DNA from: Singulisphaera sp. GP187 | Lineage (GTDB): Bacteria > Planctomycetota > GCA-002687715 | Reading direction: 5' to 3' | Length of the DNA: 64,000 nt | NCBI GenBank assembly: GCA_945907755.1 | Contig: CAMDTN010000007.1 | Span: 856-64,855 of the forward strand | Part shown: positions 1 through 64,000 of the stretch, piece after piece | Position numbering within the stretch: position 1 is the first letter of the stretch | Layout of the letters: each line of letters opens with the position of its first letter | Made by a program: the position numbers and the translations under genes | The notes under the pieces: generated by a model | Database searches by the model: none | What the model was told of the DNA's origin: nothing | Seen by the model: the letters and a program-made list of their open reading frames with translations, nothing else

Positions 1-312
1 CGCGCGGGCGAAGTGGATGCGATCATCTTGAGCCAGATGCTGCACGAACTCGAAACCCCCGCCGCTGCGGTCAAGGCTGCCGCGCGAGGTTTGCGCAAGG
101 GCGGGTGTTTGTTGGTTCTGGAATTGCTCACACACGAAGAAGCCTGGGTGCGCACGCGCTTGGGGCATCGCGCTTTGGGCTTCAGCGAACGCGAATTATT
201 GGGTTTCATGAGAGCGGCAGGGCTGGTGCAGCGCGAAGTGCAGCGAGCCTCGCGCGATCCCAAGCCCCCGCATTTTGTGGCGCTGCTGGGCAGCGCAAGG
301 AAGGGCGCATGA
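1..312 (+). CDS. C-terminal fragment of an ArsR-type regulator / SAM-dependent methyltransferase fusion (partial; upstream part lies outside the window)
   Basis: Open frame from the window start; the tail resembles the C-terminus of class I methyltransferases (…GGCLLVLE…). Stop TGA at 310–312 overlaps the metH ATG at 309 (ATGA). This arrangement upstream of metH is common. Confidence 0.5.
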
Positions 313-3300
313 AAGAGCACATCTTGACACCACATCCATTGGTAGCAGCACTGGCCAACCGCATCCTCGTGGTGGACGGCGCCATGGGAACCATGGTGCA
401 AGTTGAGGGCTTGGAAGAAGCGGACTACCGCGGCACGCGCTTCGCGGCGCATGAACGACCGCTGCGCGGCTGCAACGACCTGTTGGTGCTGACGAGGCCA
501 GACCTGATCGCCAGTATTCATCGGCGCTACTTGGAAGCGGGCGCCGACATCATCGAGACCAACACATTCAACGCCACCACGATTTCGTTGGCGGATTACG
601 GTCTGGAAGCGCATGTGCGCGAACTGAACACTGCCGCGGCGCGCTTGGCGAAGGCGGAAGCGGCCAAGGCCACAGCAGCGAACCCCGCGCAACCGCGTTT
701 CGTGGCGGGCTCTATCGGCCCCACCAACAAAACCGCTTCGCTGTCGCCGCAGGTGAACGACCCAGCCTTTCGTGCCATCAACTTCGAACAGTTGGTGGCG
801 GCGTACAGCGAACAAGTCCATGGCTTGCTGGATGGCGGCGTCGACCTGTTGCTGCCGGAAACGACATTCGACACGCTCAACCTGAAGGCTGCGCTGTTCG
901 CCATCGAAGCGGTGTTCGAAGAGCGAGGCATGCGCGTGCCGGTAATGGCTTCGATCACCATTACCGACCGCAGCGGGCGCACACTGTCGGGGCAAACGGT
1001 GGAGGCGTGTTGGATCAGCGTGTCGCACGCACCGCTGTTGGCCATTGGCATGAACTGCGCTTTGGGCGCGGAAGAGATGCGCCCGTGGTTGGCAGAACTC
1101 GCAGCAGTGGCCAGCGTTCCGGTGGCCTGCATTCCGAACGCGGGCCTGCCCGATGAAATGGGCGCGTATGTGCAAACACCCGCCGAATTCGCGCAGATCA
1201 TTGCGGGCTTCGCGCACGAAGGATTACTCAACATCGTTGGCGGCTGCTGCGGCACCACGCCCGCGCACATCGCTGCATTGGCGAAGGCAGTGAAGGGCTT
1301 AGCACCACGCGCTGTTCAGCCCGCGCCAGCCACCGCGCGCTACTCGGGCCTCGAGCCCTGCGTGCTGCACGCCGACAGCAACTTCACCATGGTCGGCGAG
1401 CGCACCAATGTCACCGGCTCGCGACGCTTCCGGCGCCTGATCGCTGAAGGCAGTTTCGAAGCCGCCGTGGAAGTGGCGCGCCAACAAGTGGTCAGCGGTG
1501 CCAATCTGCTGGATGTGAATATGGATGAAGGGCTGCTGGATTCAGAAGCCTCCATGACGCGCTTCTTGAATCTGATTGCCGCAGAGCCTGATGTGGCCCG
1601 CATCCCTGTGATGATTGACTCTTCGAAGTGGAGCGTGCTGGAAGCAGGGTTGCGCTGCGTGCAGGGTAAGGCCGTAGTCAATTCCATCTCACTGAAGGAA
1701 GGCGAAGCGGCGTTCTTGCGCCAAGCCCGTCTGTGCAGGCGCTACGGCGCAGCCATGGTGGTGATGGCCTTCGACGAAACCGGCCAAGCTGTAGAAACCG
1801 AGCACAAGATCGCTATCGCCGAGCGCGTCGTCCGTTTGTTGAGCAACGAGGGCGTGCCCGCAGAAGACATCATCTTTGACGCCAACATCCTCACCATTGG
1901 CACCGGCATCGCCGAGCACGCGCGTTACGGCATCAATTTCATCGAAGCCGTGCGCGGCGTGAAGCAGCGCTGTCCCGGAGTGCGCACCAGTGGCGGCGTG
2001 TCCAACCTGTCCTTTGCCTTCCGCGGCCAAGACCGCATTCGCCGCGCGCTGCATTCAGCCTTCTTGTTCCATGCGATTCGTGCGGGTCTCGACATGGGCA
2101 TCGTCAATGCTGGTGAACTGGACTTGTACGAAGACATCACTCCAGAGTTGTTAGAGCTGGTCGAAGACCTGATCTTCGATCGACGCAGCGATGCTACCGA
2201 GAGGCTGGTTTCCTTCGGTCAAGGATTGGGTGCTGCCGTTGGCGCAGTGCTTGCGGACGCCGCGTGGCGCAGCGAACCGCTGCCCGCACGCGTGCGTCAC
2301 GCGTTGATGCACGGCACCAGCGAGTTCATCGAAGCCGACATGCGCGAGGCGCTGGGCACTTACGCAACGCCGTTAGACATCATCGAAGGCCCGTTGATGG
2401 CTGGCATGAATGTGGTGGGCGATCTGTTCGGCGCAGGCAAGATGTTTCTGCCGCAAGTAGTGAAAAGCGCGCGTGTGATGAAGTTGGCGGTGGCGGTGTT
2501 AGAGCCGCACATGCCGCGCGGCACCGCCAGCGGGCGCGGCGTGGTCTTGTTGGCGACGGTGAAGGGCGACGTGCATGACATCGGCAAAAACATCGTGGGC
2601 GTGGTGCTCGCTTGCAACGGCTGGAAAGTGGAAGACCTCGGCGTGATGGTGCCGTGCGAGCGCATCCTCACCGAAGCGCAGCGCTGTGGCGCCGTGATGA
2701 TCGGCCTGTCGGGGCTGATCACACCGTCGCTGGACGAAATGGTGCATGTGGCCAAGGAAATGCAGCATCGCGGGCTGAACTTGCCGCTGCTGATTGGTGG
2801 CGCCACCACCAGCGTCAAGCACACCGCAGTCAAAATTGCACCGATGTATTCCGGGCCTGTGGTGCATGTGTTGGACGCTGCGCGCACGCCGGGCGCAGTA
2901 GAGCGTCTCAGTTCTGCCACAGGGCGTGACGCATTCGTGGCCGAAGTGCGAGCCGCGCAGGAAAAGGCCCGTGTGCAACACGCGGCGCGTGCCGGCGCCG
3001 CACCATTGTTGCCGCTGGAAGCCGCGCGCTCCTTGGCGCAGCCCTTCGGCGGGCACATTCCTTGTGCTCCCACTTGGACTGGCGTGCGTGTGGGCGCAGC
3101 AAGCGTTGCAGAACTGATTCCGTGGATCGACTGGACACCCTTCTTTCATGTTTGGGAATTGCGCGGCACTGCGCGCAGCTTGTTGGCCGCTGCAGATCCA
3201 CGCGTGCTGGAACTGAAACGCGACGCCGATGCGTGTTTGGCAGAGCTGGCCGCGAAAGATCTGTTACGCCCGCGCAGCGTTGCTGGTTTTTGGCGTGCCG

Positions 3301-3986
3301 CGCGTGACGGCGATGACATCGTGCTGTGGCCGGAAGCAGCAGAAGCGCCGCACTCGACCGACGCATTGGCTAAGCCCACGCAGCGCCTGCACACTTTGCG
3401 GCGCCAAGAAACGCCGCGCGAGCGCGTGGCGGGAGCGTGCCCAGCGCTCGCTGATTTTGTGGCGCCGCTGGGCGGGCCTGCTGACTGGATGGGAGCTTTC
3501 GCGGTCAGCGCCGGTGTAGGCCTACCTGAACTAGTGGCCGCCGCACAGCAGCAGTACGACGACTACAAAGTGATCATGCTGAAGGCACTGGCGGACAGGC
3601 TCGCCGAGGCCTACGCCGAAAAACTCCATTCCGAAATGCGCGCTGCCGCGGGCGCCACTGAAGCCCTGAGCATCGCCGCACAGATTGAATCCGAATACAA
3701 AGGCATTCGTCCGGCACCTGGGTATCCCGCGCAACCCGACCATTCCGAAAAAGAAGTGCTGTTTCAATTGTTGCAGGCGGAAGAGCTTGCTGGCATTCGC
3801 TTGACGGAGAGCTTTGCCATGGACCCAGCCGCGAGTGTGTGCGCGTTGGTGTTCACGCACCCGCAGGCGCGCTATTTCTCGGTGGGCCGCATCGGCCGCG
3901 ACCAAGTCGATGACTACGCGCGGCGCAAAGGTATTGAGCGAGCGGTGGTGGAGCGCTGGTTGGCGTCGCACTTGGTCGACGCCTGA
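309..3986 (+). CDS. metH: B12-dependent methionine synthase (5-methyltetrahydrofolate–homocysteine methyltransferase)
   Basis: 1,225-aa product from ATG 309. Homocysteine-binding Hcy domain (GAMGT…DIIETNTF), pterin-binding domain, B12-binding motif ([11 protein letters not shown]), and C-terminal AdoMet activation domain. The ORF-track start at 105 is an upstream extension in the same frame. Confidence 0.95.
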
Positions 3987-3997
3987 AGGAGCATGCG

Positions 3998-5209
3998 ATG
4001 GCAGAGTCCACAACAGCGTTGCACAATTTGCGGGCAGCCTTTCCGGCGTTGCAGGACGGCCTTTGCTTCCTTGATTGGGCATCTACAGGGCTGCTGCCTC
4101 TACCGGCACAAGTTGCGCTGACGGAATTCCTCGCGGCCTGCGGGCGCTGCGACTCTGCTGATTCCACTTGGATGCATGGCGCCGGCGCGACAACGCGCAA
4201 CGCGTTGCGTGCGTTGATCGCGCAACGCTTGCAAGCCAACCCGCGCGACATTGGCTTGCTTGAAAACACGACGGCGGGGCTGAATGCAGCGGCTTCGGCC
4301 TTACGCTTGCAACATGGAGACAATGTCATCTTGGGCGAGATCGACTACCTCGCTGTGGCCATGCCGTGGCGTCACCGCGCGCGCCGTGACGGTTTAGAAC
4401 TGCGCTTCGTGCCCGCACGCGCAGGGCGTATCGAAGCGGCCGATGTGCTGGAACGCATCGACGAGCGCACCCGCGTCGTTGCGCTGTCCACCATTTGCTG
4501 GACCAGCGGCGCACTGACAGACCTTGCCGCCATCGCGCGCGAAACGCGCATGCGCGGCATCCACTTGATCGTCGACGCCACGCAGACCTTCGGCCTGTTG
4601 CCCTTGGACACGCGCAGCGTGCCTGCACAATTCATCGCGTGCGGTGGGCACAAGTGGTTGCTGGGCACTCTGGGCCAAGGTTTTTTGTGGGTGCACCCAG
4701 AATGCGCCGCGCGGCATCAGCCGCCGTTTGTTGGCTTCTTGTCGGGAACGCCAGCACAGGGACAGTGGCCCGATTGGTTCAGCAGCGCGAGCAGCAGCTT
4801 GCACGACGAAGTGATGGTGCCATCCACAGCGCGGGCGTTTGAAAGTGGTGGGACGCCGAACTACGCCGGGGCCATCACATTGCTCGCCGCGCTGCGGCTG
4901 TTGGATACTGTGCCGCAGGACGAGCTGGTCGCCCATGTGCGCACTCTGGGCACGCAACTCATCGATGGGCTGCAGTCGCGCGGTTTCACGGTGCTGACAC
5001 CAACCGAGCCCACAGCCCGTGCAGGCATCGTTGTGTTTCAAGGCGGTGGTGAAGCGGCGGAGAAAACTCTGGTGGCTGCGTTGCGTTCCCAGCGCATCGC
5101 GTGCGCGGTGCGCTATGCCGGCGGAGTTGGTGGCGTGCGCATCAGCCTGCATGGGCCGAACAATGCGGCAGATGTGGCGCGCTTACTGGCCGCGTTGCCG
5201 CAGCGCTAA
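3998..5209 (+). CDS. Class V aminotransferase (cysteine desulfurase / SufS-CsdA-like PLP enzyme)
   Basis: 403 aa. PLP-lysine motif GGHKWLLG. Class-V fold signatures (…LIVDATQTFG…). Starts 12 nt after metH. Confidence 0.8.
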   Translation: MAESTTALHNLRAAFPALQDGLCFLDWASTGLLPLPAQVALTEFLAACGRCDSADSTWMHGAGATTRNALRALIAQRLQANPRDIGLLENTTAGLNAAASALRLQHGDNVILGEIDYLAVAMPWRHRARRDGLELRFVPARAGRIEAADVLERIDERTRVVALSTICWTSGALTDLAAIARETRMRGIHLIVDATQTFGLLPLDTRSVPAQFIACGGHKWLLGTLGQGFLWVHPECAARHQPPFVGFLSGTPAQGQWPDWFSSASSSLHDEVMVPSTARAFESGGTPNYAGAITLLAALRLLDTVPQDELVAHVRTLGTQLIDGLQSRGFTVLTPTEPTARAGIVVFQGGGEAAEKTLVAALRSQRIACAVRYAGGVGGVRISLHGPNNAADVARLLAALPQR

Positions 5210-5517
5210 GCGCCTGAGCTGCTTGTAGGCGCGCGTTGCGCCTCGGATGGCGCACATTGAGACTCGGGACTTGCGCTCTGCAACAGCGCGAAGTGCGCCG
5301 GAAGGATGTGATGCCAGTCGCGCTGCTGATCCAGCGGTGCGCGTGGGCTGGTTACAGAAGCATCACCAGTCTGAGGCGTCGCATCGGCCCGAGTCGTGTC
5401 GTCCATCAGTCCCCCCTCACGGCGCCTGCGGGCTTGCAGCCGCGGTGAGGGTCGAAGCGTAACCGGCCGGCAGCCGTCGACGGAAACGAATCTGCTAACT
5501 CGTGCGCCGCATTCGGG

Positions 5518-7269
5518 TTAGAGATCCACCTGAGCGGCGAAGGGGTCTGTTGGGTCCGCTATCAGCGTTCCCGTGAGAGTGGCGCCAGAGGCGAAAACCA
5601 CAGTGACGCTGGCTCCGATGAGCGCCGCGCCGGTGCCGTTGGCGGGGATGATCTCGCAGTCCCAATCCAGCGCGTCGATGGTGGCTTCGAAGCTGTTGAA
5701 GGTGAAGTTCAATGTGCCATAGGCGGTTGCGGGCAGTCCGCCCACGGTCACCGGGAACGGATTAGTACCCGTGAACAGGCCCGGCGTCGGCCCGGTGAGC
5801 CCGGTGGTGAGCGCAGTGCCGTTGCGATACGAAGTGCCCGCAGCCAACGACCCGCCGCTGTTCAGCGCGCCGGAAGGGACGAGGCCGATGCCAGCGCCGA
5901 GTGGCATGCAGTTGATGGTCACCGAAGTAATGGCCTCACTGCCAGTGTTGCGGATCTCGTGAAAGCCAAAGACTTGGATGGCGCCAGAGCCGCGCGATTC
6001 GATATGTGCGTGAGGACCTGGTAACGCGTCCGCCCATCGCAGCGTGCACACATTCGAGCCACCGAAGAAGCCTGGGCTGCTTGGGTCCGGCGCGAGGAAT
6101 TGGAACGCGATGCGGTCTCCAGTGGCCAGCAAACCACCAGCGATGTTAGTGGAGATCAACGCTGGCGCCCCCGTGCCGGTGTAGCTGTAGGGCAGCACCA
6201 AGCCTGCAGCAATTCCCACCAAACTCAGCCCCAAGCTGTCCGGAACAATGAGCGCTAGCGGCTGCATCGGCACGCTGAAATTGTGGCCCAATTCCACCGC
6301 GGGGAAACCCGGTGTGACGCAGTTGGGGTTGGTGCCGCCGGGCCAAATATTGATGAGGCAACTGGCGCTCACGCCAGGCAGCGTCAAGCAGTCACCACCC
6401 CAAGAAATGAGTGTGCCCGCGGTGATGGTGCGCTGGATGCGCGCCGGGGCATCGGTGTTGATGCCCACCAGAGCCTCGTGATTATTCAGCGGAAAATCAC
6501 ACTCGAAGTAAGTGGTAGCTGGTGTGTTCGGTTGGCCTGATGGCCCGTTGCCAGCGGCTACGACGAGGTAGTCGGCTTGGATGTCCGCAGTGCTGCGCGC
6601 GTACGGGTAAACGCGGATGTCGTCGTAGTGCGCTTGCGCCGCCAGCGAAGACGAAGCGCGGTCACCCATGAAGTCGAGTTCGGTGCCATTCCAGTTGAAG
6701 CTGCCCGCGGTTTGCGGCACGCTCACCATCAAAGTGCCGTTCATGAACAAGGCGATGATGTTGGTTGCGGGGTCGAAGCGCACCGCGATGTGCACCCAGC
6801 CGTTCGCATTGACCATCGTGAGTAACGGTCCACCGGTGACTGCAACTTCGTTGGGTACGCCACGCAATGTTAGGCCTGCCGTGTTGGTGGGCGTGTAGGC
6901 CGGGCAATAACAGGCGCCGCTTTGAAACATGCGGAAGCGCCCGCCGCTGTAGCCCGCGATGGGCGACACCATGTTGCCGTCACCAAAGATGTACCCAAAA
7001 TTCTGCGCGGCCCAGGGACGGTAGTGGAACTGAATCGTGAAGCCGCCCGAGGGAATGAGCGTGAATCCCGTGGGCAGGTAGCTGAGGTTGGCGGCGGTAG
7101 AGGTGCGCACGGCGCAGCCGCCTCCGAGGAAAGGCACGGTGTAGTCGAGGCTGATGCCAGACCCAACGGTGGAGCGCACCAAGCTGGGAGGAGACAGCGC
7201 GGAATTGAGCAGGGCAACCTGACCATGAACCGAAGCCAAGAGCACCACCAATAGGCTGAAGCTGCGCAT
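5518..7269 (-). CDS. Secreted Gly/Thr/Ser/Pro-rich protein with a LamG/concanavalin-like N-terminal domain
   Basis: Signal peptide MRSFSLLVVLLASVHGQ. LamG-like motif (…FMGDRASSSL…YDDIRVYPYARSTADIQADY). Low-complexity G/T/S/P-rich remainder. AAGGTG Shine-Dalgarno before ATG 7269. Confidence 0.6.
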   Translation of the reverse strand: MRSFSLLVVLLASVHGQVALLNSALSPPSLVRSTVGSGISLDYTVPFLGGGCAVRTSTAANLSYLPTGFTLIPSGGFTIQFHYRPWAAQNFGYIFGDGNMVSPIAGYSGGRFRMFQSGACYCPAYTPTNTAGLTLRGVPNEVAVTGGPLLTMVNANGWVHIAVRFDPATNIIALFMNGTLMVSVPQTAGSFNWNGTELDFMGDRASSSLAAQAHYDDIRVYPYARSTADIQADYLVVAAGNGPSGQPNTPATTYFECDFPLNNHEALVGINTDAPARIQRTITAGTLISWGGDCLTLPGVSASCLINIWPGGTNPNCVTPGFPAVELGHNFSVPMQPLALIVPDSLGLSLVGIAAGLVLPYSYTGTGAPALISTNIAGGLLATGDRIAFQFLAPDPSSPGFFGGSNVCTLRWADALPGPHAHIESRGSGAIQVFGFHEIRNTGSEAITSVTINCMPLGAGIGLVPSGALNSGGSLAAGTSYRNGTALTTGLTGPTPGLFTGTNPFPVTVGGLPATAYGTLNFTFNSFEATIDALDWDCEIIPANGTGAALIGASVTVVFASGATLTGTLIADPTDPFAAQVDL

Positions 7270-7529
7270 GGAGTCACCTTAGTGCCCCAGCAGCTCTCGC
7301 GCGCACTCGTTTCTTGGATTTTCGTTCCGCGCACTCAGGAAGTGTGGAGACGGCGATCAAAAAATTGTGCGAGCACCCTTCACGGGCGAAATCTGCAGAG
7401 CCTGAAACCGCGCTTGACACGGGGCAAGTTCTTCTCGTATACATGGGAGGCCCGCTCCGCCGAGTGGGTTTGCTTGCTAGTAGCCAGACTTATGTCTAAC
7501 GCTCATAGCTTGCGTTCAAGGTCCTCGCT

Positions 7530-8138
7530 ATGCACGTTCCTACCGCCGCCATTGGTTCTGCACGCTTTCTCACGACCAATCGGATCGCCGGCCTCATCGG
7601 GGTCAGCGAACGCACAGTTGCCAACTGGATCGATCGCGGTCACCTCGATGCGCATCGCACACCCGGTGGGCATCGTCGCGTGTCTCCAGACGAACTGGTG
7701 CAGTTCCTGCACGCGCGGGAAATGCCTGTGCCGAAAGAGTTACAGAGTGAGCGCCGCGTGCTCATTGTCGAAGCCGATGCACAAGTTGCGCGCGTGCTGC
7801 AGAGCTACTTAAACCCTGAAATAACCGGTTATTCAGTGACATGGATGGCAGATGCTTTGTCGGCGCTGATGCATATCGGGCACAACAAACCTCACGTCGT
7901 TCTGCTCGATATTCTGATGCCCGGAATGGACGGATTGGAAGTGTGCCGCAAGATCCGCGCCAACCCCGACTTAGCCGAAGTGCGGGTGATCTTTGTCACC
8001 AGGTACACCGACATCGACCCCGATAGCATTTGCCGCGACACTGGTGCCATCGGTGTTCTGCTGAAGCCCATCCGTGGCCCCGAGCTCAATGAGGCCGTGG
8101 CCAAAGCGCTATCGACGCGCGCTCCGGCCAGCTTCTGA
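7530..8138 (+). CDS. Response regulator with N-terminal excisionase/MerR-type HTH (HTH_17) and C-terminal receiver domain
   Basis: N-terminus …IAGLIGVSERTVANWIDRGHLDAHRTPGGHRRV… is an excisionase-family HTH. C-terminus RVLIVEADAQV…VVLLDILMPGMDGLEVCRKIR…LLKP is a CheY-like receiver with the phospho-acceptor Asp context. Confidence 0.8.
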   Translation: MHVPTAAIGSARFLTTNRIAGLIGVSERTVANWIDRGHLDAHRTPGGHRRVSPDELVQFLHAREMPVPKELQSERRVLIVEADAQVARVLQSYLNPEITGYSVTWMADALSALMHIGHNKPHVVLLDILMPGMDGLEVCRKIRANPDLAEVRVIFVTRYTDIDPDSICRDTGAIGVLLKPIRGPELNEAVAKALSTRAPASF

Positions 8139-9086
8139 ACGCCGCTGGCGTTAGGGCGTCATGTTTTTCTTAGGCAGTTCCTGACATTTGTCCACGCGCA
8201 GATGAATCCGCGCAACCATCCTGATCACAGTAGCTTGCGCCGATTGGGCGCGCTTGGGCACCATTGCTTCTGCCCAGATCAGGCCAAGTTCTCAACACAA
8301 TCCACAAAATCTACTTGCTTTGGCACCGCTCCGGACGGCATACTGATTGCGGTTGCTGACGGCCTTGCAAAGGCAGGCCCGCCCGATCAGGTCACCCGGC
8401 AGCAACTGAGAGCTTTGGCTTTCGAGATTCCACCAGCTCCTGTTGGTGGCGCCTCAACTGGCACCCTTGAAAAAGATCCACGCAGTTCGCAGCGATGTCT
8501 GGCCCGATGCCGGGTGCGCATGGAATTGAAGTTCGTTGGCGGGTGGGAGCCCGCTCTCGAGTTTCAGAACTATGCCGCCGAAACATCACCAGGTTCGGTG
8601 GGTGCGTGGGAACGAATGTTGGATGCACCGCTGCCGCTCGGCTGGCACTGAGCCGCGTACCGGGGGAACCCCGGGGCGATTGCAGACAGATCCAACGCGT
8701 TTCCGCCCACACTTGCCACTTCGCGGCTGGTTCGCGGTTGAGTGCTTCGCAACTTGGGGTTTCCCAAGACGAGGCGCGAAGCCGTGGGCCCATCGTGATC
8801 AGCATGTTGTCCGGGTTTGTACCTTGGCAAAGTTCCCGTCGCTCCGGCTTGCGCCAGGGCGTCGCCTGCTGCTGAGCGGGTCGAGGGGGAGTTCGCGCGC
8901 CCCGGGGGTGAATAAGCGCGAGTATCGGCTGCGAGCGCAGCTTGAAGGGTGCAAACCCTCAGGCGGCATCCACCGAGGGGGCCCGATGGGTCCGAAGAGG
9001 AGCCTTGCTTCAGACGGCGGCGACGCCCGGAGCAAGGCTCTTCGCCCTTTTGGCCGGGCTGTGCGCGAGGCGTAGGCTTGGCGCCG

Positions 9087-10361
9087 ATGGCTCTGATGGA
9101 AGCGCGAGCTTCTTGCGGATCCGGAAGGGACCTCGTGGCGACTCAGAATGCGATCAAGCCTGTGCGGGCCGCACAGCGTGTGGCCGGGGTGCGTTACGCC
9201 GTGCGCGATGTGGTGGTGCAAGCCGAGCGTCTGCGCAAGGGCGGCATGCGCATGCTGTATCTGAATATCGGCGACCCGAATCAGTTTGGCTTCAAGCCGC
9301 CAGAGCACCTGATCAGTGCGGTGGAAGGTGCCATGCGCAGCAATCGCAACGGCTATGCGCCCAGCGAAGGCATTCCCGAAGCGCTGCAAGCCATCGAGGC
9401 CGATGCCAACGCGCGCGGCATCAGCAACATCTGCCACACATGGGTGGGCAACGGTTGCTCGGAAGTTATCGACATGGCGCTCACAGCGCTGTGCGACCCG
9501 GGCGAAAATATCTTGGTGCCTTCGCCTGGCTATCCGCTGTACACAGCGCTGGCCGCGAAGCTCGGCATCGAAGCGCGGCCATATCAGTTGGATGAAGCCA
9601 ACGGCTGGCAGCCCGATGTCGCTGACATGGCGGCGCACTGCGACGCCAACACGCGCGCGGTGGTGGTCATCAACCCCAACAACCCAACGGGCTCGTTGGC
9701 GAGTGCCGCTGCGTTGCGCAGCGTGATGCGCGTTGCTGTCGAGCGCGACCTCGTGGTCTTCGCCGACGAAATCTACGACCGCTTGCTGTTCGACGGCTGC
9801 AAACACACGCCGCTGGGTTCCATCGATCCGAACGCGAGCGTGCTCACTTTGGGTGGGCTGTCGAAAAACTGGTTGGCGCCAGGCTTCCGCATTGGTTGGG
9901 GCGTGGTCAGTGGCGACGCGCAGCGCTTGCAGCCGTGGCTGGAAGCGGTGCGTCAGTTGGGACGCGCGCGTTTATCGGCAAACCACCCCGAGCAGTACGG
10001 CATCGCGCCATGCTTGCAGGGCTCGCAAGAGCACCTGACGCAGATGTTGGTGGAACTGACGGCGCGGCGCGATTTGGCAATGCAGCGTCTGAACGCCATC
10101 CCTGGCATTTCCTGCGTGGTGCCGAGCGGCGCGTTCTACGCCTTCGCACGCTTGCACACGGTGGACAACGACGCGCAGTGGTGCAGCGATTTGATGCAAG
10201 AGACTGGCGTGGTGGTGGTGCCTGGTAGTGGTTTCGGCCAACGCCCTGGTACGCAACACTTCCGCATCGTGCTGCTGCCTTCTTGCGAAATCTTGGCCGA
10301 AGCCTGCGACGCCATCGCTGCCTTCGCGCAGCGCCGCGCCCCTGCGGGGCGGGCGTCATGA
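9087..10361 (+). CDS. Class I/II aminotransferase (alanine aminotransferase AlaA-like)
   Basis: N-terminal …IKPVRAAQRVAGVRYAVRDVVVQAERLRKGGMRMLYLNIGDP… matches AlaA. PLP-lysine motif SKNWLAPGFRIGW. Start chosen at ATG 9087 (the ORF-track start at 8949 is an upstream extension). Stop overlaps the next gene's start (ATGA at 10358–10361). Confidence 0.85.
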   Translation: MALMEARASCGSGRDLVATQNAIKPVRAAQRVAGVRYAVRDVVVQAERLRKGGMRMLYLNIGDPNQFGFKPPEHLISAVEGAMRSNRNGYAPSEGIPEALQAIEADANARGISNICHTWVGNGCSEVIDMALTALCDPGENILVPSPGYPLYTALAAKLGIEARPYQLDEANGWQPDVADMAAHCDANTRAVVVINPNNPTGSLASAAALRSVMRVAVERDLVVFADEIYDRLLFDGCKHTPLGSIDPNASVLTLGGLSKNWLAPGFRIGWGVVSGDAQRLQPWLEAVRQLGRARLSANHPEQYGIAPCLQGSQEHLTQMLVELTARRDLAMQRLNAIPGISCVVPSGAFYAFARLHTVDNDAQWCSDLMQETGVVVVPGSGFGQRPGTQHFRIVLLPSCEILAEACDAIAAFAQRRAPAGRAS

Positions 10362-11515
10362 CCGATCCGCGCTACGGGTTTTCGACGCGTGCCGTGCATG
10401 CCGATGGCTTGCCGCGGCTGGCGGGCGAAGTGGCACCGGCGCTGCATTTGTCGACCACTTTTGCGCGCGGGTCTGATGGTGCACTTGAAGGGGCACATTT
10501 GTACGCGCGCCTCAGCAATCCCAACCGTGACGCGGTAGAGCGCACGCTGGTTGCATTAGAAGGTGGCGCCAACGCGGCGCTGGCCTTTGCTTCTGGCCTC
10601 GCCGCTGCGGATGCGTTGCTGAGCGCTCTGCGTCCGGGCGGTGGCGGCATTCAAGGTGCTCGCGTGGTGGTTGAACAAGGTGCCTACTACGGGGTAATGC
10701 GTCAGTTTCACGCGCTCGCGGCCGCAGGCGTGGAGGTTGTGAGTGCAGACCTCACCGATTCACGAGCAGCGCGTGCCGCATTGACACAACCCTTGCACCT
10801 TGTGTGGTGCGAAACGCCCACCAATCCGTTGCTTGGCATCGCTGACATCGCGCTTGTTGCGTCCCTCGCGCATGCGCAAGGCGCAGCGCTGGTGGTGGAC
10901 AACACCATTGCGACGCCGTTGTTGCAGTCGCCGCTGTTGCTGGGTGCCGATGCGGTGTTGCACGCAGCCACCAAAGCGCTCGGGGGCCACAGCGACCTCA
11001 CTATGGGCGTGCTGCTGTTTGCGGATGCGCGGCATCCGTTGCACATTGCAGCGGCGGCGCAGCGCGACCTCACGGGTGCTGCGCCCTCACCGTTCGATTG
11101 CTGGTTGTTGCAGCGCGGGCTGGCTACGGCGGCGTTGCGCGTTCGCGCGCAGGAAGCGAATGCGCGGGCGGTGGCGGAATACTTGTGCGGTCATGCGGCG
11201 GTGCTCGAAGTGATTTGGCCGGGGCTCGCGGCGCATGCCGCTGCGGGCATCGTGGCGCAGCAGATGCGCGGCGGCGGGTCGCTGGTGTCTGTGCGTTTGC
11301 GTGGTGGCGACGAAGGCGCAGCGCGTTTCATGGCGGCCTTGCAACTCTTCACGCGCGCCACCAGCTTTGGTGGCGTGCATTCCCTCGCCGAACACCGCTG
11401 GCGCGTGGAGGGTGCGCAGAGCCGCACGCCCCACGACCTCGTGCGCCTCGCACTCGGCATCGAAGACCCCGCCGACCTCCTGCGCGACCTGGCCCATGCC
11501 CTGTCGGCCTGTTGA
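10358..11515 (+). CDS. Cys/Met-metabolism PLP-dependent enzyme (cystathionine gamma-synthase / beta-lyase / gamma-lyase family)
   Basis: MTDPRYGFSTRAVHADG… N-terminus. PLP-lysine motif TKALGGHSDLTMG. ATGA overlap with the upstream aminotransferase indicates translational coupling. Confidence 0.85.
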   Translation: MTDPRYGFSTRAVHADGLPRLAGEVAPALHLSTTFARGSDGALEGAHLYARLSNPNRDAVERTLVALEGGANAALAFASGLAAADALLSALRPGGGGIQGARVVVEQGAYYGVMRQFHALAAAGVEVVSADLTDSRAARAALTQPLHLVWCETPTNPLLGIADIALVASLAHAQGAALVVDNTIATPLLQSPLLLGADAVLHAATKALGGHSDLTMGVLLFADARHPLHIAAAAQRDLTGAAPSPFDCWLLQRGLATAALRVRAQEANARAVAEYLCGHAAVLEVIWPGLAAHAAAGIVAQQMRGGGSLVSVRLRGGDEGAARFMAALQLFTRATSFGGVHSLAEHRWRVEGAQSRTPHDLVRLALGIEDPADLLRDLAHALSAC

Positions 11516-11670
11516 AGCCACATTCCCGTTCCTCGCGCCTACGCTGGGCCGCGCCTCCTGCTGCGCTGGGCCTCCAAATGGTCTCAGACCAGCGGACCCA
11601 TTGTTTTCAAAAAGTTAGATTTCGATAATATGGTCGGCGGCTGTTTTCACGGCCGCAAGTAAGGAAACCA

Positions 11671-12849
11671 ATGAGTGCACGCAGCAAGCGTCTACCGAAT
11701 GGCCGAAAAATCCGCTGCCCCAGCGGTTATCACGCCTATGTGCCGGCACCGCTGCCGCCGCACATCGCTTGGAATGCTGTGTTAGCAACGGCACTTTCGC
11801 GCGCAGACCGCGCCATTGGTCGACTCGCGGGAGAAGGTAGGCGTCTGGCAAATCCGCACATGCTCATTAGGCCATTCGTGCGGAGGGAGGCCGTGCTCTC
11901 CAGCCGCATCGAGGGCACTCAAGCAACCTTGGGGGAGCTGCTTGCCGCGGAGTCTGGGGCCATTGTTGATCGCAGTCCGGAAGATTTGCGCGAGGTCGGC
12001 AACTATGTGATTGCGTTGGAACATGGAGTTCGCCGGTTGTCTGCTTTGCCGCTTTCGTTGCGCCTCGTGAAGGAGCTTCATGAGAAGCTGATGCGAGGAG
12101 TGCGTGGCAACGCTGCGGCTCCAGGCGAATTCAGGCGAACTCAGAACTGGATTGGCCCAGGCGGATGCTCGCTCACAAACGCCACCTATGTGCCGCCGCC
12201 CGCCGACACGCTCGCCGACTGCCTTGGCGCGTGGGAGCTCTTCCTGCACGACGCAGCGTTGCCGCCGCTAGTGCATGCTGCGCTGGCGCATGCGCAGTTC
12301 GAGGCGATTCATCCGTTCCTTGATGGCAACGGGCGAGCGGGGCGCCTGCTCATCACCCTGCTGTTGGTGGAGAAGGAAGTTCTCCCTGCGCCGCTACTGT
12401 ATTTGAGCGCGTACTTCGAGGCCACGCGCCAAGAGTATTACGCACGGTTGCTTGCGATCACCGAGCGAGGCGAGTGGGAGGAATGGCTCGAGTACTTTCT
12501 GCGAGGCGTTGCTGAGCAGTCCGAAGACGCTCTCAGCCGGATTCAGAGAATTGAGGCGCGCTTGCTTGAGTGGCGCAAGCGCCTATCCACGCTATCCACA
12601 CGCTTGCCTGAGCGCGCATTGGACCTATTCGTCGAAAACCCCTACTGGACGGTGAACAAACTGGCAGAGAGGATGGAAGTGGCTTTCACGACCGCGCAGC
12701 GTGCGGTCGACCGGTTGGAGTCAGTTGGCGTTGTTGCGCTGACGGCCGAGACCAAGCGCAATCGGGTCTACTGCGCGCAGAGCATCCTCACCATTCTTGA
12801 AGAGCCGACACGGATGTCCGGAGCCAAGAACTCGCGCCGCGCTCGGTGA
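11671..12849 (+). CDS. Fic-family protein (class II, auto-inhibited AMPylator-type) with C-terminal winged-helix region
   Basis: Fic motif HPFLDGNGRAGR. Inhibitory-helix motif S/TxxxE(G/N) present as SSRIEGT. AAGGAA Shine-Dalgarno 6 nt before ATG 11671. Confidence 0.85.
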   Translation: MSARSKRLPNGRKIRCPSGYHAYVPAPLPPHIAWNAVLATALSRADRAIGRLAGEGRRLANPHMLIRPFVRREAVLSSRIEGTQATLGELLAAESGAIVDRSPEDLREVGNYVIALEHGVRRLSALPLSLRLVKELHEKLMRGVRGNAAAPGEFRRTQNWIGPGGCSLTNATYVPPPADTLADCLGAWELFLHDAALPPLVHAALAHAQFEAIHPFLDGNGRAGRLLITLLLVEKEVLPAPLLYLSAYFEATRQEYYARLLAITERGEWEEWLEYFLRGVAEQSEDALSRIQRIEARLLEWRKRLSTLSTRLPERALDLFVENPYWTVNKLAERMEVAFTTAQRAVDRLESVGVVALTAETKRNRVYCAQSILTILEEPTRMSGAKNSRRAR

Positions 12850-12931
12850 GCAGTGTTGGTAGCTGGCGCCAGAGCATTCGACGCGTCGCATGTCAACGAG
12901 CAGTGCATCGGGAGCGACGGTAGCTGGCGTA

Positions 12932-14671
12932 CTATTTAGGCAGAGTGAAGGACACGACGCGCACGCTGAGTGCGCCGGAGTTGTCGGTATGGCCATTGTC
13001 GTTGCAGCGGGCCATCAGGCTGCCACCAGGAGAAGGCGCTGCTTCATCATCCTGCCCACTGCAGAGAATCTGATTGTCCATCGACACGAGCAGTGCACCT
13101 GTTTTGTGGCCTGAGTACAGACAATAGTCACCCCAGCCGTCGAATCCTTCGACGCCACACGATCCGATAAATGTCCCAATGGTCCATGTCCCGCTTGCGC
13201 GGACAAAAATGTAGTCGCCCGCCTTGGCTGCGATGCCTAGCGCCTGCCACTCGCCGTTGGCATAAACGCTGACCGTTACATCACGCAATGAGGACCGCAT
13301 GGCATCTGCCTCGGCAGCAGCGTCTTTCAACTTGTGCCGTTTGGTGGCGAGGAAGGCTCTCGCATCGATCACGGCTGACTCTCCATGAAGGGTTGGCTGA
13401 CTTTCAAGGTGCGCTGACAAGTCATCGAGGAGCGGCGTAATCACGGTAGTAGCTTCGTCGACCTTTGAGCGCATGCTCACGACTGTCGCGACAACCTGCT
13501 TGACATCCCAAAAATCGTCACCTGTTGGCCTGAGCGCAGTCCAAACTCCGTCGAGTTTTCTCTCAGCCGATTCGAACCCTGTGGTGATACTTGCGCGTTT
13601 CTCACGGATCTTCTCAAGAAACGCTGTGGCATTGTGTGCCGTAGCCTTCTTGATGAAATCTGCATGGAGGGCATCCGCTTCAGCCGCGGTGTTCTTGAGT
13701 TTTTGCCTAGCGGATTCAATGAAGCTGCGTACAGCGGTCACGGGTGGCTCGTTGGAGTAGTCGGGTTGGTCAGCGATGAACGCGGCCAAGTCGTCGAGCA
13801 GCGGAGAGATGCGGCCCTGCCCATCAGCGATCTTGTCGCGCAGGTCTTTGAACGTAGCGACGATCTCATTCAGGTTCCCGACAGCGCCCTTGCCATCTTC
13901 TGCGAGCTTGCGCAGTGCATCCCAGCGGCGGTCGAGCGTTTCGATCTCTGCTGCGGTGGTGTTTCGCTTCTCGCCGAGTTTTCGAGCGAAGAGCGCGGGG
14001 TCAAGCACCTTCACAAGGACGGGAAACGCGGTGACTGGTGCGGTCCATACATGTTCTGCGGTGACTGTGAGGCGACCAGACAAGTCGCGAGAGATTTCGG
14101 CGGGATTGGCACCAACAAGGACCGTCGCAGGAGTGACACCACTGCGGGGCTCGATGGAAAGCCATGAATCCTCTGTGCTGATCTTCCAAGTGAGGCCGGG
14201 ATTGCCGGCGCTCTCGAGCACGAGCTTCGTCGTGGTCAGCGCGGTGTCACCCTTCCTCAGCGTGACTTCGATAGTGGCAGTCGGCGTCGCCCTCAGCTTC
14301 CCCAAGAGCGTGTACTGAATGGGCACAGCGATGCGCTGCTCGCCCGCTGTGAACGCGATGCTCGCAGTGTTCTGCCCGTAGGCGAGTGCAGCGACGAGGA
14401 ATGTGACGGTGATGCGAGCTGGCGTTCCACCTCTCGAATGACTGAGTTGCACAAAGGGTGCCGCGCAGCTTGCGGACCATTGCACGCTCTTTTCAGATGC
14501 TGAGCAATTGAGCTCGATGTCGATGCTTGTTGGTGGGACCACTGTGGAATCATCGAGGCGCCCTTCGTACTGGACTTTGTCCGCAGACAGCGTCAGCAGC
14601 AGCGGATCAGAGCAGCTCACCAAGCAGGCTGCCACACCCATGGCGAACGACATTCTCAAGAGTGTGTTCAT
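12932..14671 (-). CDS. Lipoprotein with N-terminal Ig-like domains, two ~90-aa internal helical repeats and a C-terminal PA-IL/LecA-like lectin domain
   Basis: Signal + lipobox (…GVAACLVSC). GGAGG Shine-Dalgarno 8 nt before ATG (complement of 14669–14671). C-terminal 110 aa align to Pseudomonas PA-IL (GALLVSMDN…/…CNDNGHTDNSGALSVRV versus GALVMKIGN…/…YNDVPGTYGNNSGSFSVNI). Two internal repeats (…ISPLLDDLAAFIADQP… / …ITPLLDDLSAHLESQP…). Confidence 0.7.
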   Translation of the reverse strand: MNTLLRMSFAMGVAACLVSCSDPLLLTLSADKVQYEGRLDDSTVVPPTSIDIELNCSASEKSVQWSASCAAPFVQLSHSRGGTPARITVTFLVAALAYGQNTASIAFTAGEQRIAVPIQYTLLGKLRATPTATIEVTLRKGDTALTTTKLVLESAGNPGLTWKISTEDSWLSIEPRSGVTPATVLVGANPAEISRDLSGRLTVTAEHVWTAPVTAFPVLVKVLDPALFARKLGEKRNTTAAEIETLDRRWDALRKLAEDGKGAVGNLNEIVATFKDLRDKIADGQGRISPLLDDLAAFIADQPDYSNEPPVTAVRSFIESARQKLKNTAAEADALHADFIKKATAHNATAFLEKIREKRASITTGFESAERKLDGVWTALRPTGDDFWDVKQVVATVVSMRSKVDEATTVITPLLDDLSAHLESQPTLHGESAVIDARAFLATKRHKLKDAAAEADAMRSSLRDVTVSVYANGEWQALGIAAKAGDYIFVRASGTWTIGTFIGSCGVEGFDGWGDYCLYSGHKTGALLVSMDNQILCSGQDDEAAPSPGGSLMARCNDNGHTDNSGALSVRVVSFTLPK

Positions 14672-14833
14672 GTGATCTACCTCCAATCTGGCGGATCTGT
14701 GCCAGATGCCTCGTTTCGGCCCCAGAGCATAGACGACCTGTAACGTGCAGAGGGGGGTAGCCCAAATGGGTTGGCATGGCCCCCGGGTGGCGGATTAGAA
14801 TCCCCCGTCACCACTTTGCAGCAGGAGCCCCCA

Positions 14834-16741
14834 ATGAAGTTTTCGAAGCGCGCGGTTTGCGCAGTGTTTGCCTTTGTTTGCAGCGCATCATTCTGTGGTG
14901 CTCAGATCTGGGTGCAGCAAGCGGGCGCCGTGCCGGGGCCCGTGACCATGACCGAAGGCTGCATCGCCGCAGACTTGGATGGGGACGGCGACAAGGATGT
15001 GCTTTTTGCTAACGGCTATGTGCTGAGCAGCGCTGGCAGCGCCGCGGTGTTGCCCACACTGTTGATCAACAAGTTCAACCTTGCGTTGGGTTTGGTGGAT
15101 GAAAGCGCTGCGCGCTTGCCGGCAACGCTGCTGAAGGCGACTCAAGTGATTGCGGTGGACATTGAGCGCGATGGAGATCTGGACCTTGTCATCACCTGCA
15201 ACGGACCCACCCAGCAGAGGCTTTATCTGAACAACGGCGTAGGCGTGTTCACTGATGTTTCGGTGGCGCGCTTGGGTGTGTTCAGCGCGGTGTGCAACTG
15301 CGCAGTGGCCGGCGATGTGGAACAAGACGGCGACCTCGACCTGTTCTTCAACGACGGCGCCACCAATGGGCAGTTGAAACTGTTCCTGAACAACGGGCTT
15401 GGCTTCTTCACCAACGTCACCGCGACACATGTTGCCGTTGCGCCCAAGACCAATCAGCAAGATGTGGTCCTTTGCGACATCGACAACGACTGGGACTTAG
15501 ATGTGGTGAACACCGGCAAGAGCGCCGGGCAACAGATTTTCTTCAACGACGGCACCGGGCACTTCACTGTGAACAGCGCATTGCTGCCGGCGGGAACCAC
15601 GTTGACTTACGAAACCGATGTGTGCGACTTGGATTCCGACGGCGACATGGACATGTGCTTTCTGTCCACTAGCGGCTTCACCGATGCCGTGTTGCGCAAC
15701 AATCTCATTCCCAGTGGCACTTTGAGTTTTACTGCCCAATCAACTTTCTTCACCGGCAGCAACGGTTTCGACGACAACGAGTTTGTTTACGCCGATTCCG
15801 ACAACGATGGCGACTTGGATGTTGTCATTGGTTCGCTGACGGCTACGCAAGAGCGTCTGTATGTGAACAACGGCGCCTTCAGTTTCGCGAACAGCACCAC
15901 GGGATTCTCAATGGTTTCTGATTCCACTTTGGATGTGGCCTGCGCAGACCTGAATAATGACGGCAAGCTAGACATGGTCACGGCGCAGGGAGAATCCGGC
16001 AATTTCTTGAACAGGCTGTATTTGGGCACAGTGCTCGACACACAGCCAGCGCGAGCGCTGCGGCTCCGCGGACCCGAGGGCGCACGGGCGGCGGGGGATT
16101 CGCGCCGAGTCCAAGTGGTCTTGCATGATTCGGCAGTTGACGACGGTGAAACCTCCGTGCGTTTGGTAAATCTCGTCGGCACAGTCACGCACCGCAGCGG
16201 CGTGGCGAGCTTCTCGGTGCCCATGACCATGATGGGTGGATTTCTGTGGAACGGCGAAGTGCCAATTCCAGGTGGCGTGGTGTTGATGGGCGCGAGTGTG
16301 AGTTGGTCGGTCAGCGTCACGGACCATGCTGGCAATGTGCTGGTCACTCCTGCGCGCAATTTCCATGTCTGCGGCGCAGAGGCTTACGGGCCAGGCGGCG
16401 TCGTTGGTGGTGTGAACGCGTTGAGCCTGAATGGCAGCGGCGCAACGGCGGGGCAGCAATTGATGCTGGCTTGGACTGGATTCCCACTGGACGCAGGGCT
16501 GCTCGTGCTGGCCGGGGAGCGCGGCGCACTGCCCTACTTCACCGGAACGATTCTTGTGGATCCTGCAACGATCATCGACTACTTCCCAGCTCTGTTCGAC
16601 GGCGCTGGTGTCGGCGGTTTGTCAGTGGGGCTGCCGCCGGGCCCTGCGCTCGCAGGCTTGCGCTTGGACTTGCAAGTGCTGCAAGTGTCCGCGGGCTCTG
16701 TGTTCCTCAGCAACGGCCTCGAACTCGTCATCTGTCCTTGA
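14834..16741 (+). CDS. Secreted FG-GAP/VCBS-repeat (integrin-alpha-like beta-propeller) protein with conserved C-terminal extension
   Basis: Signal peptide MKFSKRAVCAVFAFVCSASFCGAQ after GGAG. Multiple DxDGDGDxD FG-GAP repeats (DLDGDGDKDVLF, DIERDGDLDLVI, DVEQDGDLDLFF…). C-terminus shares a motif with three other secreted proteins in the window. Confidence 0.8.
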   Translation: MKFSKRAVCAVFAFVCSASFCGAQIWVQQAGAVPGPVTMTEGCIAADLDGDGDKDVLFANGYVLSSAGSAAVLPTLLINKFNLALGLVDESAARLPATLLKATQVIAVDIERDGDLDLVITCNGPTQQRLYLNNGVGVFTDVSVARLGVFSAVCNCAVAGDVEQDGDLDLFFNDGATNGQLKLFLNNGLGFFTNVTATHVAVAPKTNQQDVVLCDIDNDWDLDVVNTGKSAGQQIFFNDGTGHFTVNSALLPAGTTLTYETDVCDLDSDGDMDMCFLSTSGFTDAVLRNNLIPSGTLSFTAQSTFFTGSNGFDDNEFVYADSDNDGDLDVVIGSLTATQERLYVNNGAFSFANSTTGFSMVSDSTLDVACADLNNDGKLDMVTAQGESGNFLNRLYLGTVLDTQPARALRLRGPEGARAAGDSRRVQVVLHDSAVDDGETSVRLVNLVGTVTHRSGVASFSVPMTMMGGFLWNGEVPIPGGVVLMGASVSWSVSVTDHAGNVLVTPARNFHVCGAEAYGPGGVVGGVNALSLNGSGATAGQQLMLAWTGFPLDAGLLVLAGERGALPYFTGTILVDPATIIDYFPALFDGAGVGGLSVGLPPGPALAGLRLDLQVLQVSAGSVFLSNGLELVICP

Positions 16742-16763
16742 AGTCTGGCGCCACGATGCGCGT

Positions 16764-18638
16764 TCACCCGCCGAGCTTCGATTCCAATTCTTGCCAGCGC
16801 GCATAGAGCGCAGCGACCAGTGCGTTTGCGCTGTCGAGCGTTTTGCACGCGGCGGCCAGCTTCACATGATCTGTGGCCACAGTAGGATCGCTCACTCGAA
16901 CTTCAGCTTCGGCGTGCGCGCGTTCTGCCGCCATCACGGCCGCTTCCATGCCGTCCATTTCGCGTTGTTCTTTGAAGCTCAGTTTGCGCCGGGTGGAGGC
17001 GTTTGTCGGCGAAGTTTCGGCAGCATTCGCGGCGCGCGTCGCATCTGCGCGCATGGGCTCCTGCGCTTTGCGTTCTGCTCGTTCGAGCACAATAAGCGCC
17101 TGATCCAAACTCGTGACGGTTGCAACTGAAGCATCGTGCGCGCCGACGACCGTGATGGTCTGCGCCAATCTCTCCAGCATCGTGCGATCGTGCGTGACGA
17201 GCAACACGGCGCCCGGGAAAGAATCGACCGAATCTTCCAGAACTTCGAGGGTGGAAATGTCGAGGTCGTTTGTCGGTTCGTCGAGCACCAGAATGTCCGC
17301 GGGCTGGAGCATCATGCGCGCGATGTGCGCTCGGGCACGCTCGCCGCCAGATAAGTTTCCGACCGATTGCGACAGTTGGGCATCTTGAAACAAGAAGCGC
17401 CGCGCCCACGCGGTGATGTGCAACGACTGTCCTTGAAAGTCGACAAAATCGCCGAGCGGGCAGAGGGCCTCTCGTAGCAGCGTCTCGGGCGGGATGTCCG
17501 CGCGTTGTTGCCGCAGCACGACGATACGGGGCCTCGGTTCCGCGAAGCGAAGTGTTCCCGTGTCAGGCTCCAGCTCGCCGCAGAGAATCCGCAGCAGCGT
17601 CGTCTTGCCGCTGCCGTTGAGCCCCATCAAACCTATGCGATCGCCTCGAGCGAGTTCGATATCGAGCGCGCGGAAGAGCGTTCGCCCCGCAAAGCTTTTC
17701 GAGATGCCGTGCGCAGAAACGAGTTTCCGCGTGCGGCGACCACTCGCCGCGAAATCCACGCGCGCGCCGCCTGCGCTCGCGGCCGCGTTGCGCGTGGCAA
17801 GAGCAGCGAGTTCGTCGCGGCGCTCTGCGCTGTCCTCAATGCGTCCTTTCGCCTTTGTGCGCCGTGCTTTCGGACCGCGTGCGAGCCATTTGTCGTCGAT
17901 GCGCACTTCGTTCGAGAGTGCTACTTCCGCGTGGGCTTGCGCCTGCAGAAACTCCTCGCGCCGGCGCAGGAATGCGTCGTAGTTTCCGTTGGCAACGAGC
18001 GTTCCCTGCGGATAGGCGCCACTGAGTTCGATCACCCGCGTTGCGATGCGATTGAGGAAGGTGCGGTCGTGGGTGATGAAGACGCATGCGCCTGCTCGGA
18101 TGTCGTTGGTGTTGCGCTCAAGGAATTGTTCGAGCCAGCGCAGGCCCTCAACATCAAGATGATTCGTGGGTTCGTCCAACAGCAGAAGATCAGGCGCACC
18201 ACCTGCTTCGCAAAGCCCGCACGCAATCGAGAGTCGTTTCTTCCAACCGCCGGACAATCGTTCAGCAGGCTCGTCCATGCGTGCGTCAGGGAAGCCCAAC
18301 TTGCCAAGAATCAGGCACCCAAGCACTTCGGCTTCGTGCGGGTCGCCGTGCACGCTCGCCGCATGCATTGCTGCGGCGGTTGCCGCCGAACGCGGCGTTG
18401 CGTCCGTTGCAAACTCGTCGCGCTGTGGCACATAGACAACGACTGCATCGCGTTGTGTGCGCACGATTCCGTCATCAGGTGGCTCGATGCCGGCCAGTAT
18501 GCGCAGCAGCGTACTTTTGCCTGCGCCATTGGGACCGATGAATCCAATGCGCTCGCCGTCGGCGACGCCGAGCGAAACTCCACGGAAGAGTTCGCGCACT
18601 CCATACGATTTGGAAAGATCAGTGGCAGTGAGGAGCAT
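16764..18638 (-). CDS. ABC-F family ATPase (Uup/EttA-like; two tandem ABC domains, no transmembrane domain)
   Basis: Two Walker A motifs (GPNGAGKSTLL, GLNGSGKTTLL), two signature/Walker B motifs and an inter-domain linker. Start at ATG 18638 (MLLTATDLSKSYG); the ORF-track start at 18716 is an upstream extension. Confidence 0.9.
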   Translation of the reverse strand: MLLTATDLSKSYGVRELFRGVSLGVADGERIGFIGPNGAGKSTLLRILAGIEPPDDGIVRTQRDAVVVYVPQRDEFATDATPRSAATAAAMHAASVHGDPHEAEVLGCLILGKLGFPDARMDEPAERLSGGWKKRLSIACGLCEAGGAPDLLLLDEPTNHLDVEGLRWLEQFLERNTNDIRAGACVFITHDRTFLNRIATRVIELSGAYPQGTLVANGNYDAFLRRREEFLQAQAHAEVALSNEVRIDDKWLARGPKARRTKAKGRIEDSAERRDELAALATRNAAASAGGARVDFAASGRRTRKLVSAHGISKSFAGRTLFRALDIELARGDRIGLMGLNGSGKTTLLRILCGELEPDTGTLRFAEPRPRIVVLRQQRADIPPETLLREALCPLGDFVDFQGQSLHITAWARRFLFQDAQLSQSVGNLSGGERARAHIARMMLQPADILVLDEPTNDLDISTLEVLEDSVDSFPGAVLLVTHDRTMLERLAQTITVVGAHDASVATVTSLDQALIVLERAERKAQEPMRADATRAANAAETSPTNASTRRKLSFKEQREMDGMEAAVMAAERAHAEAEVRVSDPTVATDHVKLAAACKTLDSANALVAALYARWQELESKLGG

Positions 18639-18684
18639 GTTTCCATCCGGAGCGATACGACGGGGCGGCGCGCCGGCGGTCTCT

Positions 18685-19020
18685 TTAGTGATCGTGGCCG
18701 ACCGGAGTCTGCGCAATGCCCATCAGCAGCACCAGCAATTCGTGCCCACGGTTTTCGACGCTGTGCGGAATGCCCGCGGGCATGAACACGACATCGCCAG
18801 GCTTGGTGTCAAAGCTATCGGTGCCCACGACGAAGTGCCCGCTCCCGCTGTGCACAAAGCTGAACTTGTCTTGCGACGGATGACTATGCAGTGGCTGGAC
18901 TTGTCCGGGCTCAAGCGTGTTGAGCCCGAGGAACAGCGTGCGGCCTTCGAATAGCGTGGCCTTGTAGGGCTTGTCAGCGCGCGATCCCATCGCGTCGGAA
19001 ATGTGTTTTCGCGCTTCCAT
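18685..19020 (-). CDS. Cupin-domain protein
   Basis: 111 aa with cupin motifs (…GQVQPLHSHP…DKFSFVHSGSGHFVVG…PAGIPHSVEN). Confidence 0.75.
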   Translation of the reverse strand: MEARKHISDAMGSRADKPYKATLFEGRTLFLGLNTLEPGQVQPLHSHPSQDKFSFVHSGSGHFVVGTDSFDTKPGDVVFMPAGIPHSVENRGHELLVLLMGIAQTPVGHDH

Positions 19021-19096
19021 GCCACCAGCATAGCTCTGCGGATCAAGATCGACGCGTTAGGATCCCGCGCACATGAATACAGGAGGTTTCTTGCGC

Positions 19097-22000
19097 ATGA
19101 GTCATCAGGACGCGACGCCCGGCCTCGGCCACTTGCAACTCGGCATTCCCGGTTGGAACTACGCCGATCTTTTCGACCCAGCAGCGTTGGCGCGCTTGCA
19201 CGGTTTGTTTTGCGAAGACCTCAAGCGCCGCGACCCTGCCACCGGCCTGCGCTACGACACGCTGCTGCAAGCAGGTGCTCCGACGCGCGAAGAGGAATCG
19301 TGGGCCATTGCCGCCGTTGGGCCGCACCTCAGCCGTTTCTTAGGCGCACTGTTTTGTGCTGACGGCGCTGCCGCGCTGTTGGTGGACAAAGCGCGCGCGT
19401 TAGAGCCTGTGTTCGCGGTGCGCCGCGAATTCGTGAAGCGTCGAGCGCTGAAAAAAGTGGCTGCGGCGGACATCCCAGCGGACTTGGTTCCACTACGAGC
19501 ACTGGCAACGCGCGTGGCGCAGGTTCTGGGCAGCCCAGCGCCGGACGAGCACGAAGAAATCGCATTCAGCCGCGCAGTGTTGGCGCTGCTGGCATTGGAA
19601 AAAGAACTGAGTGTTGGTGCCGCACTGAGCGGTGCTGGCGAGGCGACATGCGGCGCTCTCGCAACAGCATGGCCTGCACGCTTCAGCGCTTCAGGCACGG
19701 ATCGCAGCGCAGCGCTGCAACAGTTGCTCCGCGACTTGCAAGTCTTCTGCGCAGGTTCCGTGGCGCGGCCAAGTACCGCGGCTGGCTGGGTGCTGTTCGA
19801 GCAACAGCACGCCGTGCATCACGCAGATTTGGTGCCGCTGGTGCGGCCACTCGCAGAAATGCCCACGTGCTTCGAGGGCCCAGAGGCTACGCGTCGCGAG
19901 CGTCCTGGCTTCGACCTGACCGATGCGCGCATGAACCCGCGGGAAGTGGCGGCGCAAGTAGACATCTGCATCTTCTGTCACCACCAAAAGCGCGATTCGT
20001 GCGCAACAGGCTTGCGCGAAAAAGACGGTAAGGCCAAGAAAAACCCGCTGGGCGTCGAACTCGAAGGCTGCCCGCTGGATGAGCACATATCGGAAGCTCA
20101 TGAACTGCAGCAGGGCGGAGACTCCGTCGCGGCGTTGGCCGCCGTGATGGTGAACAACCCCATGTGCCCCGGCACTGGGCACCGCATTTGCAACGACTGC
20201 ATGAAGGCCTGCATCTTTCAAAAGCAGGAACCAGTGAACATCCCGCAAGCCGAGACAGGCATTCTCTCGGCGGTGTTGGCGCTGCCGTTCGGCGCCGAAA
20301 TCTATTCGCTGTTGACGCGCTGGAATCCGCTGCACATGCGGCGGCCCTTCCAACTGCCTTTCAACGGATTGAAAGTGCTGGTCGTGGGCCTCGGGCCTGC
20401 GGGCTACACACTCGCTCACTACTTGAGCAACGAGGGCTTCGGTGTGGTGGCCATCGACGGACTGAAGATCGAACCGCTGCCCGCGGATCTTGTGGGTGCT
20501 GCTGCGCGCGCGCTGCAAGATTGGAAGGCCTTCGTGCAACCGCTGGATCAACGCGTGTTGTCGGGCTTTGGTGGTGTCAGTGAGTACGGCATCACCGTGC
20601 GCTGGGACAAGAATTACCTGCGACTGCTGCATTTGACGCTGGCGCGCAAGCGCAATTTGTCCATGTTTGGTGGCGTGCGCTTCGGCGGCACCATCACCTT
20701 GGATGACGCGCACGAGCTTGGTTTCGCACATGTAGCCATCGCTACCGGCGCAGGCAAGCCCACCATCGTGGACATGAAGAACAACTTGGTGCGCGGCGTG
20801 CGCCAAGCCAGCGATTTCTTGATGGCTTTGCAGTTGACGGGTGCCGCCAAAGACTCGAGCCTCACCAATCTGCAAGTGGAACTGCCGGGCATCGTGGTGG
20901 GTGGCGGGCTGACCGCAATCGACACTGCCACCGAGCTGATGGCTTACTACCCGCTGCAAGTGGAACGCGTGTTGGTGCGCAGCGAACTGTTGCAATCCGA
21001 AGGTCGGCTGGAAGCGTTCCTTAAAGCGCTGAACCCCGAAGAGCGTGGCACCTATCAGACATTCATGGAACACGGGCGTGCTGTGCGTGCAGAGCGCGCT
21101 GCGGCGCATCGCGAAGGGCGCGCTGCGGCATTGTCGCAATTGGTGCGCGCGTGGGGCGGTGTGTCCATCGCTTACCGCAAGAGTTTGCAAGATGCGCCGG
21201 CCTATCGCTTGAACCACGAAGAAGTGGTGAAGGCTTTGGAAGAAGGCGTGCGTTTCATCGAAAATGTGTCACCGACAGAAGTGGTGTCGGATGCGGGTGG
21301 CCGCGTCACTTCGTTGAAACTGCGCGGACCCAGTGGTGCCATGGAATTGCCTTGCCGCGCCTTGATGATTGCTGCGGGCACCAGCCCCAACACCATCTAC
21401 GAGCGCGAGCACCCGGGCACGTTTGGCTTCGATGGCAAGTTCTTCCGCTCGCACCGCATCGAAGGCAGCGGCGCCGCCGTGCAGTTGGTGGCGGACACCA
21501 CGCGCGATGCGTTCTTCACTTCGTACCTGCGTGACGGCTTGAGTGTCAGCTACTACGGTGACAACCACCCCGCGTGGAACGGCAATGTTGTGAAAGCCAT
21601 GGCTTCTGCGCGGAAGGGCTATCCGCAGGTGTTGGCGCTGTTCAGCGCGGCAACGCTGCGGCCATCCGCCGCCCAGCAGCCTGCACGCGATGCCAGTTGG
21701 CGCAGCGATACCGCGCACCTTGCTGCAATGCTGCAACCCACCGTGGTGCGCGTCGAGCGCCTCACACCAAACATCATCGAAGTGGTGTTGAAGGCGCCCA
21801 TGGCTGCGCGCCACTTCCAGCCTGGGCAGTTCTTCCGCTTGCAGGATTTTGAATCCACTGCCACGCTGCGTCGCGGGCTGCGCATGAGCATGGAAGGGCT
21901 CGCTATGACGGGCGCCTGGGTGGACCGCGAACGCGGTCTGCTGTCGCTGATCATTCTGGAAATGGGCGGTTCATCCAGCTTGTGCGAACTGTTGCAGCCG

Positions 22001-22702
22001 GGGCAGCCGGTGGTGTGCATGGGCCCGACGGGCACGCCCACCACGATTCCGAAGAACGAAAAAGTGATCTTGTGCGGCGGCGGCTTGGGCAACGCTGTGC
22101 TCTTTAGCATTGCGCGGGCGCTGAAGGACAACGGTTGCAGCGTGCTGTATTTCGCGGGCTACAAGAATGGCGAAGACCTGTTCAAGCGCGACGAAGTGGA
22201 AGCGGGCACCGATCAAGTCATCTGGAGCACCGATGCCGGCGCAGCCATCACACCGCGCCGCCCGCAAGACCATCATTTCCGGGGCAATATTGTCGAATCC
22301 ATGCTCACCTACGCCCGTGGCGTGCACGGTGCCGGAGTGTTCCCGCTGAGCGAAGCCACGCGCATCATCGTGATTGGCTCCGATCGCATGATGGCTGCAG
22401 TGGCGGCAGCACGGCGCGATGCGACCAAGTTGCAACCGTACCTTGGGCCGCATGAGGCGTTGGGATCTATCAATTCGCCCATGCAGTGCATGCTGAAAGA
22501 GGTTTGCGCGCAGTGTCTGCAGCGACATGTGGACCCAGTCACCGGCAAGGAGAGTTTCGTGTTTTCGTGCTTCGACCAAGATCAGCATTTGGATCATGTG
22601 GACTTCGCGCACCTCAACTTGCGCTTGCGCCAGAACGGTGTGCTGGAGAAACTCACCGCCGGAGTGATCGCGTTGCTCAAAAACGACGCGATGCTTGTGT
22701 AG
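19097..22702 (+). CDS. Large multidomain FAD/NAD(P)H oxidoreductase: N-terminal unknown domain + Cys-cluster + GltD-like pyridine-nucleotide oxidoreductase + C-terminal PyrK/FNR-like FAD/NAD-binding domain
   Basis: AGGAGG Shine-Dalgarno 10 nt before ATG 19097. Cys-rich Fe-S region (CIFCHH…C…GCPLDEH…CPGTGHRICNDCMKACIF). Rossmann dinucleotide motif VLVVGLGPAGYTLAHYL. C-terminal FNR/PyrK-like region (FQPGQFFRLQ…ILCGGGLGNAVLFSIARAL). Confidence 0.8.
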   Translation: MSHQDATPGLGHLQLGIPGWNYADLFDPAALARLHGLFCEDLKRRDPATGLRYDTLLQAGAPTREEESWAIAAVGPHLSRFLGALFCADGAAALLVDKARALEPVFAVRREFVKRRALKKVAAADIPADLVPLRALATRVAQVLGSPAPDEHEEIAFSRAVLALLALEKELSVGAALSGAGEATCGALATAWPARFSASGTDRSAALQQLLRDLQVFCAGSVARPSTAAGWVLFEQQHAVHHADLVPLVRPLAEMPTCFEGPEATRRERPGFDLTDARMNPREVAAQVDICIFCHHQKRDSCATGLREKDGKAKKNPLGVELEGCPLDEHISEAHELQQGGDSVAALAAVMVNNPMCPGTGHRICNDCMKACIFQKQEPVNIPQAETGILSAVLALPFGAEIYSLLTRWNPLHMRRPFQLPFNGLKVLVVGLGPAGYTLAHYLSNEGFGVVAIDGLKIEPLPADLVGAAARALQDWKAFVQPLDQRVLSGFGGVSEYGITVRWDKNYLRLLHLTLARKRNLSMFGGVRFGGTITLDDAHELGFAHVAIATGAGKPTIVDMKNNLVRGVRQASDFLMALQLTGAAKDSSLTNLQVELPGIVVGGGLTAIDTATELMAYYPLQVERVLVRSELLQSEGRLEAFLKALNPEERGTYQTFMEHGRAVRAERAAAHREGRAAALSQLVRAWGGVSIAYRKSLQDAPAYRLNHEEVVKALEEGVRFIENVSPTEVVSDAGGRVTSLKLRGPSGAMELPCRALMIAAGTSPNTIYEREHPGTFGFDGKFFRSHRIEGSGAAVQLVADTTRDAFFTSYLRDGLSVSYYGDNHPAWNGNVVKAMASARKGYPQVLALFSAATLRPSAAQQPARDASWRSDTAHLAAMLQPTVVRVERLTPNIIEVVLKAPMAARHFQPGQFFRLQDFESTATLRRGLRMSMEGLAMTGAWVDRERGLLSLIILEMGGSSSLCELLQPGQPVVCMGPTGTPTTIPKNEKVILCGGGLGNAVLFSIARALKDNGCSVLYFAGYKNGEDLFKRDEVEAGTDQVIWSTDAGAAITPRRPQDHHFRGNIVESMLTYARGVHGAGVFPLSEATRIIVIGSDRMMAAVAAARRDATKLQPYLGPHEALGSINSPMQCMLKEVCAQCLQRHVDPVTGKESFVFSCFDQDQHLDHVDFAHLNLRLRQNGVLEKLTAGVIALLKNDAMLV

Positions 22703-22748
22703 CCATCGACTGTGCGGCACGTGCGCCCTCTGCGCGCTCGCTGTGCAC

Positions 22749-24278
22749 TTAGCGCGGGAGCGGAGGGATCCATAACACCTGCGCTTTGCCGCGCTGGCGC
22801 CAAGCACGCATCGGCGCTTGAAAAGGCACGGTGTCCACCCATACGGCTAGCGAGTCCAACCCCGAAATGGCTTGGGCTGGGTGCCCGTCGCCGACAAAGC
22901 GGTCCAGCAACAGAATCACGGGCCGTTGCGCGCGGGCGATGTAATCGGTGAGCAGCGGGCCGGCGCTTTCAGCGGTAGGAGCGTTTAGGAGCAGCCAAGG
23001 ATCGTGGGGCACTTGGCGCAAGTGCATCGCAGTGTGCGAGCGAAAACCATGCGTGACCACGATGGGTCGGGCGGGGTCGTGGCTCCACAGTTCTGCCTGT
23101 GCCGCCGCATCGTGCAAGGTGGTGTCACGCAACGCCATGGTGCTGGTGGCGTGGAGCATGAATGTTGTCGCAGCCGCGACCAGCAACAGCATTGCGGCAC
23201 TCAACGAGCGCGGGCAGTGGATCGCGGCGAGCGCGGTGCCTAGGAGCAGTTCCAATATCCACCATTCAAAATTCTGTGGCTCGAACCAACAGTAGAAACA
23301 GAAGCGTGTGGCGGCGATCAGCAGCACAGCCCACAACATGGCGCGGCGGTTAGTCGTTGGGGGCTGCGTGCTGGCAGTCCGCACACAGAGGAGCCTGCAG
23401 GCCGCCCAGAGGACAACGAAAAAGGCGAGGCCGATACTGATGTTCAGAGTGAATGCGCGGTAATCGTGTTGCACGCCAGCAACTGCTACTCCAAGCGTCG
23501 TGCAGCGCAGCAGCAGATCATCCAGCCCTGGTAGCTCGGCGGGAGCCCAATTGCGTGTTGCCACCTCGGCTGTTGTGAACATGAATGCGCGCAAGTTGGC
23601 AGCTCCGGCGAGTTGCCAACAGATGACATAGGCACCAAGTGTGGTGAGGCCGGTGAGCGCGAGCCACAGGAACATGCGCCACAGCCGACGTTGCTGTGGC
23701 AGTCGCGTGGCCAGCGCAAAGACCAACCCGGGGACGATCAGAATGTTGTCTTGGCGTAGCAGCAGGGCGGCAACAGTGATTGCGCCTACGCGCAGGAGTG
23801 AGCAGTTCCCGTCACATGCTGCAACCAAAGCCCAGAGAGCCAGTGCTGCTGCGGGCACAACGGTTTCGCCAACACTCGCTTCCAACAGCACACTGCGTGT
23901 AGCCAACAGCAGCAGCGGCAGCGCCAACGCGGTGCGTCGCCAGCCCGCGAGGCGGCCGAGCAGCATGACGATGCCAGCGAAGGCTGCAGCATTCACACAC
24001 CGAGTTGCCCAGTGGCCGGGGTGATCTGCGCCAACGAAGTCCAGTGCGCCCGTTAGCGGCAACAGCAGCACATGGAAGAGCGGATGATGCCCACTGATGC
24101 TGGCCAGTCCATCATGCTCTGCAGCGTGTGCGTACCACAGCGCATCGTTCACCGCGAAACAGCCGTCCGCGTTCCATGGCATGAAGAAGAGCACCACTGC
24201 AAAAGTGATTGCTGCGAGCAGCGCAAACGGCCATGCCATCCCCACGGCATATTGTCGCATTGTTGCAACGGCTTCCAT
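22749..24278 (-). CDS. Polytopic integral membrane protein (GT-C/ArnT-PMT-like putative glycosyltransferase; function uncertain)
   Basis: 509 aa with at least 10 hydrophobic helices. No competing plus-strand ORF. Codon usage consistent with neighbours. Confidence 0.5.
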   Translation of the reverse strand: MEAVATMRQYAVGMAWPFALLAAITFAVVLFFMPWNADGCFAVNDALWYAHAAEHDGLASISGHHPLFHVLLLPLTGALDFVGADHPGHWATRCVNAAAFAGIVMLLGRLAGWRRTALALPLLLLATRSVLLEASVGETVVPAAALALWALVAACDGNCSLLRVGAITVAALLLRQDNILIVPGLVFALATRLPQQRRLWRMFLWLALTGLTTLGAYVICWQLAGAANLRAFMFTTAEVATRNWAPAELPGLDDLLLRCTTLGVAVAGVQHDYRAFTLNISIGLAFFVVLWAACRLLCVRTASTQPPTTNRRAMLWAVLLIAATRFCFYCWFEPQNFEWWILELLLGTALAAIHCPRSLSAAMLLLVAAATTFMLHATSTMALRDTTLHDAAAQAELWSHDPARPIVVTHGFRSHTAMHLRQVPHDPWLLLNAPTAESAGPLLTDYIARAQRPVILLLDRFVGDGHPAQAISGLDSLAVWVDTVPFQAPMRAWRQRGKAQVLWIPPLPR

Positions 24279-24333
24279 GAGCGAATGATAGTCGCTGTGG
24301 CACGCTGTTGGCGGCTATCATGCGCTCGCAACA

Positions 24334-24978
24334 ATGAGCTTATTCGACTGGTTACGTCGGCCTGAAACCACAAGAGCCCCGCGTGCTGCGCGCCCGGCTT
24401 TGGATGCTGCGCTGGTCGATGGCATTCTCACGCGGGTGCGTGCGGCGCCTGCAGGGCTACGCGTGCTGGAGCTCGAGTGTGGCGTTGGCGTGCTCAGCCT
24501 GCGCATGGCCCATGCTGCGCCAGGGTGCAGCGTGCTGGGGCTGGACACAGCGTCAGATGCGGTGCGCAGTGCCAGCAGCGCGGCGCGCGCGGCGGGGCTG
24601 GAGTCGCGCGTGAGCTTCAGTGTGTGCGACCTGCGGATTCTGTCAGTGGCCGATGCTTGCTTCGATCTTGCTGTGGGGGTGGGGGTGCTTAGCGAGAGTG
24701 CTGCACCCGCATCTACGCTGCGCGAAATCCGCCGCGCGCTGGCACCCGGCGGTATGGCACTGCTCTACGAACCCCTTGCGCTGGAAGAGCCAGCAGCGAA
24801 TGCAGCCGGCGGTATGCATCATTTGCGCGGCGCATCAATGAGTGGCGCAGCGTTGAGCGCGCTCATTGCAGCGTCGCCCTTCGCCAACGCAGCGCGTCTT
24901 ACGGCACCGGAATCTCGGGGGCCGGGCGCCTACGCACAGTTAGTCCTGCTGCACGCGCCTCATGTCAAGCCGCATTGA
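24334..24978 (+). CDS. Class I SAM-dependent methyltransferase
   Basis: Motif I VLELECGVGVLSL; acidic-loop and motif II-like segments. 214 aa. Confidence 0.7.
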   Translation: MSLFDWLRRPETTRAPRAARPALDAALVDGILTRVRAAPAGLRVLELECGVGVLSLRMAHAAPGCSVLGLDTASDAVRSASSAARAAGLESRVSFSVCDLRILSVADACFDLAVGVGVLSESAAPASTLREIRRALAPGGMALLYEPLALEEPAANAAGGMHHLRGASMSGAALSALIAASPFANAARLTAPESRGPGAYAQLVLLHAPHVKPH

Positions 24979-25276
24979 GCGCGAACGGCCTTGATCGCCC
25001 TGTCGACCGGTCGGATGCACTCCAACGGACCGCTCCGCCTCACCAAGTCAGCGCTCCGCTTCCGCCAACGTTGGGCATGGGCATGTGGCCGAGCGCAGAG
25101 GTCACCGGCGGAGTGTGCTCCATGGGCGCGGCAGCCGGTCGTCTTCGCCCGACCGGCCGAGCGCCCATGGGCAACACGGAGCCACGCCTGCGAGCGCAAT
25201 GCAAGACCGACCGTGCGCTGCAGAGGCGGAGTGTGTCCGATGGGCGCGGCAGCCGACCGTCTTCGCTCGACCGGGC

Positions 25277-25341
25277 GAGAGGAAAGAAAAAGACCCCCGC
25301 GTGAGCGAGGGTCTTTAGCTTTCACGAAGTCGGGGCGAGAG
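25277..25341. repeat. 65-bp direct repeat, copy A (identical to 25460–25524); carries a copy of the last 11 nt of tRNA-Pro plus a terminator hairpin
   Basis: Exact sequence identity by eye: gagaggaaagaaaaagacccccgcgtgagcgagggtctttagctttcacgaagtcggggcgagag. Confidence 0.85.
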
Positions 25342-25459
25342 CCCACCGCAGTAGCGGTGGGGAGATTTGACGCCGTGCGTAGCGCGGCGCAGATCCTCTG
25401 CGGAGGAGGCCACGCCTCGGGGCCGAGGCCGCAGGGTGCGCAGCACCCAACGACCCGAT

Positions 25460-25587
<128 letters not shown>

Positions 25588-25812
25588 ATTGCTTCAAGGA
25601 TCGGCTACAGCAAGCTGCAGCACGAGCCCCAAGCGGGGCCATTGTTACGAATATGCCCCTCAGCGGTCAAGCAGCGAGCTACGTATGGCTCATCATCGCC
25701 CCATCGACCGGTGAGAACATGGTTGAGGCGAGACAATATGCCTATTTTTCCCGGGGGGGGCCTCTGCGGTAAAGTTCTTCGTGTCACCGTTCGAATCGTG
25801 AGGAGACTTTCC

Positions 25813-27531
25813 ATGTCACTTGCCCGAATTCCTTGTAATGCGAGGTGCGCGGTTGCGCCCACCTTTGCACGCCGCCTTTGGTTCGTTTGCCTGCTAGCGC
25901 TCATGGTGCTGGTCGGCGCTGCGTTACTGCCAGGTCAAACGCTGATGCGCATCAGCGAGGGCACCACTACGGCTTTCGGTCTCGGCTGGTCATCTGCCAG
26001 AGCGGGAGACCTCGACGGCGACGGCATCACTGAGGTGTTGGTAGGTGCCAACGACCCCGCCTTAGGTGCAGGCACCGTGCGCGTGATTTCTGTAGCCACC
26101 GGCGTTGTGTTGCGCACCCACGTGGGCGAAGTCAATGGCCACCAGTTTGGCTTTGACGTAGCCGGCGGCTTCGATGCGAACCTCGACGGCGTCAACGATG
26201 TCTTGGTCGGTGCACCTGGCTTCGATGTGGGTTCATCTTTCGACAATCGTGGGCGGGCTTATGTCTACTCCGGTGCCACGGGCACGCTGCTGTATTCCGT
26301 CACCGGCGAGGCCTTCGCGGAGAACTGCGGTTTCTCTGTTGCATGGTTGGGCGACATCAATGGCGACCTGAGAGCGGATTTCGCGGTGGGCTCGTCCGGT
26401 GCTAGCAGCATGACTGGTCGCGTGCGCGTGTTCAGCGGCCTCGACGGCAGCTTGATGCTGACTTTGGGTGGGCAGGCTGTCGGCGATCGTTTCGGCGCGG
26501 CAGTGGCCTATGCGGGTGACATGAACGCTGACGGCACCCCAGATTTATTGGTCGGCGCGCCATATCAAGCCATCAACGGCATCGCAGGGCGTTCGTACAT
26601 CTACGCCATGCCTACCGGAGCGTTGCTGCAAACATTTTTCGGGACGCAATCTGCGGAGCACCACGGCTGGGCGCTTTGCAGCGTGCCGGATTTGACTGGC
26701 GACGGCGTGCGCGATGTGGTGGTGGGTGCGCCCGATTACGACGCGGTGACGATCACTGACGCTGGACGGGCTCGCGCGTTCAACAGTGCCACGGGTGTGG
26801 CGCTGTGGGATTTCGTGGGGCCGCTGGTCCATATGAAAACCGGCATCGACTTGGATGCCATTCCAGATTCCGACGCTGACGGCATCGGCGACTTGATAAT
26901 CGGCCTCCCATACATCCCACCATGAAGTGGCATCTACTACGGTCGCGTGTCGACCGTGAGCGGTGCGAATGGTGCTGCCATCCGCACGATCACCACTACT
27001 GGCTACGAGAACCTCTTCGGGCGCAGCGTCTGCGGCCTCGGAGATTGGGACAACGACGGCATCGGCGACTTTGCTGTGGGCTGCCCCAACGAGGACACCA
27101 TTGGCGCGCTGAATTGCGGGCGTTCGCTGGTTTACGGCGGCGGCGTGCGCGACACCAGCACATTGCAATTGTTCGGAACGATGTCCGTGAGCAACCCCAA
27201 CTCGCCTTACATTCGCGTGCTCGGGACTCCAGGCACGCCTCCGGTGGTGTTGGGGGATCCGATCCCCGGCCCCACGCCCATTCCGCCCTTTGGTTACTCG
27301 GGCGTCGGTTTCAGCCCATGGATGGTGGCGATGAACAATCCCGTCGGGTTCCTGTGGCCAGCCTTCGGCGGCAACATCGACTCACAAGGATTGTTGCAGA
27401 TCGGTCCGTTTCCGCTGTCGCCCAACGTCATCGGCCTCACTTTGTTCGTGCAGTCCTTCAACGTCACTCCACTGGCGCCGAACGGAGTGTTCCAGCGCAC
27501 CAACACGCTGGCGCTCACCGTTACGCCCTGA
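25813..27531 (+). pseudogene. FG-GAP repeat secreted protein interrupted by an in-frame TGA at 26923–26925 (nonsense mutation or sequencing error)
   Basis: AGGAG Shine-Dalgarno before ATG 25813. Signal anchor RLWFVCLLALMVLVGAALLP. Repeats DLDGDGITEVLVGA / DMNADGTPDLLVGAPY… The stop falls inside a repeat unit: …DSDADGIGDLIIGLPYIPP*SGIYYGRVSTVSGANG… continues in the same frame through DWDNDGIGDFAVGCP to stop at 27531. C-terminal conserved extension present. Confidence 0.6.
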
Positions 27532-27542
27532 GGACCCAAACC

Positions 27543-29006
27543 TTGCGCACTTGCATCGCGATCGCGTTGTTACTGGGCGGAATCGCCGCCCAGCAGCCCA
27601 TGAATCAGTACACCTCGAATACCTATTGGTTGGGGGGTGCCGCTGATCCGCGAGTGCTGATGCTGGGGCCGGGGGGGCGCATCTTTACAGGCTGCGGTGA
27701 CGGGTCTGTGCGCATCTTGGAAGACAACGACAACAATGGCGTTGTGGACAATGTGATCAACTTTGTGTTCGGTGCGTGGAGTTGCCATGGCCTCGCTTGG
27801 AAGCCCAACGGGGCGACGGGCTATGACCTCTATGTATCGCACCTCACGGCGCCATCGGGCGGCACCGGCACGATCACGTGTTTCACCGACCTCACTGGCG
27901 ATGACATCTTTGATGTGGTCACGACAGTGGTGCTGACATTGCCCTCCGGGGCGCACCAAGTGAACAACATCAAGTTGGATGCAACGGGCCAGTGGCTGTA
28001 CATCGCGCAAGGCGCGACGGCGAACACTTCCGCCGGCGGCGGCGCCATGGTTGCGCGCGTGGCCTCCAATGCAGTGAATGTGCTTTGGGGCTCTCCGCAA
28101 GTCATCGTCGTGGGCACGGGGTTGCGCAATCCTTGGGGCATCGAATTCCATCCGTCTGGCGAGCTCTTCGCCACCGACAACGGGCGCGACGACTTGGGCG
28201 CCACAGATCCACCTGATGAATTCAACCGCGTGGTGATGGGGCAAGACTATGGTTTCCCCACTGTCAGCGGCATGCCGCCCGTGGGCAACCCAACGACCGC
28301 ACCCATCGGATTATTCGAGTCTCATGCTTCGGCCAATGGATTTGCATTCGACAACGGTTCGATGCTCACGGGCTTCGTGAACCAAGTGTTTGTCGCGGAA
28401 TGGGGCAATTGGAACGGCATCACGCCAACGCCAGTGGGACAAAAGATTGTTCAAGGCAACTTGCACCAACGCACCAATGGTTCGTGGGTGCTGAACTCGT
28501 GGGATTTCTTGGCCAATTGTGGGCATCCGCTGGATGTGGAAATCGGCGCGCTAGGCGAGCTGTTCTTCACCGTGCAGTGGGGAGTGCCCAACTGGCCTGA
28601 AGGCGTGTATCGCGTTGTGCCCACCCACGGCATCTCCGTGAAACTGAGCGGCGTGCCCGAGCTTGGCAACATCATCAATGTGACCGTGCGTTGCCCCGGC
28701 CTTCCTGGGCACCTCAGCAAAGTGGCTGCATCTGCAGGCACCGGGCCTCTGCCCACTGCGCTCGGAGGCCTCGGCCTCAGTTGGGATTGGATCTTCGACA
28801 TTTCGCTCACGCCGAACCCATATTTGTCCTTTGCGCCAGCGGGGCTGTTGAACGCCCAAGGCTTGTCCAGCGGACCGGATCATGTGTACATCCCTGTGCT
28901 GCCGGTCCTGTCGGGCTTCACCCTCTACATCGCCGCTGCGACCTTCGATCCATTCACCCTAGTGCCTTCAGCCGTGTCACCCACTGCGAGGATTCTCATT
29001 CTGTGA
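27543..29006 (+). CDS. Secreted soluble quinoprotein glucose/sorbosone-dehydrogenase-like beta-propeller protein with conserved C-terminal extension
   Basis: TTG start preceded by GAGGA (8-nt spacer). Signal peptide (M)RTCIAIALLLGGIAAQQ. GSDH-family motif GLRNPWGIEFHPSGELFATDNGRD. C-terminal ~110-aa extension ending …ARILIL. Confidence 0.7.
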   Translation: MRTCIAIALLLGGIAAQQPMNQYTSNTYWLGGAADPRVLMLGPGGRIFTGCGDGSVRILEDNDNNGVVDNVINFVFGAWSCHGLAWKPNGATGYDLYVSHLTAPSGGTGTITCFTDLTGDDIFDVVTTVVLTLPSGAHQVNNIKLDATGQWLYIAQGATANTSAGGGAMVARVASNAVNVLWGSPQVIVVGTGLRNPWGIEFHPSGELFATDNGRDDLGATDPPDEFNRVVMGQDYGFPTVSGMPPVGNPTTAPIGLFESHASANGFAFDNGSMLTGFVNQVFVAEWGNWNGITPTPVGQKIVQGNLHQRTNGSWVLNSWDFLANCGHPLDVEIGALGELFFTVQWGVPNWPEGVYRVVPTHGISVKLSGVPELGNIINVTVRCPGLPGHLSKVAASAGTGPLPTALGGLGLSWDWIFDISLTPNPYLSFAPAGLLNAQGLSSGPDHVYIPVLPVLSGFTLYIAAATFDPFTLVPSAVSPTARILIL

Positions 29007-29039
29007 GCAAGGCGCCGCTGTCAGCCTTCCGCGACAGCA

Positions 29040-30011
29040 CTATTGCAGGTTGACGAAGAGCGCGTCTGCATCCGCAGGCGCGCGTTTCAGTTTTCCCGCT
29101 GCCAACATTTGTGCGCCGAGAGTGGCCCAGCGCTCGCGCGTCATCCAGCCGACTTGTGCGGCGCCTGCGCCCTGCGCAGTGATCAGCGGCAATTGCACTT
29201 CGGCCGCGATGTCCATGGCTTCACGGCTCATGGCGGGGTTCAGCTTGGCCAGTATGGCGTTGGTGCTGCGCGGATCGGTGTTGTAGACATTCCAGCCTGC
29301 GCGCAGCGCACGCACAAAGGCCGTCGCTTCGCTTGTGTGCGCCTGCAACCACGCGCGACTGCAGACAACCACTTGCGCGTAGGGGTCGTAACCGCTGTCA
29401 CCCAGCGAGAAAGTGCGCACGGCAATGCCCTGCAAACGCAGTTGCACGGGCTCTGAAGCAATGAAGCCTTGAGTGGCATCGACAGCGCCTGCTGCGAAGG
29501 GTGCCAGTTGCCCGCTGTAAGGCACCAATTCCAGCGCATGGCCGCCAAGTTTGCGGTCGAGTTCAGCAATCCACGGTAGGCCCGGTTCCACCGCGGCCCG
29601 CGCCTTAGAGCGCCACAGTTCTTCCAACGATTGCCACGGGCTGTCGGCGCGCACCACCAACACAAATGGCGAACGCTGAAAGGTTGTGAACAGGGCCACA
29701 AGCTCTGCGCCTTGTTCAGTGAGAGTCAACACTTCTTCAGCTGACACAACGCCGATCTCCACTGATCCTCGCGCGACCAACTGGCCTGCGGGCGTGTTCA
29801 CTGCGCCAGGAATCAGTTGCACATTCAAGCCGGCGTTGCGGAAGCTGCCTCCGGCTTCTGCTGCGTAGAAGCCGCCAAACTCTGGCTCAGGCACCCAATT
29901 CAGTTGCACGCGCACCTGAGTGTGCCCTGCGTTTTCGCTCGAACCAGAATCGGAGCACGCAACTGGCAACAACACCATGGCGCAGAGCAACAGCGTTTGC
30001 AGCGGTTTCAT
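29040..30011 (-). CDS. ABC transporter substrate-binding lipoprotein, NMT1/THI5-like (NitT/TauT family: sulfonate/nitrate/taurine-type)
   Basis: Lipobox LLPVAC. NMT1-like fold signatures. Co-oriented with the downstream permease and ATPase. Confidence 0.85.
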   Translation of the reverse strand: MKPLQTLLLCAMVLLPVACSDSGSSENAGHTQVRVQLNWVPEPEFGGFYAAEAGGSFRNAGLNVQLIPGAVNTPAGQLVARGSVEIGVVSAEEVLTLTEQGAELVALFTTFQRSPFVLVVRADSPWQSLEELWRSKARAAVEPGLPWIAELDRKLGGHALELVPYSGQLAPFAAGAVDATQGFIASEPVQLRLQGIAVRTFSLGDSGYDPYAQVVVCSRAWLQAHTSEATAFVRALRAGWNVYNTDPRSTNAILAKLNPAMSREAMDIAAEVQLPLITAQGAGAAQVGWMTRERWATLGAQMLAAGKLKRAPADADALFVNLQ

Positions 30012-30021
30012 GCTGCGCAGC

Positions 30022-30792
30022 TTAGCGGCTACTCGCGTGCCAGCGCCGCAGCAACAAGTGCCCGATCAAACTGACCACTCCGAATAGGGCGAATCCGGCC
30101 ACGGTGCTGCAGGCCACTGCGGCAAGCACCAAAGCGGTGTTGCCTTCACGCATCGCCGTTTGGATGACCGTGCCGATGGGCGGGTCGGACACGAACGCGC
30201 CGATGAATTCGCCCACCACCGCACCAATCACAGCGAGCCCGGCCGCGATGCGCAAGCCGGTCACTACTTGCGGCAGCGCTGCGGGTAGCTCCAAGCGCCA
30301 CCAGCGCGCGAGCCTGCTGGCACCGCACACGCTGAACAATTCGTGCAGTTTGGGATCGCAAGAGCGGATGCCTTCGAGCGTGTTGGCCAGAACGGGAAAC
30401 ACGGCGACGATGGTGGCGCTTGCAACTACCGTGGGGCGTCCGTAGCCGCACCAGATGACTAATACCGGAGCGATGGCAACGACCGGCACCATTTGCAGCA
30501 GCGTGGCCAGTGGGTAAAGCCCGCGCCGCAAGAATGAACTGAAACTGATGATGCTGCCTGCAACGATGCCGCAGCTTGCCGCCAGAAGGAACCCGAGCAC
30601 CGCCGACAATGCGGTCTGCCCCAGCGCGCGCAACAGCAGCAGCGGCTGTGCCTGTGCCTCGCTTGCGACGGCGAGTGGCGCGGGCAGCACATAGTCGCCG
30701 GGTTGCAGCAACCACACTGCGCACTGCCAGGCAAAGAGCAGTGCAAGCAATACCAGCAGAGGAGGAAGCACCACGCGCAGCGCGCGATTCAT
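30022..30792 (-). CDS. ABC transporter permease (NitT/TauT family, SsuC-like)
   Basis: 256 aa with 6 transmembrane helices and the binding-protein-dependent transport EAA-like loop. 4-nt overlap with the ATPase gene. Confidence 0.85.
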   Translation of the reverse strand: MNRALRVVLPPLLVLLALLFAWQCAVWLLQPGDYVLPAPLAVASEAQAQPLLLLRALGQTALSAVLGFLLAASCGIVAGSIISFSSFLRRGLYPLATLLQMVPVVAIAPVLVIWCGYGRPTVVASATIVAVFPVLANTLEGIRSCDPKLHELFSVCGASRLARWWRLELPAALPQVVTGLRIAAGLAVIGAVVGEFIGAFVSDPPIGTVIQTAMREGNTALVLAAVACSTVAGFALFGVVSLIGHLLLRRWHASSR

Positions 30793-31589
30793 GACGCCAC
30801 TCCATTGGCGTTGTGCAGCGCTTGCACCACGCGCGCGACATCGTGCTGGTGTTCAGCGGAGAAACGCAGCGCGGCACAGCGCTCGCTGGGTGTCGTTTGC
30901 AAATCTGCCACGATGCGGCCACCCGAAGCACCAAGGACACACACGCGGTCTGCAACGAAAGCCGCTTCAGCGGCAGAGTGCGTGACGAGCACTAGGGTCA
31001 GTTTCAAGCGCTCCCAGAGGCGGCGCAGCTCGAGATCCAGTGCGGCGCGACGGATTTCGTCAACTGCAGCGAAGGGTTCGTCCAGCAGCAACAGTTGCGG
31101 CTGCGTCACCAAAGCGCGCGCTAGAGCCACGCGCATTTGCATGCCGCCGCTGAGGGCTGCGGGCAGTTTGGCGGCCGCGTCTTGCAACCCCACCAAACCC
31201 AGTTGTTCAAGCGCCGCGTTGCGCGCCTGCGTTGTCGTTGCACCGCGCAATCGCAGCGGCAGTGCCGCGTTATCCAGCGCGCTCAGCCACGGCAACAGGC
31301 GCGGCTCTTGGAAGCAGAAGGCGGCGGTGAAATCCGCAGCGCGTAGCGCGGTGCCTTCAGGATTGCTGCAAGTGATGCTGCCAGAGGAGGGTTGCAGCAA
31401 CCCGCCCAGCAAGCGCAGCAATGTGGTCTTGCCGCAGCCGCTAGGGCCAACGAGGGCGGTGCAGGACCCTGCGGTGCCGCTCAGCGTGAGGCCGGCGATG
31501 ACTGCGCTGCCAGCGAAATGCACAGCGCAATCTTGCAGCGACCAACTGACGCCAGAAAAAGGTGCGCCGCGCGCTGGAAGTGCATCCAT
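30789..31589 (-). CDS. ABC transporter ATP-binding protein (SsuB/TauB-like)
   Basis: Walker A GPSGCGKTTLL, signature LSGGMQMRVALARAL, Walker B LLLLDEPF. Confidence 0.9.
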   Translation of the reverse strand: MDALPARGAPFSGVSWSLQDCAVHFAGSAVIAGLTLSGTAGSCTALVGPSGCGKTTLLRLLGGLLQPSSGSITCSNPEGTALRAADFTAAFCFQEPRLLPWLSALDNAALPLRLRGATTTQARNAALEQLGLVGLQDAAAKLPAALSGGMQMRVALARALVTQPQLLLLDEPFAAVDEIRRAALDLELRRLWERLKLTLVLVTHSAAEAAFVADRVCVLGASGGRIVADLQTTPSERCAALRFSAEHQHDVARVVQALHNANGVAS

Positions 31590-31614
31590 GCGCGTGGCAG
31601 CGTATCAGGGCGTC

Positions 31615-32361
31615 TCAGCCGTCCTTCTTCTCAGTTGCCGCCGGAGGCTTCGGGCCGGCTTCCTTGGCCTTCGACTCGGCGACTTCAAGTGCCTTTTCAG
31701 CTTCTTCCAAGCGATTGCTCATCTCTTCGATGCTCCTGCGCAGTGCATCGACGCGCATCTTTGCGCCAGCGGTGCCTAGGTGCTCGCCTCTGGTCATCTG
31801 GACCATGTGCTCGCGCATTTGACCGAGGCGCGCTGCCGCAACTTGCCCACGCATGAGCCCGTTCAGCATCGGACGGCCATGTGGAGAAGCCGCAGGTGGC
31901 GTAACGCGTCTGCCGTTGACCCAGACTTCGACGTTGGTGGTGTCGGACTTGGCGGCATCGGCGTCTTGAACTTCGCAGATCACCTCGCACACGCCTTCCG
32001 CGCCCTCGGGGCACTCGGCGCAATCGATTTTCATGCCCTCGGTGACGATCCTCGATTCGCAGCTCTCGCCGAGTTTGAGTTCAGAGCCCTCGACCTTGAT
32101 GCCTTCGAGATTGAGCGTTGCACCGTCGAGATGCATTAGCCTCATTGATTGCGCACTTGTGCTGCTGCCGCCGCTGTCACCAGCTTCAGGCCCGGCCACG
32201 CGAAGGCGGATGGCCTTGGCACCATCGGGAGCGCTAGTTTTCACCGTACGCACACGCACCACCTTGGCATGGGTGGCCTCGGCCGCCGCGGGTTCGGTGG
32301 TGCTGGAACAAGCCGCAAACAAGAGCCCGCAGGCCACCAGTCCAAGTAGCGCATTTTTCAT
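31615..32361 (-). CDS. Lipoprotein of unknown function with coiled-coil C-terminus
   Basis: MKNALLGLVACGLLFAACSS lipobox. GGAG Shine-Dalgarno before ATG 32361 (the ORF-track start at 32580 is an upstream extension). C-terminal EEMSNRLEEAEKALEVAESKAKEA heptad-like segment. Confidence 0.55.
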   Translation of the reverse strand: MKNALLGLVACGLLFAACSSTTEPAAAEATHAKVVRVRTVKTSAPDGAKAIRLRVAGPEAGDSGGSSTSAQSMRLMHLDGATLNLEGIKVEGSELKLGESCESRIVTEGMKIDCAECPEGAEGVCEVICEVQDADAAKSDTTNVEVWVNGRRVTPPAASPHGRPMLNGLMRGQVAAARLGQMREHMVQMTRGEHLGTAGAKMRVDALRRSIEEMSNRLEEAEKALEVAESKAKEAGPKPPAATEKKDG

Positions 32362-32535
32362 CAGGTTTCTCCGTAGGTTCGAGCAGGAAAGGGCACCAGT
32401 CTTCTGCGGTGCCCGGCTGCCGCGACCATGTCGCGATGTGTCCGGGTCGTCAGCGACGGCCTTGCTGGGCCTTACGGGTCGCGCAGGGGCGAGGCTCCAC
32501 GCGGCGGCGCATCCAGTGGCTACCATTGCGCAGCC

Positions 32536-33786
32536 ATGCCCATTCAAAACCCACACGCAGCGCTGTTCGCGCGCATTCATGCCGATTCAACGCGCATGGA
32601 GGCGGACTTGGCTGCTTGGGTGGCAATGGACACCCATAGCGCCAACAAGCAGGGCGTGGACGCGTTGGGAGCGCTGCTGTGCACGCGTCTTGAAGCCATG
32701 GGCTTTCGAGTGGCTGAATTGGTGAACGGTGTGCATGGGCGCACATTGGTGGCACGGCGCGGCCCCCGTCCAACGGATGTTAGTGGTGGCGACGACGGCC
32801 CGCGCAACGCGGCCACGCACCCCATACTGTTGCTGGGGCACATGGACACGGTGCATGCGGCCTCGGCGGGCTTCAATTCCTTGCAGCGCGTGGAAGGCAG
32901 CACGCACGCCAAAGGCGCAGGGGCGGCGGACATGAAGGGCGGGTTGGTAGTTCTGTTGCACGCGTTGGAGGCGTTGCATGCCGAAGGCCTGTTGGATCGC
33001 CGCGCACTCCGCGTGGTGCTGAATGGCGACGAAGAAGTGGGCTCGCCAGCGAGTGGCGAACTGATCCGCGCGGAAGCGACGGATTGCGGCTTGTGCTTGT
33101 GCTTCGAAGCAGGGCGCGTCGCCGATGGCGGCAGCACTTTTGTGACGCGGCGCAAAGGCATGATGCGTTTGAGCGTGCGCGCTCGTGGCCGCAGTGCGCA
33201 TGCGGGAGTGGAACCAAGCCTCGGCGCCAGCGCTGTGCGCGAACTCGCGGGCAAAGTTGGGCCCATCGAAGACCTCGCCGACGCAGCGACGGGCACCACG
33301 GTTTTGGTGGGCACTTTTCATGGCGGCACAGCAGCCAACACGGTTCCCGAAGAAGCCACATTGGATATTGATGTGCGCTTCGATGACGACGATGTGCGCC
33401 AGCAAGTGGAAGACGATTTGCAAGGCATTTTGCGCAAGCCGGTCGTGCGCGATGCTGCGGGGCGGCCGCGCGTGGCCACCACCATTCGCGAGCGCGTGTT
33501 CCGGCCGCCGATGGAAGCGAGCGTAGTTAGCGAGGGTCTTGCGGCAGAATTGGTGCGCCTTGCAGCCGAGCACGGCCAAGTGTTGGTGCCAGAAGCGCGC
33601 GGCGGCAGCAGCGATGCGGCCCTTGCGGCGGATGTCGGTTGCCCCGCGCTGTGCGGTTTGGGTGCTGTGGGCGGCGCATTCCACACCCGCGACGAATGGG
33701 TGGACTTGGCCAGCTTGCCACAGCGCACAGTGTTATTGGCGCGTCTGATTTTGGACCTTGGGCTGGTGCCCGAGCCGCGGAAGTAA
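32536..33786 (+). CDS. M20 family metallopeptidase (carboxypeptidase G2 / ArgE-DapE-like)
   Basis: Metal-binding motifs …LLLGHMDTVH…, …GAADMKGG…, …NGDEEVGS…, …HAGVEPS… typical of the M20 family. Start at ATG 32536. Confidence 0.85.
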   Translation: MPIQNPHAALFARIHADSTRMEADLAAWVAMDTHSANKQGVDALGALLCTRLEAMGFRVAELVNGVHGRTLVARRGPRPTDVSGGDDGPRNAATHPILLLGHMDTVHAASAGFNSLQRVEGSTHAKGAGAADMKGGLVVLLHALEALHAEGLLDRRALRVVLNGDEEVGSPASGELIRAEATDCGLCLCFEAGRVADGGSTFVTRRKGMMRLSVRARGRSAHAGVEPSLGASAVRELAGKVGPIEDLADAATGTTVLVGTFHGGTAANTVPEEATLDIDVRFDDDDVRQQVEDDLQGILRKPVVRDAAGRPRVATTIRERVFRPPMEASVVSEGLAAELVRLAAEHGQVLVPEARGGSSDAALAADVGCPALCGLGAVGGAFHTRDEWVDLASLPQRTVLLARLILDLGLVPEPRK

Positions 33787-33790
33787 TGCC

Positions 33791-35032
33791 ATGACGCAGC
33801 AACGACTGTTCATTGCAGATTCCCGCAAGCTGGATTTCTTGGACGAAGGCAGCGTGCAACTGGTGGTCACTTCGCCGCCGTACTGGCAGTTGAAGGATTA
33901 CGGTTTCCGCGAGCAGATTGGTTTCGAACAGGATTACGCGGCGTACTGCGCCGACATGGCGCAAGTGTGGGCTGAATGCCTACGAGTGTTGGCCCCGGGT
34001 TGTCGCTTGTGCGTGAATGTCGGCGATCAGTTTGCGCGCGCGCGCATCTATGGCCGCTACCGCGTTTTTCCCATTCACGCCGATGTGATCACTGCGGCGG
34101 TGGCATTGGGCTTCGATTTCCTTGGCAGCATTATTTGGCGCAAACTCACCAACACGCACAGCTCAGGCGGTGGCGTGGTGATGGGTTCGTATCCGTACCC
34201 GCGCAACGGCATCGTGCGCTTCGACTATGAACACATTCTGATGTTCAAGAAGCCGGGGGAATCGCCGCCGCCTTCGAAGAGCGCCAAAGCGAAATCTGCG
34301 TTGACTGCCGCAGAGTGGAAAGAGTTTTTCTCAGGGCACTGGACCATCCCAGGGGCTCGCAGCGAAAAACACCTCGCGCCCTTCCCGCAAGAATTGCCCG
34401 AACGCTTGATCCGCATGTTCAGCTTCAGTGGCGAAACGGTGTTGGACCCATTTGTGGGCAGCGGCACTACGCTTGCGGCGGCGAATGCGTTTGGTCGGGC
34501 AGGTATTGGCGTGGACATCGACCCATCCAGCGAAGCGCACGTGCGCGAGAAACTCTCCGGCCCCGAAGGTGGCGGGCTCTTCGAGCGCGTGGAGTTGGTG
34601 GTGGAGCAGCGTATTGCCGCGCGCCCAGCGGCACCTGCGGACGGTGCATTTTTCGGAGCTGTGGTAAGCAAGAAGGATCGCGGCAAACAGCGCTTTGTCG
34701 GTGTGCGTGATCGCGTGGCCGAAATCCTCGGCCCGAATCGCTTTGTCACTAAGGCGGGGCGCAGTGTGATGCTCTTGGGCACCGCTCCAAAGACAGGCAA
34801 GCAAACCGCGGCGATGAAACGACTGGAAGCCTTGCTGAAGGGCCACGCCTTGGTGCTGACAGACCGCCGCAAAGCGCCATTCGACGAAACGGACGGCGCG
34901 GCCTATGTGCACTTGGACAACCGGACTTTCGTGAACAGCCGCATGATTCGCGAAGGTTTGCTGCAGCCGGATGCCGCAGACAGTGCCCATCATCACGCCG
35001 CGAAGTTCCGCAAAGACGCGGGCCTCGGCTAA
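33791..35032 (+). CDS. Beta-class N4-cytosine/N6-adenine DNA methyltransferase (no restriction partner nearby) fused to a C-terminal degenerate staphylococcal-nuclease (SNase)-like domain
   Basis: Motif IV TSPPY precedes motif I DPFVGSGTT (beta-class order). C-terminal ~150 aa align to SNase (VMLLGTAPKT versus FRLLLVDTPE; AAYVHLDNRTFVNSRMIREGLL versus [21 protein letters not shown]) but lack the catalytic D/E/R residues. No restriction endonuclease gene adjacent. Confidence 0.85.
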   Translation: MTQQRLFIADSRKLDFLDEGSVQLVVTSPPYWQLKDYGFREQIGFEQDYAAYCADMAQVWAECLRVLAPGCRLCVNVGDQFARARIYGRYRVFPIHADVITAAVALGFDFLGSIIWRKLTNTHSSGGGVVMGSYPYPRNGIVRFDYEHILMFKKPGESPPPSKSAKAKSALTAAEWKEFFSGHWTIPGARSEKHLAPFPQELPERLIRMFSFSGETVLDPFVGSGTTLAAANAFGRAGIGVDIDPSSEAHVREKLSGPEGGGLFERVELVVEQRIAARPAAPADGAFFGAVVSKKDRGKQRFVGVRDRVAEILGPNRFVTKAGRSVMLLGTAPKTGKQTAAMKRLEALLKGHALVLTDRRKAPFDETDGAAYVHLDNRTFVNSRMIREGLLQPDAADSAHHHAAKFRKDAGLG

Positions 35033-35043
35033 CATCCGCACCC

Positions 35044-36144
35044 ATGGCCACACCAGAAGCGCAACCAGCTCAAACGGGAATGCTGCGCCGCATCCTCGCG
35101 TTCGGGCTGCTGGCTTTAGTCGTTGTGCTGACATCGATGATCGTCGCGCCGTTTTTGGCGGGGCTGTTGTGGGCGATCATCCTCAGCCTTGTGCTCTGGC
35201 CGCTGCATCAGGGCGTGCGGCGCTTGATGCCAGCTCCGTTGTGGTTGGCGCCGACAGTGACCACCTCTGTGATGACGCTGATGTTGGTAGTGCCGGTGGT
35301 GGTTGTGTGCGTCATCGTAGTTAACGAAGCCTCGCAGTTGATCCGCCAATTGCAAGATTTGCTCGAAGGCCGCACCGGCGACTTGGTCGGCGTGCTGCGC
35401 AGTTTGCCCGTGGTGGGCGAGAACCTCGCTGACGGGCTATTAGATCTGCGCTCGCAAGGCACCATCGTTCCGGCGGTGGTCAACGCGAATAAGAATGAGT
35501 TGGTGGCGTTTGTGGGCCGCGTCATCGGAGGGTTGTCGCGCAATTTGTTCGAGCTCACCATTTGCGTGGTCACCAGTTGGTTCTTCTTCCGCAACGGCGA
35601 AGACCTTGCGGGGCAAGCGCAGCGCGCCATTGCGCGTGCGGGCGGTACCTATGCCAGCGCGTTCATCCCCGCCATTCGCAACACGCTGCGCGCAGTGGTT
35701 TACGGGCTTGTCGTTACCGCCGCCGCCCAAGGTGTGCTGATGGCGGTGGGCCTGTGGGTGGCAGATGTGCCCTATCCGCTGTTGTTGGGCTTACTGACCT
35801 TCTTGCTGTCGTTCGCGCCCTTCGGCGTGGTCTTTGTATGGCTCGGCAGCGGCATCGCTTTGCTGTCCGAAGAACGCACGTTGGCCGGCGTGCTGCTGAT
35901 CCTCTACGGGTTCCTCGTGGTCAGCAGCATCGACAATGTCCTGCGCCCGATCTTCATTGGGCGCGCGGCCAAACTGCCCTTCTTGCTGGTGTTCATCGCC
36001 ATTCTGGGCGGCATTTCCAGCTTCGGATTGGTGGGCTTGTTCCTTGGGCCCGTCGTTGTGGCCGTTGCGCTAACTCTGTGGCGCACTTGGGTGCAAACCC
36101 GCGAGGCACCGACGGATGCGCCGTCAACGACTGCAGGTCAGTGA
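35044..36144 (+). CDS. AI-2E family transporter (PerM/TqsA/YdiK-like, UPF0118)
   Basis: 366 aa with 8 transmembrane helices and a family-typical central loop. Confidence 0.85.
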   Translation: MATPEAQPAQTGMLRRILAFGLLALVVVLTSMIVAPFLAGLLWAIILSLVLWPLHQGVRRLMPAPLWLAPTVTTSVMTLMLVVPVVVVCVIVVNEASQLIRQLQDLLEGRTGDLVGVLRSLPVVGENLADGLLDLRSQGTIVPAVVNANKNELVAFVGRVIGGLSRNLFELTICVVTSWFFFRNGEDLAGQAQRAIARAGGTYASAFIPAIRNTLRAVVYGLVVTAAAQGVLMAVGLWVADVPYPLLLGLLTFLLSFAPFGVVFVWLGSGIALLSEERTLAGVLLILYGFLVVSSIDNVLRPIFIGRAAKLPFLLVFIAILGGISSFGLVGLFLGPVVVAVALTLWRTWVQTREAPTDAPSTTAGQ

Positions 36145-36212
36145 CGTGTCCGCACTGCGGTGACCATAGTTTGGGCGCTTCCGCCGAGCGGCTTGCGCCG
36201 GAGATTGTTGCA

Positions 36213-36785
36213 ATGGGAATCAAAGTTGTTGATGTGCGCAAAGGCATGGTTGTTATCTACAACGGCGAATTGCACCTCGTGTTGGAATTCGAACATCACA
36301 CGCCCGGCAACTTGCGCGCGGTGAATCAACTGAAGATGCGCAATTTGAAATCTGGCGCCAGCGTGCAGCAACGCATGAGCAGCGGCGAAATCTTGGAGCA
36401 AGCATTCTTAGATCAGCGCAAGTGCCAATACCTCTATCGCGATCAGGGCACTGGGCACTATGTGTTCATGGACCTCGAAACGTTTGACCAACACGAACTG
36501 ATCGAAGCGCTGATTGCCGACAAGATCCATTTCGTGAAAGAGAACCAAGAAGTTGTGGTCACTTTTCATGATGGCCTTGCGCTGGGACTGGAGCTGCCGT
36601 CGTCGGTGGTGCTCACTATCAAAGAAGCCGAAGGCGCTGCACGTGGCAACACCGTGAACAACACCTTTAAGAATGCTGTCACCGAAACGGGCCTGACTTT
36701 GAAGGTGCCGTCGTTCATCGAAGCAGGGGAGTTGGTGAAAGTCTCTACCGAGACCGGCGAGTTTCAGGGGCGCGCCAAGGCCTGA
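36213..36785 (+). CDS. Elongation factor P-like protein (EfpL/YeiP-type paralog)
   Basis: 191 aa. GGAG Shine-Dalgarno 9 nt before the ATG. Aligns better to E. coli YeiP than to EF-P (KGMVVIYNGELHLV / HYVFMDLETF / LGLELPSSVVLTIKEAEGAARG / GEFQGRA). The loop has Arg at the YeiP R33 position (TPGNLRA) rather than EF-P Lys34. Confidence 0.85.
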   Translation: MGIKVVDVRKGMVVIYNGELHLVLEFEHHTPGNLRAVNQLKMRNLKSGASVQQRMSSGEILEQAFLDQRKCQYLYRDQGTGHYVFMDLETFDQHELIEALIADKIHFVKENQEVVVTFHDGLALGLELPSSVVLTIKEAEGAARGNTVNNTFKNAVTETGLTLKVPSFIEAGELVKVSTETGEFQGRAKA

Positions 36786-36789
36786 GCTC

Positions 36790-38697
36790 ATGAATGCAGA
36801 GGCGCCCTTCTTCTCCGCGCCGGGTTGTCGCGTCCAGCAACTGGATGCCGAAATCTGGCAAGCGTGGAGCCCGACGGAAGTGCTCATCTGCTCTGCGGCT
36901 GTGCGCTTGTTGCAAGGCACGGTGGGGCCGGGCGTGGCGGTGTATCGACGTACAGATTTCTGGGCAGCGCCACAGTTTTGGCAGCAAACTGCGCAGATTC
37001 CCGACCGCTCCATGCTGCTGCTGTGGCAAGAGGGCACGCGTTATGCAGCGTTGTTGCCGCTGACTGGGCGCGATGCGCGCGTGGAGCTTGCGGCTCGCGG
37101 CGACGGTGTGTTCGCGCTGGTGCAGACCTGCCACGACGAGACTTTCGAACAGGCGGTGCCGCTGGCCATCGGCGGGCGCGGCGACAATCCGTATGCGTTG
37201 ATTGAGCGCTTGTTTGATCACGCGGCGCGCTTGATCGGCACTTGTCGGCGGCGCGACCAAAAGCTGGTGCCAGAGTGGACGCGGCGTATTGGCTGGTGCT
37301 CGTGGAATGCGTTCGGCGTGAAGGTGAACGAGGCGGACATGCGCAGCGCCATTGCCAGCTTCGAAGGCGCGCCTGTGCAGTTGGGCTACATGTTGTTGGA
37401 TGACGGCTGGCAGGATGCCGATGCCGAAGGGCGTTTGCTGTCTTGCGAGCCCAACGCCAAGTTCCCGCGTGGGCTTGCACCGCTGATTCACGAGGCGAAA
37501 CGCCGCTTGGGCCTGCGGCATTTCGGCGTGTGGCACGCATGGCAAGGCTATTGGAAAGGCGTTAGCCCTGATGGGCCGATTGCGAAAGAGTATCGCGTGT
37601 TGCCCAACGGTTTGCTGCACCCCACCGAGTGGGCGCGTTTCTACGACAACTTTTATGCGCAGCTTGCGCGTGCCGGTGTGGATTTCACCAAGGCCGACAA
37701 CCAGAATTACACAGGGGCGCTGCTGCGCGAGCATTACGCGCATGTGTCGGGCATGCACCTTTTGCGCGATGGCGTCGAGGCCGCTTCTGCACGCTGGCTC
37801 AACAGCACTTTGCTGAACTGCATGTCGCAAGAGAGCACAGTGCTGTACCAACTGTGGCACACCAATGTGCTGCGCAACTCGGATGACTTTTACCCCGATC
37901 GTGCCGGCAACCCTGAAGAGCACATCTTGCAGAATGCGTGGAACGCGCTGTGGTGTCGCACCCTCGCTATTCCGGACTGGGACATGTTCCAATCACATCA
38001 CGCGCAGGCTGCGTGGCACGCGGCAGCGCGGGCGGTGAGTGGCGGGCCCATCACCATCACCGATACGCCGGGCAAGCAAGATTGGGAATTGCTGGGGAAG
38101 TTGGTGTTTCCCGATGGGCGTTTGCCGCATTTGGATGACCACGCGGTGCCGACGCGGCGCTGCTTGTTGCAAGATCCACGCGAAGGCGCGCCACTGGTTA
38201 TTTGGAATCGCAGTGGCGCTGCGCGCATCGCTGCTTGTTTCGACATTTCAGGGAAGGGCGGCATGTGCAACATCGGCCCGCGGGATCTTGAGTTCGCGGG
38301 CGAAGGGGCGCCGCAGGGTTATGCGCTGCTGTCGCAACAGCGCGGTTGGCTGGGTGCGCTGGGGCTGGACGACACCATTGACATCGAGCTTGCGCCGTCA
38401 GGCTTTGATGTGCTGACGATGGTGCCAGTGCACGAGGGCATTGCAGCCTTTGGTGTGGAGCACGCGTTCAATCCGCCGGGCTGGTTAGGTGCGCAAAGTT
38501 TGACGCGCGATGGTGGTGCGCTGCATTGGAATGCAGAGCTGCGAGCCACTGCGCCGATTGTGCTGGGCGTGTTGCATCAAGCGGCGTGGGTCAAATTGAA
38601 CGGCAAAGAGGTGCCGTTCTCGCAGTCGGGGCCCTTGGTGCGCGTCGACATGCCACGCACGAGTGTGCCCGGAGTGATCGATCTGCGTTTGCACTAG
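36790..38697 (+). CDS. Raffinose-synthase/Sip1-like glycoside hydrolase family 36-related protein
   Basis: GWCSWNAFGVKVNEADMRSAI…VQLGYMLLDDGWQ core motifs of the raffinose synthase / GH36 superfamily. 635 aa. Confidence 0.75.
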   Translation: MNAEAPFFSAPGCRVQQLDAEIWQAWSPTEVLICSAAVRLLQGTVGPGVAVYRRTDFWAAPQFWQQTAQIPDRSMLLLWQEGTRYAALLPLTGRDARVELAARGDGVFALVQTCHDETFEQAVPLAIGGRGDNPYALIERLFDHAARLIGTCRRRDQKLVPEWTRRIGWCSWNAFGVKVNEADMRSAIASFEGAPVQLGYMLLDDGWQDADAEGRLLSCEPNAKFPRGLAPLIHEAKRRLGLRHFGVWHAWQGYWKGVSPDGPIAKEYRVLPNGLLHPTEWARFYDNFYAQLARAGVDFTKADNQNYTGALLREHYAHVSGMHLLRDGVEAASARWLNSTLLNCMSQESTVLYQLWHTNVLRNSDDFYPDRAGNPEEHILQNAWNALWCRTLAIPDWDMFQSHHAQAAWHAAARAVSGGPITITDTPGKQDWELLGKLVFPDGRLPHLDDHAVPTRRCLLQDPREGAPLVIWNRSGAARIAACFDISGKGGMCNIGPRDLEFAGEGAPQGYALLSQQRGWLGALGLDDTIDIELAPSGFDVLTMVPVHEGIAAFGVEHAFNPPGWLGAQSLTRDGGALHWNAELRATAPIVLGVLHQAAWVKLNGKEVPFSQSGPLVRVDMPRTSVPGVIDLRLH

Positions 38698-38740
38698 GCC
38701 ACTGCCACGCGCAGCGCCCGGCGCCGCGCGCAAGCAGCAA

Positions 38741-39181
38741 TCACTCAGTGGCTTCGAGGGCCTGGCGCAGCAAGCGTTCGACTTGAAGTAATGCGGCGCG
38801 ATAGCGCGCGCGGTCGGCTTCCACTTCTTTGAAGCGTTCGAGGAACACGCTGAGTTGCGCGGCAGAGGTTTCCGAGAGCGAAGCGCGGGCGCTGCGAAGG
38901 GTGCGCTGGTGCAGCCCTTCGCCGCCGCCGCCGCCGTCGAGATGTTGCGTCGAAGGCTGTTGCTGCGCGGCCGCTTCGTCGCGCAGGCGCTTGCGGCGCA
39001 CGCGGCCGTCATCGGTGATCATGCCCAGCAGCGCCTTGGCGCGGCCATACATGATGGGATAGATGGAGAATCCAGCAGTTTCAGCCGCAGCGCGCAGCTC
39101 GCCGTAGGGGCGGTCGCCGTTAGCCTTCAGGTAATCGAGGATGAAGGCCATCGCCGGAGAGTTGCTCGACTTGATGTCCAT
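38741..39181 (-). CDS. Hypothetical protein (small N-terminal folded domain, Gly/Gln-rich linker, C-terminal coiled coil)
   Basis: Only minus-strand ORF of reasonable composition in the gap between the GH36-like gene and ferredoxin. No recognizable motif. Confidence 0.4.
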   Translation of the reverse strand: MDIKSSNSPAMAFILDYLKANGDRPYGELRAAAETAGFSIYPIMYGRAKALLGMITDDGRVRRKRLRDEAAAQQQPSTQHLDGGGGGEGLHQRTLRSARASLSETSAAQLSVFLERFKEVEADRARYRAALLQVERLLRQALEATE

Positions 39182-39279
39182 GCTGGTGTGCTTTCTTATG
39201 CGGCTCGTGCTTTGCAGTTTGCCGACAAGCTCCGTCGGCGCTTAGAGGGTATCAGAGGCGGGGTGAGTTCAAGCAGCAC

Positions 39280-39624
39280 TCAGAGCCCCCACTTGGCACG
39301 GTTTGCGGCAACTTGCGCGGGAGTGGGCTTTGGGGTGTCAGGGTTTTCGACCGCAAGCTCGAACTCAGAGCGCCTAGAATCGGCCAGAGCGTTGAGGGCG
39401 ATGTCGTCCGTGCAAACGGCGGGCACGGAATCGTCTTGGAAGATTGCTTCCCAAGGGCAGGCTGGCTCGCAGGCGCCGCAGTCGATGCACTCGGAGGGCG
39501 CGATGTAAAGCTGGTTGGTGTGCTGGGTCGTGTCCGTAGGCACGAAGAAGCAGTCCACCGGACACTCTGCTACGCACGCTGTGTCCACATTGTCGCGACA
39601 GAGACGAGTAACAACCCAAGTCAT
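39280..39624 (-). CDS. 7Fe-type ferredoxin ([3Fe-4S][4Fe-4S], FdxA-like)
   Basis: AGGAG Shine-Dalgarno before ATG 39624. Cys patterns CRDNVDTACVAECPVDC and CIDCGACEPACP typical of Azotobacter/Thermus-type ferredoxins. Confidence 0.85.
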   Translation of the reverse strand: MTWVVTRLCRDNVDTACVAECPVDCFFVPTDTTQHTNQLYIAPSECIDCGACEPACPWEAIFQDDSVPAVCTDDIALNALADSRRSEFELAVENPDTPKPTPAQVAANRAKWGL

Positions 39625-39703
39625 GGCAGTGCTCCTATCTTGCTGTGATTTCAATTCCAGAACCGCTCATAGATTGGCCCCTTTGCGCCCGCTTTGCAAG
39701 TGG

Positions 39704-42700
39704 TCACGATGCCGAGAAAAGCCAGCGTAGGTCGTCGGCTTCCATGCCGGGGGTGGCGCCGGCATCTGGTCCGAGCAGTGCTTCGGCCAAGGCGCGTTTG
39801 CGCTCTTGCAGTTCGAGGATGCGCTCTTCGATGCTGCCGCGCGTAACCATGCGGTACGCGAACACTGGCTTTTCCTGGCCGATGCGATGGGCGCGGCCAA
39901 TGGCTTGCGCCTCCACTGCCGGGTTCCACCACGGGTCCATTAGGAATACATAATCTGCAGAGGTCAGATTCAGGCCCGTGCCGCCAACCTTCAGGCTGGT
40001 GAGGAGCACTGCCGCGCCGCCCTCCTGCTCGAAAGCGCGCACTACGCCTTCGCGATCTTTGGTGGTGCCGTCCAGCCGCGCGTGCGCCACACCGTCACGC
40101 TGCAAGCGCACGCTGATGATGTCCAGGAACGAAACGAATTGTGAGAACACCAGCGCGCGGTGCCCGGCGGCCAAGACATCGGCAAGCTCTTCGACCAGCG
40201 CTTCTACTTTGCCGCTGGGTTCGTCGCGCAGCGCTGGATCGACCAACCCTGGGTGGCATGCTGCTTGGCGCAAGCGCAGCAGCGCTTCCAGCACGGTGAA
40301 GTTGTCGACGCGGCTGCCGCTTTCCAGCGGGCCCAGCACATCACGGCGCGCGGCGGCAAGCAGTGTTTGGCTCAGCTTTTCCTGCGCTGGTTCGGGCTCG
40401 GCGTGAATCACTTGTTGCGTCAGCGGTGGCAGGTCCGGTAGCACCGCTTCCTTGGTGCGCCGCAGCACGAATGGGCGCACTGCGCGTGCGAGCGATGCTG
40501 TGAAGTTGGCGCTGACGCCGCCGTTCATTGCGGCCATGAAGCGGCGCTCCTCGCCGAGGATGCCGGGGTTCACGGCGTCCAAGATGGCCCACAAATCGCG
40601 CGCACTATTTTCTACGGGCGTGCCAGTGAGTGCCAATTTCAGCGGCGCTTGCACTGCGCGCACTGCTTGGGCGCTGCGGGTTGCTGGGTTGCGCACCATT
40701 TGCGCTTCATCCAGAACCAACAGACTCAATTGGTGCCCTTCCAGTTCGACAACGTCGCGTTGCAGCGTGCCGTACGTTGTCAGAACCACATCGGCATCAC
40801 CGAGAGATTCGAATTCGCGAGCAGCGCCATGGTGGCGCAGAACTTTTAGCGTCGGTGCGAAACGCGCGAGTTCGGATTCCCAATTCCATAGCAGCGATGA
40901 CGGCGCGACCACCAGTGCAGGGTGCCAAGGTTCTCCCGCGTTGCGGGCCTGCGCGCGCAGCCCCAACAGCAACGCCAACACCTGCACAGTTTTCCCAAGG
41001 CCCATGTCGTCGGCGAGAACACCGCCAACACCTTCGCGCGCCAGCGAATGCAGCCACGACAAACCGTCGCATTGGTAAGGGCGCAGCGTGGCTTGCAAGT
41101 CTGTTGGTGGTGCGATGGCCTCCGGCGCGGCCAGACGAGCGAGGCTGCCCTTCAACGAGAGCGCGCCGCTGGCATCAGATTCCAACAACGGTTCCAACAG
41201 CAGCGCTTGCGCACGACTGACTTTGGTTGGGTCGCTGACCAACGCTGCAATGCCGCCCAGGCGTTCGGCGAGGTCGCCGTCAACCAGCAGCAAGCCTTCA
41301 GCGTCGAGATCGAGAAAGCGGCGTTCGTTGGCTGCCTTCAACGCGCCCAGCAACGAAATGATTTCGCCGTCATCGCAGCGCACTTCGCCGCCAAGGCAGA
41401 GGCGTCCATTGTTGGTGGACAGCGACAATTGCGAGTGCACCACGCGTCGCACAGGGCGGCCGTCTAAGCGCAAACGCCACCCGCGTTGCAGCAACATGCG
41501 TGCGGTGGTGTCGAACGCGCCGGCGCCGGCATCGAAGCGCCCGACGATGCCGGGCTCGACTGCGAGGCCAGGGATTCCCTCGGCCTCCTGCAAGAATCGC
41601 TGTTCCGCTTCGGCATCGCGCAAGTACTGCGCTGGGGCGGTGCTGTCGGTGACGATCCGTGCGGCGCTCTCTGGTTGAACTTCGGTGCCACCGTAGAGAA
41701 AACTGACGCGGCCTTCGAAAGTGCGCGGGTGGTGTTGCAGGGTCATGCGCGGCACCGGAGTGCAGAGCGTCAATGGCAGCGGGGCTGTGGCGCCGGGAGG
41801 TTGCAGGCGGGGGAGAGGGCCGCTCCGCGCGAGCTTGTCGACGAGGCTGGCCCAGTCCGCAGCGGGCAACTGCACACTGCGCCCGCGCAGCATCAAGCCT
41901 GGCCATTTGTCTGCGCCGTGTTGATTCACGCGATGCACGCATCCATTCCTAATGGCGAGGCAGTCGCGGCCTTCGACGATGGCGTCGGCATCTTGCAGCG
42001 CGAAGCTGCGTCCGCCTTCGTCGACAAGGCGCCCTTGCAGCGTCACTTCGCCGCCGCGCTCTGCTGGCATGAAGGCGAGGACCAAATCCAAATCTGCGCC
42101 GCGCTTACTTTGCAGGGGCATGGCGCCGCAGCGCGCGAGCCCAGTACTCACGATGCGCATGAGCAACGGCGCTGCATCTGGCCCGCGCAAAGCCCACGGC
42201 CCCTGCGGCTGCGTCAGCCCACCAAAACCATCGCGCCCTCCAGCGATGGCACCGATTCCCAAGACGGTGGTGCGCAATCCCTTGTCTGCGATGCGGTCGA
42301 TGGTCTCGCCATCCAGCATTAGTGCGCGACCGTTCGCGTCCCTCGCCCCAAGCTGCCCTTGCTCCCCATCCGCCATGACGCTGAGGTATGCGGTGCCAGC
42401 CTCCGCCACGCCGCTGCGGCTGTTGCCGCTGCCGAGGTGCTCGCGCCCCGCCGCCCGCTCACCTCCGCTCGTCCCTCCAACAGCATTAGTGCCCGCGCTC
42501 ACAAAAAACCAAGGATACAGCGGTAATGCGGCAGGTTGCAGCGCGGCATCGCGCTCTGCGGCGAGCTTCTCGAGAGCCAGCAGCAGGGCCCAGAGATGGG
42601 CGCAGCCGGTGCCGGTGTTTGCGAAGTGTGCGCAGGTGCAGTCGTGCACCACTCCAGAGGGTGCGCGTGCGACCATCACGTCGTGATGGCGCCTGAAGAA

Positions 42701-42847
42701 ATCCACTTTGGCGCGCCCCGCATCAGGGGTGCTGCCCTGGACCAAATGCACTTTCCCCTCACGCCATAGGGCATCACCAGCTTCTCGCTGTGCCGCCTGA
42801 ATGGTGCAAGGTAGCTCCGCTGCCGCAATCGCTTTCACGCGCGCCAT
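39704..42847 (-). CDS. SNF2-family helicase/ATPase with N-terminal SWIM zinc finger
   Basis: SWIM finger CTCAHFANTGTGCAHLWALL. SNF2_N motifs LRPYQCDGLSWL…ADDMGLGKTVQ, DEAQMVRNP, and helicase-C motifs (…LLTSLKVGGTGLNLTSADYVFLMDPWWNPAVEAQAIGRAHRIGQ). Confidence 0.85.
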   Translation of the reverse strand: MARVKAIAAAELPCTIQAAQREAGDALWREGKVHLVQGSTPDAGRAKVDFFRRHHDVMVARAPSGVVHDCTCAHFANTGTGCAHLWALLLALEKLAAERDAALQPAALPLYPWFFVSAGTNAVGGTSGGERAAGREHLGSGNSRSGVAEAGTAYLSVMADGEQGQLGARDANGRALMLDGETIDRIADKGLRTTVLGIGAIAGGRDGFGGLTQPQGPWALRGPDAAPLLMRIVSTGLARCGAMPLQSKRGADLDLVLAFMPAERGGEVTLQGRLVDEGGRSFALQDADAIVEGRDCLAIRNGCVHRVNQHGADKWPGLMLRGRSVQLPAADWASLVDKLARSGPLPRLQPPGATAPLPLTLCTPVPRMTLQHHPRTFEGRVSFLYGGTEVQPESAARIVTDSTAPAQYLRDAEAEQRFLQEAEGIPGLAVEPGIVGRFDAGAGAFDTTARMLLQRGWRLRLDGRPVRRVVHSQLSLSTNNGRLCLGGEVRCDDGEIISLLGALKAANERRFLDLDAEGLLLVDGDLAERLGGIAALVSDPTKVSRAQALLLEPLLESDASGALSLKGSLARLAAPEAIAPPTDLQATLRPYQCDGLSWLHSLAREGVGGVLADDMGLGKTVQVLALLLGLRAQARNAGEPWHPALVVAPSSLLWNWESELARFAPTLKVLRHHGAAREFESLGDADVVLTTYGTLQRDVVELEGHQLSLLVLDEAQMVRNPATRSAQAVRAVQAPLKLALTGTPVENSARDLWAILDAVNPGILGEERRFMAAMNGGVSANFTASLARAVRPFVLRRTKEAVLPDLPPLTQQVIHAEPEPAQEKLSQTLLAAARRDVLGPLESGSRVDNFTVLEALLRLRQAACHPGLVDPALRDEPSGKVEALVEELADVLAAGHRALVFSQFVSFLDIISVRLQRDGVAHARLDGTTKDREGVVRAFEQEGGAAVLLTSLKVGGTGLNLTSADYVFLMDPWWNPAVEAQAIGRAHRIGQEKPVFAYRMVTRGSIEERILELQERKRALAEALLGPDAGATPGMEADDLRWLFSAS

Positions 42848-42905
42848 GATGCCCGCCTTCCGCCGCCTCACCACCCGCCCCGCGCCCCCTCCGCGCCTTC
42901 TTGGC

Positions 42906-42926
42906 CCATTAGTGCGCAACCGATCC
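42906..42926 (+). repeat. REP-like element (ccATTAGTGCGCAACCGATCC); a second direct copy lies at 43050–43070 and inverted partial copies near 43740–43756 and 45183–45215
   Basis: Recurrent 17–21-nt motif TAGTGCGCAACCGATCC and its inverse GCGCACTAAT flanking the RAYT gene and the UDP-glucose dehydrogenase 5' region. Confidence 0.55.
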
Positions 42927-43028
42927 GTCCCGCGCCCTCGCAGCTCCCGTGCGCACTTCCTAAGCCCCTAGCGACGCTTGCGCTGCAAATCACCTCTGGG
43001 TGGTTGACCCGAAACCCTGGAGTCACGC

Positions 43029-43721
43029 ATGCCCCCCCTCTCGCAAGCCCCACTAGTGCGCAACCGATCCCGCCGCGGCGGCCCTCGCCCCGGCTCCGGC
43101 CCCAAACCGAAGGGCGCCAAGGCCGGTGTGAGCCACCGCACCCGCGCTGCCACCGCCGCGAGCTACCCGGCCCATGTCACCGTGAAACTGCAGCGCTTGT
43201 TGCCGCTACTGCGTCGCCCGCGCGAATACGCGACGCTGCGCAAGTGCTTCGCCAAAGGCTGCGACCGCATGGGTTTCCGCTTGATCCACTACGCGGTGCT
43301 CAACGAACACATGCACTTCTTGGTTGAGGCGCGAGACCGCACCGCGCTCACCCGAGGCGTGCAAGGATTGCTGATCCGCATTGCTAAGGCGCTGAACAAA
43401 CTGTGGTGCCGCAAAGGCAAGGTGTTTTTCGACCGCTATCACGACCGCATCCTCAAATCGACGAGGGATGTGCGCAACGTGCTGCGCTATGTGCTGCAAA
43501 ACGGGAAGAAGCACGCGGCGCAAGGGCGCAAGGTGAAGGTGCCAGGGCCCATCGATATGTACACCTCAGCGCCGTGGTTTGACGGGTTTGTGGAAGTGAT
43601 TCGGGTGGCGGGCTTGGAAGCGTTGGTGCGCCCTGTCACCGACGCGCGCACTTGGATGCTGACGGAGGGGTGGCGCCGGCACGGGCTGATCGGAGTCCAC
43701 GAACTGCCGAGAACAGGGTGA
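43029..43721 (+). CDS. IS200/IS605-like Y1 (HUH) transposase of the REP-associated tyrosine transposase (RAYT/TnpA-REP) type
   Basis: HUH motif (NEHMHFLVE). Conserved segments YPAHVTV…, LIHYAVLNEHMHFLVEA, and C-terminal catalytic-Tyr region DRYHDRIL…LRYVLQNG. Flanked by REP-like repeats. The true start may be an internal GTG near 43128. Confidence 0.75.
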   Translation: MPPLSQAPLVRNRSRRGGPRPGSGPKPKGAKAGVSHRTRAATAASYPAHVTVKLQRLLPLLRRPREYATLRKCFAKGCDRMGFRLIHYAVLNEHMHFLVEARDRTALTRGVQGLLIRIAKALNKLWCRKGKVFFDRYHDRILKSTRDVRNVLRYVLQNGKKHAAQGRKVKVPGPIDMYTSAPWFDGFVEVIRVAGLEALVRPVTDARTWMLTEGWRRHGLIGVHELPRTG

Positions 43722-43794
43722 AGGAAAACGGCAATTTCGATTGCGCACTAATCGTGGTTTTGGGGAGGGGAGGGGCGGGAGGGCGCAGGTGAAC

Positions 43795-45099
43795 TTAGAG
43801 GCCGATGCCTTCGTAGGTGAAGCCGAGCGCTTCGACGGCGGTGCGGGTCCAGATGTTGCGGCCGTCGATCAGGTTGGCCGTGCGCATCAGCTCTTTGATG
43901 CGGCGGAAATCCGGACGGCGGTATTCGTTCCACTCGGTGACAAGCACCAACGCATCGGCGCCATGGGCCGCGTCATAGTTGCGCTCGTGGAAGCTGAGCC
44001 TTGGGTGCGGTCCCAGTATCTTGCGCGCGTTGCCCATGCCTTCTGGGTCGGTAGCGCGCACGCTGGCGCCGGCGGCCAAGAGATCTTGAATGAGCACTAA
44101 ACTCGGCGCCTCGCGCATGTCGTCGGTGTTGGGTTTGAAGGAGAGGCCCCAAACCGCCACCACACGGCCGTTCAAGTCGGCACCAAGCCGCTGGCTCACT
44201 TTCTCTGCCAGCCGGTGCTTTTGGTGCGTGTTCACATCTTCCACCGCCCGCAATACGGAAGGTTCATAGCCCGCCTCACGCCCGGTGTTCATTAGCGCCT
44301 GAAGATCCTTGGGGAAACAGCTGCCTCCGTATCCCGGCCCTGGGAACAAGAATGGGAATCCGATGCGTGCGTCCGAGCCCATGCCTTTGCGCACATGCTC
44401 GATGTTTGCGCCCAGCAGTTCGCACAAGCGCGCCATTTCATTCATGAACGAAATGCGCGTGGCCAACATGGCATTCGCGGCGTACTTCGTGAGTTCTGCA
44501 CTGCGCACATCCATGTGCAAAATGGGCTTGTTGGTGCGCACGAACGGTGCGTACAGGTCGGTCATCACGGCGCGTGCACGCTCGGAAGCGGCACCGATCA
44601 CTACGCGATCAGGCTTCATGAAATCGTCGATGGCCGCGCCCTCTTTGAGGAACTCTGGGTTGCTGACGACATCGAATTCGCATGTGGTGTGCCGCGCGAT
44701 TTCCGCGTGCACGAGATCTGCCGTGCCCACGGGCACAGTGCTCTTGTCCACGATGACCTTGTAGCCGTTCAGGTTCTGGCCGATGGTGCGAGCTACTTCG
44801 AGCACATAACGCAGGTCCGCTTTTCCAGAATCGCTCATGGGCGTTCCCACGGCGATGAAAATCACATCAGCGCCGCGCACTGCTGCCGCCCCGTCCATGC
44901 CAAATGTCAGGCGCTCTTCTTCGCGATTGCGCTTCACGAGCTCTTCCAAGCCGGGTTCATAGATGGGCACTTCGCCAGCATTCAGGCGCTGGACGCGCAC
45001 GGCGTCGACATCAACGACAGACACGTCGTTGCCCGTTTCAGCGAAGCAGGTGCCTGCCACGAGCCCTACATAACCAGCACCGAAAACAGCGATCCGCAT
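43795..45099 (-). CDS. ugd: UDP-glucose 6-dehydrogenase
   Basis: MRIAVFGAGYVGLV Rossmann start after AAGGAA. Catalytic Cys motif GGSCFPKD. Central helix and C-terminal UDP-binding domain. Confidence 0.9.
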   Translation of the reverse strand: MRIAVFGAGYVGLVAGTCFAETGNDVSVVDVDAVRVQRLNAGEVPIYEPGLEELVKRNREEERLTFGMDGAAAVRGADVIFIAVGTPMSDSGKADLRYVLEVARTIGQNLNGYKVIVDKSTVPVGTADLVHAEIARHTTCEFDVVSNPEFLKEGAAIDDFMKPDRVVIGAASERARAVMTDLYAPFVRTNKPILHMDVRSAELTKYAANAMLATRISFMNEMARLCELLGANIEHVRKGMGSDARIGFPFLFPGPGYGGSCFPKDLQALMNTGREAGYEPSVLRAVEDVNTHQKHRLAEKVSQRLGADLNGRVVAVWGLSFKPNTDDMREAPSLVLIQDLLAAGASVRATDPEGMGNARKILGPHPRLSFHERNYDAAHGADALVLVTEWNEYRRPDFRRIKELMRTANLIDGRNIWTRTAVEALGFTYEGIGL

Positions 45100-45280
45100 G
45101 GGAACAGTTCCTTTCGCCCAAAGCCGCCTCACCGCGCGGCTTACGCCCAACCAAGAGAGCGGGGTAGGAGGAGCTTATCGGCTGGTCGCGCACTAATCCC
45201 ATTGCGGCGGGCGGATCTTGTGGCGGGCGACTTAACGGACGGCAAGGTCTGCTTGGTAGTTGGCTTGGCAGTCTCGGCTT

Positions 45281-46414
45281 ATGAAGCCTTTTGCACTGTC
45301 GGCGATGCTCGTCTTGGCTGCTGCGCTGTTGCCAGCTCAGTGGTCTGCCAACCCCGCTACCAACCTTGCGGTCGCCAACCGCACTGGCGATCAGGCAGTG
45401 CCCAAGCTGGCGGCCACCCTCGATGGTGGCGCTTATGTGGCTTGGTTCGATCACGCAGGCGCGAACTACGATGTGACATTGCAGCGCTTGGATGCCAATG
45501 GCCTACGAGGTGTGGCCTCACAACGGCTTGCTCATCAGCGGCACTGCCCAAGCGACTTCGCTGATGGATTGGGATTTGATCACTGACAGCGCTGGCAACG
45601 CGGTGTTGTGCTTCACCGACATACGCGCTGGCGGCGACTACGACATTTACGCCTACAGGATCAGTCCGGCGGGCGCGTTTTTGTGGGGCACTAATGGAGT
45701 AGCGCTGTCGAATGACGGCAATTTCGAGGCGAACTCCGTGGTGGCCGAGATGACCGACGGCACCTTCGCTTTTGCGTGGATGCGTAGCGTCACCGGTGCG
45801 GCCGGGCGTCTTGTCGTGCAGAAACTGGACACTCTCGGAACGCCGCTCTGGGGCACCTCGGCCCTCGCCGTCTACGACGCTGCCTCATTGCCCATCGCGC
45901 ACAAAGCGCAACTGCTCGCTGACGGTGCTGGCGGTGCGTTCAACGCATGGCATGTCAGCGTTGGCAGCTTCTTCCAAGGCCGCGTGCAGCATGTGAATTC
46001 AGCGGGCGTTGAGGTGCTTGCGCACGGCGGCATCGAAGTCTCGCTGGAAGCAAACCGCTCCGATCTCGACCCGTGCATGGTGTCACTCGCGGGCAGCGCG
46101 GTGGTGGCCACCGACGGCACCGCGATCCTTGCGTGGAACGATGCGCGCACCGACATCAACGATGTGTACACGCAGAATGTCGAGCCTGACGGCAGCATGG
46201 GCGTGCCACGGGCTCCGGCATGAGCCTTGGTTCGCTGCCGCTGTTGCCTGCGCCGCCGTGGATTGGGCCGGGTGCGCCAGCAGGGTTCGTGTTGTTGGTG
46301 CCCAACCAGCCTGCGTTGGTCAGCGCGAATCTGTTCTTGCAGGGCGCGCTGGTGGATGCAGTCACGGGCCGCATCGGGCTGACGAATGCACTGCATATTC
46401 GCATCGGGCCCTGA
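45281..46414 (+). pseudogene. Secreted repeat/beta-propeller protein with conserved C-terminal extension, disrupted by two compensating frameshifts (near 45502 and 46190–46223)
   Basis: Signal peptide MKPFALSAMLVLAAALLPAQ in frame 2 (to 45586). Repeat-bearing middle in frame 0 (45492–46223). C-terminal conserved extension in frame 2 (46190–46414). Repeat pattern G.Y.V.W…R…G.YD…QR…G continues across the junction. Confidence 0.55.
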
Positions 46415-46458
46415 GTGCGGCTTGATGCAAAGGCCGTGCGCGGTCACTCTATGAGCCG

Positions 46459-46531
46459 GGGCGCTTAGCTCAGCGGTTAGAGCTCCTCGCTTACACCGAG
46501 GAGGTCGGGGGTTCGAATCCCTCAGCGCCCA
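46459..46531 (+). tRNA. tRNA-Val (anticodon TAC)
   Basis: GGGCGCTTAGCTCAGCGGTTAGAGCTCCTCGCTTACACCGAGGAGGTCGGGGGTTCGAATCCCTCAGCGCCCA. 7-bp acceptor stem; anticodon loop CTTACAC; T-loop GGTTCGAATCC. CCA not encoded. Confidence 0.9.
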
Positions 46532-46558
46532 TTATTCGTAGCCCAGCTTGAATGAGCA

Positions 46559-48541
46559 CTAGTCCTTCGCGGCGCCTGCCTTCGCGTTCTTATTCGGCGC
46601 CGGCGGTTTGAGGCCCGGCTGCCCCGGCTTGCTGATGTTGTTCTCGCGGTTCATGTCGGGCCAGCAGTGGGCTGGGTCCAACTCGACGGACTCCACTGCA
46701 GCCTCCGGCACGCCCAAGTCCAGCGACACTCTGCGCCCCCAAGCGAAAGCCTCGGCTGGAATGCACCCAGCGCGAGTTGAACCGTCTTTCAGTTTCGCGA
46801 GCCACGGCACAGGACTGACGAAGCGCCCTTGCAACACCACTTGCAGGCGCGCTGCTTTTTCACCGCCCAATCCGCCAGCCGCCATGTCAGGTTTTCCGGC
46901 GCCGTAGATCCAACTGTTCCAGAACCAGCCGAGGTCTTTGCCCGCTGCGTTCTCCATGGTGCGCATGAAATCTGCCGGCGTCGGCGACTTGAAAGCCCAG
47001 CGCGCGACATACTCGCGGAACGCCGCATCGAAACGCTCTGCGCCCAACACTTGTTCACGCAGCATGCGCATCATCCAAGCGGGCTTGTCGTAACCAAGAA
47101 AACCCATCGAGCCCGGCGGCATGCGATCTGGCGCCGTGCTCATGGGGGCACCAATACGCTGCCAGCTCTTGCTCCAATCATCCAAGTCAAACCACGCGCC
47201 CGGCGCGTTGAAGCGTTCCACGATCGCGTAGTAATCAACGAAAGTGTTGAAGCCCTCATCCATCCACGCGTGGCGGCGCTCGTCGGTGTTCACCACCATG
47301 GGAAACCAGTTGTGCCCGATCTCGTGCGCAATCAACGCGAACAGCCCGTAGCTGTCGTTGCAACGCCCGTTGAAAATAATCATCGGATATTCCATGCCGC
47401 CGCCGCCGTCGCCGTAGGCATTCACATTGGATGCTTGCGGGTAGGGGTAAGCGAACCACTTGCCGCTGAAATGCTCGATGGATTGGCGCAGGTCCTGCGT
47501 GCCTTCATTCCACAGTGGCAACGCGGAGCGTGGGTAATACGACTGACACAACACGCCGGCGGCTGTGGAACATGCATCCCAAACCAACGCTGCGGACGAG
47601 CACCACGCAAAGGTGCGCACGCGCTGCGCACGGAACTCCCATGTGAGCGGGCCATCGCCTTCGGGCCTGCCCGCGCCGCGAGTGACATCGTCGGCGGAGC
47701 GCACCATCACGGTGTCGCGAGTTTTCATGGCGGCATCGAGCTGTTCCCGTTGGTGCCCAGTCAACACTTGGCGCGGGTTGCGCAGCGTGCCGCTGGCTGC
47801 AACCACATGGTTGCGTGGCACCGTCAAGGCCACATCAAAATCGCCATACTCGGTGTAGAACTCGCCGGGTCCGATGTAGGGCAGCGTGTTCCAACCGTGC
47901 ACATCATCGAACTTGGCCACCGCTGGAAACCACTGAGCCAGCGCGAACATCGGCCCGTCAAGCGTGTTGGTACGGCCCATGCGCAGCGAGTTGTCCTTCG
48001 GCACTTCGAAGCTCCACGCGAGCTCAAGTCGGACCGTGCCGCCATCCGCCGCCACAGGCGCAGGCAGCTCCACGCGCATCAGCGTGTCGTAGCCCGCCCA
48101 CTTCAGGTCGCGCCCGCGGCAACGCACGCTTTGCATGCGAACACCGTCAGTTGTGGCATCGATGCGATCGGCGGAAGCACCACCCGCAGCAGCCACAGCG
48201 CGCGCAAGACTGTCCGCGCGAAAAACATTTTGCTCGACATGGAACCACAGGTACGGCAAGGCCTCGGGGGAATTGTTGGTGTATTCAAGCGTGAGCGTCG
48301 CGCTCACTTCACCCGCTTCGGCATCCAGCGTGGCGCTGATCTCGCAGTCGGCTTGCTGTTGCCAATAATCTGGCCCCGGTGCCCCAGTCATGGTGCGTAA
48401 GCGGTCGGGCGTGCGCATGGGCGGCGCTGCGAAAAGTGCGGTCCATTCCGCCTCCGTTTGGGGCACTTCCGTTTTTGCCCGCTGGGCGAAAGCGACTTGC
48501 GGCAACACCACCACCAACGACAGCAAGAAGAACCAGCGCAT
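46559..48541 (-). CDS. Secreted M1-family zinc aminopeptidase (aminopeptidase N-like)
   Basis: GGAGG Shine-Dalgarno before ATG 48541. Signal peptide MRWFFLLSLVVVLPQVAFAQ. HEIGHNWF…(18)…E zinc motif and GAMEN-like region. Confidence 0.9.
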   Translation of the reverse strand: MRWFFLLSLVVVLPQVAFAQRAKTEVPQTEAEWTALFAAPPMRTPDRLRTMTGAPGPDYWQQQADCEISATLDAEAGEVSATLTLEYTNNSPEALPYLWFHVEQNVFRADSLARAVAAAGGASADRIDATTDGVRMQSVRCRGRDLKWAGYDTLMRVELPAPVAADGGTVRLELAWSFEVPKDNSLRMGRTNTLDGPMFALAQWFPAVAKFDDVHGWNTLPYIGPGEFYTEYGDFDVALTVPRNHVVAASGTLRNPRQVLTGHQREQLDAAMKTRDTVMVRSADDVTRGAGRPEGDGPLTWEFRAQRVRTFAWCSSAALVWDACSTAAGVLCQSYYPRSALPLWNEGTQDLRQSIEHFSGKWFAYPYPQASNVNAYGDGGGGMEYPMIIFNGRCNDSYGLFALIAHEIGHNWFPMVVNTDERRHAWMDEGFNTFVDYYAIVERFNAPGAWFDLDDWSKSWQRIGAPMSTAPDRMPPGSMGFLGYDKPAWMMRMLREQVLGAERFDAAFREYVARWAFKSPTPADFMRTMENAAGKDLGWFWNSWIYGAGKPDMAAGGLGGEKAARLQVVLQGRFVSPVPWLAKLKDGSTRAGCIPAEAFAWGRRVSLDLGVPEAAVESVELDPAHCWPDMNRENNISKPGQPGLKPPAPNKNAKAGAAKD

Positions 48542-48680
48542 GGATGCACCTCCGAGGCGGACAGATTGCCCGCCAATGCCGCGCGCGTCCACCCCCACCC
48601 GCGTAGGGGGCGGGCGCACAGAATCCAGCATCTGGGCACTGCTTGATGCACCGATTCGCAAGCGGAGATAGGCTCAGATC

Positions 48681-49055
48681 ATGCGCGGCGCACTCCTTGG
48701 TTTGTTGTTGCTGGGTTGTGGGGCTTGCGCCTCGCAGGACGATTTGAGCGTGACGGTTGAAGTGAGATACCCAACGCGGTTGGGTTTGGCCAGCAACCCG
48801 CGCCGCATCATGAGCATGGATCGTGGCAGCACCGTGGAAGACGCCACGCGCCAACTGATCCGGAACCCGTGGCAGAGCGGCCTGCATGCCGACAGCATCG
48901 GTGTTTACAACCGCATGTTGTGGCGCAGTACCGACAACGACCCACGCAGTGGCAGCCACTGGGCTTGGTCATTGAATGGTGCCTATCCGCAAACCACCGC
49001 TGCCGATTGGGTGCTGAAGCCCGGCGATGTGGTCGTGTGGAGTTACGAGCGCTAA
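48681..49055 (+). CDS. Small lipoprotein, DUF4430-like (transcobalamin-like fold)
   Basis: Lipobox LLLGCGAC. C-terminal …WAWSLNGAYP…LKPGDVVVWSY pattern typical of DUF4430. GGAG Shine-Dalgarno upstream. Confidence 0.6.
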   Translation: MRGALLGLLLLGCGACASQDDLSVTVEVRYPTRLGLASNPRRIMSMDRGSTVEDATRQLIRNPWQSGLHADSIGVYNRMLWRSTDNDPRSGSHWAWSLNGAYPQTTAADWVLKPGDVVVWSYER

Positions 49056-49062
49056 CGCCTGA

Positions 49063-50487
49063 TCAACCGAGGAACGCGTTCACTTCTGCGGCGACGCTCC
49101 GCGCATCTTCCAACGTGTTTTCCACGGCAGGCAGCGCCCAGTTGTCTTGGTTCACGAAGAACACGCGTTGCTGGAACGGCCGCAGCAATTCCTGCGGCAC
49201 TCCATCAGCGATGAAATTCGGCGCGGCGATAGGCATCGCGTGGCCCCAGCGGCTGATGCGCACTTGGCGCACCGCACTGGCCGACACGCCCAGCATCGAC
49301 AGAGTATCCAGCACATGCGGAACCAAGCGTTGCGCCCATGTGGTGTAAGGATCGTTCAGGATCAACGCGAAGCGCGCTGACGCCCACGGCAGCGGCCAGT
49401 AGAAGCTGAGCACCGAGCGCGGCAGGTTTTGCACGCGTGCGTAATTGCCGTTCAGCACATCTGCAGGCCGCGAATTCAGTTCGCAAGCCACTGGGTCCAT
49501 CGGATACGCAGCGTTGTGCACCAAGAAGATGTCGTAGAAATCCAGTGCTACGGGAGCGGTCAGCAGGACATTGGCGACGAGGTACGCCGAAGTGTTCACG
49601 CGCTGCATGGCTTCATATTTTGGCGGGTCCAAGGCGGCAATGTCGTGCAGCACATGCTTCGCCACATGCTTCGACCCAGCCATCACGACCGTCTTGGCCC
49701 TCAGAGTCTGGGTTGCACCCGCGGCGTCTACCCAGGTGACGCGCATGCGCTGGTTGTCGCGGCGCACATCCACTACGCGGCAGCCAGCACGCAGCATGGG
49801 TGGCGCATTGCTGGGAAGTGACGTGAGTTCGACATGGTGCAGCTTCTGCCACAAGGCTCGAGCCAGCGCTGCGTTGCCGCCGGGAAAAACCCAGCGGCCA
49901 TATTCTTCTGCGGCCACGAAGTTCCAGCCCGACGCGGCACTAATCTCTTGCATGCCTGCGCCGAACGAGGAGTGGAAATAGGCTTGAATGGCAGCGGCGA
50001 GTAGGGGCGGCAGCGGCATCCCCATGCGCTGTTGCAAATCGGCTTCAAAATTCGTGGTGTCCATTTCCAGCACTGCAGCCGCTGCAACTGGGTCGCTGCT
50101 GAGCGGGATCTCTGGATAGTGGTTCTCCGCCATGTCAGTCACGACCGCTGCGTACCGCTGGAAGGCTGCTTGCTCTGCTGGCGACAGGCCTGCGCCTTGC
50201 CAGAAGCCCTGCGCGACTTGGCCAGCGATTTCAACGGGGTCCGGCGGCATGCTGCTGCGCTTCACCAGATGCAATCCCAAACGGTGGTATAGGCGGTGCA
50301 CAAACGAGCCCGGGTCTGGGGTCATCACATAGGCGCTGCCGATGGAAAAATCTGTGCCCATCCAACGCTCACCGCGAGCATTGCCGCCGAATCTTGGGCG
50401 CAGATCGAACAAGACCGGATGGCGCTGGCGCAACAAGTAGGCCGTGGTGAGCCCCGCTAAGCCGCCGCCCACAACAGCCACATCCAC
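49063..50487 (-). CDS. FAD-dependent oxidoreductase (amine-oxidase / protoporphyrinogen-oxidase-like fold)
   Basis: Begins (GTG) VDVAVVGGGLAGLTTAYLL dinucleotide-binding motif. 474 aa. A perfect Tat signal peptide lies immediately upstream in the +1 frame (50671–50761). Confidence 0.8.
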   Translation of the reverse strand: MDVAVVGGGLAGLTTAYLLRQRHPVLFDLRPRFGGNARGERWMGTDFSIGSAYVMTPDPGSFVHRLYHRLGLHLVKRSSMPPDPVEIAGQVAQGFWQGAGLSPAEQAAFQRYAAVVTDMAENHYPEIPLSSDPVAAAAVLEMDTTNFEADLQQRMGMPLPPLLAAAIQAYFHSSFGAGMQEISAASGWNFVAAEEYGRWVFPGGNAALARALWQKLHHVELTSLPSNAPPMLRAGCRVVDVRRDNQRMRVTWVDAAGATQTLRAKTVVMAGSKHVAKHVLHDIAALDPPKYEAMQRVNTSAYLVANVLLTAPVALDFYDIFLVHNAAYPMDPVACELNSRPADVLNGNYARVQNLPRSVLSFYWPLPWASARFALILNDPYTTWAQRLVPHVLDTLSMLGVSASAVRQVRISRWGHAMPIAAPNFIADGVPQELLRPFQQRVFFVNQDNWALPAVENTLEDARSVAAEVNAFLG

Positions 50488-50757
50488 GTCTTGGCCACCC
50501 GAGGGAATGGTGCCGTTCCAAGATGCGTGGAATGGGATGGCTGCGGGGTCTCCGAAATCGTCGCCGGTGAAAAACGCGCAAAGGGCAAGCCCGAGTGCAT
50601 CACCGATTGCGGGAACGCGGGCAATTGCAAGATGGGGTCGTGTGGACTGGCCCAGGCGGTGGCCACTTCAATAGCAACTCATTCCGCTGGATCATGCTGC
50701 CGATGCCAAGGGCTGCGAACCCGGCGAAGCCTGCACCAAGAAACTCACGGCGTGTCG

Positions 50758-51585
50758 TCATGGGATAGCCTTCGTTCTGGCTGCGCGCGCGGCGGCGCTG
50801 AGCTTGCGCCAGCCGGGGCCCAAGATCCACGCTTCATACTCGCGGGCCCGTGAAAAGTGCGGATGCGCTTGTTCGCGCTCACGGAATTCTTGCGGATGCA
50901 ACACGGCGCGCATGCCATCTAAGAGAGGTGGCACCACTTCATGCAGGCATTCGTGAAACACCAAGAAGTCGAGATACCACGCCGTGATCCAAGTGTGGTC
51001 CAACAGCGGATTGATGACGATCAGCGAGCGCGGGCTTCTGCGTTCGTGGCGCCCCATCAGTCGTCGCGACACATGTGCCCCGAAGGTGATGTCGATGTCG
51101 AGGCTGGCTTCAAAGTGTTGGCGGTTGACGCGGTGCAGTGTGGCGCGCAGGTCGTGATGCACGCCGCTGCATTGTTCGTCTGCGGCCATGCCCGCTGGCG
51201 GCAGCGCATGTTGACGGTGCCAGCGCGTGATGGCGCGAGCGAGGCGGCGCTGTTCGTCGCGTGCCGTCCCTGTGAGGTACAGCCGTACCGCAGCCTCCGC
51301 GATGGGCTCTGGCGCGATGCGAAAAGCAGCATGGGCGCGCAAAACGACGCTGCCGTCGCGTTGCTCACTGGAGCTCAAGATGACGCGCCGATTGGCGGTG
51401 TAGTGCACAGCGACGCTGCGTGTCGGGTTCACGCGCAGTAGCGCCGCGCCAAGCGCGTCGCCGCAGACCGCGATCTCTGGTACTGCATCAGTGCCCAGTG
51501 GCACAAGCAGTGGCGTGCGGCGGTCCGAACCGCTTTCCTCAAAGAGCAGGAGCTGCCGCGGCAGCGCATCCACAGAGTAGGCCAC
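50758..51585 (-). CDS. YgjP/DUF45-like (M48/WLM-type) metal-dependent hydrolase
   Basis: HEXXH motif in …LVFHECLHEVVPP…HPQEFREREQAHPHF, as in YgjP. Stop overlaps the ATG of the Tat-signal ORF (ATGA at 50758–50761). Confidence 0.7.
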   Translation of the reverse strand: MAYSVDALPRQLLLFEESGSDRRTPLLVPLGTDAVPEIAVCGDALGAALLRVNPTRSVAVHYTANRRVILSSSEQRDGSVVLRAHAAFRIAPEPIAEAAVRLYLTGTARDEQRRLARAITRWHRQHALPPAGMAADEQCSGVHHDLRATLHRVNRQHFEASLDIDITFGAHVSRRLMGRHERRSPRSLIVINPLLDHTWITAWYLDFLVFHECLHEVVPPLLDGMRAVLHPQEFREREQAHPHFSRAREYEAWILGPGWRKLSAAARAARTKAIP

Positions 51586-51628
51586 GCATCACAGCCTACA
51601 CCGGGCTGCACGCGTGCCTAGCGGCTTA

Positions 51629-52711
51629 TTAGCGTCCGAGGACGGGTATTCGCGCCAAGTGCTCGGCGCTCAAGAGTGTGCGGCCAAGTTGCCCGCAGGC
51701 TGCGAATTGATCGCGCCCAGAAGAGCGCCGCATTTTCAAAGGGAAGCCTAAGGGGCGGAGCTTTTTCGTCCACGCCAAAACTTCTTCCCGCGTGGGGGCT
51801 TCAAGCGCTGGGTCCACCGGGTTTAGCGGGATGATGTTCAGGATGAAACGGAAGCCTGTCAGGTGCGTGCGGATGGCATCGATGTCGTCGTCGCCTAGGG
51901 TGAGGTTGCGGATGGCGATGTATTCCAGCGTGACATGCTTGCCGCGTAGGGTGTCGGCGTAGCCGCGGATGGAATCGATGAAACGCTCGAAGGACCACAC
52001 CGATTGAATGGGCATCAATTGCGCGCGCTTCTCGGGCACCGCCGATCCAAGGCTGAACACCAGCTTCATCTTGTGGCGCGCGGCAGCGAAGCGGTCGATG
52101 GCAGGCACGATGCCTGCAGTGCTAATCACCATGCGTTTCGGGCTGATCTGTAACCCCTGTGGCTCGGCAAAGACTGCGCAAGATTGCAGCACTGCTTCTT
52201 CGTTCTGCAGCGGTTCGCCCATGCCCATGAACACCAAGTCGCTGACGCGCACGCTGGCATGCCGCTGGATCTGCGTCACTTGCCCAACGATTTCATGGGT
52301 TTCGAGATTGCGCTGCAACCCCATGCGGCCAGTGGCGCAGAAGCGGCAGGCCAGTGCGCAGCCTGCTTGCGACGACAAGCACACCGACCACAGCCCGTGG
52401 TGCGGCAGCAACACCGCTTCGACGATGGCACCGTCGGCAAGGCGCATGGCGTAGCGCACGCTTTTATCCCACGACGGGTGCACCGCCACAATTTCCGGAG
52501 GCTTGTGCGCGAATACAAGCGCCAACGCGTCCAGCTTGTGCGCATTCATGCCAGGCAGAGCGGCAATGGTCTCGATGCCAGTGCGTTGCGCCGCGCGCCA
52601 AGCCATGCTAGGCAGCTCGCGGCCGAGCGAGCGAATGCCTGTCGCGTCACCATGAGCGATGGCAGCGTCCAAGCGCATGCCCAAGAGTTGCGGAGGCGCC
52701 ACCAGCATCAA
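51629..52711 (-). CDS. rlmN: Radical-SAM 23S rRNA (adenine2503-C2)-methyltransferase RlmN (RlmN/Cfr family)
   Basis: CxxxCxxC radical-SAM motif CALACRFCATG. MGMGEPLQN and the second conserved Cys context typical of RlmN. Confidence 0.9.
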   Translation of the reverse strand: MMLVAPPQLLGMRLDAAIAHGDATGIRSLGRELPSMAWRAAQRTGIETIAALPGMNAHKLDALALVFAHKPPEIVAVHPSWDKSVRYAMRLADGAIVEAVLLPHHGLWSVCLSSQAGCALACRFCATGRMGLQRNLETHEIVGQVTQIQRHASVRVSDLVFMGMGEPLQNEEAVLQSCAVFAEPQGLQISPKRMVISTAGIVPAIDRFAAARHKMKLVFSLGSAVPEKRAQLMPIQSVWSFERFIDSIRGYADTLRGKHVTLEYIAIRNLTLGDDDIDAIRTHLTGFRFILNIIPLNPVDPALEAPTREEVLAWTKKLRPLGFPLKMRRSSGRDQFAACGQLGRTLLSAEHLARIPVLGR

Positions 52712-53034
52712 TCCCAGATTTTTCTGCCGCCGAAGGGGTCGCGCGGATCATCTTTCTGTTCAGCGGCCTTTTTCTGCGCTTCGCGGAACAGTTCATCGAT
52801 GCGGTCGGACTGTGTGCGCACATTGTCTTGCGCCTTGCTGAACTCGTCCTTCACGCGCTCGTCCGCTTCGTGCTTGTTGCGCATAGCGACATCCATGTCG
52901 TCTTCGCCAGCGCGACGGTCGTCCTTCAAGTGCGCGCCCTTGCGGTACGACAGCACGCGCTCGCGTTCGACGCTGACTTCAAGGATGTGCCCGCAGCAGG
53001 GGCACTTCACATCGATGATGGGTTTGGAGTTCAT
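52708..53034 (-). CDS. Small zinc-ribbon protein (CPCCGH motif) with acidic/Lys-rich tail
   Basis: MNSKPIIDVKCPCCGHILEV… 4-nt overlap with the rlmN start. Confidence 0.55.
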   Translation of the reverse strand: MNSKPIIDVKCPCCGHILEVSVERERVLSYRKGAHLKDDRRAGEDDMDVAMRNKHEADERVKDEFSKAQDNVRTQSDRIDELFREAQKKAAEQKDDPRDPFGGRKIWD

Positions 53035-53052
53035 GGCAGGCTTCGCGAGGGC

Positions 53053-53325
53053 TCAACCGTCTTCGGGCGCGTCTTCGGTCGATTTCGTCTCGCGCTCTTC
53101 AGGCGGGATGTAGTTGAAGCGCGTCTTCAGCTCCTCCAGCAACGCGACGATGCGCGCTTGGGTGCTGGTCACTTTCACGATGGACTTGTCTTCGTAAAAG
53201 ACGATGGACTTGTCGGCCTTTGCCCAAATGCGCACATGCTCCACCACCGGCGCTTCGAATTCGCTGGTGTATTTCTTGAAGGTCTTGGTGTAACGCATGC
53301 TCGGGATGGTGGTTTCAGCCACGGT
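53053..53325 (-). CDS. Small hypothetical protein (~81–90 aa)
   Basis: Only the C-terminal ~90 aa of ORF-track entry 53053..53775 look protein-like (MRYTKTFKKYTSEFEAPVVEHVRIW…). GGAG + 8 nt + GTG at 53325; ATG at 53298. The upstream part of that ORF overlaps the large membrane-protein gene and is Arg-rich noise. Confidence 0.4.
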   Translation of the reverse strand, partial: TVAETTIPSMRYTKTFKKYTSEFEAPVVEHVRIWAKADKSIVFYEDKSIVKVTSTQARIVALLEELKTRFNYIPPEERETKSTEDAPEDG

Positions 53326-53396
53326 ATTTTCTCCGCTGGTACGGCCAGAACATAGCCGCCGCATGCTGCTGCGGCAACGCGTTGGATGGCTGCGAT

Positions 53397-55443
53397 TCAG
53401 GGCGTGGGCAGCATCCACACACCGGCGGGTGGGGCGTCCGCGATGCGCAGAGCCCGCGTTGTTAGGCCCGGGGCAGCGACTCTGAAAGCGCGGCGCACGC
53501 CGTCCATTGGAGGCAAGGCGAAACGCAGAGCCACGACCGTGCGGTCCGGGTCGAAGGCGCACAGCGCTTCCAACGGATGCCGCTGCACGCTGATGCGCCC
53601 GGAGGCATCTTCTGCAACCAACACGGCTTGCAGCGTTGTTGCGTCGGAAGCGCTGCTGTCGAGGAACAGCGTGCAAGTGCGCGCGCCGCTGGCATCCGCT
53701 GCGTACTCGCAACCGAGGCACACCCAGCCGTGTTCCAGTGGCGTGTTGGACCGCAGCGTTGGCAATGCTGCCCACTGCGCGGGGCGCAGCCGCCTCGGGC
53801 GCGCGCCGGGCCGCGAGAATTCGTACAGCGTGAAAGTGCGAGCGGTGCCGGGCACTTGTCGCGGCGCCACCTCAAGCCCGGGCACTAATGGCAGCTTGCG
53901 TGTGACATCCACTGCCGCGTTGTTCGCGCGCCCCGCAGCAACCAGCAAGTCTACGGCGCAGGCCGCATCGTCGGCCAGCACCAAGGTTGCGTTTTGCAAC
54001 GCGAGCGGGCGCAGCGCCGTGGCGTCCGCTGCGGTGTGCTCAACACTTGTCACAAATAGGGCGCGCCCGCTTTCTGCTGCGACGCGGCGGAAGTTCGCGG
54101 GCTCAAGCCCGGGTGTGCCCCCGGGCAGCGCGTGCAGCACGCACAGAAGCGCTACATCTTCTGGCGACAGCGCCAAGGCAGCGGCCACACTGGCATCGAT
54201 GGGCCACGCTTCCATTGCGTTGCGCCGCGGCACACCGACCTTGCGCGCGAAGGGCACTAATTGACGATCGGCTTGCGGCAGCAGACCGATGCCATTCACG
54301 GCCAGCACGGGATTGTCGGTTTCCGCGCCGCGCTGTCCTGAACCAACGAGCAGCAACGCACACAGCGCTGTGCACCAAGCAGCGCGCTTTCGTTGTGCGC
54401 TGCGCAAGACTGCCTGCACCAACAGGAGCGCGCCGAACGGCAGCAACGGCAGCAGCGATGTCAGCGCGCCTGCGGGGCGCAACACGACGAGCAGAATCAC
54501 GGCACAACCAGCGCCTGACGCAACAATGGCGCTGGCATGGCGCTGTTCGCGCGGTGGCAGTTGGCCCGCGCTTGCAGTGTCGTGATGCGTTGCGTCTGGA
54601 GCGGCGCGCTCGCTGCGACGCGGCAGCATGCGCCAAGCGGCCCACACGAAAAGTGCAACGAAGGCCACGCCGAAAGAACGCAGCACTTCCAGCGGGAACC
54701 ATGCGAAGCGCTTGACAGAGAGCAGCGCTGCGTCGCACGCATGAGGCAGCACCGCCGCTGCCGCGGCCAGCGAATCCATTGCACGCCACGCGTCTTCGTG
54801 GTGAGCGAGGTACCAAGGGGACACAACGAGGAGCCCCATGTTCACCACATAGAACAGATTGCGCATGCGCGCGCGCAAGATGCGCTCGTCGCCATCCGCG
54901 AAGGCCAAGACATTGGCCCACACCAGCGCGCCCGGCAAACACAAAGCGCCCATGTTGGAAACAAGCGCAGCAAACCCCGCGAGGGTGCCTGCGGCCAACG
55001 CGCGCCAAGTGTTGCGGTAGCGTGCGGAACGCAACAGTTGGTCGAATGCCGCCAACGAAATCGCCGCGGCAGCGAGATTGGCGCTGAACAAGCGCGCTTC
55101 AGTGAACAGCGGCGGCAAGCAAGCGCACAAAGCCAGCGCACAGGCGGCAGGCATTGGTGCCAGCCACAGACGCAGCACGCGCGCAGCAGCCCAGAAATAC
55201 AGCGCGCTGAACAGCAGCATGGTCAGGAACAGTGTTGTGCTGTCGACACTGCGTGAGCACACAGCGGCGACGGCCGCTGCAGACATCGCCAGCAGCGGTG
55301 GATGCGCAGGGTGAGTGTGCCCTGCCCACAAGAAATCCGTCACACCTTGATTGAGCAGTATGGAATGAAACTGTTGCGCTTCGAAGTGCCATGTGGCAGC
55401 GTCGCTCATCTGTGGGCGTGCGAAAGCCCCGTGGCGCATCATC
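53397..55443 (-). CDS. Large polytopic membrane protein with ~300-aa C-terminal soluble domain (GT-C/DUF2723-like putative glycosyltransferase)
   Basis: At least 12 hydrophobic helices followed by a soluble C-terminal domain. The N-terminal ~150 aa of the ORF-track entry are Arg-rich and lie upstream of the terminator-like hairpin at 55549–55575, so the start is placed near 55443/55409. Confidence 0.55.
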
Positions 55444-55594
55444 CAGAACGCATTGAGCGCTCCAATGATCACGACACACACGATCCACGGAGTTGCTGCA
55501 CGCAATCGCTGACTCACTGCGCAGATCTTAGAGGAGGCCCGCGAGAGTGGGCGCACGAGGCCTTGACGGATCGTCAAGGCCTCGGCCAATGCCA

Positions 55595-57604
55595 TCAGGC
55601 AAGCACACGACGGTCGAGGCGAATGACTTCGCTGAGGCTCCACGCTTGGAAGGGGGCGCCGCGTGCAGCAAACGGCTCGTCGCCATCGGCGATTTCGCAC
55701 AGGTGCGCGAGCCCAGGGTTCCCCCGTTGTGCCATGAGTGGTTTCAAGAAACGCTTCCGCGCCGCTCGCTTCGCAGCGCTTGTATGTCCGCGCGCGGCCA
55801 CCCACGCTTCGACGAACGGCCCAGCCAACCATGGCCACGCCGTGCCCTGATGGTAGGCCGCGTCGCGCTCGGCGCTGGTGCCGGTGCAGTGGCCGCAATA
55901 GCGCGCGTCACCAGGGTCCAGCGTGCGCAATCCGTGTGGCGTCAGCAACGCCATCTCTACATGCTCCAACATGGCTTTGGCCGTGGCGCGTGGCACTAAT
56001 GCCAACGGCAGCCCGCCTAGCGCCAAAACTTGGTTGGGCCTCAAAGTGGAATCGTCTTGGTTGGGCACATGTTCGCAGTCCACGACATCGCGCAAGTGTG
56101 TCTTGCCCTTCACCACGAAGCGCTTGCGGAAGCTGCGTTGCCCGCGCGCCAAGAATGCGGCGAAGGTGCGGTCGTGCTTCTTCATGGCGGATAGGGCGTT
56201 CAGCCACAGCGCTTGAATTTCCACTGCTTTTCCTGTGCGCGGCGTGACAGCAGTGCCGGCGTGCATGGCGTCCATCCAAGTCAATTGCGAGTTGGGAGTG
56301 CCGTGCGAAAGCAAACCGTCGGCGCACAGTTGCAGCAGCGGATGTTCGCCGCGGGCGATGCAGCGCAGCACCGTCAGCGCTGCGGCGCGCAGTAGTTTTG
56401 CATCGCGCGGGCGCAAGGTGGCGCATTTCAAATGTTCGGCCACCACCAATGCGAACCACAGCGGGGCGTCGGCGCTGTTCAACAACGGAGCGCCATCGTG
56501 TTCGTGGAAGCAGTTGGGCAGCGAACCATCGGTGCCGACCAAACGGGCCCAAGTCAGCAAGACCTTGCTGGCATCGTCGATGCGCCCGGTTGCATGCAGC
56601 AGCCCGCGCAAGGCAATGAAAGTGTCGCGACCGTAATCGACGAACCATGGATAGCCCGCGATGATCGAGAGCCCGTTGGCACCGGGATCGCTCGCGAGCT
56701 GCGGCATTCCGAGCGCCGGAGCATCTACGCGGCGCACCACAAAGGCATCGGCGGCGCGTTCCATGGGGCGTGCGAAAGCGCGGCGACGGCGGGCTTCAGC
56801 ACTACGCGCGAGCTTTGCAAAGCGCAGCACATCCAGCGGTGCTTCGCTGCACTCCGCGCCGGCCAGTGCCACGACGGCAGCCTCAGACGCTGCAAGGTCT
56901 GCTGAAAACACTCCGGGCTGCCACAAGTCTTCAATGTTGTCGCAACCACGCGCGGCTTCTTCTGCAAGATGAAAATCGAACCACCACTGCGGCTCGCTAG
57001 TCCAAGGGGCGTTGGAGCGCAGCAGCAAACGCGGCGCCTCTAGGCCAAGCTCTGCTTCGAACCCGTGTTCGTCGCAAGCGCAGATGCGCGCGCTGTCGTG
57101 CGCACGGATTAAGTGGTGGTGCGGCGAACCAGACAGCAGCGGGCGTGCATGCAACCACGCGGCGCCTTCGCCTTTGACGCGCTTCGCCAACAGCACCATG
57201 GCGTCATGGCCATGCACCATGAAGCACTCCAATTCGATCTCTGTGCCATCAGGCACGCGCACGCGTTGGCGCGGCCAAGGCTCGGTGCTGAAGGACAGCA
57301 GCGTGCCCACACTTGCTGGGGATTCCGTGCCGTCGGCGAAACGCGCCGTGCTGATGGGCCATGTGCCCGCATCGGTTTGCACGAACAAGATCATGTCCTT
57401 CAGCAGGTTGTAACGGCGCACCGGTGGCGCAGCAGCAACGGTGAACAGGCTGTGATAGCGGCGCGTGCGGCTGCCGTGCACAGGCATGCTGGCGTAACCA
57501 CCAAGCCCATTGGTTTCCAACCACTCGCTGCCGTGCAGCGGCAGTGCGCTGGAACGTATCGGCGCTGCCTTCTTCGTAGCTCTTGTCCGTTTCTTTGCTT
57601 TCAT
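55595..57604 (-). CDS. Glycogen debranching enzyme-like protein (amylo-alpha-1,6-glucosidase family, GDE_N + GDE_C)
   Basis: N-terminal LHGSEWLETNGLGGYAS motif of the GDE N-domain. C-terminal (alpha/alpha)6 barrel region. Start ATG 57604 (MKAKKRTRATKK…). Confidence 0.85.
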   Translation of the reverse strand: MKAKKRTRATKKAAPIRSSALPLHGSEWLETNGLGGYASMPVHGSRTRRYHSLFTVAAAPPVRRYNLLKDMILFVQTDAGTWPISTARFADGTESPASVGTLLSFSTEPWPRQRVRVPDGTEIELECFMVHGHDAMVLLAKRVKGEGAAWLHARPLLSGSPHHHLIRAHDSARICACDEHGFEAELGLEAPRLLLRSNAPWTSEPQWWFDFHLAEEAARGCDNIEDLWQPGVFSADLAASEAAVVALAGAECSEAPLDVLRFAKLARSAEARRRRAFARPMERAADAFVVRRVDAPALGMPQLASDPGANGLSIIAGYPWFVDYGRDTFIALRGLLHATGRIDDASKVLLTWARLVGTDGSLPNCFHEHDGAPLLNSADAPLWFALVVAEHLKCATLRPRDAKLLRAAALTVLRCIARGEHPLLQLCADGLLSHGTPNSQLTWMDAMHAGTAVTPRTGKAVEIQALWLNALSAMKKHDRTFAAFLARGQRSFRKRFVVKGKTHLRDVVDCEHVPNQDDSTLRPNQVLALGGLPLALVPRATAKAMLEHVEMALLTPHGLRTLDPGDARYCGHCTGTSAERDAAYHQGTAWPWLAGPFVEAWVAARGHTSAAKRAARKRFLKPLMAQRGNPGLAHLCEIADGDEPFAARGAPFQAWSLSEVIRLDRRVLA

Positions 57605-57733
57605 GGGCACAACCGTAACCAAAAGCTTGCCGCAGGTTGGGCTGCCGTTCGTGGTTGGTCGGAGCGCAGCCGCGCCGCTTTCACAGATGTGGTGGTAATC
57701 TCTGCAGCGCCGCACTTTGCGGTACTTACAGGC

Positions 57734-59122
57734 ATGGTCTTCGCCAGCGGCGTTTTTCTTTACTGGTTCTTGCCCCTCGTGCTGCTTGGCGCCATCAGCC
57801 TGCCGCGCGCGCTCCGCAATCCGTTCTTGACCGTCGCCAGTTTTGTTTTCTACGGATGGTGGCGCCCTGATTATTCGCTGCTGATGTTGGCCACCGCGGC
57901 CTTCGATTTCGGCACCGGCATGGTGATCGACCGTGCACGCCAGCGCGGCGGGCGCGGCACCGGATGGTTGGTGGTGTCGCTGTGCGCCAATCTCGGATTG
58001 TTGGGCTGGTTCAAGTACGCCAACTTGGCCGTGGGTTCATGGAATTCGCTGATGACGCTCAGCGGCAACGACCCGGTGCTGTGGACATCCGTGTTGCTGC
58101 CAGTTGGCATTTCGTTCTACACATTCCAGAGCATGAGCTACACGGTGGATGTGTGGCGCGGCGAACTGCGCGCGACGCGCAACTTCGGCGATTTCTTGTG
58201 CTTCGTGTCGCTGTTCCCACAACTCGTTGCGGGCCCCATCGTGCGCTATCGCGATGTGGCCGAGCAGATGGCCACGCACCGCTGTTCGTTGCCGTTCTTC
58301 GCACAAGGGTGCTTATTCGTGATGTTGGGTTTGGCCAAAAAAGTGCTGCTGGCAGATGTCTTGGCACCGGTGGTGGCGCTTTCCTTCGACCACGGAGCGC
58401 CTGGCGGCACAGATACTGCGTGGTTGGGCCTGAGTGCCTACACCTTGCAAATCTATTTTGATTTCTCTGGCTATTCCGACATGGCCATCGGGCTTGGGCT
58501 GATCATAGGGCTGCGTTTCCCATTCAACTTCGACTCGCCTTACAAAGCAGAGAGTATTACGGACTTCTGGCGGCGCTGGCACATGACATTGAGCACATGG
58601 TTGCGCGACTATTTGTACATCGGCATTGGTGGCAACCGCGCCGGCCCGTGGCGCACCCGCATGAACTTGATGCTGACCATGCTCTTAGGCGGGCTGTGGC
58701 ACGGCGCCAATTGGACATTCGTCGCGTGGGGCGGGCTGCATGGATTGTTGCTGTCGCTGGAGCGCGTGCCTCTGTTGGCCAAGGCTCGCGCAGCGTTGCC
58801 GCGTTTCCTGCGCATCGCGTTGACTCTGGGTGCGGTGATGGCAGCGTGGGTTCTGTTCCGCTGCGATTCTCTGGGGGCCGCGGGCAGTTATTTCGCCGCG
58901 CTTGGCGGCGCGCCGAGTGGCAGCGGAACAGAACCGCTGAACGCACTGCAAATCGCGTTGCTGATCATCGGTGGCAGCATTGCGTTATTCGGGCGATCCA
59001 CGCAGCACCTCGTGCACAAGGCCACTTGGGCAACGCTCGGTTGGGCCGCCCTTGTTTTTTTCATGTCCTTGATTCACCTTCACTGGCAAGACCATGTGCC
59101 CTTCCTCTACTACCAATTCTGA
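57734..59122 (+). CDS. MBOAT-family membrane O-acyltransferase (AlgI/DltB/PatA-like)
   Basis: MVFASGVFLYWFLPLVLL N-terminus typical of AlgI. Conserved His region …WRRWHMTLSTWLRDYLYI… and LWHG. Confidence 0.9.
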   Translation: MVFASGVFLYWFLPLVLLGAISLPRALRNPFLTVASFVFYGWWRPDYSLLMLATAAFDFGTGMVIDRARQRGGRGTGWLVVSLCANLGLLGWFKYANLAVGSWNSLMTLSGNDPVLWTSVLLPVGISFYTFQSMSYTVDVWRGELRATRNFGDFLCFVSLFPQLVAGPIVRYRDVAEQMATHRCSLPFFAQGCLFVMLGLAKKVLLADVLAPVVALSFDHGAPGGTDTAWLGLSAYTLQIYFDFSGYSDMAIGLGLIIGLRFPFNFDSPYKAESITDFWRRWHMTLSTWLRDYLYIGIGGNRAGPWRTRMNLMLTMLLGGLWHGANWTFVAWGGLHGLLLSLERVPLLAKARAALPRFLRIALTLGAVMAAWVLFRCDSLGAAGSYFAALGGAPSGSGTEPLNALQIALLIIGGSIALFGRSTQHLVHKATWATLGWAALVFFMSLIHLHWQDHVPFLYYQF

Positions 59123-59201
59123 AACACATGCAGCGGGTACGAAGCCGCACGAGCTTGTAGGAGCCGTCAGCTCGGATTCTGTGCTCGCTTGTCCACCCGC
59201 C

Positions 59202-61031
59202 ATGCTCGCGGTCACGCTGGTTTTCCTTTGCACGCTCATTCTGTGCGGCAGCGTCGACACGCTCTTTCCCATCGCGAAGAAGCAACTGATGGGCGTTCAC
59301 AAGGAACTCGAAGATTCCACGCGCATGACTGCAACCATTGCGGATGGCACGCGCATGCGTTTGCTGGAAAGCGACTTGAAGCGCAGCTCTCGTGTGCGTT
59401 CGTGGGTGCTCAGTCCGTGGGCGTCGCTGCTGTACGCGCTGGGTGGGTGCATGCGGCGCGAAACTGTGGTGGGCACTGATGGTTGGCTGTACCTGCGCGA
59501 GCGCTTGCAACCAGTGGAGCATCTTTCCGACAGTGGCATCGATGCATTCGGTCCCGCGTTTACAGCGCTCGCGCGCCGCTGCGAAGCGTTGGGCACAAAA
59601 TTGGTGTTGGCGCCGGTGCCCGATAAGGCGTGGGTGCATCCGGAACATCTGCCCGCAGGGTTTGTGGCTTCAGACGCTGGCTACCAGCGTTTGGTGCGCA
59701 CACTGCGCGCGCGAGGGCTGGTGGTGGCGGATTTGCTGTCTGCGCTGAAGGCGGCAGAAGGCCAGCGTTACATGCGCACCGACACGCACTGGACGCCGTT
59801 GGGTTGTCGCATCGCAGCAGAGTGCATTGCTGACAGCGCAGGCATCAGTGTGCCGGTAGAGCAGCGCCCCGGGCGCGTTGTGCAAGACGCAACGCAGATT
59901 GATACTGGCGATATGTTGGTTCTCAGTGGCATCGAAGCGCCAGCGGTTCTCGAAGGTGGATTCGAAAGCCACATGCTTTCGTTCGCCAACCAATTGCATC
60001 AAGTGCCGTTGGAGCACATCGACTTCACCGACGCGCCGTTGAAGGCACCGGATCTCGTGCACCCATGGATTCTCGTGGGCACCAGTTTCTCCGCTTCGGG
60101 GCACTTCCAAGAATGCCTCGCGCGCAGTGCGTCGGAACGCCCGCTGGTGCGCTCACTGAGTGCAGTGACCGCTCCCATAGTGCTGCGCCAATTCGTAGCG
60201 GATCTTGAATTGGCAGTCACACACGGCATTCGCCCACGCGTAGCGGTGCTCGAGTTTCTGGCCACCGATGTATTGAACTCTGCCTATTCATTCACCGATT
60301 TTATGAAGGCGCAGGTTGGGCCGGCGCTGTCGGGATACTCGGAAACCCCTGCGGAATGGGGCATCGCGCTGTCGCAATCGTCGTTGCTGGTGCCGGGGGA
60401 ACACACGCTGGGGCCCAAGGGATTGGCTGCTTGGCTGCCACGCGGCGCACTGCTGCAACCGGCGGATGGTTGCTTGGCCTTGCTGCTGGAAGGTGCAGTG
60501 CTGGCAGGCGCACCGCGAGTGAGTGTGCAAGTGGGCGACACCCGATTGTCATTGCGCTGGGAGGCGAGTGCCACGCGCATGCTGATCCCCCTCGTTGGCG
60601 CGAGTCCTGCGGACAATTTGCGTGTTGCGCTGCAGGCGGCAGACGGCGCTCGTGTGCGCGTGGATTCGCTGCGCTTGATGACAACGCTGGCGGCAACAGC
60701 GCAGGCCGCAACGGTGGGCCTCGTGAATGCAGATGCCAGCGGCTTCACTCAGGACATTCAGTGTCCCGCCGAGTCGCGTCCGCATGCACTAGCGCTGCTG
60801 GAACTGGATGTCACGGGAACTCTTCCGGCGGCACTGCGCATCGCGGCGTTCGCGCCGATGGTTGACGGCGCTTCGCTGACGGCGTTCATGGACAAACCCA
60901 TTCGCACCACGCGCTTGCTGTTGCCGTTACCGCAAGAAACCCCTACCACGCTGCGCATCAGCGGCGCCGCGCCGGTTCCGAAGCGCCTCGTGCGCAAGGC
61001 GAGCGTATTGGTTCAGTCACCGCGGGGTTGA
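59202..61031 (+). CDS. AlgJ/AlgX-like SGNH-fold O-acetyltransferase partner with extra C-terminal domain
   Basis: Signal anchor MLAVTLVFLCTLILCG. AlgX_N signature including DTHWT. ~300-aa C-terminal extension. Alternative start at 59094 would overlap the MBOAT gene. Confidence 0.75.
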   Translation: MLAVTLVFLCTLILCGSVDTLFPIAKKQLMGVHKELEDSTRMTATIADGTRMRLLESDLKRSSRVRSWVLSPWASLLYALGGCMRRETVVGTDGWLYLRERLQPVEHLSDSGIDAFGPAFTALARRCEALGTKLVLAPVPDKAWVHPEHLPAGFVASDAGYQRLVRTLRARGLVVADLLSALKAAEGQRYMRTDTHWTPLGCRIAAECIADSAGISVPVEQRPGRVVQDATQIDTGDMLVLSGIEAPAVLEGGFESHMLSFANQLHQVPLEHIDFTDAPLKAPDLVHPWILVGTSFSASGHFQECLARSASERPLVRSLSAVTAPIVLRQFVADLELAVTHGIRPRVAVLEFLATDVLNSAYSFTDFMKAQVGPALSGYSETPAEWGIALSQSSLLVPGEHTLGPKGLAAWLPRGALLQPADGCLALLLEGAVLAGAPRVSVQVGDTRLSLRWEASATRMLIPLVGASPADNLRVALQAADGARVRVDSLRLMTTLAATAQAATVGLVNADASGFTQDIQCPAESRPHALALLELDVTGTLPAALRIAAFAPMVDGASLTAFMDKPIRTTRLLLPLPQETPTTLRISGAAPVPKRLVRKASVLVQSPRG

Positions 61032-61071
61032 ACGCTGGCGCGCCGAGATGCGGCGCACCAATTCATCATCC

Positions 61072-62505
61072 TCAGGACATCGGATGCGGTCGCAGCAAGA
61101 GCAGTCGCCTCTCTGTCATGTCTTCCATAGCAAAGCGCGGACCCTCGCGGCCCAGCCCCGAGTCTTTCACGCCGCCATAGGGCATATGGTCTGCGCGGAA
61201 GCCTGGAACATCGCCACAGACCACACCGCCAACTTCCAAGACGCGCAGCGCCTCGCTGATTTTGGCCCAATCTCGCGTAAAAATACCTGCTTGTAGCCCG
61301 AAGCGACTGCGGTTCACCGCGGCCAACGCATCTTCGTAGCGTGCGTAACGGCTTAAGACGATCACTGGTCCAAACGCCTCTTCGCACGAGATGAACGCCG
61401 ATTCCGGAACATCTTCCAACACGGTTGGCGCGAAGCACGCTCCGTTGCGAGTGCCACCGCACAACAGCTTCGCGCCACCAGCGACCGCAGCTGCGGTCCA
61501 GCTTTCCAAGCGTTGCGCATCGCCTTCGGTGATCAGTGGCCCAATCTGCGTGGCTTCGTCGTGGGGGTTGCCGCTGACAAGGGCACGGGTGCCGCGCACC
61601 AATTCCGCGCGCACCGCGTCGTAGCAATCTTCGTGCACGAACAAGCGCTGTGTCTTGATGCAGCTTTGCCCAGAGTTGTTGAAGGCACCCACCAAGATGC
61701 GAGCCACTGCGTCGGCGCTGTCCCAGTCGGGCTCCACGATGCACGCTGCATTGCCGCCCAGTTCCAACACCACTTTTTGTTTGCCCGCTTGGGCCTTCAA
61801 GTTCCAACCGACGGCGGGGGAGCCCGTGAACGACAACAATTTCAAACGCGCGTCGGTGCTGAACAGTGCGGCGGCGCTGCGCTCGCAAGGCAAGATGGAA
61901 AAACTGCCGTCCGGCATGCCTGCTTCGGCCAGCAATTCGCCAACAAGCAAAGCCACCAGCGGCGTGAGGCTCGCGGGTTTCAGCACGAAGGGACAACCAG
62001 CTGCGATGGCGGGTGCCACTTTGTGGGCCACCAAATTCAGGGGGAAATTGAAGGGCGTGATGAACGAACAAGGCCCAACGGGAACGCGCGTCCACAGGCC
62101 CATGTAACCGTCGCCGCGCGCAGTGACATCCATTGGCAGCACTTCGCCGTACTGGCGCACGGCCTCGCCGGCTGCAGTGTGGAATGTGTCGCACGCGCGG
62201 GCGACTTCGTTGCGCGCGTCGCGCAGCGGTTTGCCGGCTTCTGCACACAGCAGCGTGGTGAACTCGGCGGCTCGGGTGCGCAGTGCGGCTTCAATGTGCA
62301 GCAGGATGCGCTCGCGTTCGTGGGCGGCCAGCGCGGCCATGCGCGGGGCGGCTTCCACCGCCGCAGCGATGCCACGCAGAATGGTGGATTCGTCGGCGCG
62401 TCCGACGCGCGCAATAAGTGCCCCATCAAACTTATCGTGCACTTCGAAGCTCGCGCTGGTCGTCTCGCGCTTGGCCCCCACCCAGATCGGTTGCGCTGTT
62501 GCCAT
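61072..62505 (-). CDS. NAD(P)-dependent aldehyde dehydrogenase
   Basis: ELGGNAA motif, catalytic Cys (NSGQSC), FTGSPAVG NAD-binding motif. Start at ATG 62505 (MATAQPIWVG…). Confidence 0.9.
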   Translation of the reverse strand: MATAQPIWVGAKRETTSASFEVHDKFDGALIARVGRADESTILRGIAAAVEAAPRMAALAAHERERILLHIEAALRTRAAEFTTLLCAEAGKPLRDARNEVARACDTFHTAAGEAVRQYGEVLPMDVTARGDGYMGLWTRVPVGPCSFITPFNFPLNLVAHKVAPAIAAGCPFVLKPASLTPLVALLVGELLAEAGMPDGSFSILPCERSAAALFSTDARLKLLSFTGSPAVGWNLKAQAGKQKVVLELGGNAACIVEPDWDSADAVARILVGAFNNSGQSCIKTQRLFVHEDCYDAVRAELVRGTRALVSGNPHDEATQIGPLITEGDAQRLESWTAAAVAGGAKLLCGGTRNGACFAPTVLEDVPESAFISCEEAFGPVIVLSRYARYEDALAAVNRSRFGLQAGIFTRDWAKISEALRVLEVGGVVCGDVPGFRADHMPYGGVKDSGLGREGPRFAMEDMTERRLLLLRPHPMS

Positions 62506-62627
62506 CACGGCGTTCAGCGAATGTTGCTGCGCAACTCGCCGTTGCGTTCGAAGGGGCCGGCGGAGAATTTCACTTCCAAACTGTCCACGGCATCGGGGCG
62601 CTTGCACGAAGCACCGGCACCGCCGCC

Positions 62628-63386
62628 TCAGCCATAGTCCAAATCGCCTGCGAGAGCAGTGGTCACACCGTTGCGCAGCACAAAGCGTGCGGGCACGCGT
62701 TCGCCGCCACGCAGCATGGTGGCCCCCAGCCCGCTGTCGCCTTGCACAGCGATTCCCACTTGCAGTTTGCTGCCTTTGGAAGACCAGTTCACGGTGGTGC
62801 TGACGCGCTGGTCAATGTCCAACACGAAGTCTTGTCCTGCGACGATGACAAACTCGCGGCCTTTGCCGCCAGCGGCCCACAATTGCCAATCTGTGTTTTC
62901 TTTGTCGCGGCGCTGCAAGCGATAGCCCGCAACACGCCAGCGGCCCGCGGCGATTGCGCGCGTTCCGCCTTGGGTTTTCGTCCACACCAAGCGCAACGGC
63001 CTGCGCGCAGCGTTAGGCACAGCGTCGTTCGGCAGCAACAACACAGACCCAGCGGCAAAGGGCACGCTGATGCGCCCTTCATCTGCTTGCGGCGCAGCTT
63101 CTGCATCGATGCGTTGTGGGCGTGGTTGCTCGGCAGCCAACAGCCAAGCTTGCAGCACTTGACGCTCTGGGGTGCTCTTCGGCGCCTTCGGCTGAATGCA
63201 GGCTGTGGTTGCGATGCGCTCTGCCCACAGCAAATCGCCGGGCACATTCTTGTCGGGCACGCCGTGACATTCTTCGCAGCGTTGCCACATCTTGGCCGCG
63301 GGCGACAGTTCCGCCGCAGGCGGTTGCTGCGCATTCAAAGGCAGCGCAGCCAGCAACAGGAGAACGCAGCAGATGCGGTGCAGCAT
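62628..63386 (-). CDS. Secreted protein with a single CxxCH haem-c binding motif and a C-terminal beta-rich domain
   Basis: Signal peptide MLHRICCVLLLLAALPLNAQQ after GGAGG. CEECHG motif 25 aa after the predicted cleavage site. Confidence 0.6.
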   Translation of the reverse strand: MLHRICCVLLLLAALPLNAQQPPAAELSPAAKMWQRCEECHGVPDKNVPGDLLWAERIATTACIQPKAPKSTPERQVLQAWLLAAEQPRPQRIDAEAAPQADEGRISVPFAAGSVLLLPNDAVPNAARRPLRLVWTKTQGGTRAIAAGRWRVAGYRLQRRDKENTDWQLWAAGGKGREFVIVAGQDFVLDIDQRVSTTVNWSSKGSKLQVGIAVQGDSGLGATMLRGGERVPARFVLRNGVTTALAGDLDYG

Positions 63387-63390
63387 GGGC

Positions 63391-63645
63391 TCACGCCTCC
63401 GGTAGGAACAAACGCGGTTTGCAGCAAGCACGCCCGGGCCTGCAACTGTCTGGGCCCACCAGATCGCCGTCTTCGCCCAACGGCATCTGTGTGAAGACGC
63501 ACCAGAAGCCCGCGGTGGAAACGCCCGAGCCGGGGTATTCCTCCAGCAAGCTGCGGTTTTCCGAGGCGGTGTACATGGTCTTGGTGCAGAGGTGTTCGCA
63601 GGCATCGGCCGGCAAGCGCGAGCGATCAACTGGGAATATTTCCAT
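63391..63645 (-). CDS. Small Cys-rich hypothetical protein (84 aa)
   Basis: Fits exactly between the neighbouring genes on the same strand. Cys residues at 16, 20, 49, 68, 74 and 75. No recognizable family. Confidence 0.35.
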   Translation of the reverse strand: MEIFPVDRSRLPADACEHLCTKTMYTASENRSLLEEYPGSGVSTAGFWCVFTQMPLGEDGDLVGPDSCRPGRACCKPRLFLPEA

Positions 63646-63654
63646 GAGACCTCC

Positions 63655-64000
63655 TTAGCTCTTCCGTGCTCGAGCAGCAGCAGTGAGGATGGCGTTTTTC
63701 ACACAGGCGCGCAGCATCGTCACCTTGTAAGCGTTGTCGCGCAGCGGCGTGGCCCCTGCGATGGCGGCATCGGCAGCGGCCCACGCGGCCGCTTCATTGG
63801 GCACCTTTCCGTTCAGCACGGCTTCCGCCGCTTCGCGCCGCAACGGGACAGGTGCCACAGCGCCAATGACGATGCGCACATCGCTGGCCTTGTCGCCGTC
63901 GAGGGTCAAGCGCGCAGCGCAAGCGACCAAGCCCCAGTCGTAGGACTGCTTCTCGTTCACCTCTTCAAAGGCCGAGCCGCTCCGGCCGCTGAGTGGTTTG
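63655..64000 (-). CDS. Molybdopterin-dehydrogenase FAD-binding (CoxM/XdhB-like) subunit, C-terminal domain; gene continues beyond the window
   Basis: …RIVIGAVAPVPLRREAAEAVLNGK…AGATPLRDNAYKVTMLRACVKNAI matches CO_deh_flav_C. The frame is open to the window edge. Confidence 0.6.
   Translation of the reverse strand, partial: KPLSGRSGSAFEEVNEKQSYDWGLVACAARLTLDGDKASDVRIVIGAVAPVPLRREAAEAVLNGKVPNEAAAWAAADAAIAGATPLRDNAYKVTMLRACVKNAILTAAARARKS

Follow-up and report, generated by a model that had tools for sequence, protein, structure and literature searches.

A planctomycete lipoprotein with a predicted PA-IL/LecA-fold head and pocket loops that vary between strains

What would a lipoprotein of a freshwater planctomycete do with a lectin-type fold at its C-terminus, and which ligand would such a domain recognize? 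The gene in question lies in a window of 64,000 nucleotides (the whole stretch of DNA that was analysed); public records label its product 'hypothetical protein', and the exact 579-aa protein is present in six public contigs. An uninterrupted open reading frame spans 12932..14686 on the minus strand, where an ATG at 14671 opens a 579-aa product, in agreement with the gene boundaries (12932-14671) given in an earlier note on this DNA, and a Shine-Dalgarno-like GGAGG stands 8 nt upstream of the start. A scan for transcription signals found no promoter-like site around the gene and one terminator-like site within it, not above shuffle expectation, and the spacer fold has a z of -0.39.

12932..14671, minus strand: whole lipoprotein gene, coding for 579 aa and ending in a stop codon at 12932-12934 (ORF listing, translation)
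14680..14684, minus strand: Shine-Dalgarno-like GGAGG, 8 nt upstream of the ATG (upstream sequence)
14612..14671, minus strand: signal peptide with lipobox LVSC, Cys20 being the predicted lipidated residue (sequence, family alignment, model)

The N-terminus reads MNTLLRMSFAMGVAACLVSC followed by SD and contains a single basic residue, a hydrophobic core of 12 residues and, as lipobox, L-V-S-C20, which bears out the lipoprotein signal called previously; residues 1-20 match the lipobox pattern [LVI][ASTVI][GAS]C, in what is a pattern test only. Cys20 aligns with the lipobox cysteine of at least nine family members, among them P0017, P0036, P0020, P0094 and P0023, and residues 1-21 have a pLDDT below 50 in the full-length model. 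Lipidation at Cys20 is thereby predicted from sequence.

The C-terminal 117 aa are, as judged from a profile search of the PDB, hhalign and a structure model, a genuine homolog of PA-IL/LecA with the same predicted fold.

12935..13285, minus strand: PA-IL/LecA-fold lectin-type domain, aa 463-579 (relatives, PDB profile search, hhalign, model, Foldseek)

The single sequence gives little hint of this kinship: Pfam PA-IL (PF07828) returns no match at E ≤ 10 for either the whole protein or the isolated C-terminal 118 aa, and neither NCBIfam nor phmmer against the PDB yields a PA-IL match. Used as a phmmer query, the 117-aa C-terminus nevertheless gathers 188 representative clusters at E ≤ 1e-3, a breadth at odds with the earlier assertion that the fold is uncommon outside a few gamma-proteobacteria, and PF07828 is matched by 25 of 99 relatives of the domain (best E 1.6e-21). 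A 54-sequence family profile run against the whole PDB matches PA-IL lectins only, over positions 7-110 of 115: LecA (3.7e-11), PllA (4.7e-10), the PA-IL domain of EclA (EclA-N, 7.6e-9) and one further PA-IL entry (1.1e-8). Direct comparison with LecA is not significant by BLASTP alone (E 0.13) and reaches a probability of 97% and an E of 9.8e-11 in hhalign, both with a LecA sequence whose numbering agrees with the published residue names and the PDB-aligned sequence. The AlphaFold (AF2) model of the domain has a pLDDT of 95.5 and a pTM of 0.88, and the top 11 Foldseek matches in the PDB are all LecA, PllA or EclA-N (TM 0.71-0.84, rmsd 2.1 Å), EclA-N ranking first and the next fold following at TM 0.42. 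The earlier note had claimed a LecA-like C-terminus, quoting motifs that are indeed present in the sequence, and had proposed a Pfam/HHpred search and a structure prediction as checks. The first of these turns out divided, as PF07828 gives nothing for the sequence itself while the family profile and hhalign are significant; the second returns the LecA fold. Taken literally, then, a PA-IL profile match is missing for Pfam, but the family profile and the structural evidence overrule that objection, and the domain is a divergent subfamily missed by Pfam.

A word-indexed homologue search found only an allele at 97%, to which family alignment added nothing, and scans of a genome collection with the protein query and of JGI metagenomes gave no match. 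In more distant family members the domain is joined to peptidases (HtrA/trypsin-like, M60-like, caspase), to FG-GAP repeats or to T9SS tails; it is placed C-terminally in 91 of 123 relatives and in tandem in 31 of 123, a pattern that fits a targeting or binding module. A phage origin of the fold was considered and rejected: structure matches in BFVD reach TM ≤ 0.5 only, and the match to phrog_29351 is weak.

The most conserved feature of the family is the motif ND....(D/N)NSG, a looser version of which is kept in 109 of 123 relatives. Within it D558, D563 and N564, near-invariant in the family and invariant among five alleles, align in our residue map to LecA D100, N107 and N108, the last of which we take to be a Ca ligand. 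Roles of D100 and N107 at the LecA Ca site have been described (PMC9321714), and the corresponding ligands of EclA-N are D114, D121 and N122 (PMC11875179).

12974..13003, minus strand: predicted Ca2+-binding motif N557-D558-N-G-H-T-D563-N564-S-G566 (family conservation, residue map to LecA)
13166..13180, minus strand: variable pocket loop 1, aa 498-502, with 498 and 500 corresponding to LecA Y36 and P38 (alleles, residue map)
13121..13138, minus strand: variable pocket loop 2, aa 512-517, with 512-515 corresponding to LecA E49, H50, D52 and Q53 (alleles, residue map)
12986..12997, minus strand: variable pocket loop 3, aa 559-562, inside the Ca loop, with 559, 560 and 562 corresponding to LecA G103, T104 and G106 (alleles, residue map)

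The surroundings of the putative Ca site are less LecA-like. The Ca loop is two residues shorter than that of LecA, and the galactose contacts His50 and Gln53 (PMC9321714) are replaced by W513 and D515, both polymorphic between alleles (W/T and D/E). Because the galactose-contact residues are not kept, the label 'galactophilic', which the earlier note had applied, is unsupported by the sequence. Moreover, EclA-N is a PA-IL domain with an intact Ca site and no known carbohydrate ligand (PMC11875179), so sugar binding of any kind is not guaranteed by the motif; both Ca2+ binding and carbohydrate binding by the present domain are predictions.

Among the characterized lectins, LecA of P. aeruginosa (PDB 1L7L, 1OKO, 2VXJ, 4CP9) shares the predicted jelly-roll beta-sandwich, at a TM of up to 0.84, and its GD..I..A.G and ND....(D/N)NSG..V motifs are kept here. 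However, LecA consists of one soluble, galactophilic domain of 121 aa, forms tetramers and shows high conservation from strain to strain (PMC9321714), whereas the present domain forms the head, at the C-terminus, of a lipoprotein of 579 aa, has an identity of only ~22-25% to LecA and differs in the shorter Ca loop, the H50/Q53 positions and its hypervariable pocket loops. PllA of Photorhabdus luminescens (PDB 5ODU, 5OFZ; profile E 4.7e-10, TM 0.77) has the same fold and the same Ca motif but consists of one domain, binds alpha-galactosides and comes from an insect pathogen; it has neither stalk nor anchor. EclA of Enterobacter cloacae (PDB 6YGQ; PMC11875179) likewise fuses PA-IL to another module and combines the D...DN Ca ligands with galactose contacts that are not conserved; it is nonetheless a soluble two-domain protein, with PA-IL at the N-terminus and a fucose-binding domain at the C-terminus, devoid of lipid anchor, Ig or helical modules, and the present family is larger and of a different architecture.

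Between the lipobox and the lectin-type head lie four predicted modules.

14300..14596, minus strand: Ig-like beta-sandwich 1, aa 26-124, BACON-like (model pLDDT ~90, Foldseek, homology to Ig modules of P0003 and P0041)
14003..14296, minus strand: Ig-like beta-sandwich 2, aa 126-223, sub-threshold BACON / BACON_2 (Pfam, model)
13637..13996, minus strand: helical unit 1, aa 226-345, containing ISPLLDDLAAFIADQPDY (internal repeat, model)
13286..13636, minus strand: helical unit 2, aa 346-462, containing ITPLLDDLSAHLESQP (internal repeat, family alignments, model)

The two beta-sandwiches are modelled at a pLDDT of ~90 and resemble tandem Ig-like folds in Foldseek, in keeping with the Ig-like N-terminal domains proposed before. 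Residues 128-207 find their best Pfam matches in BACON (PF13004, 22.7 bits) and BACON_2 (PF19190, 19.7-21.5 bits), below the cut-off of 25, and the homologous module of the relative P0003 scores above it, at 33.4 bits for BACON_2; in all, five relatives have a BACON-type Pfam match (best E 3.9e-12). The helical units are likewise a real internal repeat, with 36% identity over 114 aa (E 3e-22), but each measures ~115-120 aa rather than the ~90 aa first proposed. Unit 2 directly precedes the lectin domain and is common to all family members, and the Ig, helical and PA-IL modules recur at differing copy number in P0003, P0041, P0017, P0020 and others. The full-length model predicts helices at 225-259, 267-300 and 309-380, with only moderate confidence for the helical part (pLDDT 55-80) and a whole-protein pTM of 0.45; the 'stalk' geometry to which we refer is accordingly a model-based suggestion. 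Searches of curated families with the helical unit gave only generic helical-bundle matches (MCP, spectrin, apolipoprotein). A spectrin repeat is a three-helix unit of ~106 aa whose last helix runs on into the next unit, and the continuous helix 309-380 (pLDDT 55-80) does bridge the unit boundary, a spectrin-like resemblance only. An assignment to the spectrin family (PF00435) was discarded at 18.9 bits against a cut-off of 29.9, with 28 residues covered; weak spectrin matches occur in 2 of 18 family units (best E 3.6e-4).

In the BACON surface lipoproteins of Bacteroidota, for instance glycan-utilisation proteins with BACON modules at the N-terminus, such Ig modules come after a lipobox and space a C-terminal functional module from the membrane. 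A lipobox with BACON-like Ig modules behind it is the layout here too, but the BACON score stays under the Pfam cut-off, the protein belongs to a planctomycete and its head is a PA-IL domain, not a SusE/F-type binder or a glycoside hydrolase. Polysaccharide-utilisation genes are absent from the flanks of the lipoprotein gene and from the family contexts examined.

Variation within the population bears on how the head is used. Among five haplotypes, taken from independent assemblies, the lipoprotein gene carries 25 amino acid-changing segregating codons and a single silent one, against 27 amino acid-changing and 101 silent in eight flanking genes (Fisher p = 2.5e-13); compared with neutral expectation the probability is P = 0.002, and the pairwise omega is ~6.9. 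The lectin domain holds 15 of the 25 variable residues (p = 9e-6), and within it 10 of 15 pocket-equivalent positions vary as opposed to 5 of 102 elsewhere (p = 8e-8), for a pocket-loop set that was chosen post hoc, though from the published contact residues of LecA. One divergent allele among the five haplotypes, P0001, accounts for 13 of the 15 lectin-domain changes. Changes fall on codon positions 1, 2 and 3 in the numbers 17, 9 and 4, and variable sites are also scattered across 1.5 kb of the gene: those outside the lectin domain include corresponding loops between helices in the two helical units (264 and 388/389) as well as other stalk sites, and all are non-synonymous. A frame artefact or antisense gene behind this pattern was rejected, as no other reading frame renders the changes silent. 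No silent variation was found among the assemblies with the window allele. The relative P0020, on the other hand, is invariant across 36 contigs, so hypervariability is not general to the family. Together, the counts point to strong diversifying selection on the gene, concentrated at the predicted pocket loops. Since the loops change while the Ca ligands and scaffold stay fixed, the cause of this selection would appear to be an interaction with a variable partner.

We therefore propose, with a probability of roughly 0.6, that the protein is a Ca2+-dependent lectin, anchored in the envelope and displayed on a stalk, and that diversifying selection acts on the loops that set its specificity. Following cleavage of the signal peptide, Cys20 would be lipidated, and the pair of BACON-like Ig domains would, together with the two helical units of ~115 aa, act as a spacer that presents the C-terminal PA-IL/LecA-fold beta-sandwich; the helical units may also promote oligomerization. 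The location is most likely the outer membrane or cell surface, sequence alone being unable to tell surface from periplasm. D558, D563 and N564 would provide the triad that binds the sugar-coordinating Ca2+ in LecA, PllA and EclA-N, and because this acidic/amide triad is kept, a glycan would most likely be bound via a Ca2+-bridged pair of hydroxyls. The loops 498-502, 512-517 and 559-562, equivalent to the Y36, H50-Q53 and D100-N107 loops of LecA, would determine specificity, and as they are unlike those of LecA, the ligand need not be galactose. Positive, diversifying selection in the natural population would then remodel the pocket loops around a fixed set of Ca ligands and a fixed scaffold. 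The variable partner may be the glycans of other organisms or of particles used for attachment; alternatively, phages or predators may grip the exposed protein as a handle. In this respect a surface-anchored carbohydrate-binding adhesin, as the earlier note had suggested, can be retained, in that a surface-displayed sugar-binding role appears to be the most parsimonious reading.

The handle hypothesis, in its full form, holds that hypervariability is an escape from phages or predators that use the lectin head, while the protein's own ligand is constant or no sugar is bound at all. The dN/dS excess is centred on the most exposed tip loops, the helix-helix loops 264 and 388/389 and other stalk sites change as well, always non-synonymously, and conserved Ca ligands are expected if function must persist. 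The changes nevertheless match LecA sugar-contact positions, which a change of specificity explains at least as well, and a phage interaction has neither direct evidence nor a convincing phage counterpart of the fold in its favour; we regard escape as the sole driver as unlikely. Escape and ligand retargeting are not mutually exclusive. A more elaborate version places a hypervariable surface lectin in a phage-host or predator-prey arms race, either as a phage-exploited receptor or as a glycan-binding shield or sensor of defence islands, with its pocket re-specified and its Ca2+ core fixed, a scenario we hold to be improbable.

It is doubtful, too, that the protein is a galactose-specific adhesin of the LecA type, engaging alpha-galactosides via Ca2+ and His50/Gln53 equivalents as PA-IL of P. 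aeruginosa does. It shares the LecA fold and Ca-ligand triad, yet the His50/Gln53 equivalents W513/D515 are polymorphic in a protein whose Ca loop is shortened by two residues, EclA-N illustrates that a PA-IL domain without the galactose-contact residues need not bind galactose, and LecA is a strain-conserved, soluble single-domain tetramer, in contrast to the present protein. Little credence is likewise given to a non-carbohydrate role, in which the fold would offer a structural Ca2+ site or bind protein or cell wall in the periplasm, with the Ig and helical modules as a periplasm-spanning strut. EclA-N, with no known glycan ligand, and the relatives that fuse the domain to HtrA-type periplasmic proteases are compatible with such a strut, but the best-conserved motif is precisely the one with which LecA coordinates sugar through Ca, the BACON-like modules, T9SS tails and M60-like partners of relatives point to surface or glycan contexts, and strong diversifying selection would be unusual in a periplasmic structural protein.

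The neighbouring genes bear on a further possibility, namely that the lipoprotein acts in anti-phage defence (e.g., in glycan shielding or modification, or in sensing phage attachment), together with the adjacent Fic gene or with defence islands generally.

11671..12849, plus strand: class II Fic protein with C-terminal wHTH, SoFic-like, convergent (Pfam Fic_N and Fic, PADLOC SoFic)
14834..16741, plus strand: secreted protein with FG-GAP/VCBS repeats, divergent, 635 aa in the gene calls of sister contigs (Pfam FG-GAP_3, E 5.6e-33)

The tail-to-tail arrangement with a class II Fic gene, pointed out by the earlier note, is confirmed: an 82-nt spacer separates the genes, and the Fic protein carries HPFLDGNGRAGR as its Fic motif (consensus HxFx(D/E)GNGRxxR) and, near the N-terminus, the inhibitory motif SSRIEG, by virtue of which it belongs to class II. 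It fits the PADLOC SoFic model end to end (E 2e-118 over residues 5-359 of 361), while with the NCBIfam SoFic equivalog it reaches 172.7 bits, the cut-off there being 550. The relative P0020, moreover, sits between TerB/BrxC-D/DEAD-helicase genes on one side and IS1595 and SNIPE/T5orf172 genes on the other, and the selection on the lipoprotein gene is arms race-like. However, the two genes are convergent and thus do not form one operon, and no Fic gene stands beside five other family members examined, two of them on short contigs, so that Fic as a conserved partner was rejected and a functional meaning of the adjacency is not supported. The lipoprotein itself matches no defence model except for coiled-coil noise, and the other neighbours in the window are housekeeping genes. 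A role in defence is hence very unlikely. The FG-GAP/VCBS gene is under purifying selection (2 amino acid-changing to 30 silent), and 36 planctomycete loci reached via the neighbouring ABC-F gene contained no lipoprotein, Fic or FG-GAP genes, these loci being ≤80% identical on partial matches and 72-77% for the closest full-length ones.

Finally, targeted mutagenesis by a diversity-generating retroelement (DGR) or the like, instead of selection on ordinary mutations, would suit the clustering of changes near the gene's 3' end, in the ligand-binding domain and mostly at codon positions 1 and 2, but is hardly credible and largely refuted, given that the 64-kb window has neither a template repeat of 12932-13300 (chance matches of ≤13 nt only) nor a reverse transcriptase (RT) signature in any frame, 13.7 kb of sister contigs have no RT gene, and the substitutions show no adenine-specific pattern and spread over 1.5 kb.

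Adhesins and receptor-binding proteins with diversifying sites are familiar from DGR targets such as Mtd of Bordetella phage and from pathoadaptive FimH. As in these, amino acid variation here is focused in the ligand-binding loops of a stable scaffold; unlike them, the scaffold is a PA-IL fold and not the lectin domain of FimH or a C-type lectin, DGR machinery was not found, and the variation lies between strains of an environmental planctomycete. If an arms race does drive it, the locus would show receptor sites diversifying on a PA-IL scaffold by a route other than a DGR.

Work on PA-IL/LecA has dealt almost exclusively with small, soluble lectins that serve a few gamma-proteobacterial pathogens in virulence. 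Here the fold, with its predicted Ca2+ site, forms the head of a modular lipoprotein found in environmental Planctomycetota, and PA-IL-type domains prove widespread, in many architectures. The five near-identical strains amount to a natural experiment, in which changes concentrate at positions matching the sugar contacts of LecA, and this predicts allele-specific glycan specificities. If confirmed, the finding would provide naturally re-engineered PA-IL binding sites, possibly useful for lectin engineering, and a handle on how planctomycetes recognize partners, surfaces and enemies in lakes.

The lipoprotein gene lies on the reverse strand at 12932-14671, exactly where the earlier note had placed it, with an ATG at 14671 that GGAGG precedes by 8 nt. 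The 579-aa product begins with MNTLLRMSFAMGVAACLVSC, followed by SD, in which a short basic n-region and a hydrophobic core lead into a canonical lipobox (LVSC20), bearing out the proposed lipoprotein signal. The features at this locus are:

12932..14686, reverse strand: uninterrupted open reading frame in the ORF listing of the window, containing the lipoprotein gene
11671..12849, forward strand: Fic_N, Fic and wHTH protein (Pfam), convergent with the lipoprotein gene
14834-16741, forward strand: secreted FG-GAP/VCBS-repeat protein, divergent from the lipoprotein gene

Taken literally, the Pfam check proposed for a PA-IL (LecA-type) domain fails, as neither the whole lipoprotein nor its isolated C-terminal 118 aa gives a PA-IL match; phmmer against PDB sequences likewise found no match for the lipoprotein, and BLASTP against LecA gave E 0.13. 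An exhaustive phmmer search of 1.84 billion representatives with the 117-aa C-terminus identified 188 proteins at E ≤ 1e-3, of which 31 reach E ≤ 1e-10, and PF07828 PA-IL was found in 25 of the 99 Pfam-scanned relatives of the domain (best E 1.6e-21). Used as a profile against the whole PDB, the 54-sequence alignment of matched segments (A2) retrieved PA-IL-family lectins only (LecA, 3.7e-11; PllA, 4.7e-10; EclA-N, 7.6e-9; and one further PA-IL entry), covering positions 7-110 of 115, and hhalign of A2 with LecA gave a probability of 97%. Furthermore, AlphaFold2 with A2 yielded a domain model of pLDDT 95.5 and pTM 0.88, for which the top 11 Foldseek matches in the PDB are all LecA, PllA or EclA-N (TM ≤ 0.84, rmsd 2.1 Å) before scores drop to TM 0.42. 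The domain call was thus correct, and we regard a PA-IL fold and homology as close to certain: the lipoprotein C-terminus is a divergent PA-IL branch beyond the reach of the Pfam model.

Across the family, conservation is strongest in V.A...W..TG..V..GD.....A.G.W..G...G..GP.G ... G.L..R.G ... RCND....(D/N)NSG...V. When LecA and the window domain are both aligned to the family HMM, D558, D563 and N564 map onto LecA D100, N107 and N108 (the last of which is a Ca ligand as well), with the loop between the Ca-ligand equivalents two residues shorter in the window domain than in LecA. LecA D100 and N107 lie at the Ca2+/galactose site (PMC9321714), and EclA-N coordinates Ca2+ by the same pattern (D114, D121, N122; PMC11875179). 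W513 and D515 stand in place of LecA His50 and Gln53, the galactose O6 contacts (PMC9321714). EclA-N offers a direct precedent: its Ca site is intact, its galactose residues are not conserved and it is not known to bind any ligand (PMC11875179). The window domain likewise has the Ca-ligand pattern without the galactose-contact residues. With the triad kept and the His50/Gln53 equivalents replaced, a Ca2+ site is likely and galactose specificity is not inferable, making the 'galactophilic' LecA reading of the earlier note the less likely one.

To describe the rest of the chain, we modeled the full-length lipoprotein from 20 family sequences (mean pLDDT 80, whole-protein pTM 0.45). The signal peptide is disordered in the model, and two Ig-like sandwiches modeled with confidence (26-124 and 126-223) are followed by helices at 225-259, 267-300, 309-380, 390-423 and 432-460 and then by the PA-IL sandwich. 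The Ig pair resembles generic tandem Ig-like folds in the PDB and scores 19.7-22.7 bits against BACON and BACON_2, below the cut-off of 25, while a homologous module in the relative P0003 passes the BACON_2 threshold at 33.4 bits. The proposed tandem helical repeat is real, as residues ~228-340 and ~351-465 share 36% identity (E 3e-22), but over 114 aa rather than the claimed ~90 aa; helix 309-380 spans the boundary between both units in a spectrin-like manner, at a model confidence of only 55-80. The unit, with the signature LDDLxAFLxQNxxYxExLxFxxVR, belongs to no curated family, and a profile of 18 units matches generic helical proteins only.

Local searches among the fetched relatives reveal a small family whose members combine these modules in differing copy numbers:

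P0003: three Ig modules, one helical unit and PA-IL
P0041, P0094, P0020, P0017, P0036, P0053, P0023: Ig pair, helical unit(s) and PA-IL domain
P0004, P0006, P0008-P0010, P0012, P0016: helical unit and PA-IL only

Because a lipobox opens many members, including most full-length ones, and the Ig modules vary, the predicted conserved core is lipid anchor, helical unit and PA-IL head, which Ig modules may extend. The cysteines in GSCG and RCND are near-invariant in the lipoprotein's subfamily and could form a disulfide. Named family records are annotated 'hypothetical protein', one of them from 'Planctomycetes bacterium'. In more distant relatives the PA-IL-like domain is C-terminal in 91/123 and tandem in 31/123, and its fusion partners include peptidases (HtrA/trypsin-like, caspase-like or M60-like), FG-GAP repeats and T9SS tails; with this usual C-terminal place, the tandem copies and the varied fusions, it behaves as a binding or targeting module does. 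A non-carbohydrate periplasmic role of the PA-IL-fold domain is the less likely alternative. P0002, P0005 and P0019 carry 3 to 5 full tandem PA-IL-like copies, and P0013 (3266 aa) and P0015 (4482 aa) 13 matched stretches each; these five would be multivalent lectin-like proteins arisen by internal duplication.

The ABC-F neighbor resembles genes of freshwater Planctomycetia/Planctomycetota MAGs, at up to 80% identity in partial matches and 72-77% in the full-length loci that come closest, and by this similarity the source belongs to the planctomycetes rather than to the gamma-proteobacteria. None of the 36 ABC-F loci in those MAGs has a lipoprotein, Fic or FG-GAP gene beside it. The convergent Fic protein is indeed class II, as had been proposed, since HPFLDGNGRAGR is present together with an SSRIEG motif at the N-terminus. 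It matches the PADLOC SoFic anti-phage defense model end to end (E 2e-118), scores 172.7 bits against the NCBIfam SoFic equivalog, far under the 550-bit cut-off, and also matches phrog_5978 (E 2.8e-81). The contexts of five other family members are mutually different:

P0003: 3-kb contig, no Fic among called genes
P0017: surrounding genes all without Pfam hits
P0020 (public contigs L042/L043, 1-13422): TerB_N-TerB-TerB_C, BrxC/BrxD-like ATPase, DEAD helicase, lipoprotein, 1-2 IS1595 transposases, HTH, SNIPE/T5orf172
P0036: adjoins AtuA and secretin
P0041: adjoins M48 peptidase

The P0020 neighborhood looks like a defense/mobile island. As no Fic gene occurs in any of the five, the Fic adjacency is probably incidental, and a functional pairing with the lipoprotein is less likely. 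In the spacer separating the convergent stop codons (12850-12931), two copies of the 11-mer GGTAGCTGGCG form a direct repeat, and no terminator-like structure stands out (fold z-score -0.39). For the FG-GAP neighbor there is a weak hint of functional association; in three distant relatives from the alignment A1, FG-GAP_2 repeats (best E 2.5e-61) and the PA-IL-like domain share one polypeptide.

We compared DNA, with flanks of up to 6 kb, across five haplotypes from public assemblies, one encoding exactly the window protein and the other four encoding close variants of it at 97-99% identity. The lipoprotein gene has 26 polymorphic codons, 25 amino acid-changing and one silent, versus 27 changing and 101 silent in eight flanking genes (Fisher p = 2.5e-13); at 24.8% synonymous sites, neutrality would give 1 silent change among 30 segregating nucleotides with P = 0.002, and pairwise omega between the window and haplotype L001 is about 6.9. 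No other reading frame makes these changes silent, and two more assemblies with the window allele show no DNA difference anywhere in the gene. The FG-GAP/VCBS gene, with 2 changing to 30 silent, is under purifying selection. Fifteen of the 25 variable residues fall in the 117-aa lectin domain versus 10 in the remaining 462 residues (p = 9e-6). By the family HMM alignment, 498/500 correspond to LecA Y36/P38, 512-515 to E49/H50/D52/Q53 and 559/560/562 to G103/T104/G106, and the three pocket-equivalent loops, a set chosen post hoc from LecA contact residues, vary at 10/15 positions versus 5/102 elsewhere in the domain (p = 8e-8). D558, D563 and N564 are invariant across the five haplotypes. The haplotypes number only five, most lectin-domain changes come from the divergent allele P0001, and the relative P0020 shows no variation across 36 contigs. 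Variable residues 264 (window 13880-13882) and 388/389 (13505-13510) occupy equivalent positions in the two helical units, V264 pairing with F387 beside W388/D389, so that the loop joining helices 1 and 2 in either unit may be exposed too.

In flanking genes, codons with silent polymorphism number about 7-21 per kb. Segment 11615-12942, comprising the Fic gene and the 82-nt spacer, has one segregating site among the five haplotypes, which could reflect a local sweep or recent transfer. Nine sites segregate within about 125 nt at 14742-14866, covering the divergent lipoprotein/FG-GAP intergenic region and the first FG-GAP codons. A second hot spot, 7000-7499 (67 segregating sites in 500 nt, mainly from haplotypes L040, at 91% identity with indels, and L041, at 98.5%), is in or near the gene of another predicted lectin-like (LamG) protein:

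5518-7269, reverse strand: open reading frame with its start region at 7000-7499, a Laminin_G_3 protein in sister contigs

In the main rival account, the lipoprotein would vary so as to evade phages or predators recognizing the exposed head, which is compatible with the lectin model. A DGR mechanism is less likely and we reject it as the cause, because the 64-kb window has no template repeat or RT motif, the sister contigs have no RT gene, and the substitutions lack an adenine-specific pattern.

The EclA paper presents EclA as the first known case of a LecA domain joined to a second domain (PMC11875179), and our literature search did not find the lipobox/Ig/helical/PA-IL architecture described. 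The PA-IL fold and family are already known; previously undescribed are the combination of lipobox, BACON-like Ig modules, family-specific helical unit and PA-IL head and its planctomycete setting, and the pattern of population variation in the pocket loops is new. As the best-supported model we propose, with a probability of roughly 0.6 for the whole chain, a lipid-anchored, stalk-displayed, Ca2+-dependent lectin with diversifying selection acting on its specificity loops.

Follow-up and report, generated by a model that had tools for sequence, protein, structure and literature searches.

One and the same autonomous domain of about 100-120 aa, in homologous copies, forms the C-terminal tails of four proteins encoded in the 64,000-nucleotide stretch of DNA analysed here (the window); in the fourth protein it is present as a remnant only. 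Neither Pfam nor NCBIfam contains the domain family, which was previously unannotated; it is conserved independently of the passenger that carries it and, in some uncultured bacteria, strongly expanded. The four C-termini named in the original prediction (here P1 to P4) were all found by sequence check at the positions given below, and the element they have in common proved homologous, with significant profile, HMM and hhalign evidence. The predicted extension is thus shared, but its size had been misjudged, as the unit is a complete domain and not a 30-aa motif. The terminal motif is likewise present but covers no more than the final two strands of a predicted Ig-like domain of about 110 aa, and it has no fixed last residue. 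The passengers do differ from each other; however, P1 and P2 share the FG-GAP type, so that it would be wrong to call all four proteins unrelated.

P1, an FG-GAP repeat protein identified by its ORF and translation, is encoded at 14834-16741 of the forward strand (Pfam FG-GAP_3, 6e-33). It starts with a Sec signal peptide (MKFSKRAVCAVFAFVCSASFCGA, followed by Q) and ends with ...GLRLDLQVLQVSAGSVFLSNGLELVICP at position 16738. The exact protein was found in four independent assemblies, NCBI GCA_947490305.1 among them, and orthologues with 78, 72 and 41% identity are present in Planctomycetota MAGs. Its C-terminal domain, a short form of the beta-sandwich delimited by AlphaFold, HMM and hhalign, spans 16418-16738 (forward strand) and runs to the last codon. 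One cysteine near the start of the domain (VCGAEAYG) and one in the final ...VICP are conserved in 5/5 orthologues, and the final 48 residues of P1 and the 78% orthologue are about 90% identical.

P2, a second FG-GAP repeat protein, is encoded at 25813-27531 of the forward strand, as deduced from ORFs and Pfam matches. It had been taken for a frameshifted gene, which does not hold: the ORFs at 25528-26925 and 26947-27531 share one frame and are parted by a TGA at 26923-26925. FG-GAP is matched before the TGA (1.4e-25), and one further FG-GAP repeat follows it. Translation would begin at an ATG preceded by GAGGAG, giving a signal peptide (...LLPG, followed by QTL); a longer form with a TTG start was ruled out because a tRNA search of the window placed a tRNA-Pro at 25512-25587 on the reverse strand. 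P2 ends with ...GLTLFVQSFNVTPLAPNGVFQRTNTLALTVTP at 27528, and its domain, of the long form, spans 27205-27528 (forward strand), with P0001 as the closest representative (E 4.9e-25). Twelve nucleotides past the P2 stop codon, a TTG opens the gene of P3, a GSDH-like (glucose/sorbosone dehydrogenase-type) beta-propeller protein (27543-29006, forward strand; Pfam GSDH 1e-8). This start was set from the sequence and from orthologues of 489-491 aa that lie directly downstream of P2 orthologues, and it yields a signal peptide (...GGIAA, followed by QQP). P3 ends with ...GFTLYIAAATFDPFTLVPSAVSPTARILIL at 29003; its domain, again of the long form and detected by AlphaFold and HMMs, covers 28650-29003 on the forward strand and closes with ...ARILIL.

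The fourth protein is a repeat protein whose gene, at 45260-46414 of the forward strand, is probably a pseudogene broken into at least three ORFs, which lie in three frames (45260-45586, 45492-46223 and 46190-46414). At the last break, stop and start codons overlap in ATGA, and the split into 241 aa and 64 aa is also called in three other assemblies, which were reached via the neighbouring UDP-glucose dehydrogenase. P4 has a signal peptide (...LLPA, followed by QWS), no Pfam match in its passenger and a tail, ...NLFLQGALVDAVTGRIGLTNALHIRIGP, that ends at 46411 and is read in another frame than the upstream ORF. Its domain remnant (46289-46411, forward strand) consists of the last 40-55 residues or so, the final strands, and aligns to positions 77-117 of the 119 profile positions only; the first half of the domain is absent from every frame upstream.

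Homology of the tails was evident at the level of profiles. A profile of the four tails matched 35 proteins at E<=1e-3 among 1.84 billion searched, and 35/35 representative matches reach the C-terminus of proteins that range from 101 to 832 aa. When an HMM built from members outside the window was run against 923 six-frame segments of the window, it singled out exactly the four tails (P3 5e-21, P2 1.9e-20, P1 1.2e-8 and P4 1.2e-5, with the next segment at 0.85), a test that is partly circular because the members had come from a profile containing the window tails. An HMM of 54 metagenome copies, gathered without any window sequence, matched P3 with E 1e-11 and P2 with E 1.5e-3. The P1 orthologue group, which had been collected via the FG-GAP part, aligned with the metagenome family over 106 columns in hhalign (probability 90.6%, E 1.3e-6). 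Compared pair by pair in BLASTP, the tails gave E-values of 3.7, 0.011 and 9.2, none of them significant. A word-indexed homology search with a single tail returned no match and with a 37-sequence profile only 11, all short metagenome proteins without names; tblastn against plasmids returned no match. Alignments of the whole family contain near-invariant positions only at structural glycine and proline residues. Among 97 members, the last residue is K in 27, P in 21 and Q in 11, and K, P, Q or L in most.

Metagenome loci were scanned with a sub-family alignment. In 64 of the 66 copies with a visible stop codon (52 loci) the domain ends 0-9 aa before the stop, and in 59 of those 64 it ends 0-2 aa before it; a protein never carries more than one copy. 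About 40 distinct loci belong to one sample, in which tagged genes stand in tandem arrays of two or three. In the two members with a different arrangement the domain directly follows the signal peptide (L118:1450-2976) or is internal (L106:1-1497), which indicates that the fold does not strictly depend on a free C-terminus. Passengers comprise FG-GAP, SBBP/DUF7948, Kelch, PD40, arylsulfotransferase, CCP_MauG+YVTN, TIG/Ig, LamG, beta-helix, Peptidase_C25, Peptidase_C1+lectin and CBM96 proteins, and nearly all complete members have a Sec signal peptide. Within one metagenome, copies on FG-GAP, C25, C1, SBBP, Kelch and CBM96 passengers are 43-64% identical to one reference. The domain is not found on every exported protein, as the M1 peptidase encoded in the window (46559-48661, reverse strand) has a signal peptide and lacks it. 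All taxonomically assignable copies belong to Planctomycetota; cluster look-ups gave a single taxonomic label, Planctomycetota for P0016. As a separate observation, a weak antisense match in locus L001 (16228-17115, E 2e-5) lies opposite a GC-rich gene and is probably spurious.

AlphaFold predicted a separate beta-sandwich for P1 (16379-16738 modelled; pLDDT 87.3, pTM 0.78), with ten strands from residue 14 onwards, and for P3 (pLDDT 92.3, pTM 0.83). According to these models the fold is an all-beta sandwich of the Ig-like/macroglobulin-like class, as the predicted two-sheet antiparallel sandwich superposes on known members. Foldseek against the PDB returned generic Ig-like or macroglobulin-like neighbours only, at a TM of about 0.5, and a PDB sequence search with the domain found nothing. 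Identity to macroglobulin (MG), Ig-like and FN3-like domains (complement C3/C5, bacterial alpha-2-macroglobulin, the dextranase C-terminal domain) is 4-16%. MG and other Ig-like domains are internal and serial in large proteins and have no functional site in common with the domain described here, so that the likeness is one of fold only. At E<=1, no Pfam-A or NCBIfam model covers the C-terminal 110 aa or so of the four window proteins, 10 representatives and 38 metagenome members. This bears out the novelty that had been claimed relative to Pfam and TIGRFAM models, those for T9SS, PEP-CTERM and LPXTG included.

Among known C-terminal elements, the closest parallel is the type A CTD of the T9SS (TIGR04183/Por_Secre_tail) of Bacteroidota. 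Both are Ig-like beta-sandwiches (predicted in the case of the new domain) located right at the C-terminal end of Sec-exported proteins, occur as a single copy per protein with the last strand close to the C-terminus, and are found on many paralogues per genome with diverse passengers, among them FG-GAP proteins and C25 peptidases, the latter being classical T9SS cargo. In Bacteroidota and Ignavibacteria, the FG-GAP proteins homologous to P1 have a true type A CTD of the T9SS where P1 has its domain (as a positive control, TIGR04183 was matched by the C-termini of 14/15 such proteins), so that homologous FG-GAP passengers bear either the T9SS CTD or the Planctomycetota domain according to phylum. 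The T9SS CTD is a compact 7-strand 3+4 Ig-like sandwich of about 65-90 aa (PMC11285876), whereas the Planctomycetota domain, with 100-120 aa and about 10 predicted strands, exceeds it in length and is devoid of T9SS motifs. The PEP-CTERM, LPXTG and GlyGly-CTERM signals of exosortase, sortase and rhombosortase resemble the domain in being C-terminal elements on many unrelated exported proteins per genome. They are, however, 25-35 aa or so in length and consist of a motif, a TM helix and a basic tail, in contrast to a globular domain of about 110 aa. In agreement with the original prediction, the tails lack a TM helix with a basic tail: they end in a beta-strand (...LELVICP, ...LALTVTP, ...ARILIL), contain no Arg/Lys cluster and match no such NCBIfam model. 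Nor do they have the terminal aromatic residue of outer-membrane beta-barrels, as F or Y is last in 4/97 members; barrels of this kind and autotransporters have 12 or more strands, in contrast to the small sandwich predicted here.

Two readings would reduce the tails to something already known. If the similarity were a composition artefact, or the tail the last blade of each propeller, one would expect tails rich in Gly, Pro and Leu, no significant BLASTP match between them and propellers as most of the passengers in the window, all of which is observed. This explanation is nevertheless refuted, and we regard its probability as close to nil: profile matches are significant library-wide, the four tails stand well apart from the 919 other six-frame segments, two confident AlphaFold models place the tail in a separate sandwich, and the domain also occurs on passengers that are not propellers (peptidases C25 and C1, beta-helix, CBM96 and lectin proteins). 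That the domain is a highly divergent T9SS CTD, in hosts that possess a T9SS, is very improbable. Neither TIGR04183/PF18962 nor any other T9SS model matched the four tails or 10 members at E<=1, and hhalign of 37 domains against 15 true CTDs aligned 8 columns with a probability of 0.08%, which upholds the distinction from T9SS CTDs that had been drawn before. All members with known taxonomy belong to Planctomycetota, and the T9SS is described for Bacteroidota only (PMC5445135). The T9SS components SprA/Sov, PorV, PorU and PorK-N are encoded neither in the 64-kb window nor in the short loci.

Three readings bear on what the domain does. Its place at the very end of many secreted, mutually unrelated proteins gives it the appearance of a sorting or anchoring tag that they have in common, and we infer, with even confidence for and against, that it is a C-terminal targeting or anchoring module common to Sec-exported proteins, similar to the T9SS CTD and outside that family. 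In such a scheme, after Sec export and cleavage of the signal peptide, a common periplasmic partner would recognize the folded C-terminal sandwich and route the passenger through the outer membrane, or onto it or the cell surface; the recognition surface might be formed by the conserved last strands (...IPNxPxLxG-x-L-x-x-Q/A-F...(S/T)N-x-x-x-x-I), 0-2 residues from the C-terminus. A further step would see in the domain the cargo signal of a so far undescribed pathway, for outer-membrane secretion or for attachment to the surface, in Planctomycetota and possibly other uncultured lineages. Such a pathway would be an evolutionarily independent analogue of the T9SS; this reading is speculative and rather unlikely. 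Of the dedicated sorting pathway that had been predicted, the behaviour of the domain fits (terminal in 64/66 copies, single, on proteins with signal peptides, with many paralogues in one sample), but the pathway itself was not found. The 64-kb window, which is otherwise housekeeping, contains no candidate for a processing enzyme, translocon, peptidase or transpeptidase, and a Pfam analysis of 36 neighbours revealed no gene family that recurs beside tagged genes and no taxon-diagnostic domains. Two apparent recurrent neighbour clusters were artefacts, being antisense or out-of-frame ORFs that overlap the domain.

The two members with an N-terminal or internal domain count against the sorting module and speak for an ordinary accessory Ig-like module that serves structure, adhesion, oligomerisation or glycan binding and is last by chance, with no sorting pathway involved. 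This reading, which we hold to be possible although the smaller share of the probability falls to it, is also favoured by the failure to find machinery in the window or beside family members and by the lack of an obvious flexible linker between passenger and domain in P3 and the SBBP proteins. The copies of the window genome are moreover so divergent (BLASTP not significant) that one shared receptor fits less well. The restriction of near-invariant positions in the whole family to structural glycine and proline residues also counts against the sorting module. On the other hand, adhesion-type Ig modules are typically tandem and variably placed, while the domain is single and terminal (64/66 and 35/35); it is conserved across very different passengers in one sample, and the alignments contain no evident conserved aromatic/polar patch of the carbohydrate-binding-module type. 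A C-terminal pro-domain or intramolecular chaperone, comparable to the pre-peptidase C-terminal (PPC) domains of secreted proteases, which would aid folding or keep the passenger inactive until removed after export, would suit the proteases among the passengers (Peptidase_C25, Peptidase_C1), the strict C-terminal place and the beta-sandwich fold. It makes little sense for the non-enzymatic repeat and propeller proteins (FG-GAP, SBBP, Kelch) that constitute most passengers, and neither Pfam PPC nor related families matched at E<=1; we therefore judge it improbable.

Apart from its C-terminal domain, P2 harbors a candidate selenocysteine or read-through site, the in-frame UGA with a conserved hairpin at 26923-26958 (forward strand), which is suggested by a six-lineage alignment and by helix covariation. 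The UGA is invariant in the six diverged lineages. A 5-bp core, GGYCG-CGUGU-CGRYC, begins 15 nt past it with the loop CGUGU at 20 nt, and the 8-bp helix, counted as the core plus 3 bp below, begins 12 nt past it. The helix is 89.6% paired, versus 10-48% when slid; two pairs exhibit compensatory changes, and a shuffle test gave 5/500. Over the 21 nt from the TGA to the called start, the differences among the four closer lineages are mostly in frame and either synonymous or conservative. A conserved in-frame UGA and a stem-loop a short distance downstream, as in selenoprotein genes, were thus both found. Rfam returned no match at the site and no SECIS family, single-sequence folding gave z-scores that were not significant and energies no better than those of shuffles, no tRNA-Sec lies within the 64-kb window, and no P2 homologue with a sense codon at the UGA position was recovered. 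Complete selenocysteine machinery is present in some Planctomycetes (PMC4807772). If confirmed, the site would define a new family of exported selenoproteins or read-through proteins, represented by a secreted FG-GAP protein.

To our knowledge, protein transport across or onto the outer membrane of Planctomycetota is poorly understood, and we know of no counterpart in this phylum to the T9SS CTD as a cargo tag. Should the domain be nothing more than a structural Ig-like module, what was found would amount to a new Pfam-type domain family. In any case, the family would annotate a recurrent "hypothetical" C-terminus in metagenomes. Its HMM could be used to list a candidate "surface/secreted proteome" of Planctomycetota, and phylogenetic profiling of the presence of the domain could reveal the machinery.

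The window, with a G+C content of 62%, derives from an uncultured bacterium of the phylum Planctomycetota. An identical P1 protein is encoded in NCBI assembly GCA_947490305.1 and three ENA metagenome assemblies, and its nearest relatives (78, 72 and 41% identity) come from MAGs bearing the label Planctomycetota or Planctomycetia. The four C-termini given in the original prediction, which proposed a shared sorting or anchoring extension, are all present in the window, but the gene models that carried them needed correction. P1 (14834..16741) is an FG-GAP protein with a signal peptide ending in FCGA/Q, the slash marking the predicted cleavage site. P2 (25813..27531) is a further FG-GAP protein, for which a longer TTG start is excluded because a tRNA-Pro(GGG) gene (25512-25587, reverse strand) lies directly upstream. 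There is no frameshift here: the ORFs 25528..26925 and 26947..27531 lie in one frame and are separated solely by a TGA at 26923-26925. The GSDH-like P3 (27543..29006) starts 12 nt after P2, and P4 (45260..46414) is an ORF broken over three frames, directly followed by a tRNA-Val(TAC) gene (46459-46531, forward strand). The order SAM-methyltransferase, P2, P3 was found in the window (24334-29006) and in the related loci L138 and L140, and P2 and P3 are adjacent in every diverged relative with a sufficiently long locus (L138, L140, L141 and L142). Since the gap in these loci is only 8-24 nt, P2 and P3 are suggested to be an operon encoding two proteins with the tag. A related MAG contains two tandem copies of the P1 orthologue (L003:7688-9913 and L003:9922-12060), both of which have kept the C-terminal domain.

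Pairwise BLASTP comparison of the tails yielded weak similarity (E 3.7, 0.011 and 9.2), and the motif by itself is not convincing; the profile evidence is. A profile of the four tails gave 35 matches at E<=1e-3 among 1.84 billion representative proteins, all 35 extending to the C-terminus of proteins of 101-832 aa. When an HMM was built solely from these non-window proteins, the four tails of the window, and no others, were picked out of 923 six-frame segments (E 5e-21, 1.9e-20, 1.2e-8 and 1.2e-5; next best 0.85). As this test is partly circular, two independent ones were built. An HMM of 54 copies, taken from a metagenome scan seeded by a sub-family alignment without window sequence, matched P3 (1e-11) and P2 (1.5e-3), while P1 and P4 were not matched. 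Secondly, a group of P1 orthologues gathered via the FG-GAP part of the protein was compared with the metagenome family by hhalign, resulting in an end-to-end alignment over 106 columns (90.6%, E 1.3e-6). For P1 to P3 the proposed shared C-terminal element is thus borne out.

The shared unit is not a short tail but an entire domain, ~100-120 residues long in alignments A2 and A8; the motif noted originally represents its last strands. AlphaFold2 with these alignments returned confident all-beta models for the domains of P1 (pLDDT 87.3, pTM 0.78) and P3 (pLDDT 92.3, pTM 0.83); Foldseek and a PDB sequence search found nothing specific for the domain. Near-invariant across the family are the Gly in LDxxG, the Pro of IPNxP and the Gly of LxG, and an (S/T)N-x-x-x-x-I motif lies 3-11 residues from the C-terminal end. 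The last residue is variable (K 27, P 21, Q 11 and L 8 among 97 members). The P1-type short form carries Cys at both domain ends, in CG.E.YG near the start and in a terminal ICP(K). As both positions (window 16385-16390 and 16730-16738) are kept in five orthologues, including those at L001, L002 and L003, the two ends may be joined by a disulfide.

P4 was upheld as a member only in part: its last ~40 residues match the family HMM, but the first half of the domain is absent upstream in all frames. The gene is split into a 241-aa and a 64-aa ORF with an ATGA stop/start overlap at the last junction, the latter containing the final strands only. Three other assemblies reproduce the split, which is therefore real and not an assembly error. 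P4 is most likely a decaying gene, and its tail is a truncated remnant of the domain.

The metagenome scan yielded 52 loci, of which ~40 belong to a single sample (Ga0180434); a six-frame HMM search of these loci detected 68 domain copies, at most one per protein. A stop is visible for 66 copies, and in 64 of them the domain ends 0-9 residues ahead of it (0-2 residues in 59 of these). Two or three tagged genes stand in tandem in four loci (L126, L116, L120 and L113). The passengers comprise FG-GAP, SBBP/DUF7948, Kelch, PD40, arylsulfotransferase and YVTN plus di-haem peroxidase proteins, as well as TIG/Ig, LamG, beta-helix, Peptidase_C25, Peptidase_C1 plus lectin and CBM96/disaggregatase proteins. 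In sample Ga0180434, six unrelated passenger types bear copies with 43-64% identity to a single reference; the domain is therefore shuffled and conserved independently of its attachment. Sec signal peptides were found in nearly all complete members. An M1 peptidase of the window (46559-48661, reverse strand) is exported without the domain, which hence marks a subset of exported proteins. The few taxonomic labels (the window lineage and the representative proteins P0059 and P0016) are all Planctomycetota; all other members are metagenome proteins without label.

All five signal-peptidase-I-type signal peptides of the window (14834-14905, 25813-25940, 27543-27605, 45260-45340 and, on the reverse strand, 48540-48661) have Gln at the predicted +1 position (CGA/Q, LPG/Q, IAA/Q, LPA/Q and AFA/Q). 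The same holds for many family members elsewhere (L086-L131), and the feature is not confined to proteins with the C-terminal domain. It resembles the 'Q-rule', which was described as Bacteroidetes-specific (PMC5837995).

The in-frame TGA of P2 (context YIPP-TGA-SG), which together with a downstream hairpin spans window 26923-26958, is kept without exception in six lineages (the window, L001:21486, L138:5977, L139:96, L140:2977 and L142:947), some of them <50% identical to the window copy at the protein level. Gene calls or sequence of the five relatives place it 21 nt ahead of where a 191-194-aa ORF is called to start. A P3 orthologue follows directly in the three with complete downstream gene calls (L138, L140 and L142); in L139 the downstream gene is cut by the contig end and has no Pfam call. 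Among the four closer lineages, differences within the 21 nt are mainly in-frame synonymous or conservative. Termination at the TGA would cost the FG-GAP propeller its last blades and the protein its C-terminal domain. Downstream lies a conserved hairpin with a 5-bp core (GGYCG-CGUGU-CGRYC) starting 15 nt after the UGA. The counted 8-bp helix starts at 12 nt and shows 89.6% pairing versus 10-48% in slid controls, with compensatory changes in two pairs; the observed score was reached by 5 of 500 shuffles, and a consensus fold added a lower stem. This geometry fits a bacterial SECIS-like element. An Rfam search of the site gave no match, no tRNA-Sec was found in the window, and the folding z-score at the site was not significant. 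Full selenocysteine machinery exists in some Planctomycetes (PMC4807772). The TGA, lying within a secreted FG-GAP protein, is a candidate site for recoding, whether by selenocysteine insertion or by programmed read-through, and such recoding is regarded as more likely than a true stop.

As had been predicted, the domain matches no sorting model of the libraries searched. No Pfam-A or NCBIfam model covered it at E<=1 in the four window proteins and ten family members, and no such family is common to 38 metagenome members. The HMM library works, since TIGR04183, the T9SS type A sorting domain, picked up 14 of 15 C-termini of P1's FG-GAP homologues in Bacteroidota and Ignavibacteria. Profile-profile comparison with true T9SS CTDs was negative (0.08%). 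The tails have neither a hydrophobic helix with basic tail nor a terminal aromatic residue, as stated originally, excluding PEP-CTERM and LPXTG types and a beta-barrel signal. That the tail is the last propeller blade is refuted by the separate-domain models and by non-propeller passengers.

The best-described sorting domain of this kind is the T9SS CTD (PMC4804311, PMC11285876), which homologous FG-GAP passengers of Bacteroidota carry at the place of the planctomycete domain. This shared place, a folded sandwich at the extreme C-terminus, present in single copy and only on signal-peptide proteins, many unrelated cargoes and paralogue expansion within a genome or population are together the signature of protein-sorting domains. 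For this reason we favour, with moderate confidence, a module that serves targeting or anchoring after Sec export and is recognised by one common partner. A tagged protein would be exported by Sec, whereupon the partner would bind the domain and target or anchor its carrier. No partner was found among genes adjoining family members or in the window, where the other genes are housekeeping (MetH, ABC-F, SNF2 helicase, UDP-glucose dehydrogenase, MBOAT/AlgX and others). The main rival, a tentative one, is that the domain is an ordinary Ig-like module with a structural or binding role, terminal by happenstance. This reading draws on the strong divergence of the window's own copies and on two non-terminal copies, one directly after the signal peptide and ahead of MAM-like repeats (L118:1450-2976), the other internal (L106:1-1497), with a downstream region that by eye appears formylglycine-generating-enzyme-like. 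The remaining explanations, in which the domain acts as a pro-domain, is a divergent T9SS CTD or is an artefact, are minor or refuted.

We found no paper describing the family, which is also unannotated in Pfam-A and NCBIfam, and to our knowledge no C-terminal cargo domains are known in the Planctomycetota. Taken together, the domain is a new sequence family within a known fold class; its sorting function is putative, and it behaves like known C-terminal cargo domains.

Follow-up and report, generated by a model that had tools for sequence, protein, structure and literature searches.

Should a DNA methyltransferase gene that carries a staphylococcal nuclease (SNase)-like tail and has no restriction gene beside it be regarded as a regulatory orphan of unusual design, or as the remnant of a more ordinary restriction-modification system? 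The gene that raises this question occupies positions 33791–35032 on the forward strand of the window, the whole 64-kb stretch of DNA analysed here, and according to the open reading frame list it is complete, with 413 codons and a stop codon; a 100% identical protein (P0001) is also 413 amino acids long. Translation starts at the ATG at 33791, where the alignments with homologues begin, and a longer frame from a TTG at 33758 was rejected because no homologue backs it.

The N-terminal part of the protein (residues 1–256; 33791–34558, forward strand) is a beta-class N4/N6 amino-methyltransferase domain, as indicated by Pfam, the PDB entry 2zie and Foldseek. The Pfam family PF01555 (N6_N4_Mtase) matches residues 22–246 with 127.6 bits against a cutoff of 26.7 (E 8.7e-37), and 2zie (TTHA0409) matches residues 4–256 (E 7e-62); TTHA0409 also heads the Foldseek ranking for this domain, followed by the rotifer N4CMT, CcrM, M.RsrI and M.PvuII. 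Two motifs can be read from the sequence: the catalytic motif IV, TSPPY, at residues 27–31 (33869–33883, forward strand), which is invariant in the family, and the AdoMet-binding motif I, DPFVGSGTT, at residues 219–227 (34445–34471, forward strand), where columns D219 to T227 are invariant. Motif IV thus precedes motif I, which is the beta-class order, and together with the PF01555 match this bears out the beta-class amino-methyltransferase assignment of the first-pass annotation. The serine variant TSPPY at motif IV has been tied to 4mC methylases (PMC7708080).

The methylase domain is followed by a poorly conserved, probably flexible linker of about 45 amino acids (residues 257–302; 34559–34696, forward strand), which was delimited from AlphaFold2 (AF2) pLDDT, identity and length variation: pLDDT falls below 50 at residues 259–264 and 285–300, and the linker differs in length between family members in the alignment. 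Residues 303–413 (34697–35029, forward strand) form an SNase-fold (OB-fold) domain. The C-terminal 163 amino acids of the window protein itself gave no Pfam or NCBIfam match, even at E ≤ 1. A profile of 20 family C-termini, however, matched S. aureus nuclease chains in the PDB with E of about 5e-6, PF00565 was matched by 16 of 20 homologous C-termini (best E 1e-12), and the AF2 model of the domain, with a pLDDT of 92, aligned to SNase structures in Foldseek with a probability of 1.00 and TM scores of 0.65–0.72. Judged from the family profile and the structural model, the C-terminal domain has the SNase fold; this homology surfaced only through these two approaches and not in single-sequence scans. 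An SNase-like C-terminal domain of about 150 amino acids had been claimed earlier; the fold is upheld by the family profile, the PF00565 homologues and Foldseek, but the size is not, as the folded part comprises about 110 amino acids after the linker of about 45. The C-terminal profile also matched multi-repeat proteins, which were set aside because they are multi-SNase proteins of the usual kind, carrying LTD, PQQ or Lcl domains, and not relatives of the methylase family.

All five catalytic and Ca2+-binding positions of SNase are replaced in the window copy (D21 by N316, R35 by M327, D40 by A332, E43 by T335 and R87 by D368). For D21, R35, D40 and E43 the mapping relies on AF2 secondary structure and an RL.G(I/V)x motif, as the hhalign comparison between the family C-terminal profile and SNase covered the C-terminal half alone. 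Not one of 120 family sequences has Asp in the D40 column, which contains Arg, Lys or Ala instead, and the E43 and R87 columns show no conservation; about half of the family keep the Arg35 equivalent, and in some members the residue that corresponds to Asp21 is acidic. By alignment, the SNase catalytic site has therefore degenerated throughout the family and not just in the window copy, so the earlier observation that the catalytic Asp, Glu and Arg are replaced is correct, but not as a trait of this copy. The SNase-like domain of the window protein has a pI of 10.3, the family medians are 9.6 for this domain and 7.7 for the methylase domain, and Lys or Arg is conserved at position 378 in 97%, at 387 in 98% and at 405 in 87% of sequences. 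The suggestion that the tail is a DNA-binding module rather than a nuclease is plausible in view of this pI and of the conserved basic residues at 378, 387 and 405. The domain, basic and dead as a nuclease, probably clamps DNA without sequence specificity, a proposal drawn from two of its properties, charge and fold.

The design itself turned out to be very common. Full-length relatives make up more than 7,800 protein clusters at 90% identity and occur in at least 595 GTDB species genomes; the methyltransferase–SNase architecture, which had been called unusual, is thus standard for a very large family, and the fusion is very widespread in other taxa. In plasmid and phage collections the fused version was not found, and only short relatives with at most 64% query coverage were recovered. 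Our literature searches returned nothing relevant on an SNase–methyltransferase fusion and no paper describing a role for the dead SNase domain of Type II methylases. Among 80 GTDB loci taken, an adjacent MjaI-family open reading frame is intact in 53, fragmentary in 8 and absent from 16, and 3 could not be assessed; of the 77 assessable species loci, 61 hence have an MjaI-family endonuclease gene adjoining the methylase gene, at a median distance of 34 nt, and in two loci (L004 and L006) PF09568 (RE_MjaI) directly overlaps the end of the methylase gene. The window copy is about 45% identical to the endonuclease-linked members. No other shared partner emerged from the loci without an MjaI-like gene, where the large neighbouring open reading frames are mutually unrelated and of housekeeping or unknown nature; they include an NAD-dependent DNA ligase, M14 and M23 peptidases, an oxidoreductase and a CARF protein. 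Because most relatives adjoin an MjaI-family gene, we regard the window copy as a now solitary descendant of such a Type II restriction-modification methylase. The proposal of a regulatory orphan therefore holds in that the window copy is solitary, but it does not describe the family, whose members are typically partnered; with so common a design, the window copy is a fairly ordinary orphan methylase.

The flanking genes agree with the earlier reading that no restriction gene is adjacent. Upstream lies an M20 peptidase gene (32428–33786, forward strand; PF01546 and PF07687), whose true start is probably the ATG at 32536 and whose end is separated from the methylase gene by 4 nt; we regard it as context and not as a functional partner. 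Downstream lies a gene for an AI-2E family transporter (35044–36144, forward strand; PF01594, E 3.8e-39), which sits where most relatives carry the restriction gene. The search for a cognate restriction gene was extended beyond the flanks, and no MjaI-family endonuclease open reading frame was detected anywhere in the 64 kb of the window, even when the threshold was relaxed to E ≤ 10 and the HMMER filters were switched off. The window as a whole is a housekeeping region that encodes MetH, a glycogen debranching enzyme, EF-P and an ABC-F protein.

The solitary state is shared by some relatives. The window copy clusters with the loci L001 and L002/L003, in which the endonuclease-free arrangement is kept and a homologue of the M20 gene lies directly upstream; their methylases are 82% (L001) and 56% (L002/L003) identical to the window protein, and the AI-2E neighbour is also present in L001. 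This small solitary clade probably belongs to the Planctomycetota. The 82%-identical orthologue is labelled 'Planctomycetes/Planctomycetota bacterium'. Compared with that orthologue, dN/dS is 0.10 overall, 0.11 for the methylase domain, 0.20 for the linker and 0.03 for the SNase-like domain, and the linker is just 57% identical. The methylase and SNase-like domains are both under purifying selection, and since this selection acts in a housekeeping chromosomal region, it points to a host function for the methylation.

Which base and which site would be methylated can be approached through the partner endonucleases. MjaI cuts CTAG (PMC2615612), and M.MjaI produces m4C at CTAG (PMC11033074). MthZI likewise cuts CTAG and M.MthZI, which is encoded on plasmid pFZ1 and pairs with an annotated MjaI-family endonuclease, makes m4C; its similarity to the window methylase domain is distant (33% identity over residues 2–244, E 7e-39). 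Within the SNase-fused family, the putative DNA-recognition loop (about residues 116–147), located between motifs VIII and X, shows no variation between solitary and endonuclease-linked members, the invariant residues being K118, T120, G126, G127, M131–S133, P135, P137, N139, G140, D145 and E147. Because MjaI-family endonucleases flank most relatives, the recognition loop is invariant and motif IV has the SPPY form, the window methylase is predicted most likely to make m4C at CTAG. The characterized CTAG enzymes are only distant relatives of the SNase-fused subfamily, for which we found no member with an experimentally determined specificity. CTAG occurs 32 times in the window against 72 expected (O/E 0.45); this depletion was discarded as evidence of specificity, because ACGT, TATA and TTAA show a stronger deficit and CTAG is commonly avoided in bacteria.

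Taken together, we put at roughly 65% the probability that the gene encodes an orphan beta-class Type II methylase from an MjaI-type system whose endonuclease has been lost, which would make m4C at CTAG and use its SNase-like domain as a DNA clamp. According to this explanation, an MjaI-type restriction-modification system would have lost its endonuclease gene and kept its methylase. The N-terminal TSPPY domain would transfer a methyl group onto N4 of the cytosine in CTAG, and the SNase OB-fold, tethered by the flexible linker, would hold or scan the DNA through non-specific binding. Because beta-class methylases are homodimers, the SNase-like domain may act in trans by gripping the non-target strand, as the unrelated C-terminal domain of CcrM does. 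The methylation would then serve the host in epigenetic regulation or in protection against incoming CTAG-cutting systems, and not in an intact restriction-modification system. M.MjaI, M.BfaI and HVO_0794 are reported to be 303–364 amino acids long (PMC5867850), and since such short CTAG methylases function without an SNase-like domain, the domain should in principle be dispensable for catalysis and specificity. We also entertain, as a tentative idea that stays on the doubtful side, a wider claim: that the dead SNase OB-fold is an accessory DNA-binding module of a very large family of Type II N4-cytosine methylases, either a clamp on the non-target strand that works in trans within the homodimer or a scanning anchor, and convergent in function with the SAND-like domain of CcrM, and that the Planctomycetota clade has domesticated its methylase as a LomA-like CTAG m4C regulator.

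Several other explanations have to be weighed against the loss of the endonuclease and the assignment to CTAG. The methylase might still belong to a working restriction-modification system whose endonuclease is encoded beyond the window or is unrelated to MjaI. Type II enzymes with the same cleavage site often lack homology to one another, the search for a partner covered the 64 kb of the window, and some open reading frames in it have no Pfam match and could hide an unrecognized endonuclease (for example, 53400–55907 and 12935–14794, both on the reverse strand). We nevertheless consider this improbable, as the partner is immediately adjacent in those 61 of 77 relatives, whereas the flanks in the window are confidently housekeeping genes within a region of MetH, glycogen debranching enzyme, EF-P and ABC-F genes, and as the endonuclease-free arrangement persists at 82% and at 56% methylase identity. 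A target other than CTAG, or methylation to m6A, is a rather unlikely alternative that would apply if the solitary clade has diverged or if MjaI-family endonucleases are not all CTAG cutters. It gains something from the identity of only about 45% to the endonuclease-linked members, from several source annotations that name relatives 'adenine-specific' and from the lack of a reported specificity for the nearest solved structure, TTHA0409. Four observations argue against this alternative: motif IV is TSPPY and not DPPY, the next closest solved relative after TTHA0409 is the rotifer N4-cytosine methylase, the recognition loop does not vary between solitary and endonuclease-linked members, and both characterized MjaI-family endonucleases cut CTAG.

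The role of the C-terminal domain is likewise open to two other readings. Inactive SNase-like domains serve as interaction scaffolds, for example in the eukaryotic Tudor-SN, and a long flexible linker would fit a recruitment module; the domain could thus be a protein–protein or RNA interaction module that docks to the endonuclease or to another factor. We judge this unlikely, because the domain is kept under strong purifying selection (dN/dS 0.03) in a clade without an endonuclease partner, and because it is strongly basic with conserved Lys/Arg positions and is attached to a DNA enzyme of a class that uses additional DNA-binding surfaces (PMC6787082). An active nuclease in the tail, and with it a fusion of restriction and modification in one enzyme, is highly improbable: despite the SNase fold, the Arg35 equivalent in about half of the members and the acidic Asp21 equivalent in some, none of the 120 sequences has Asp at the Asp40 equivalent, the positions of Glu43 and Arg87 show no conservation, the window copy has lost all five catalytic residues, and most relatives have a separate, dedicated endonuclease.

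Read as an orphan CTAG methylase, the locus is of modest import in itself, being another case of a restriction-modification methylase that would have outlived its endonuclease and been retained by the host, in agreement with the picture from CTAG orphans in Leptospira and in haloarchaea. The wider interest lies in the tail. A catalytically dead SNase domain is carried by thousands of Type II methylases, so that establishing its role in one member would annotate a very large family, and this role bears on whether unrelated DNA-binding folds have repeatedly been taken up by beta-class methylases for one job. For genome annotation, genes for SNase-tailed methylases should not be taken as nuclease fusions.

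Comparison with known systems places both halves of the protein. The C-terminal domain family shares the fold and profile-level homology with the SNase family (PF00565) and keeps structural residues of SNase, the equivalents of Tyr91 and Asn100 being invariant and an RL.G motif being present; unlike SNase, it has neither the Ca2+ ligands nor the catalytic residues, and it is an intracellular domain joined to a methylase. For the methylase domain, the closest solved structure is TTHA0409 of Thermus thermophilus HB8 (PDB 2zie, 2zif and 2zig), a putative DNA modification methylase for which the literature that we found reports no specificity. It is a dimeric beta-class enzyme that shares the SPPYW...KxY signature with the window protein and matches its methylase domain with a target-normalized TM of 0.82–0.89, but it has 297 amino acids and no SNase-like C-terminal domain. 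CcrM of Caulobacter (PDB 6pbd) is, like the window protein, a beta-class enzyme composed of a methylase, a linker and an accessory C-terminal domain, and it is an orphan. Its C-terminal domain, which we take as the functional model for the SNase-like domain, binds the non-target strand non-specifically within the homodimer and is SAND/PWWP-like (PMC6787082), whereas that of the window protein is an SNase OB-fold; CcrM is an N6-adenine enzyme with DPPY that recognizes GANTC, whereas the window protein has the SPPY of the N4-cytosine type, and the linker is 10 amino acids in CcrM against about 45 here. As the NCBIfam CcrM model NF050803 scores only 32.4 bits on the window protein against a cutoff of 830, and motif IV and the C-terminal fold differ, the description of the protein as CcrM-style survives as a functional analogy and not as homology.

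The enzymes of the M.MjaI/M.MthZI type have the beta-class order and the TSPPY motif IV in common with the window protein. M.MthZI (355 amino acids) differs in lacking an SNase-like domain and in its insertions around motif IV, and its gene on pFZ1, as in most relatives of the window gene, adjoins an MjaI-family endonuclease gene (PF09568), whereas the window gene does not. LomA of Leptospira interrogans is an orphan CTAG m4C methylase with regulatory and virulence roles (PMC7708080), and HVO_0794 of Haloferax volcanii is another orphan CTAG m4C methylase (PMC5867850); both are precedents for such orphans serving the host. They belong to a short, M.MthZI-like branch for which no SNase-like domain has been reported, and LomA is 45% identical to M.MthZI compared with 33% for the window protein. 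Both are solitary, related to M.MthZI, without a cognate endonuclease and conserved within their lineages, which is the situation that we propose for the window gene.

The methyltransferase gene occupies 33791..35032 (+) and encodes 413 aa counted from the ATG. The database protein with 100% identity in the homologue search has the same length, and homologue alignments begin at MTQQRLF; a TTG start at 33758, which would run into the end of the upstream gene, found no support among homologues. PF01555 (N6_N4_Mtase) is matched on this strand at residues 22-246 (Pfam E 8.7e-37), and motif IV (TSPPY, residues 27-31, nt 33869-33883) lies ahead of motif I (DPFVGSGTT, residues 219-227), which is the beta-class order and agrees with the class assigned in the first-pass annotation. 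The C-terminal region of the window protein alone gave no Pfam or NCBIfam match, even at E<=1; by alignment it is clearly homologous to the C-termini of full-length relatives, 16 of 20 of which individually match PF00565 (SNase; best E 1e-12). The profile built from these 20 C-termini retrieved S. aureus nuclease chains in the PDB (E about 5e-6), and its hhalign comparison with SNase gave 90% probability over the C-terminal half. The AF2 model of residues 296-413 has a pLDDT of 92, and its best PDB Foldseek matches are all staphylococcal nuclease (probability 1.00, TM 0.65-0.72). Together, the profile matches and the model support the SNase fold proposed at first pass, although not the proposed domain size of ~150 aa: modelling of the whole protein gives a methylase domain (1-256), then a linker of ~45 aa, with pLDDT below 50 at residues 259-264 and 285-300, and a folded SNase-like part of about 110 aa (about 303-413). 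A structure search found no solved structure uniting the two domains.

Active-site residues were mapped by aligning the family motif V-R-L-L-G-(I/V)-x-P with SNase F34-R35-L36-L37-L38-V39-D40-T41, together with the hhalign register. All five mapped positions differ in the window copy (Asp21 to N316, Arg35 to M327, Asp40 to A332, Glu43 to T335 and Arg87 to D368), as the earlier report of replaced catalytic residues had held. Among 120 family members, the Asp40 column contains no Asp (R 39, K 20, A 19, and others), Glu43 and Arg87 show no conservation, and Arg35 is the only catalytic column retained, in about half; the invariant residues are structural (the Tyr91 and Asn100 equivalents and the Gly of RL.G). 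By these alignments the active site is dead family-wide, and an active nuclease is very unlikely. The SNase-like domain is also basic, with a median pI of 9.6 versus 7.7 for the methylase domain (10.3 in the window copy) and K/R conserved at positions 378, 387 and 405. Basic charge and a dead site fit a non-catalytic nucleic-acid-binding module, and the DNA-binding role suggested at first pass remains plausible; a module for protein or RNA interaction is an unlikely reading. The C-terminal profile also matched tandem SNase proteins with 3-5 domains (database proteins P0130, P0131, P0137, P0155, P0161 and P0269), some of them fused to Lamin-tail, PQQ beta-propeller or Lcl_C domains and probably secreted nucleases. 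None of these proteins is related to the methylase family, but they illustrate that the dead domain still lies near the SNase family.

The fusion, first described as unusual, proved to be common. The homologue search returned >7,800 clusters at E<=1e-5, query coverage was at least 93% in 117 of the top 120 homologues, and about a third of these carry precomputed PF00565+PF01555 annotation. With each GTDB species represented by a single genome, at least 595 species had a relative; the matches listed include Planctomycetota, Deltaproteobacteria, Bacteroidota, Clostridia, Brachyspira, Ignavibacteria, Elusimicrobia, candidate phyla and archaea. At two loci from complete genomes, the methylase 3' end and a PF09568 (RE_MjaI) gene share 8 nt. 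A profile built from these endonucleases was searched against all fetched loci, and in a census of 80 GTDB loci an intact MjaI-family ORF adjoins the methylase in 53 (median distance 34 nt, mostly downstream on the same strand), a fragmentary or split one in 8 and none lies within the flank in 16, with 3 not assessable at contig ends. Methylase plus dead SNase is the standard layout in a very large family associated with MjaI-type endonucleases, and as a rule it forms part of a restriction-modification system. The short or split downstream ORFs (loci L015, L021, L027, L047, L049, L067, L078 and L085; for example, 110+297 aa in L021 and 111+116 aa in L049) look like decay toward orphan methylases, contig-end cases apart. 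Several family loci place the methylase against a DNA-repair or replication gene, with MutS or RecJ 5-12 nt upstream or NAD-dependent DNA ligase directly downstream (L004:3278-5995, L006:4213-5988, L010:7303-9351, L013:7357-9393), which may be coincidence or a favoured insertion neighbourhood. A CARF-domain (Csx1/Card1-like) protein gene follows one solitary member (L036:7507-8694).

The window copy is best read as a solitary derivative within this MjaI-linked family. The first-pass annotation saw no restriction gene beside it, and a search of all 64 kb of the window, with HMMER filters off and a cutoff as loose as E<=10, turned up no MjaI-like ORF; an endonuclease that is distant or non-homologous could still be encoded in the genome, which we consider quite improbable. 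Gene order is the same around an 82%-identical orthologue (Planctomycetes/Planctomycetota MAG), and in a relative at 56% identity the gene immediately upstream is still M20, again with no endonuclease. These sequences form their own clade in a neighbour-joining tree, in which other solitary copies are dispersed among endonuclease-linked ones; such scattering indicates repeated endonuclease loss. Compared with the 82% orthologue, the methylase domain shows a dN/dS of 0.11, the linker 0.20 and the SNase-like domain 0.03, at a dS close to saturation; both domains have therefore been kept although no endonuclease partner is present. The flanking genes are as first described: the M20 peptidase gene (+) stops with TAA at 33786, separated by 4 nt from the methylase gene, and the AI-2E transporter gene (+) starts at 35044. 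The region is housekeeping, the window also encoding MetH, an ABC-F protein, an NMT1/ABC transporter, EF-P, a raffinose-synthase-like protein, an SNF2 helicase, an M1 peptidase and a glycogen debranching enzyme. At its annotated length, the M20 ORF (32428-33786, +) overlaps a 321-aa ORF (31615-32580, -) with a lipoprotein-like signal (MKNALLGLVACGLLFAACSS); judging from the 410-aa M20 orthologue in L001, the locus of the 82%-identical methylase, translation of the M20 gene probably begins at the ATG at 32536. The SNF2-family helicase (39707-42967, -; 1087 aa, first ~630 residues without Pfam match) keeps its relative position in L001; it lies four genes from the methylase, and no evidence ties the two. 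Two long predicted ORFs, at 53400-55907 (-, 836 aa) and 12935-14794 (-, 620 aa), match no Pfam family at E<=1e-5.

Beta-class enzymes read DNA through the loop between motifs VIII and X. In our alignment this loop is invariant between solitary and endonuclease-linked members, so the same target is expected for the window copy. The M. jannaschii endonuclease MjaI is specific for CTAG (PMC2615612), and M.MjaI produces m4C at CTAG (PMC11033074). The window enzyme would thus most likely methylate N4 of cytosine in CTAG, and another target is rather unlikely. We came across no SNase-fused enzyme whose motif has been measured. The window contains fewer CTAG sites than expected (32 versus 72 under the Markov expectation, O/E 0.45), but as a sign of specificity this is generic: ACGT (35 versus 163 in 1-64000, O/E 0.21), TATA (O/E 0.21) and TTAA (O/E 0.34) are depleted more. 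An ACGT-specific restriction system acting on the lineage might explain the avoidance of ACGT, as might compositional bias.

We infer the specificity, clamp role and physiological function of the window enzyme. In the characterised CTAG system MthZI of plasmid pFZ1, M.MthZI is paired with an annotated MjaI-family endonuclease; its 33% identity to the window protein is limited to the methylase domain and it lacks the SNase-like domain, and thus the SNase-fused enzymes are a distinct, much larger methylase branch using the same endonuclease family. The window enzyme is most likely a homodimer, as are other beta-class enzymes including TTHA0409, its closest solved relative, and the tethered basic dead-SNase domain would most likely provide non-specific DNA contacts. 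By analogy, the best-understood precedent for such an accessory domain is CcrM, whose C-terminal domain, contributed by the second subunit, grips the non-target strand and is needed for activity (PMC6787082). That domain is SAND/PWWP-like on a 10-aa linker, whereas the window protein has an SNase fold on ~45 aa; the label 'CcrM-style' given at first pass therefore applies to function and not to evolutionary kinship. The residual interest lies in the role of a dead-nuclease domain across a large methylase family. There are precedents for CTAG m4C orphans that serve their hosts: LomA governs transcription and virulence in Leptospira (PMC7708080), and conservation across the haloarchaea is seen for HVO_0794 and its family (PMC5867850).
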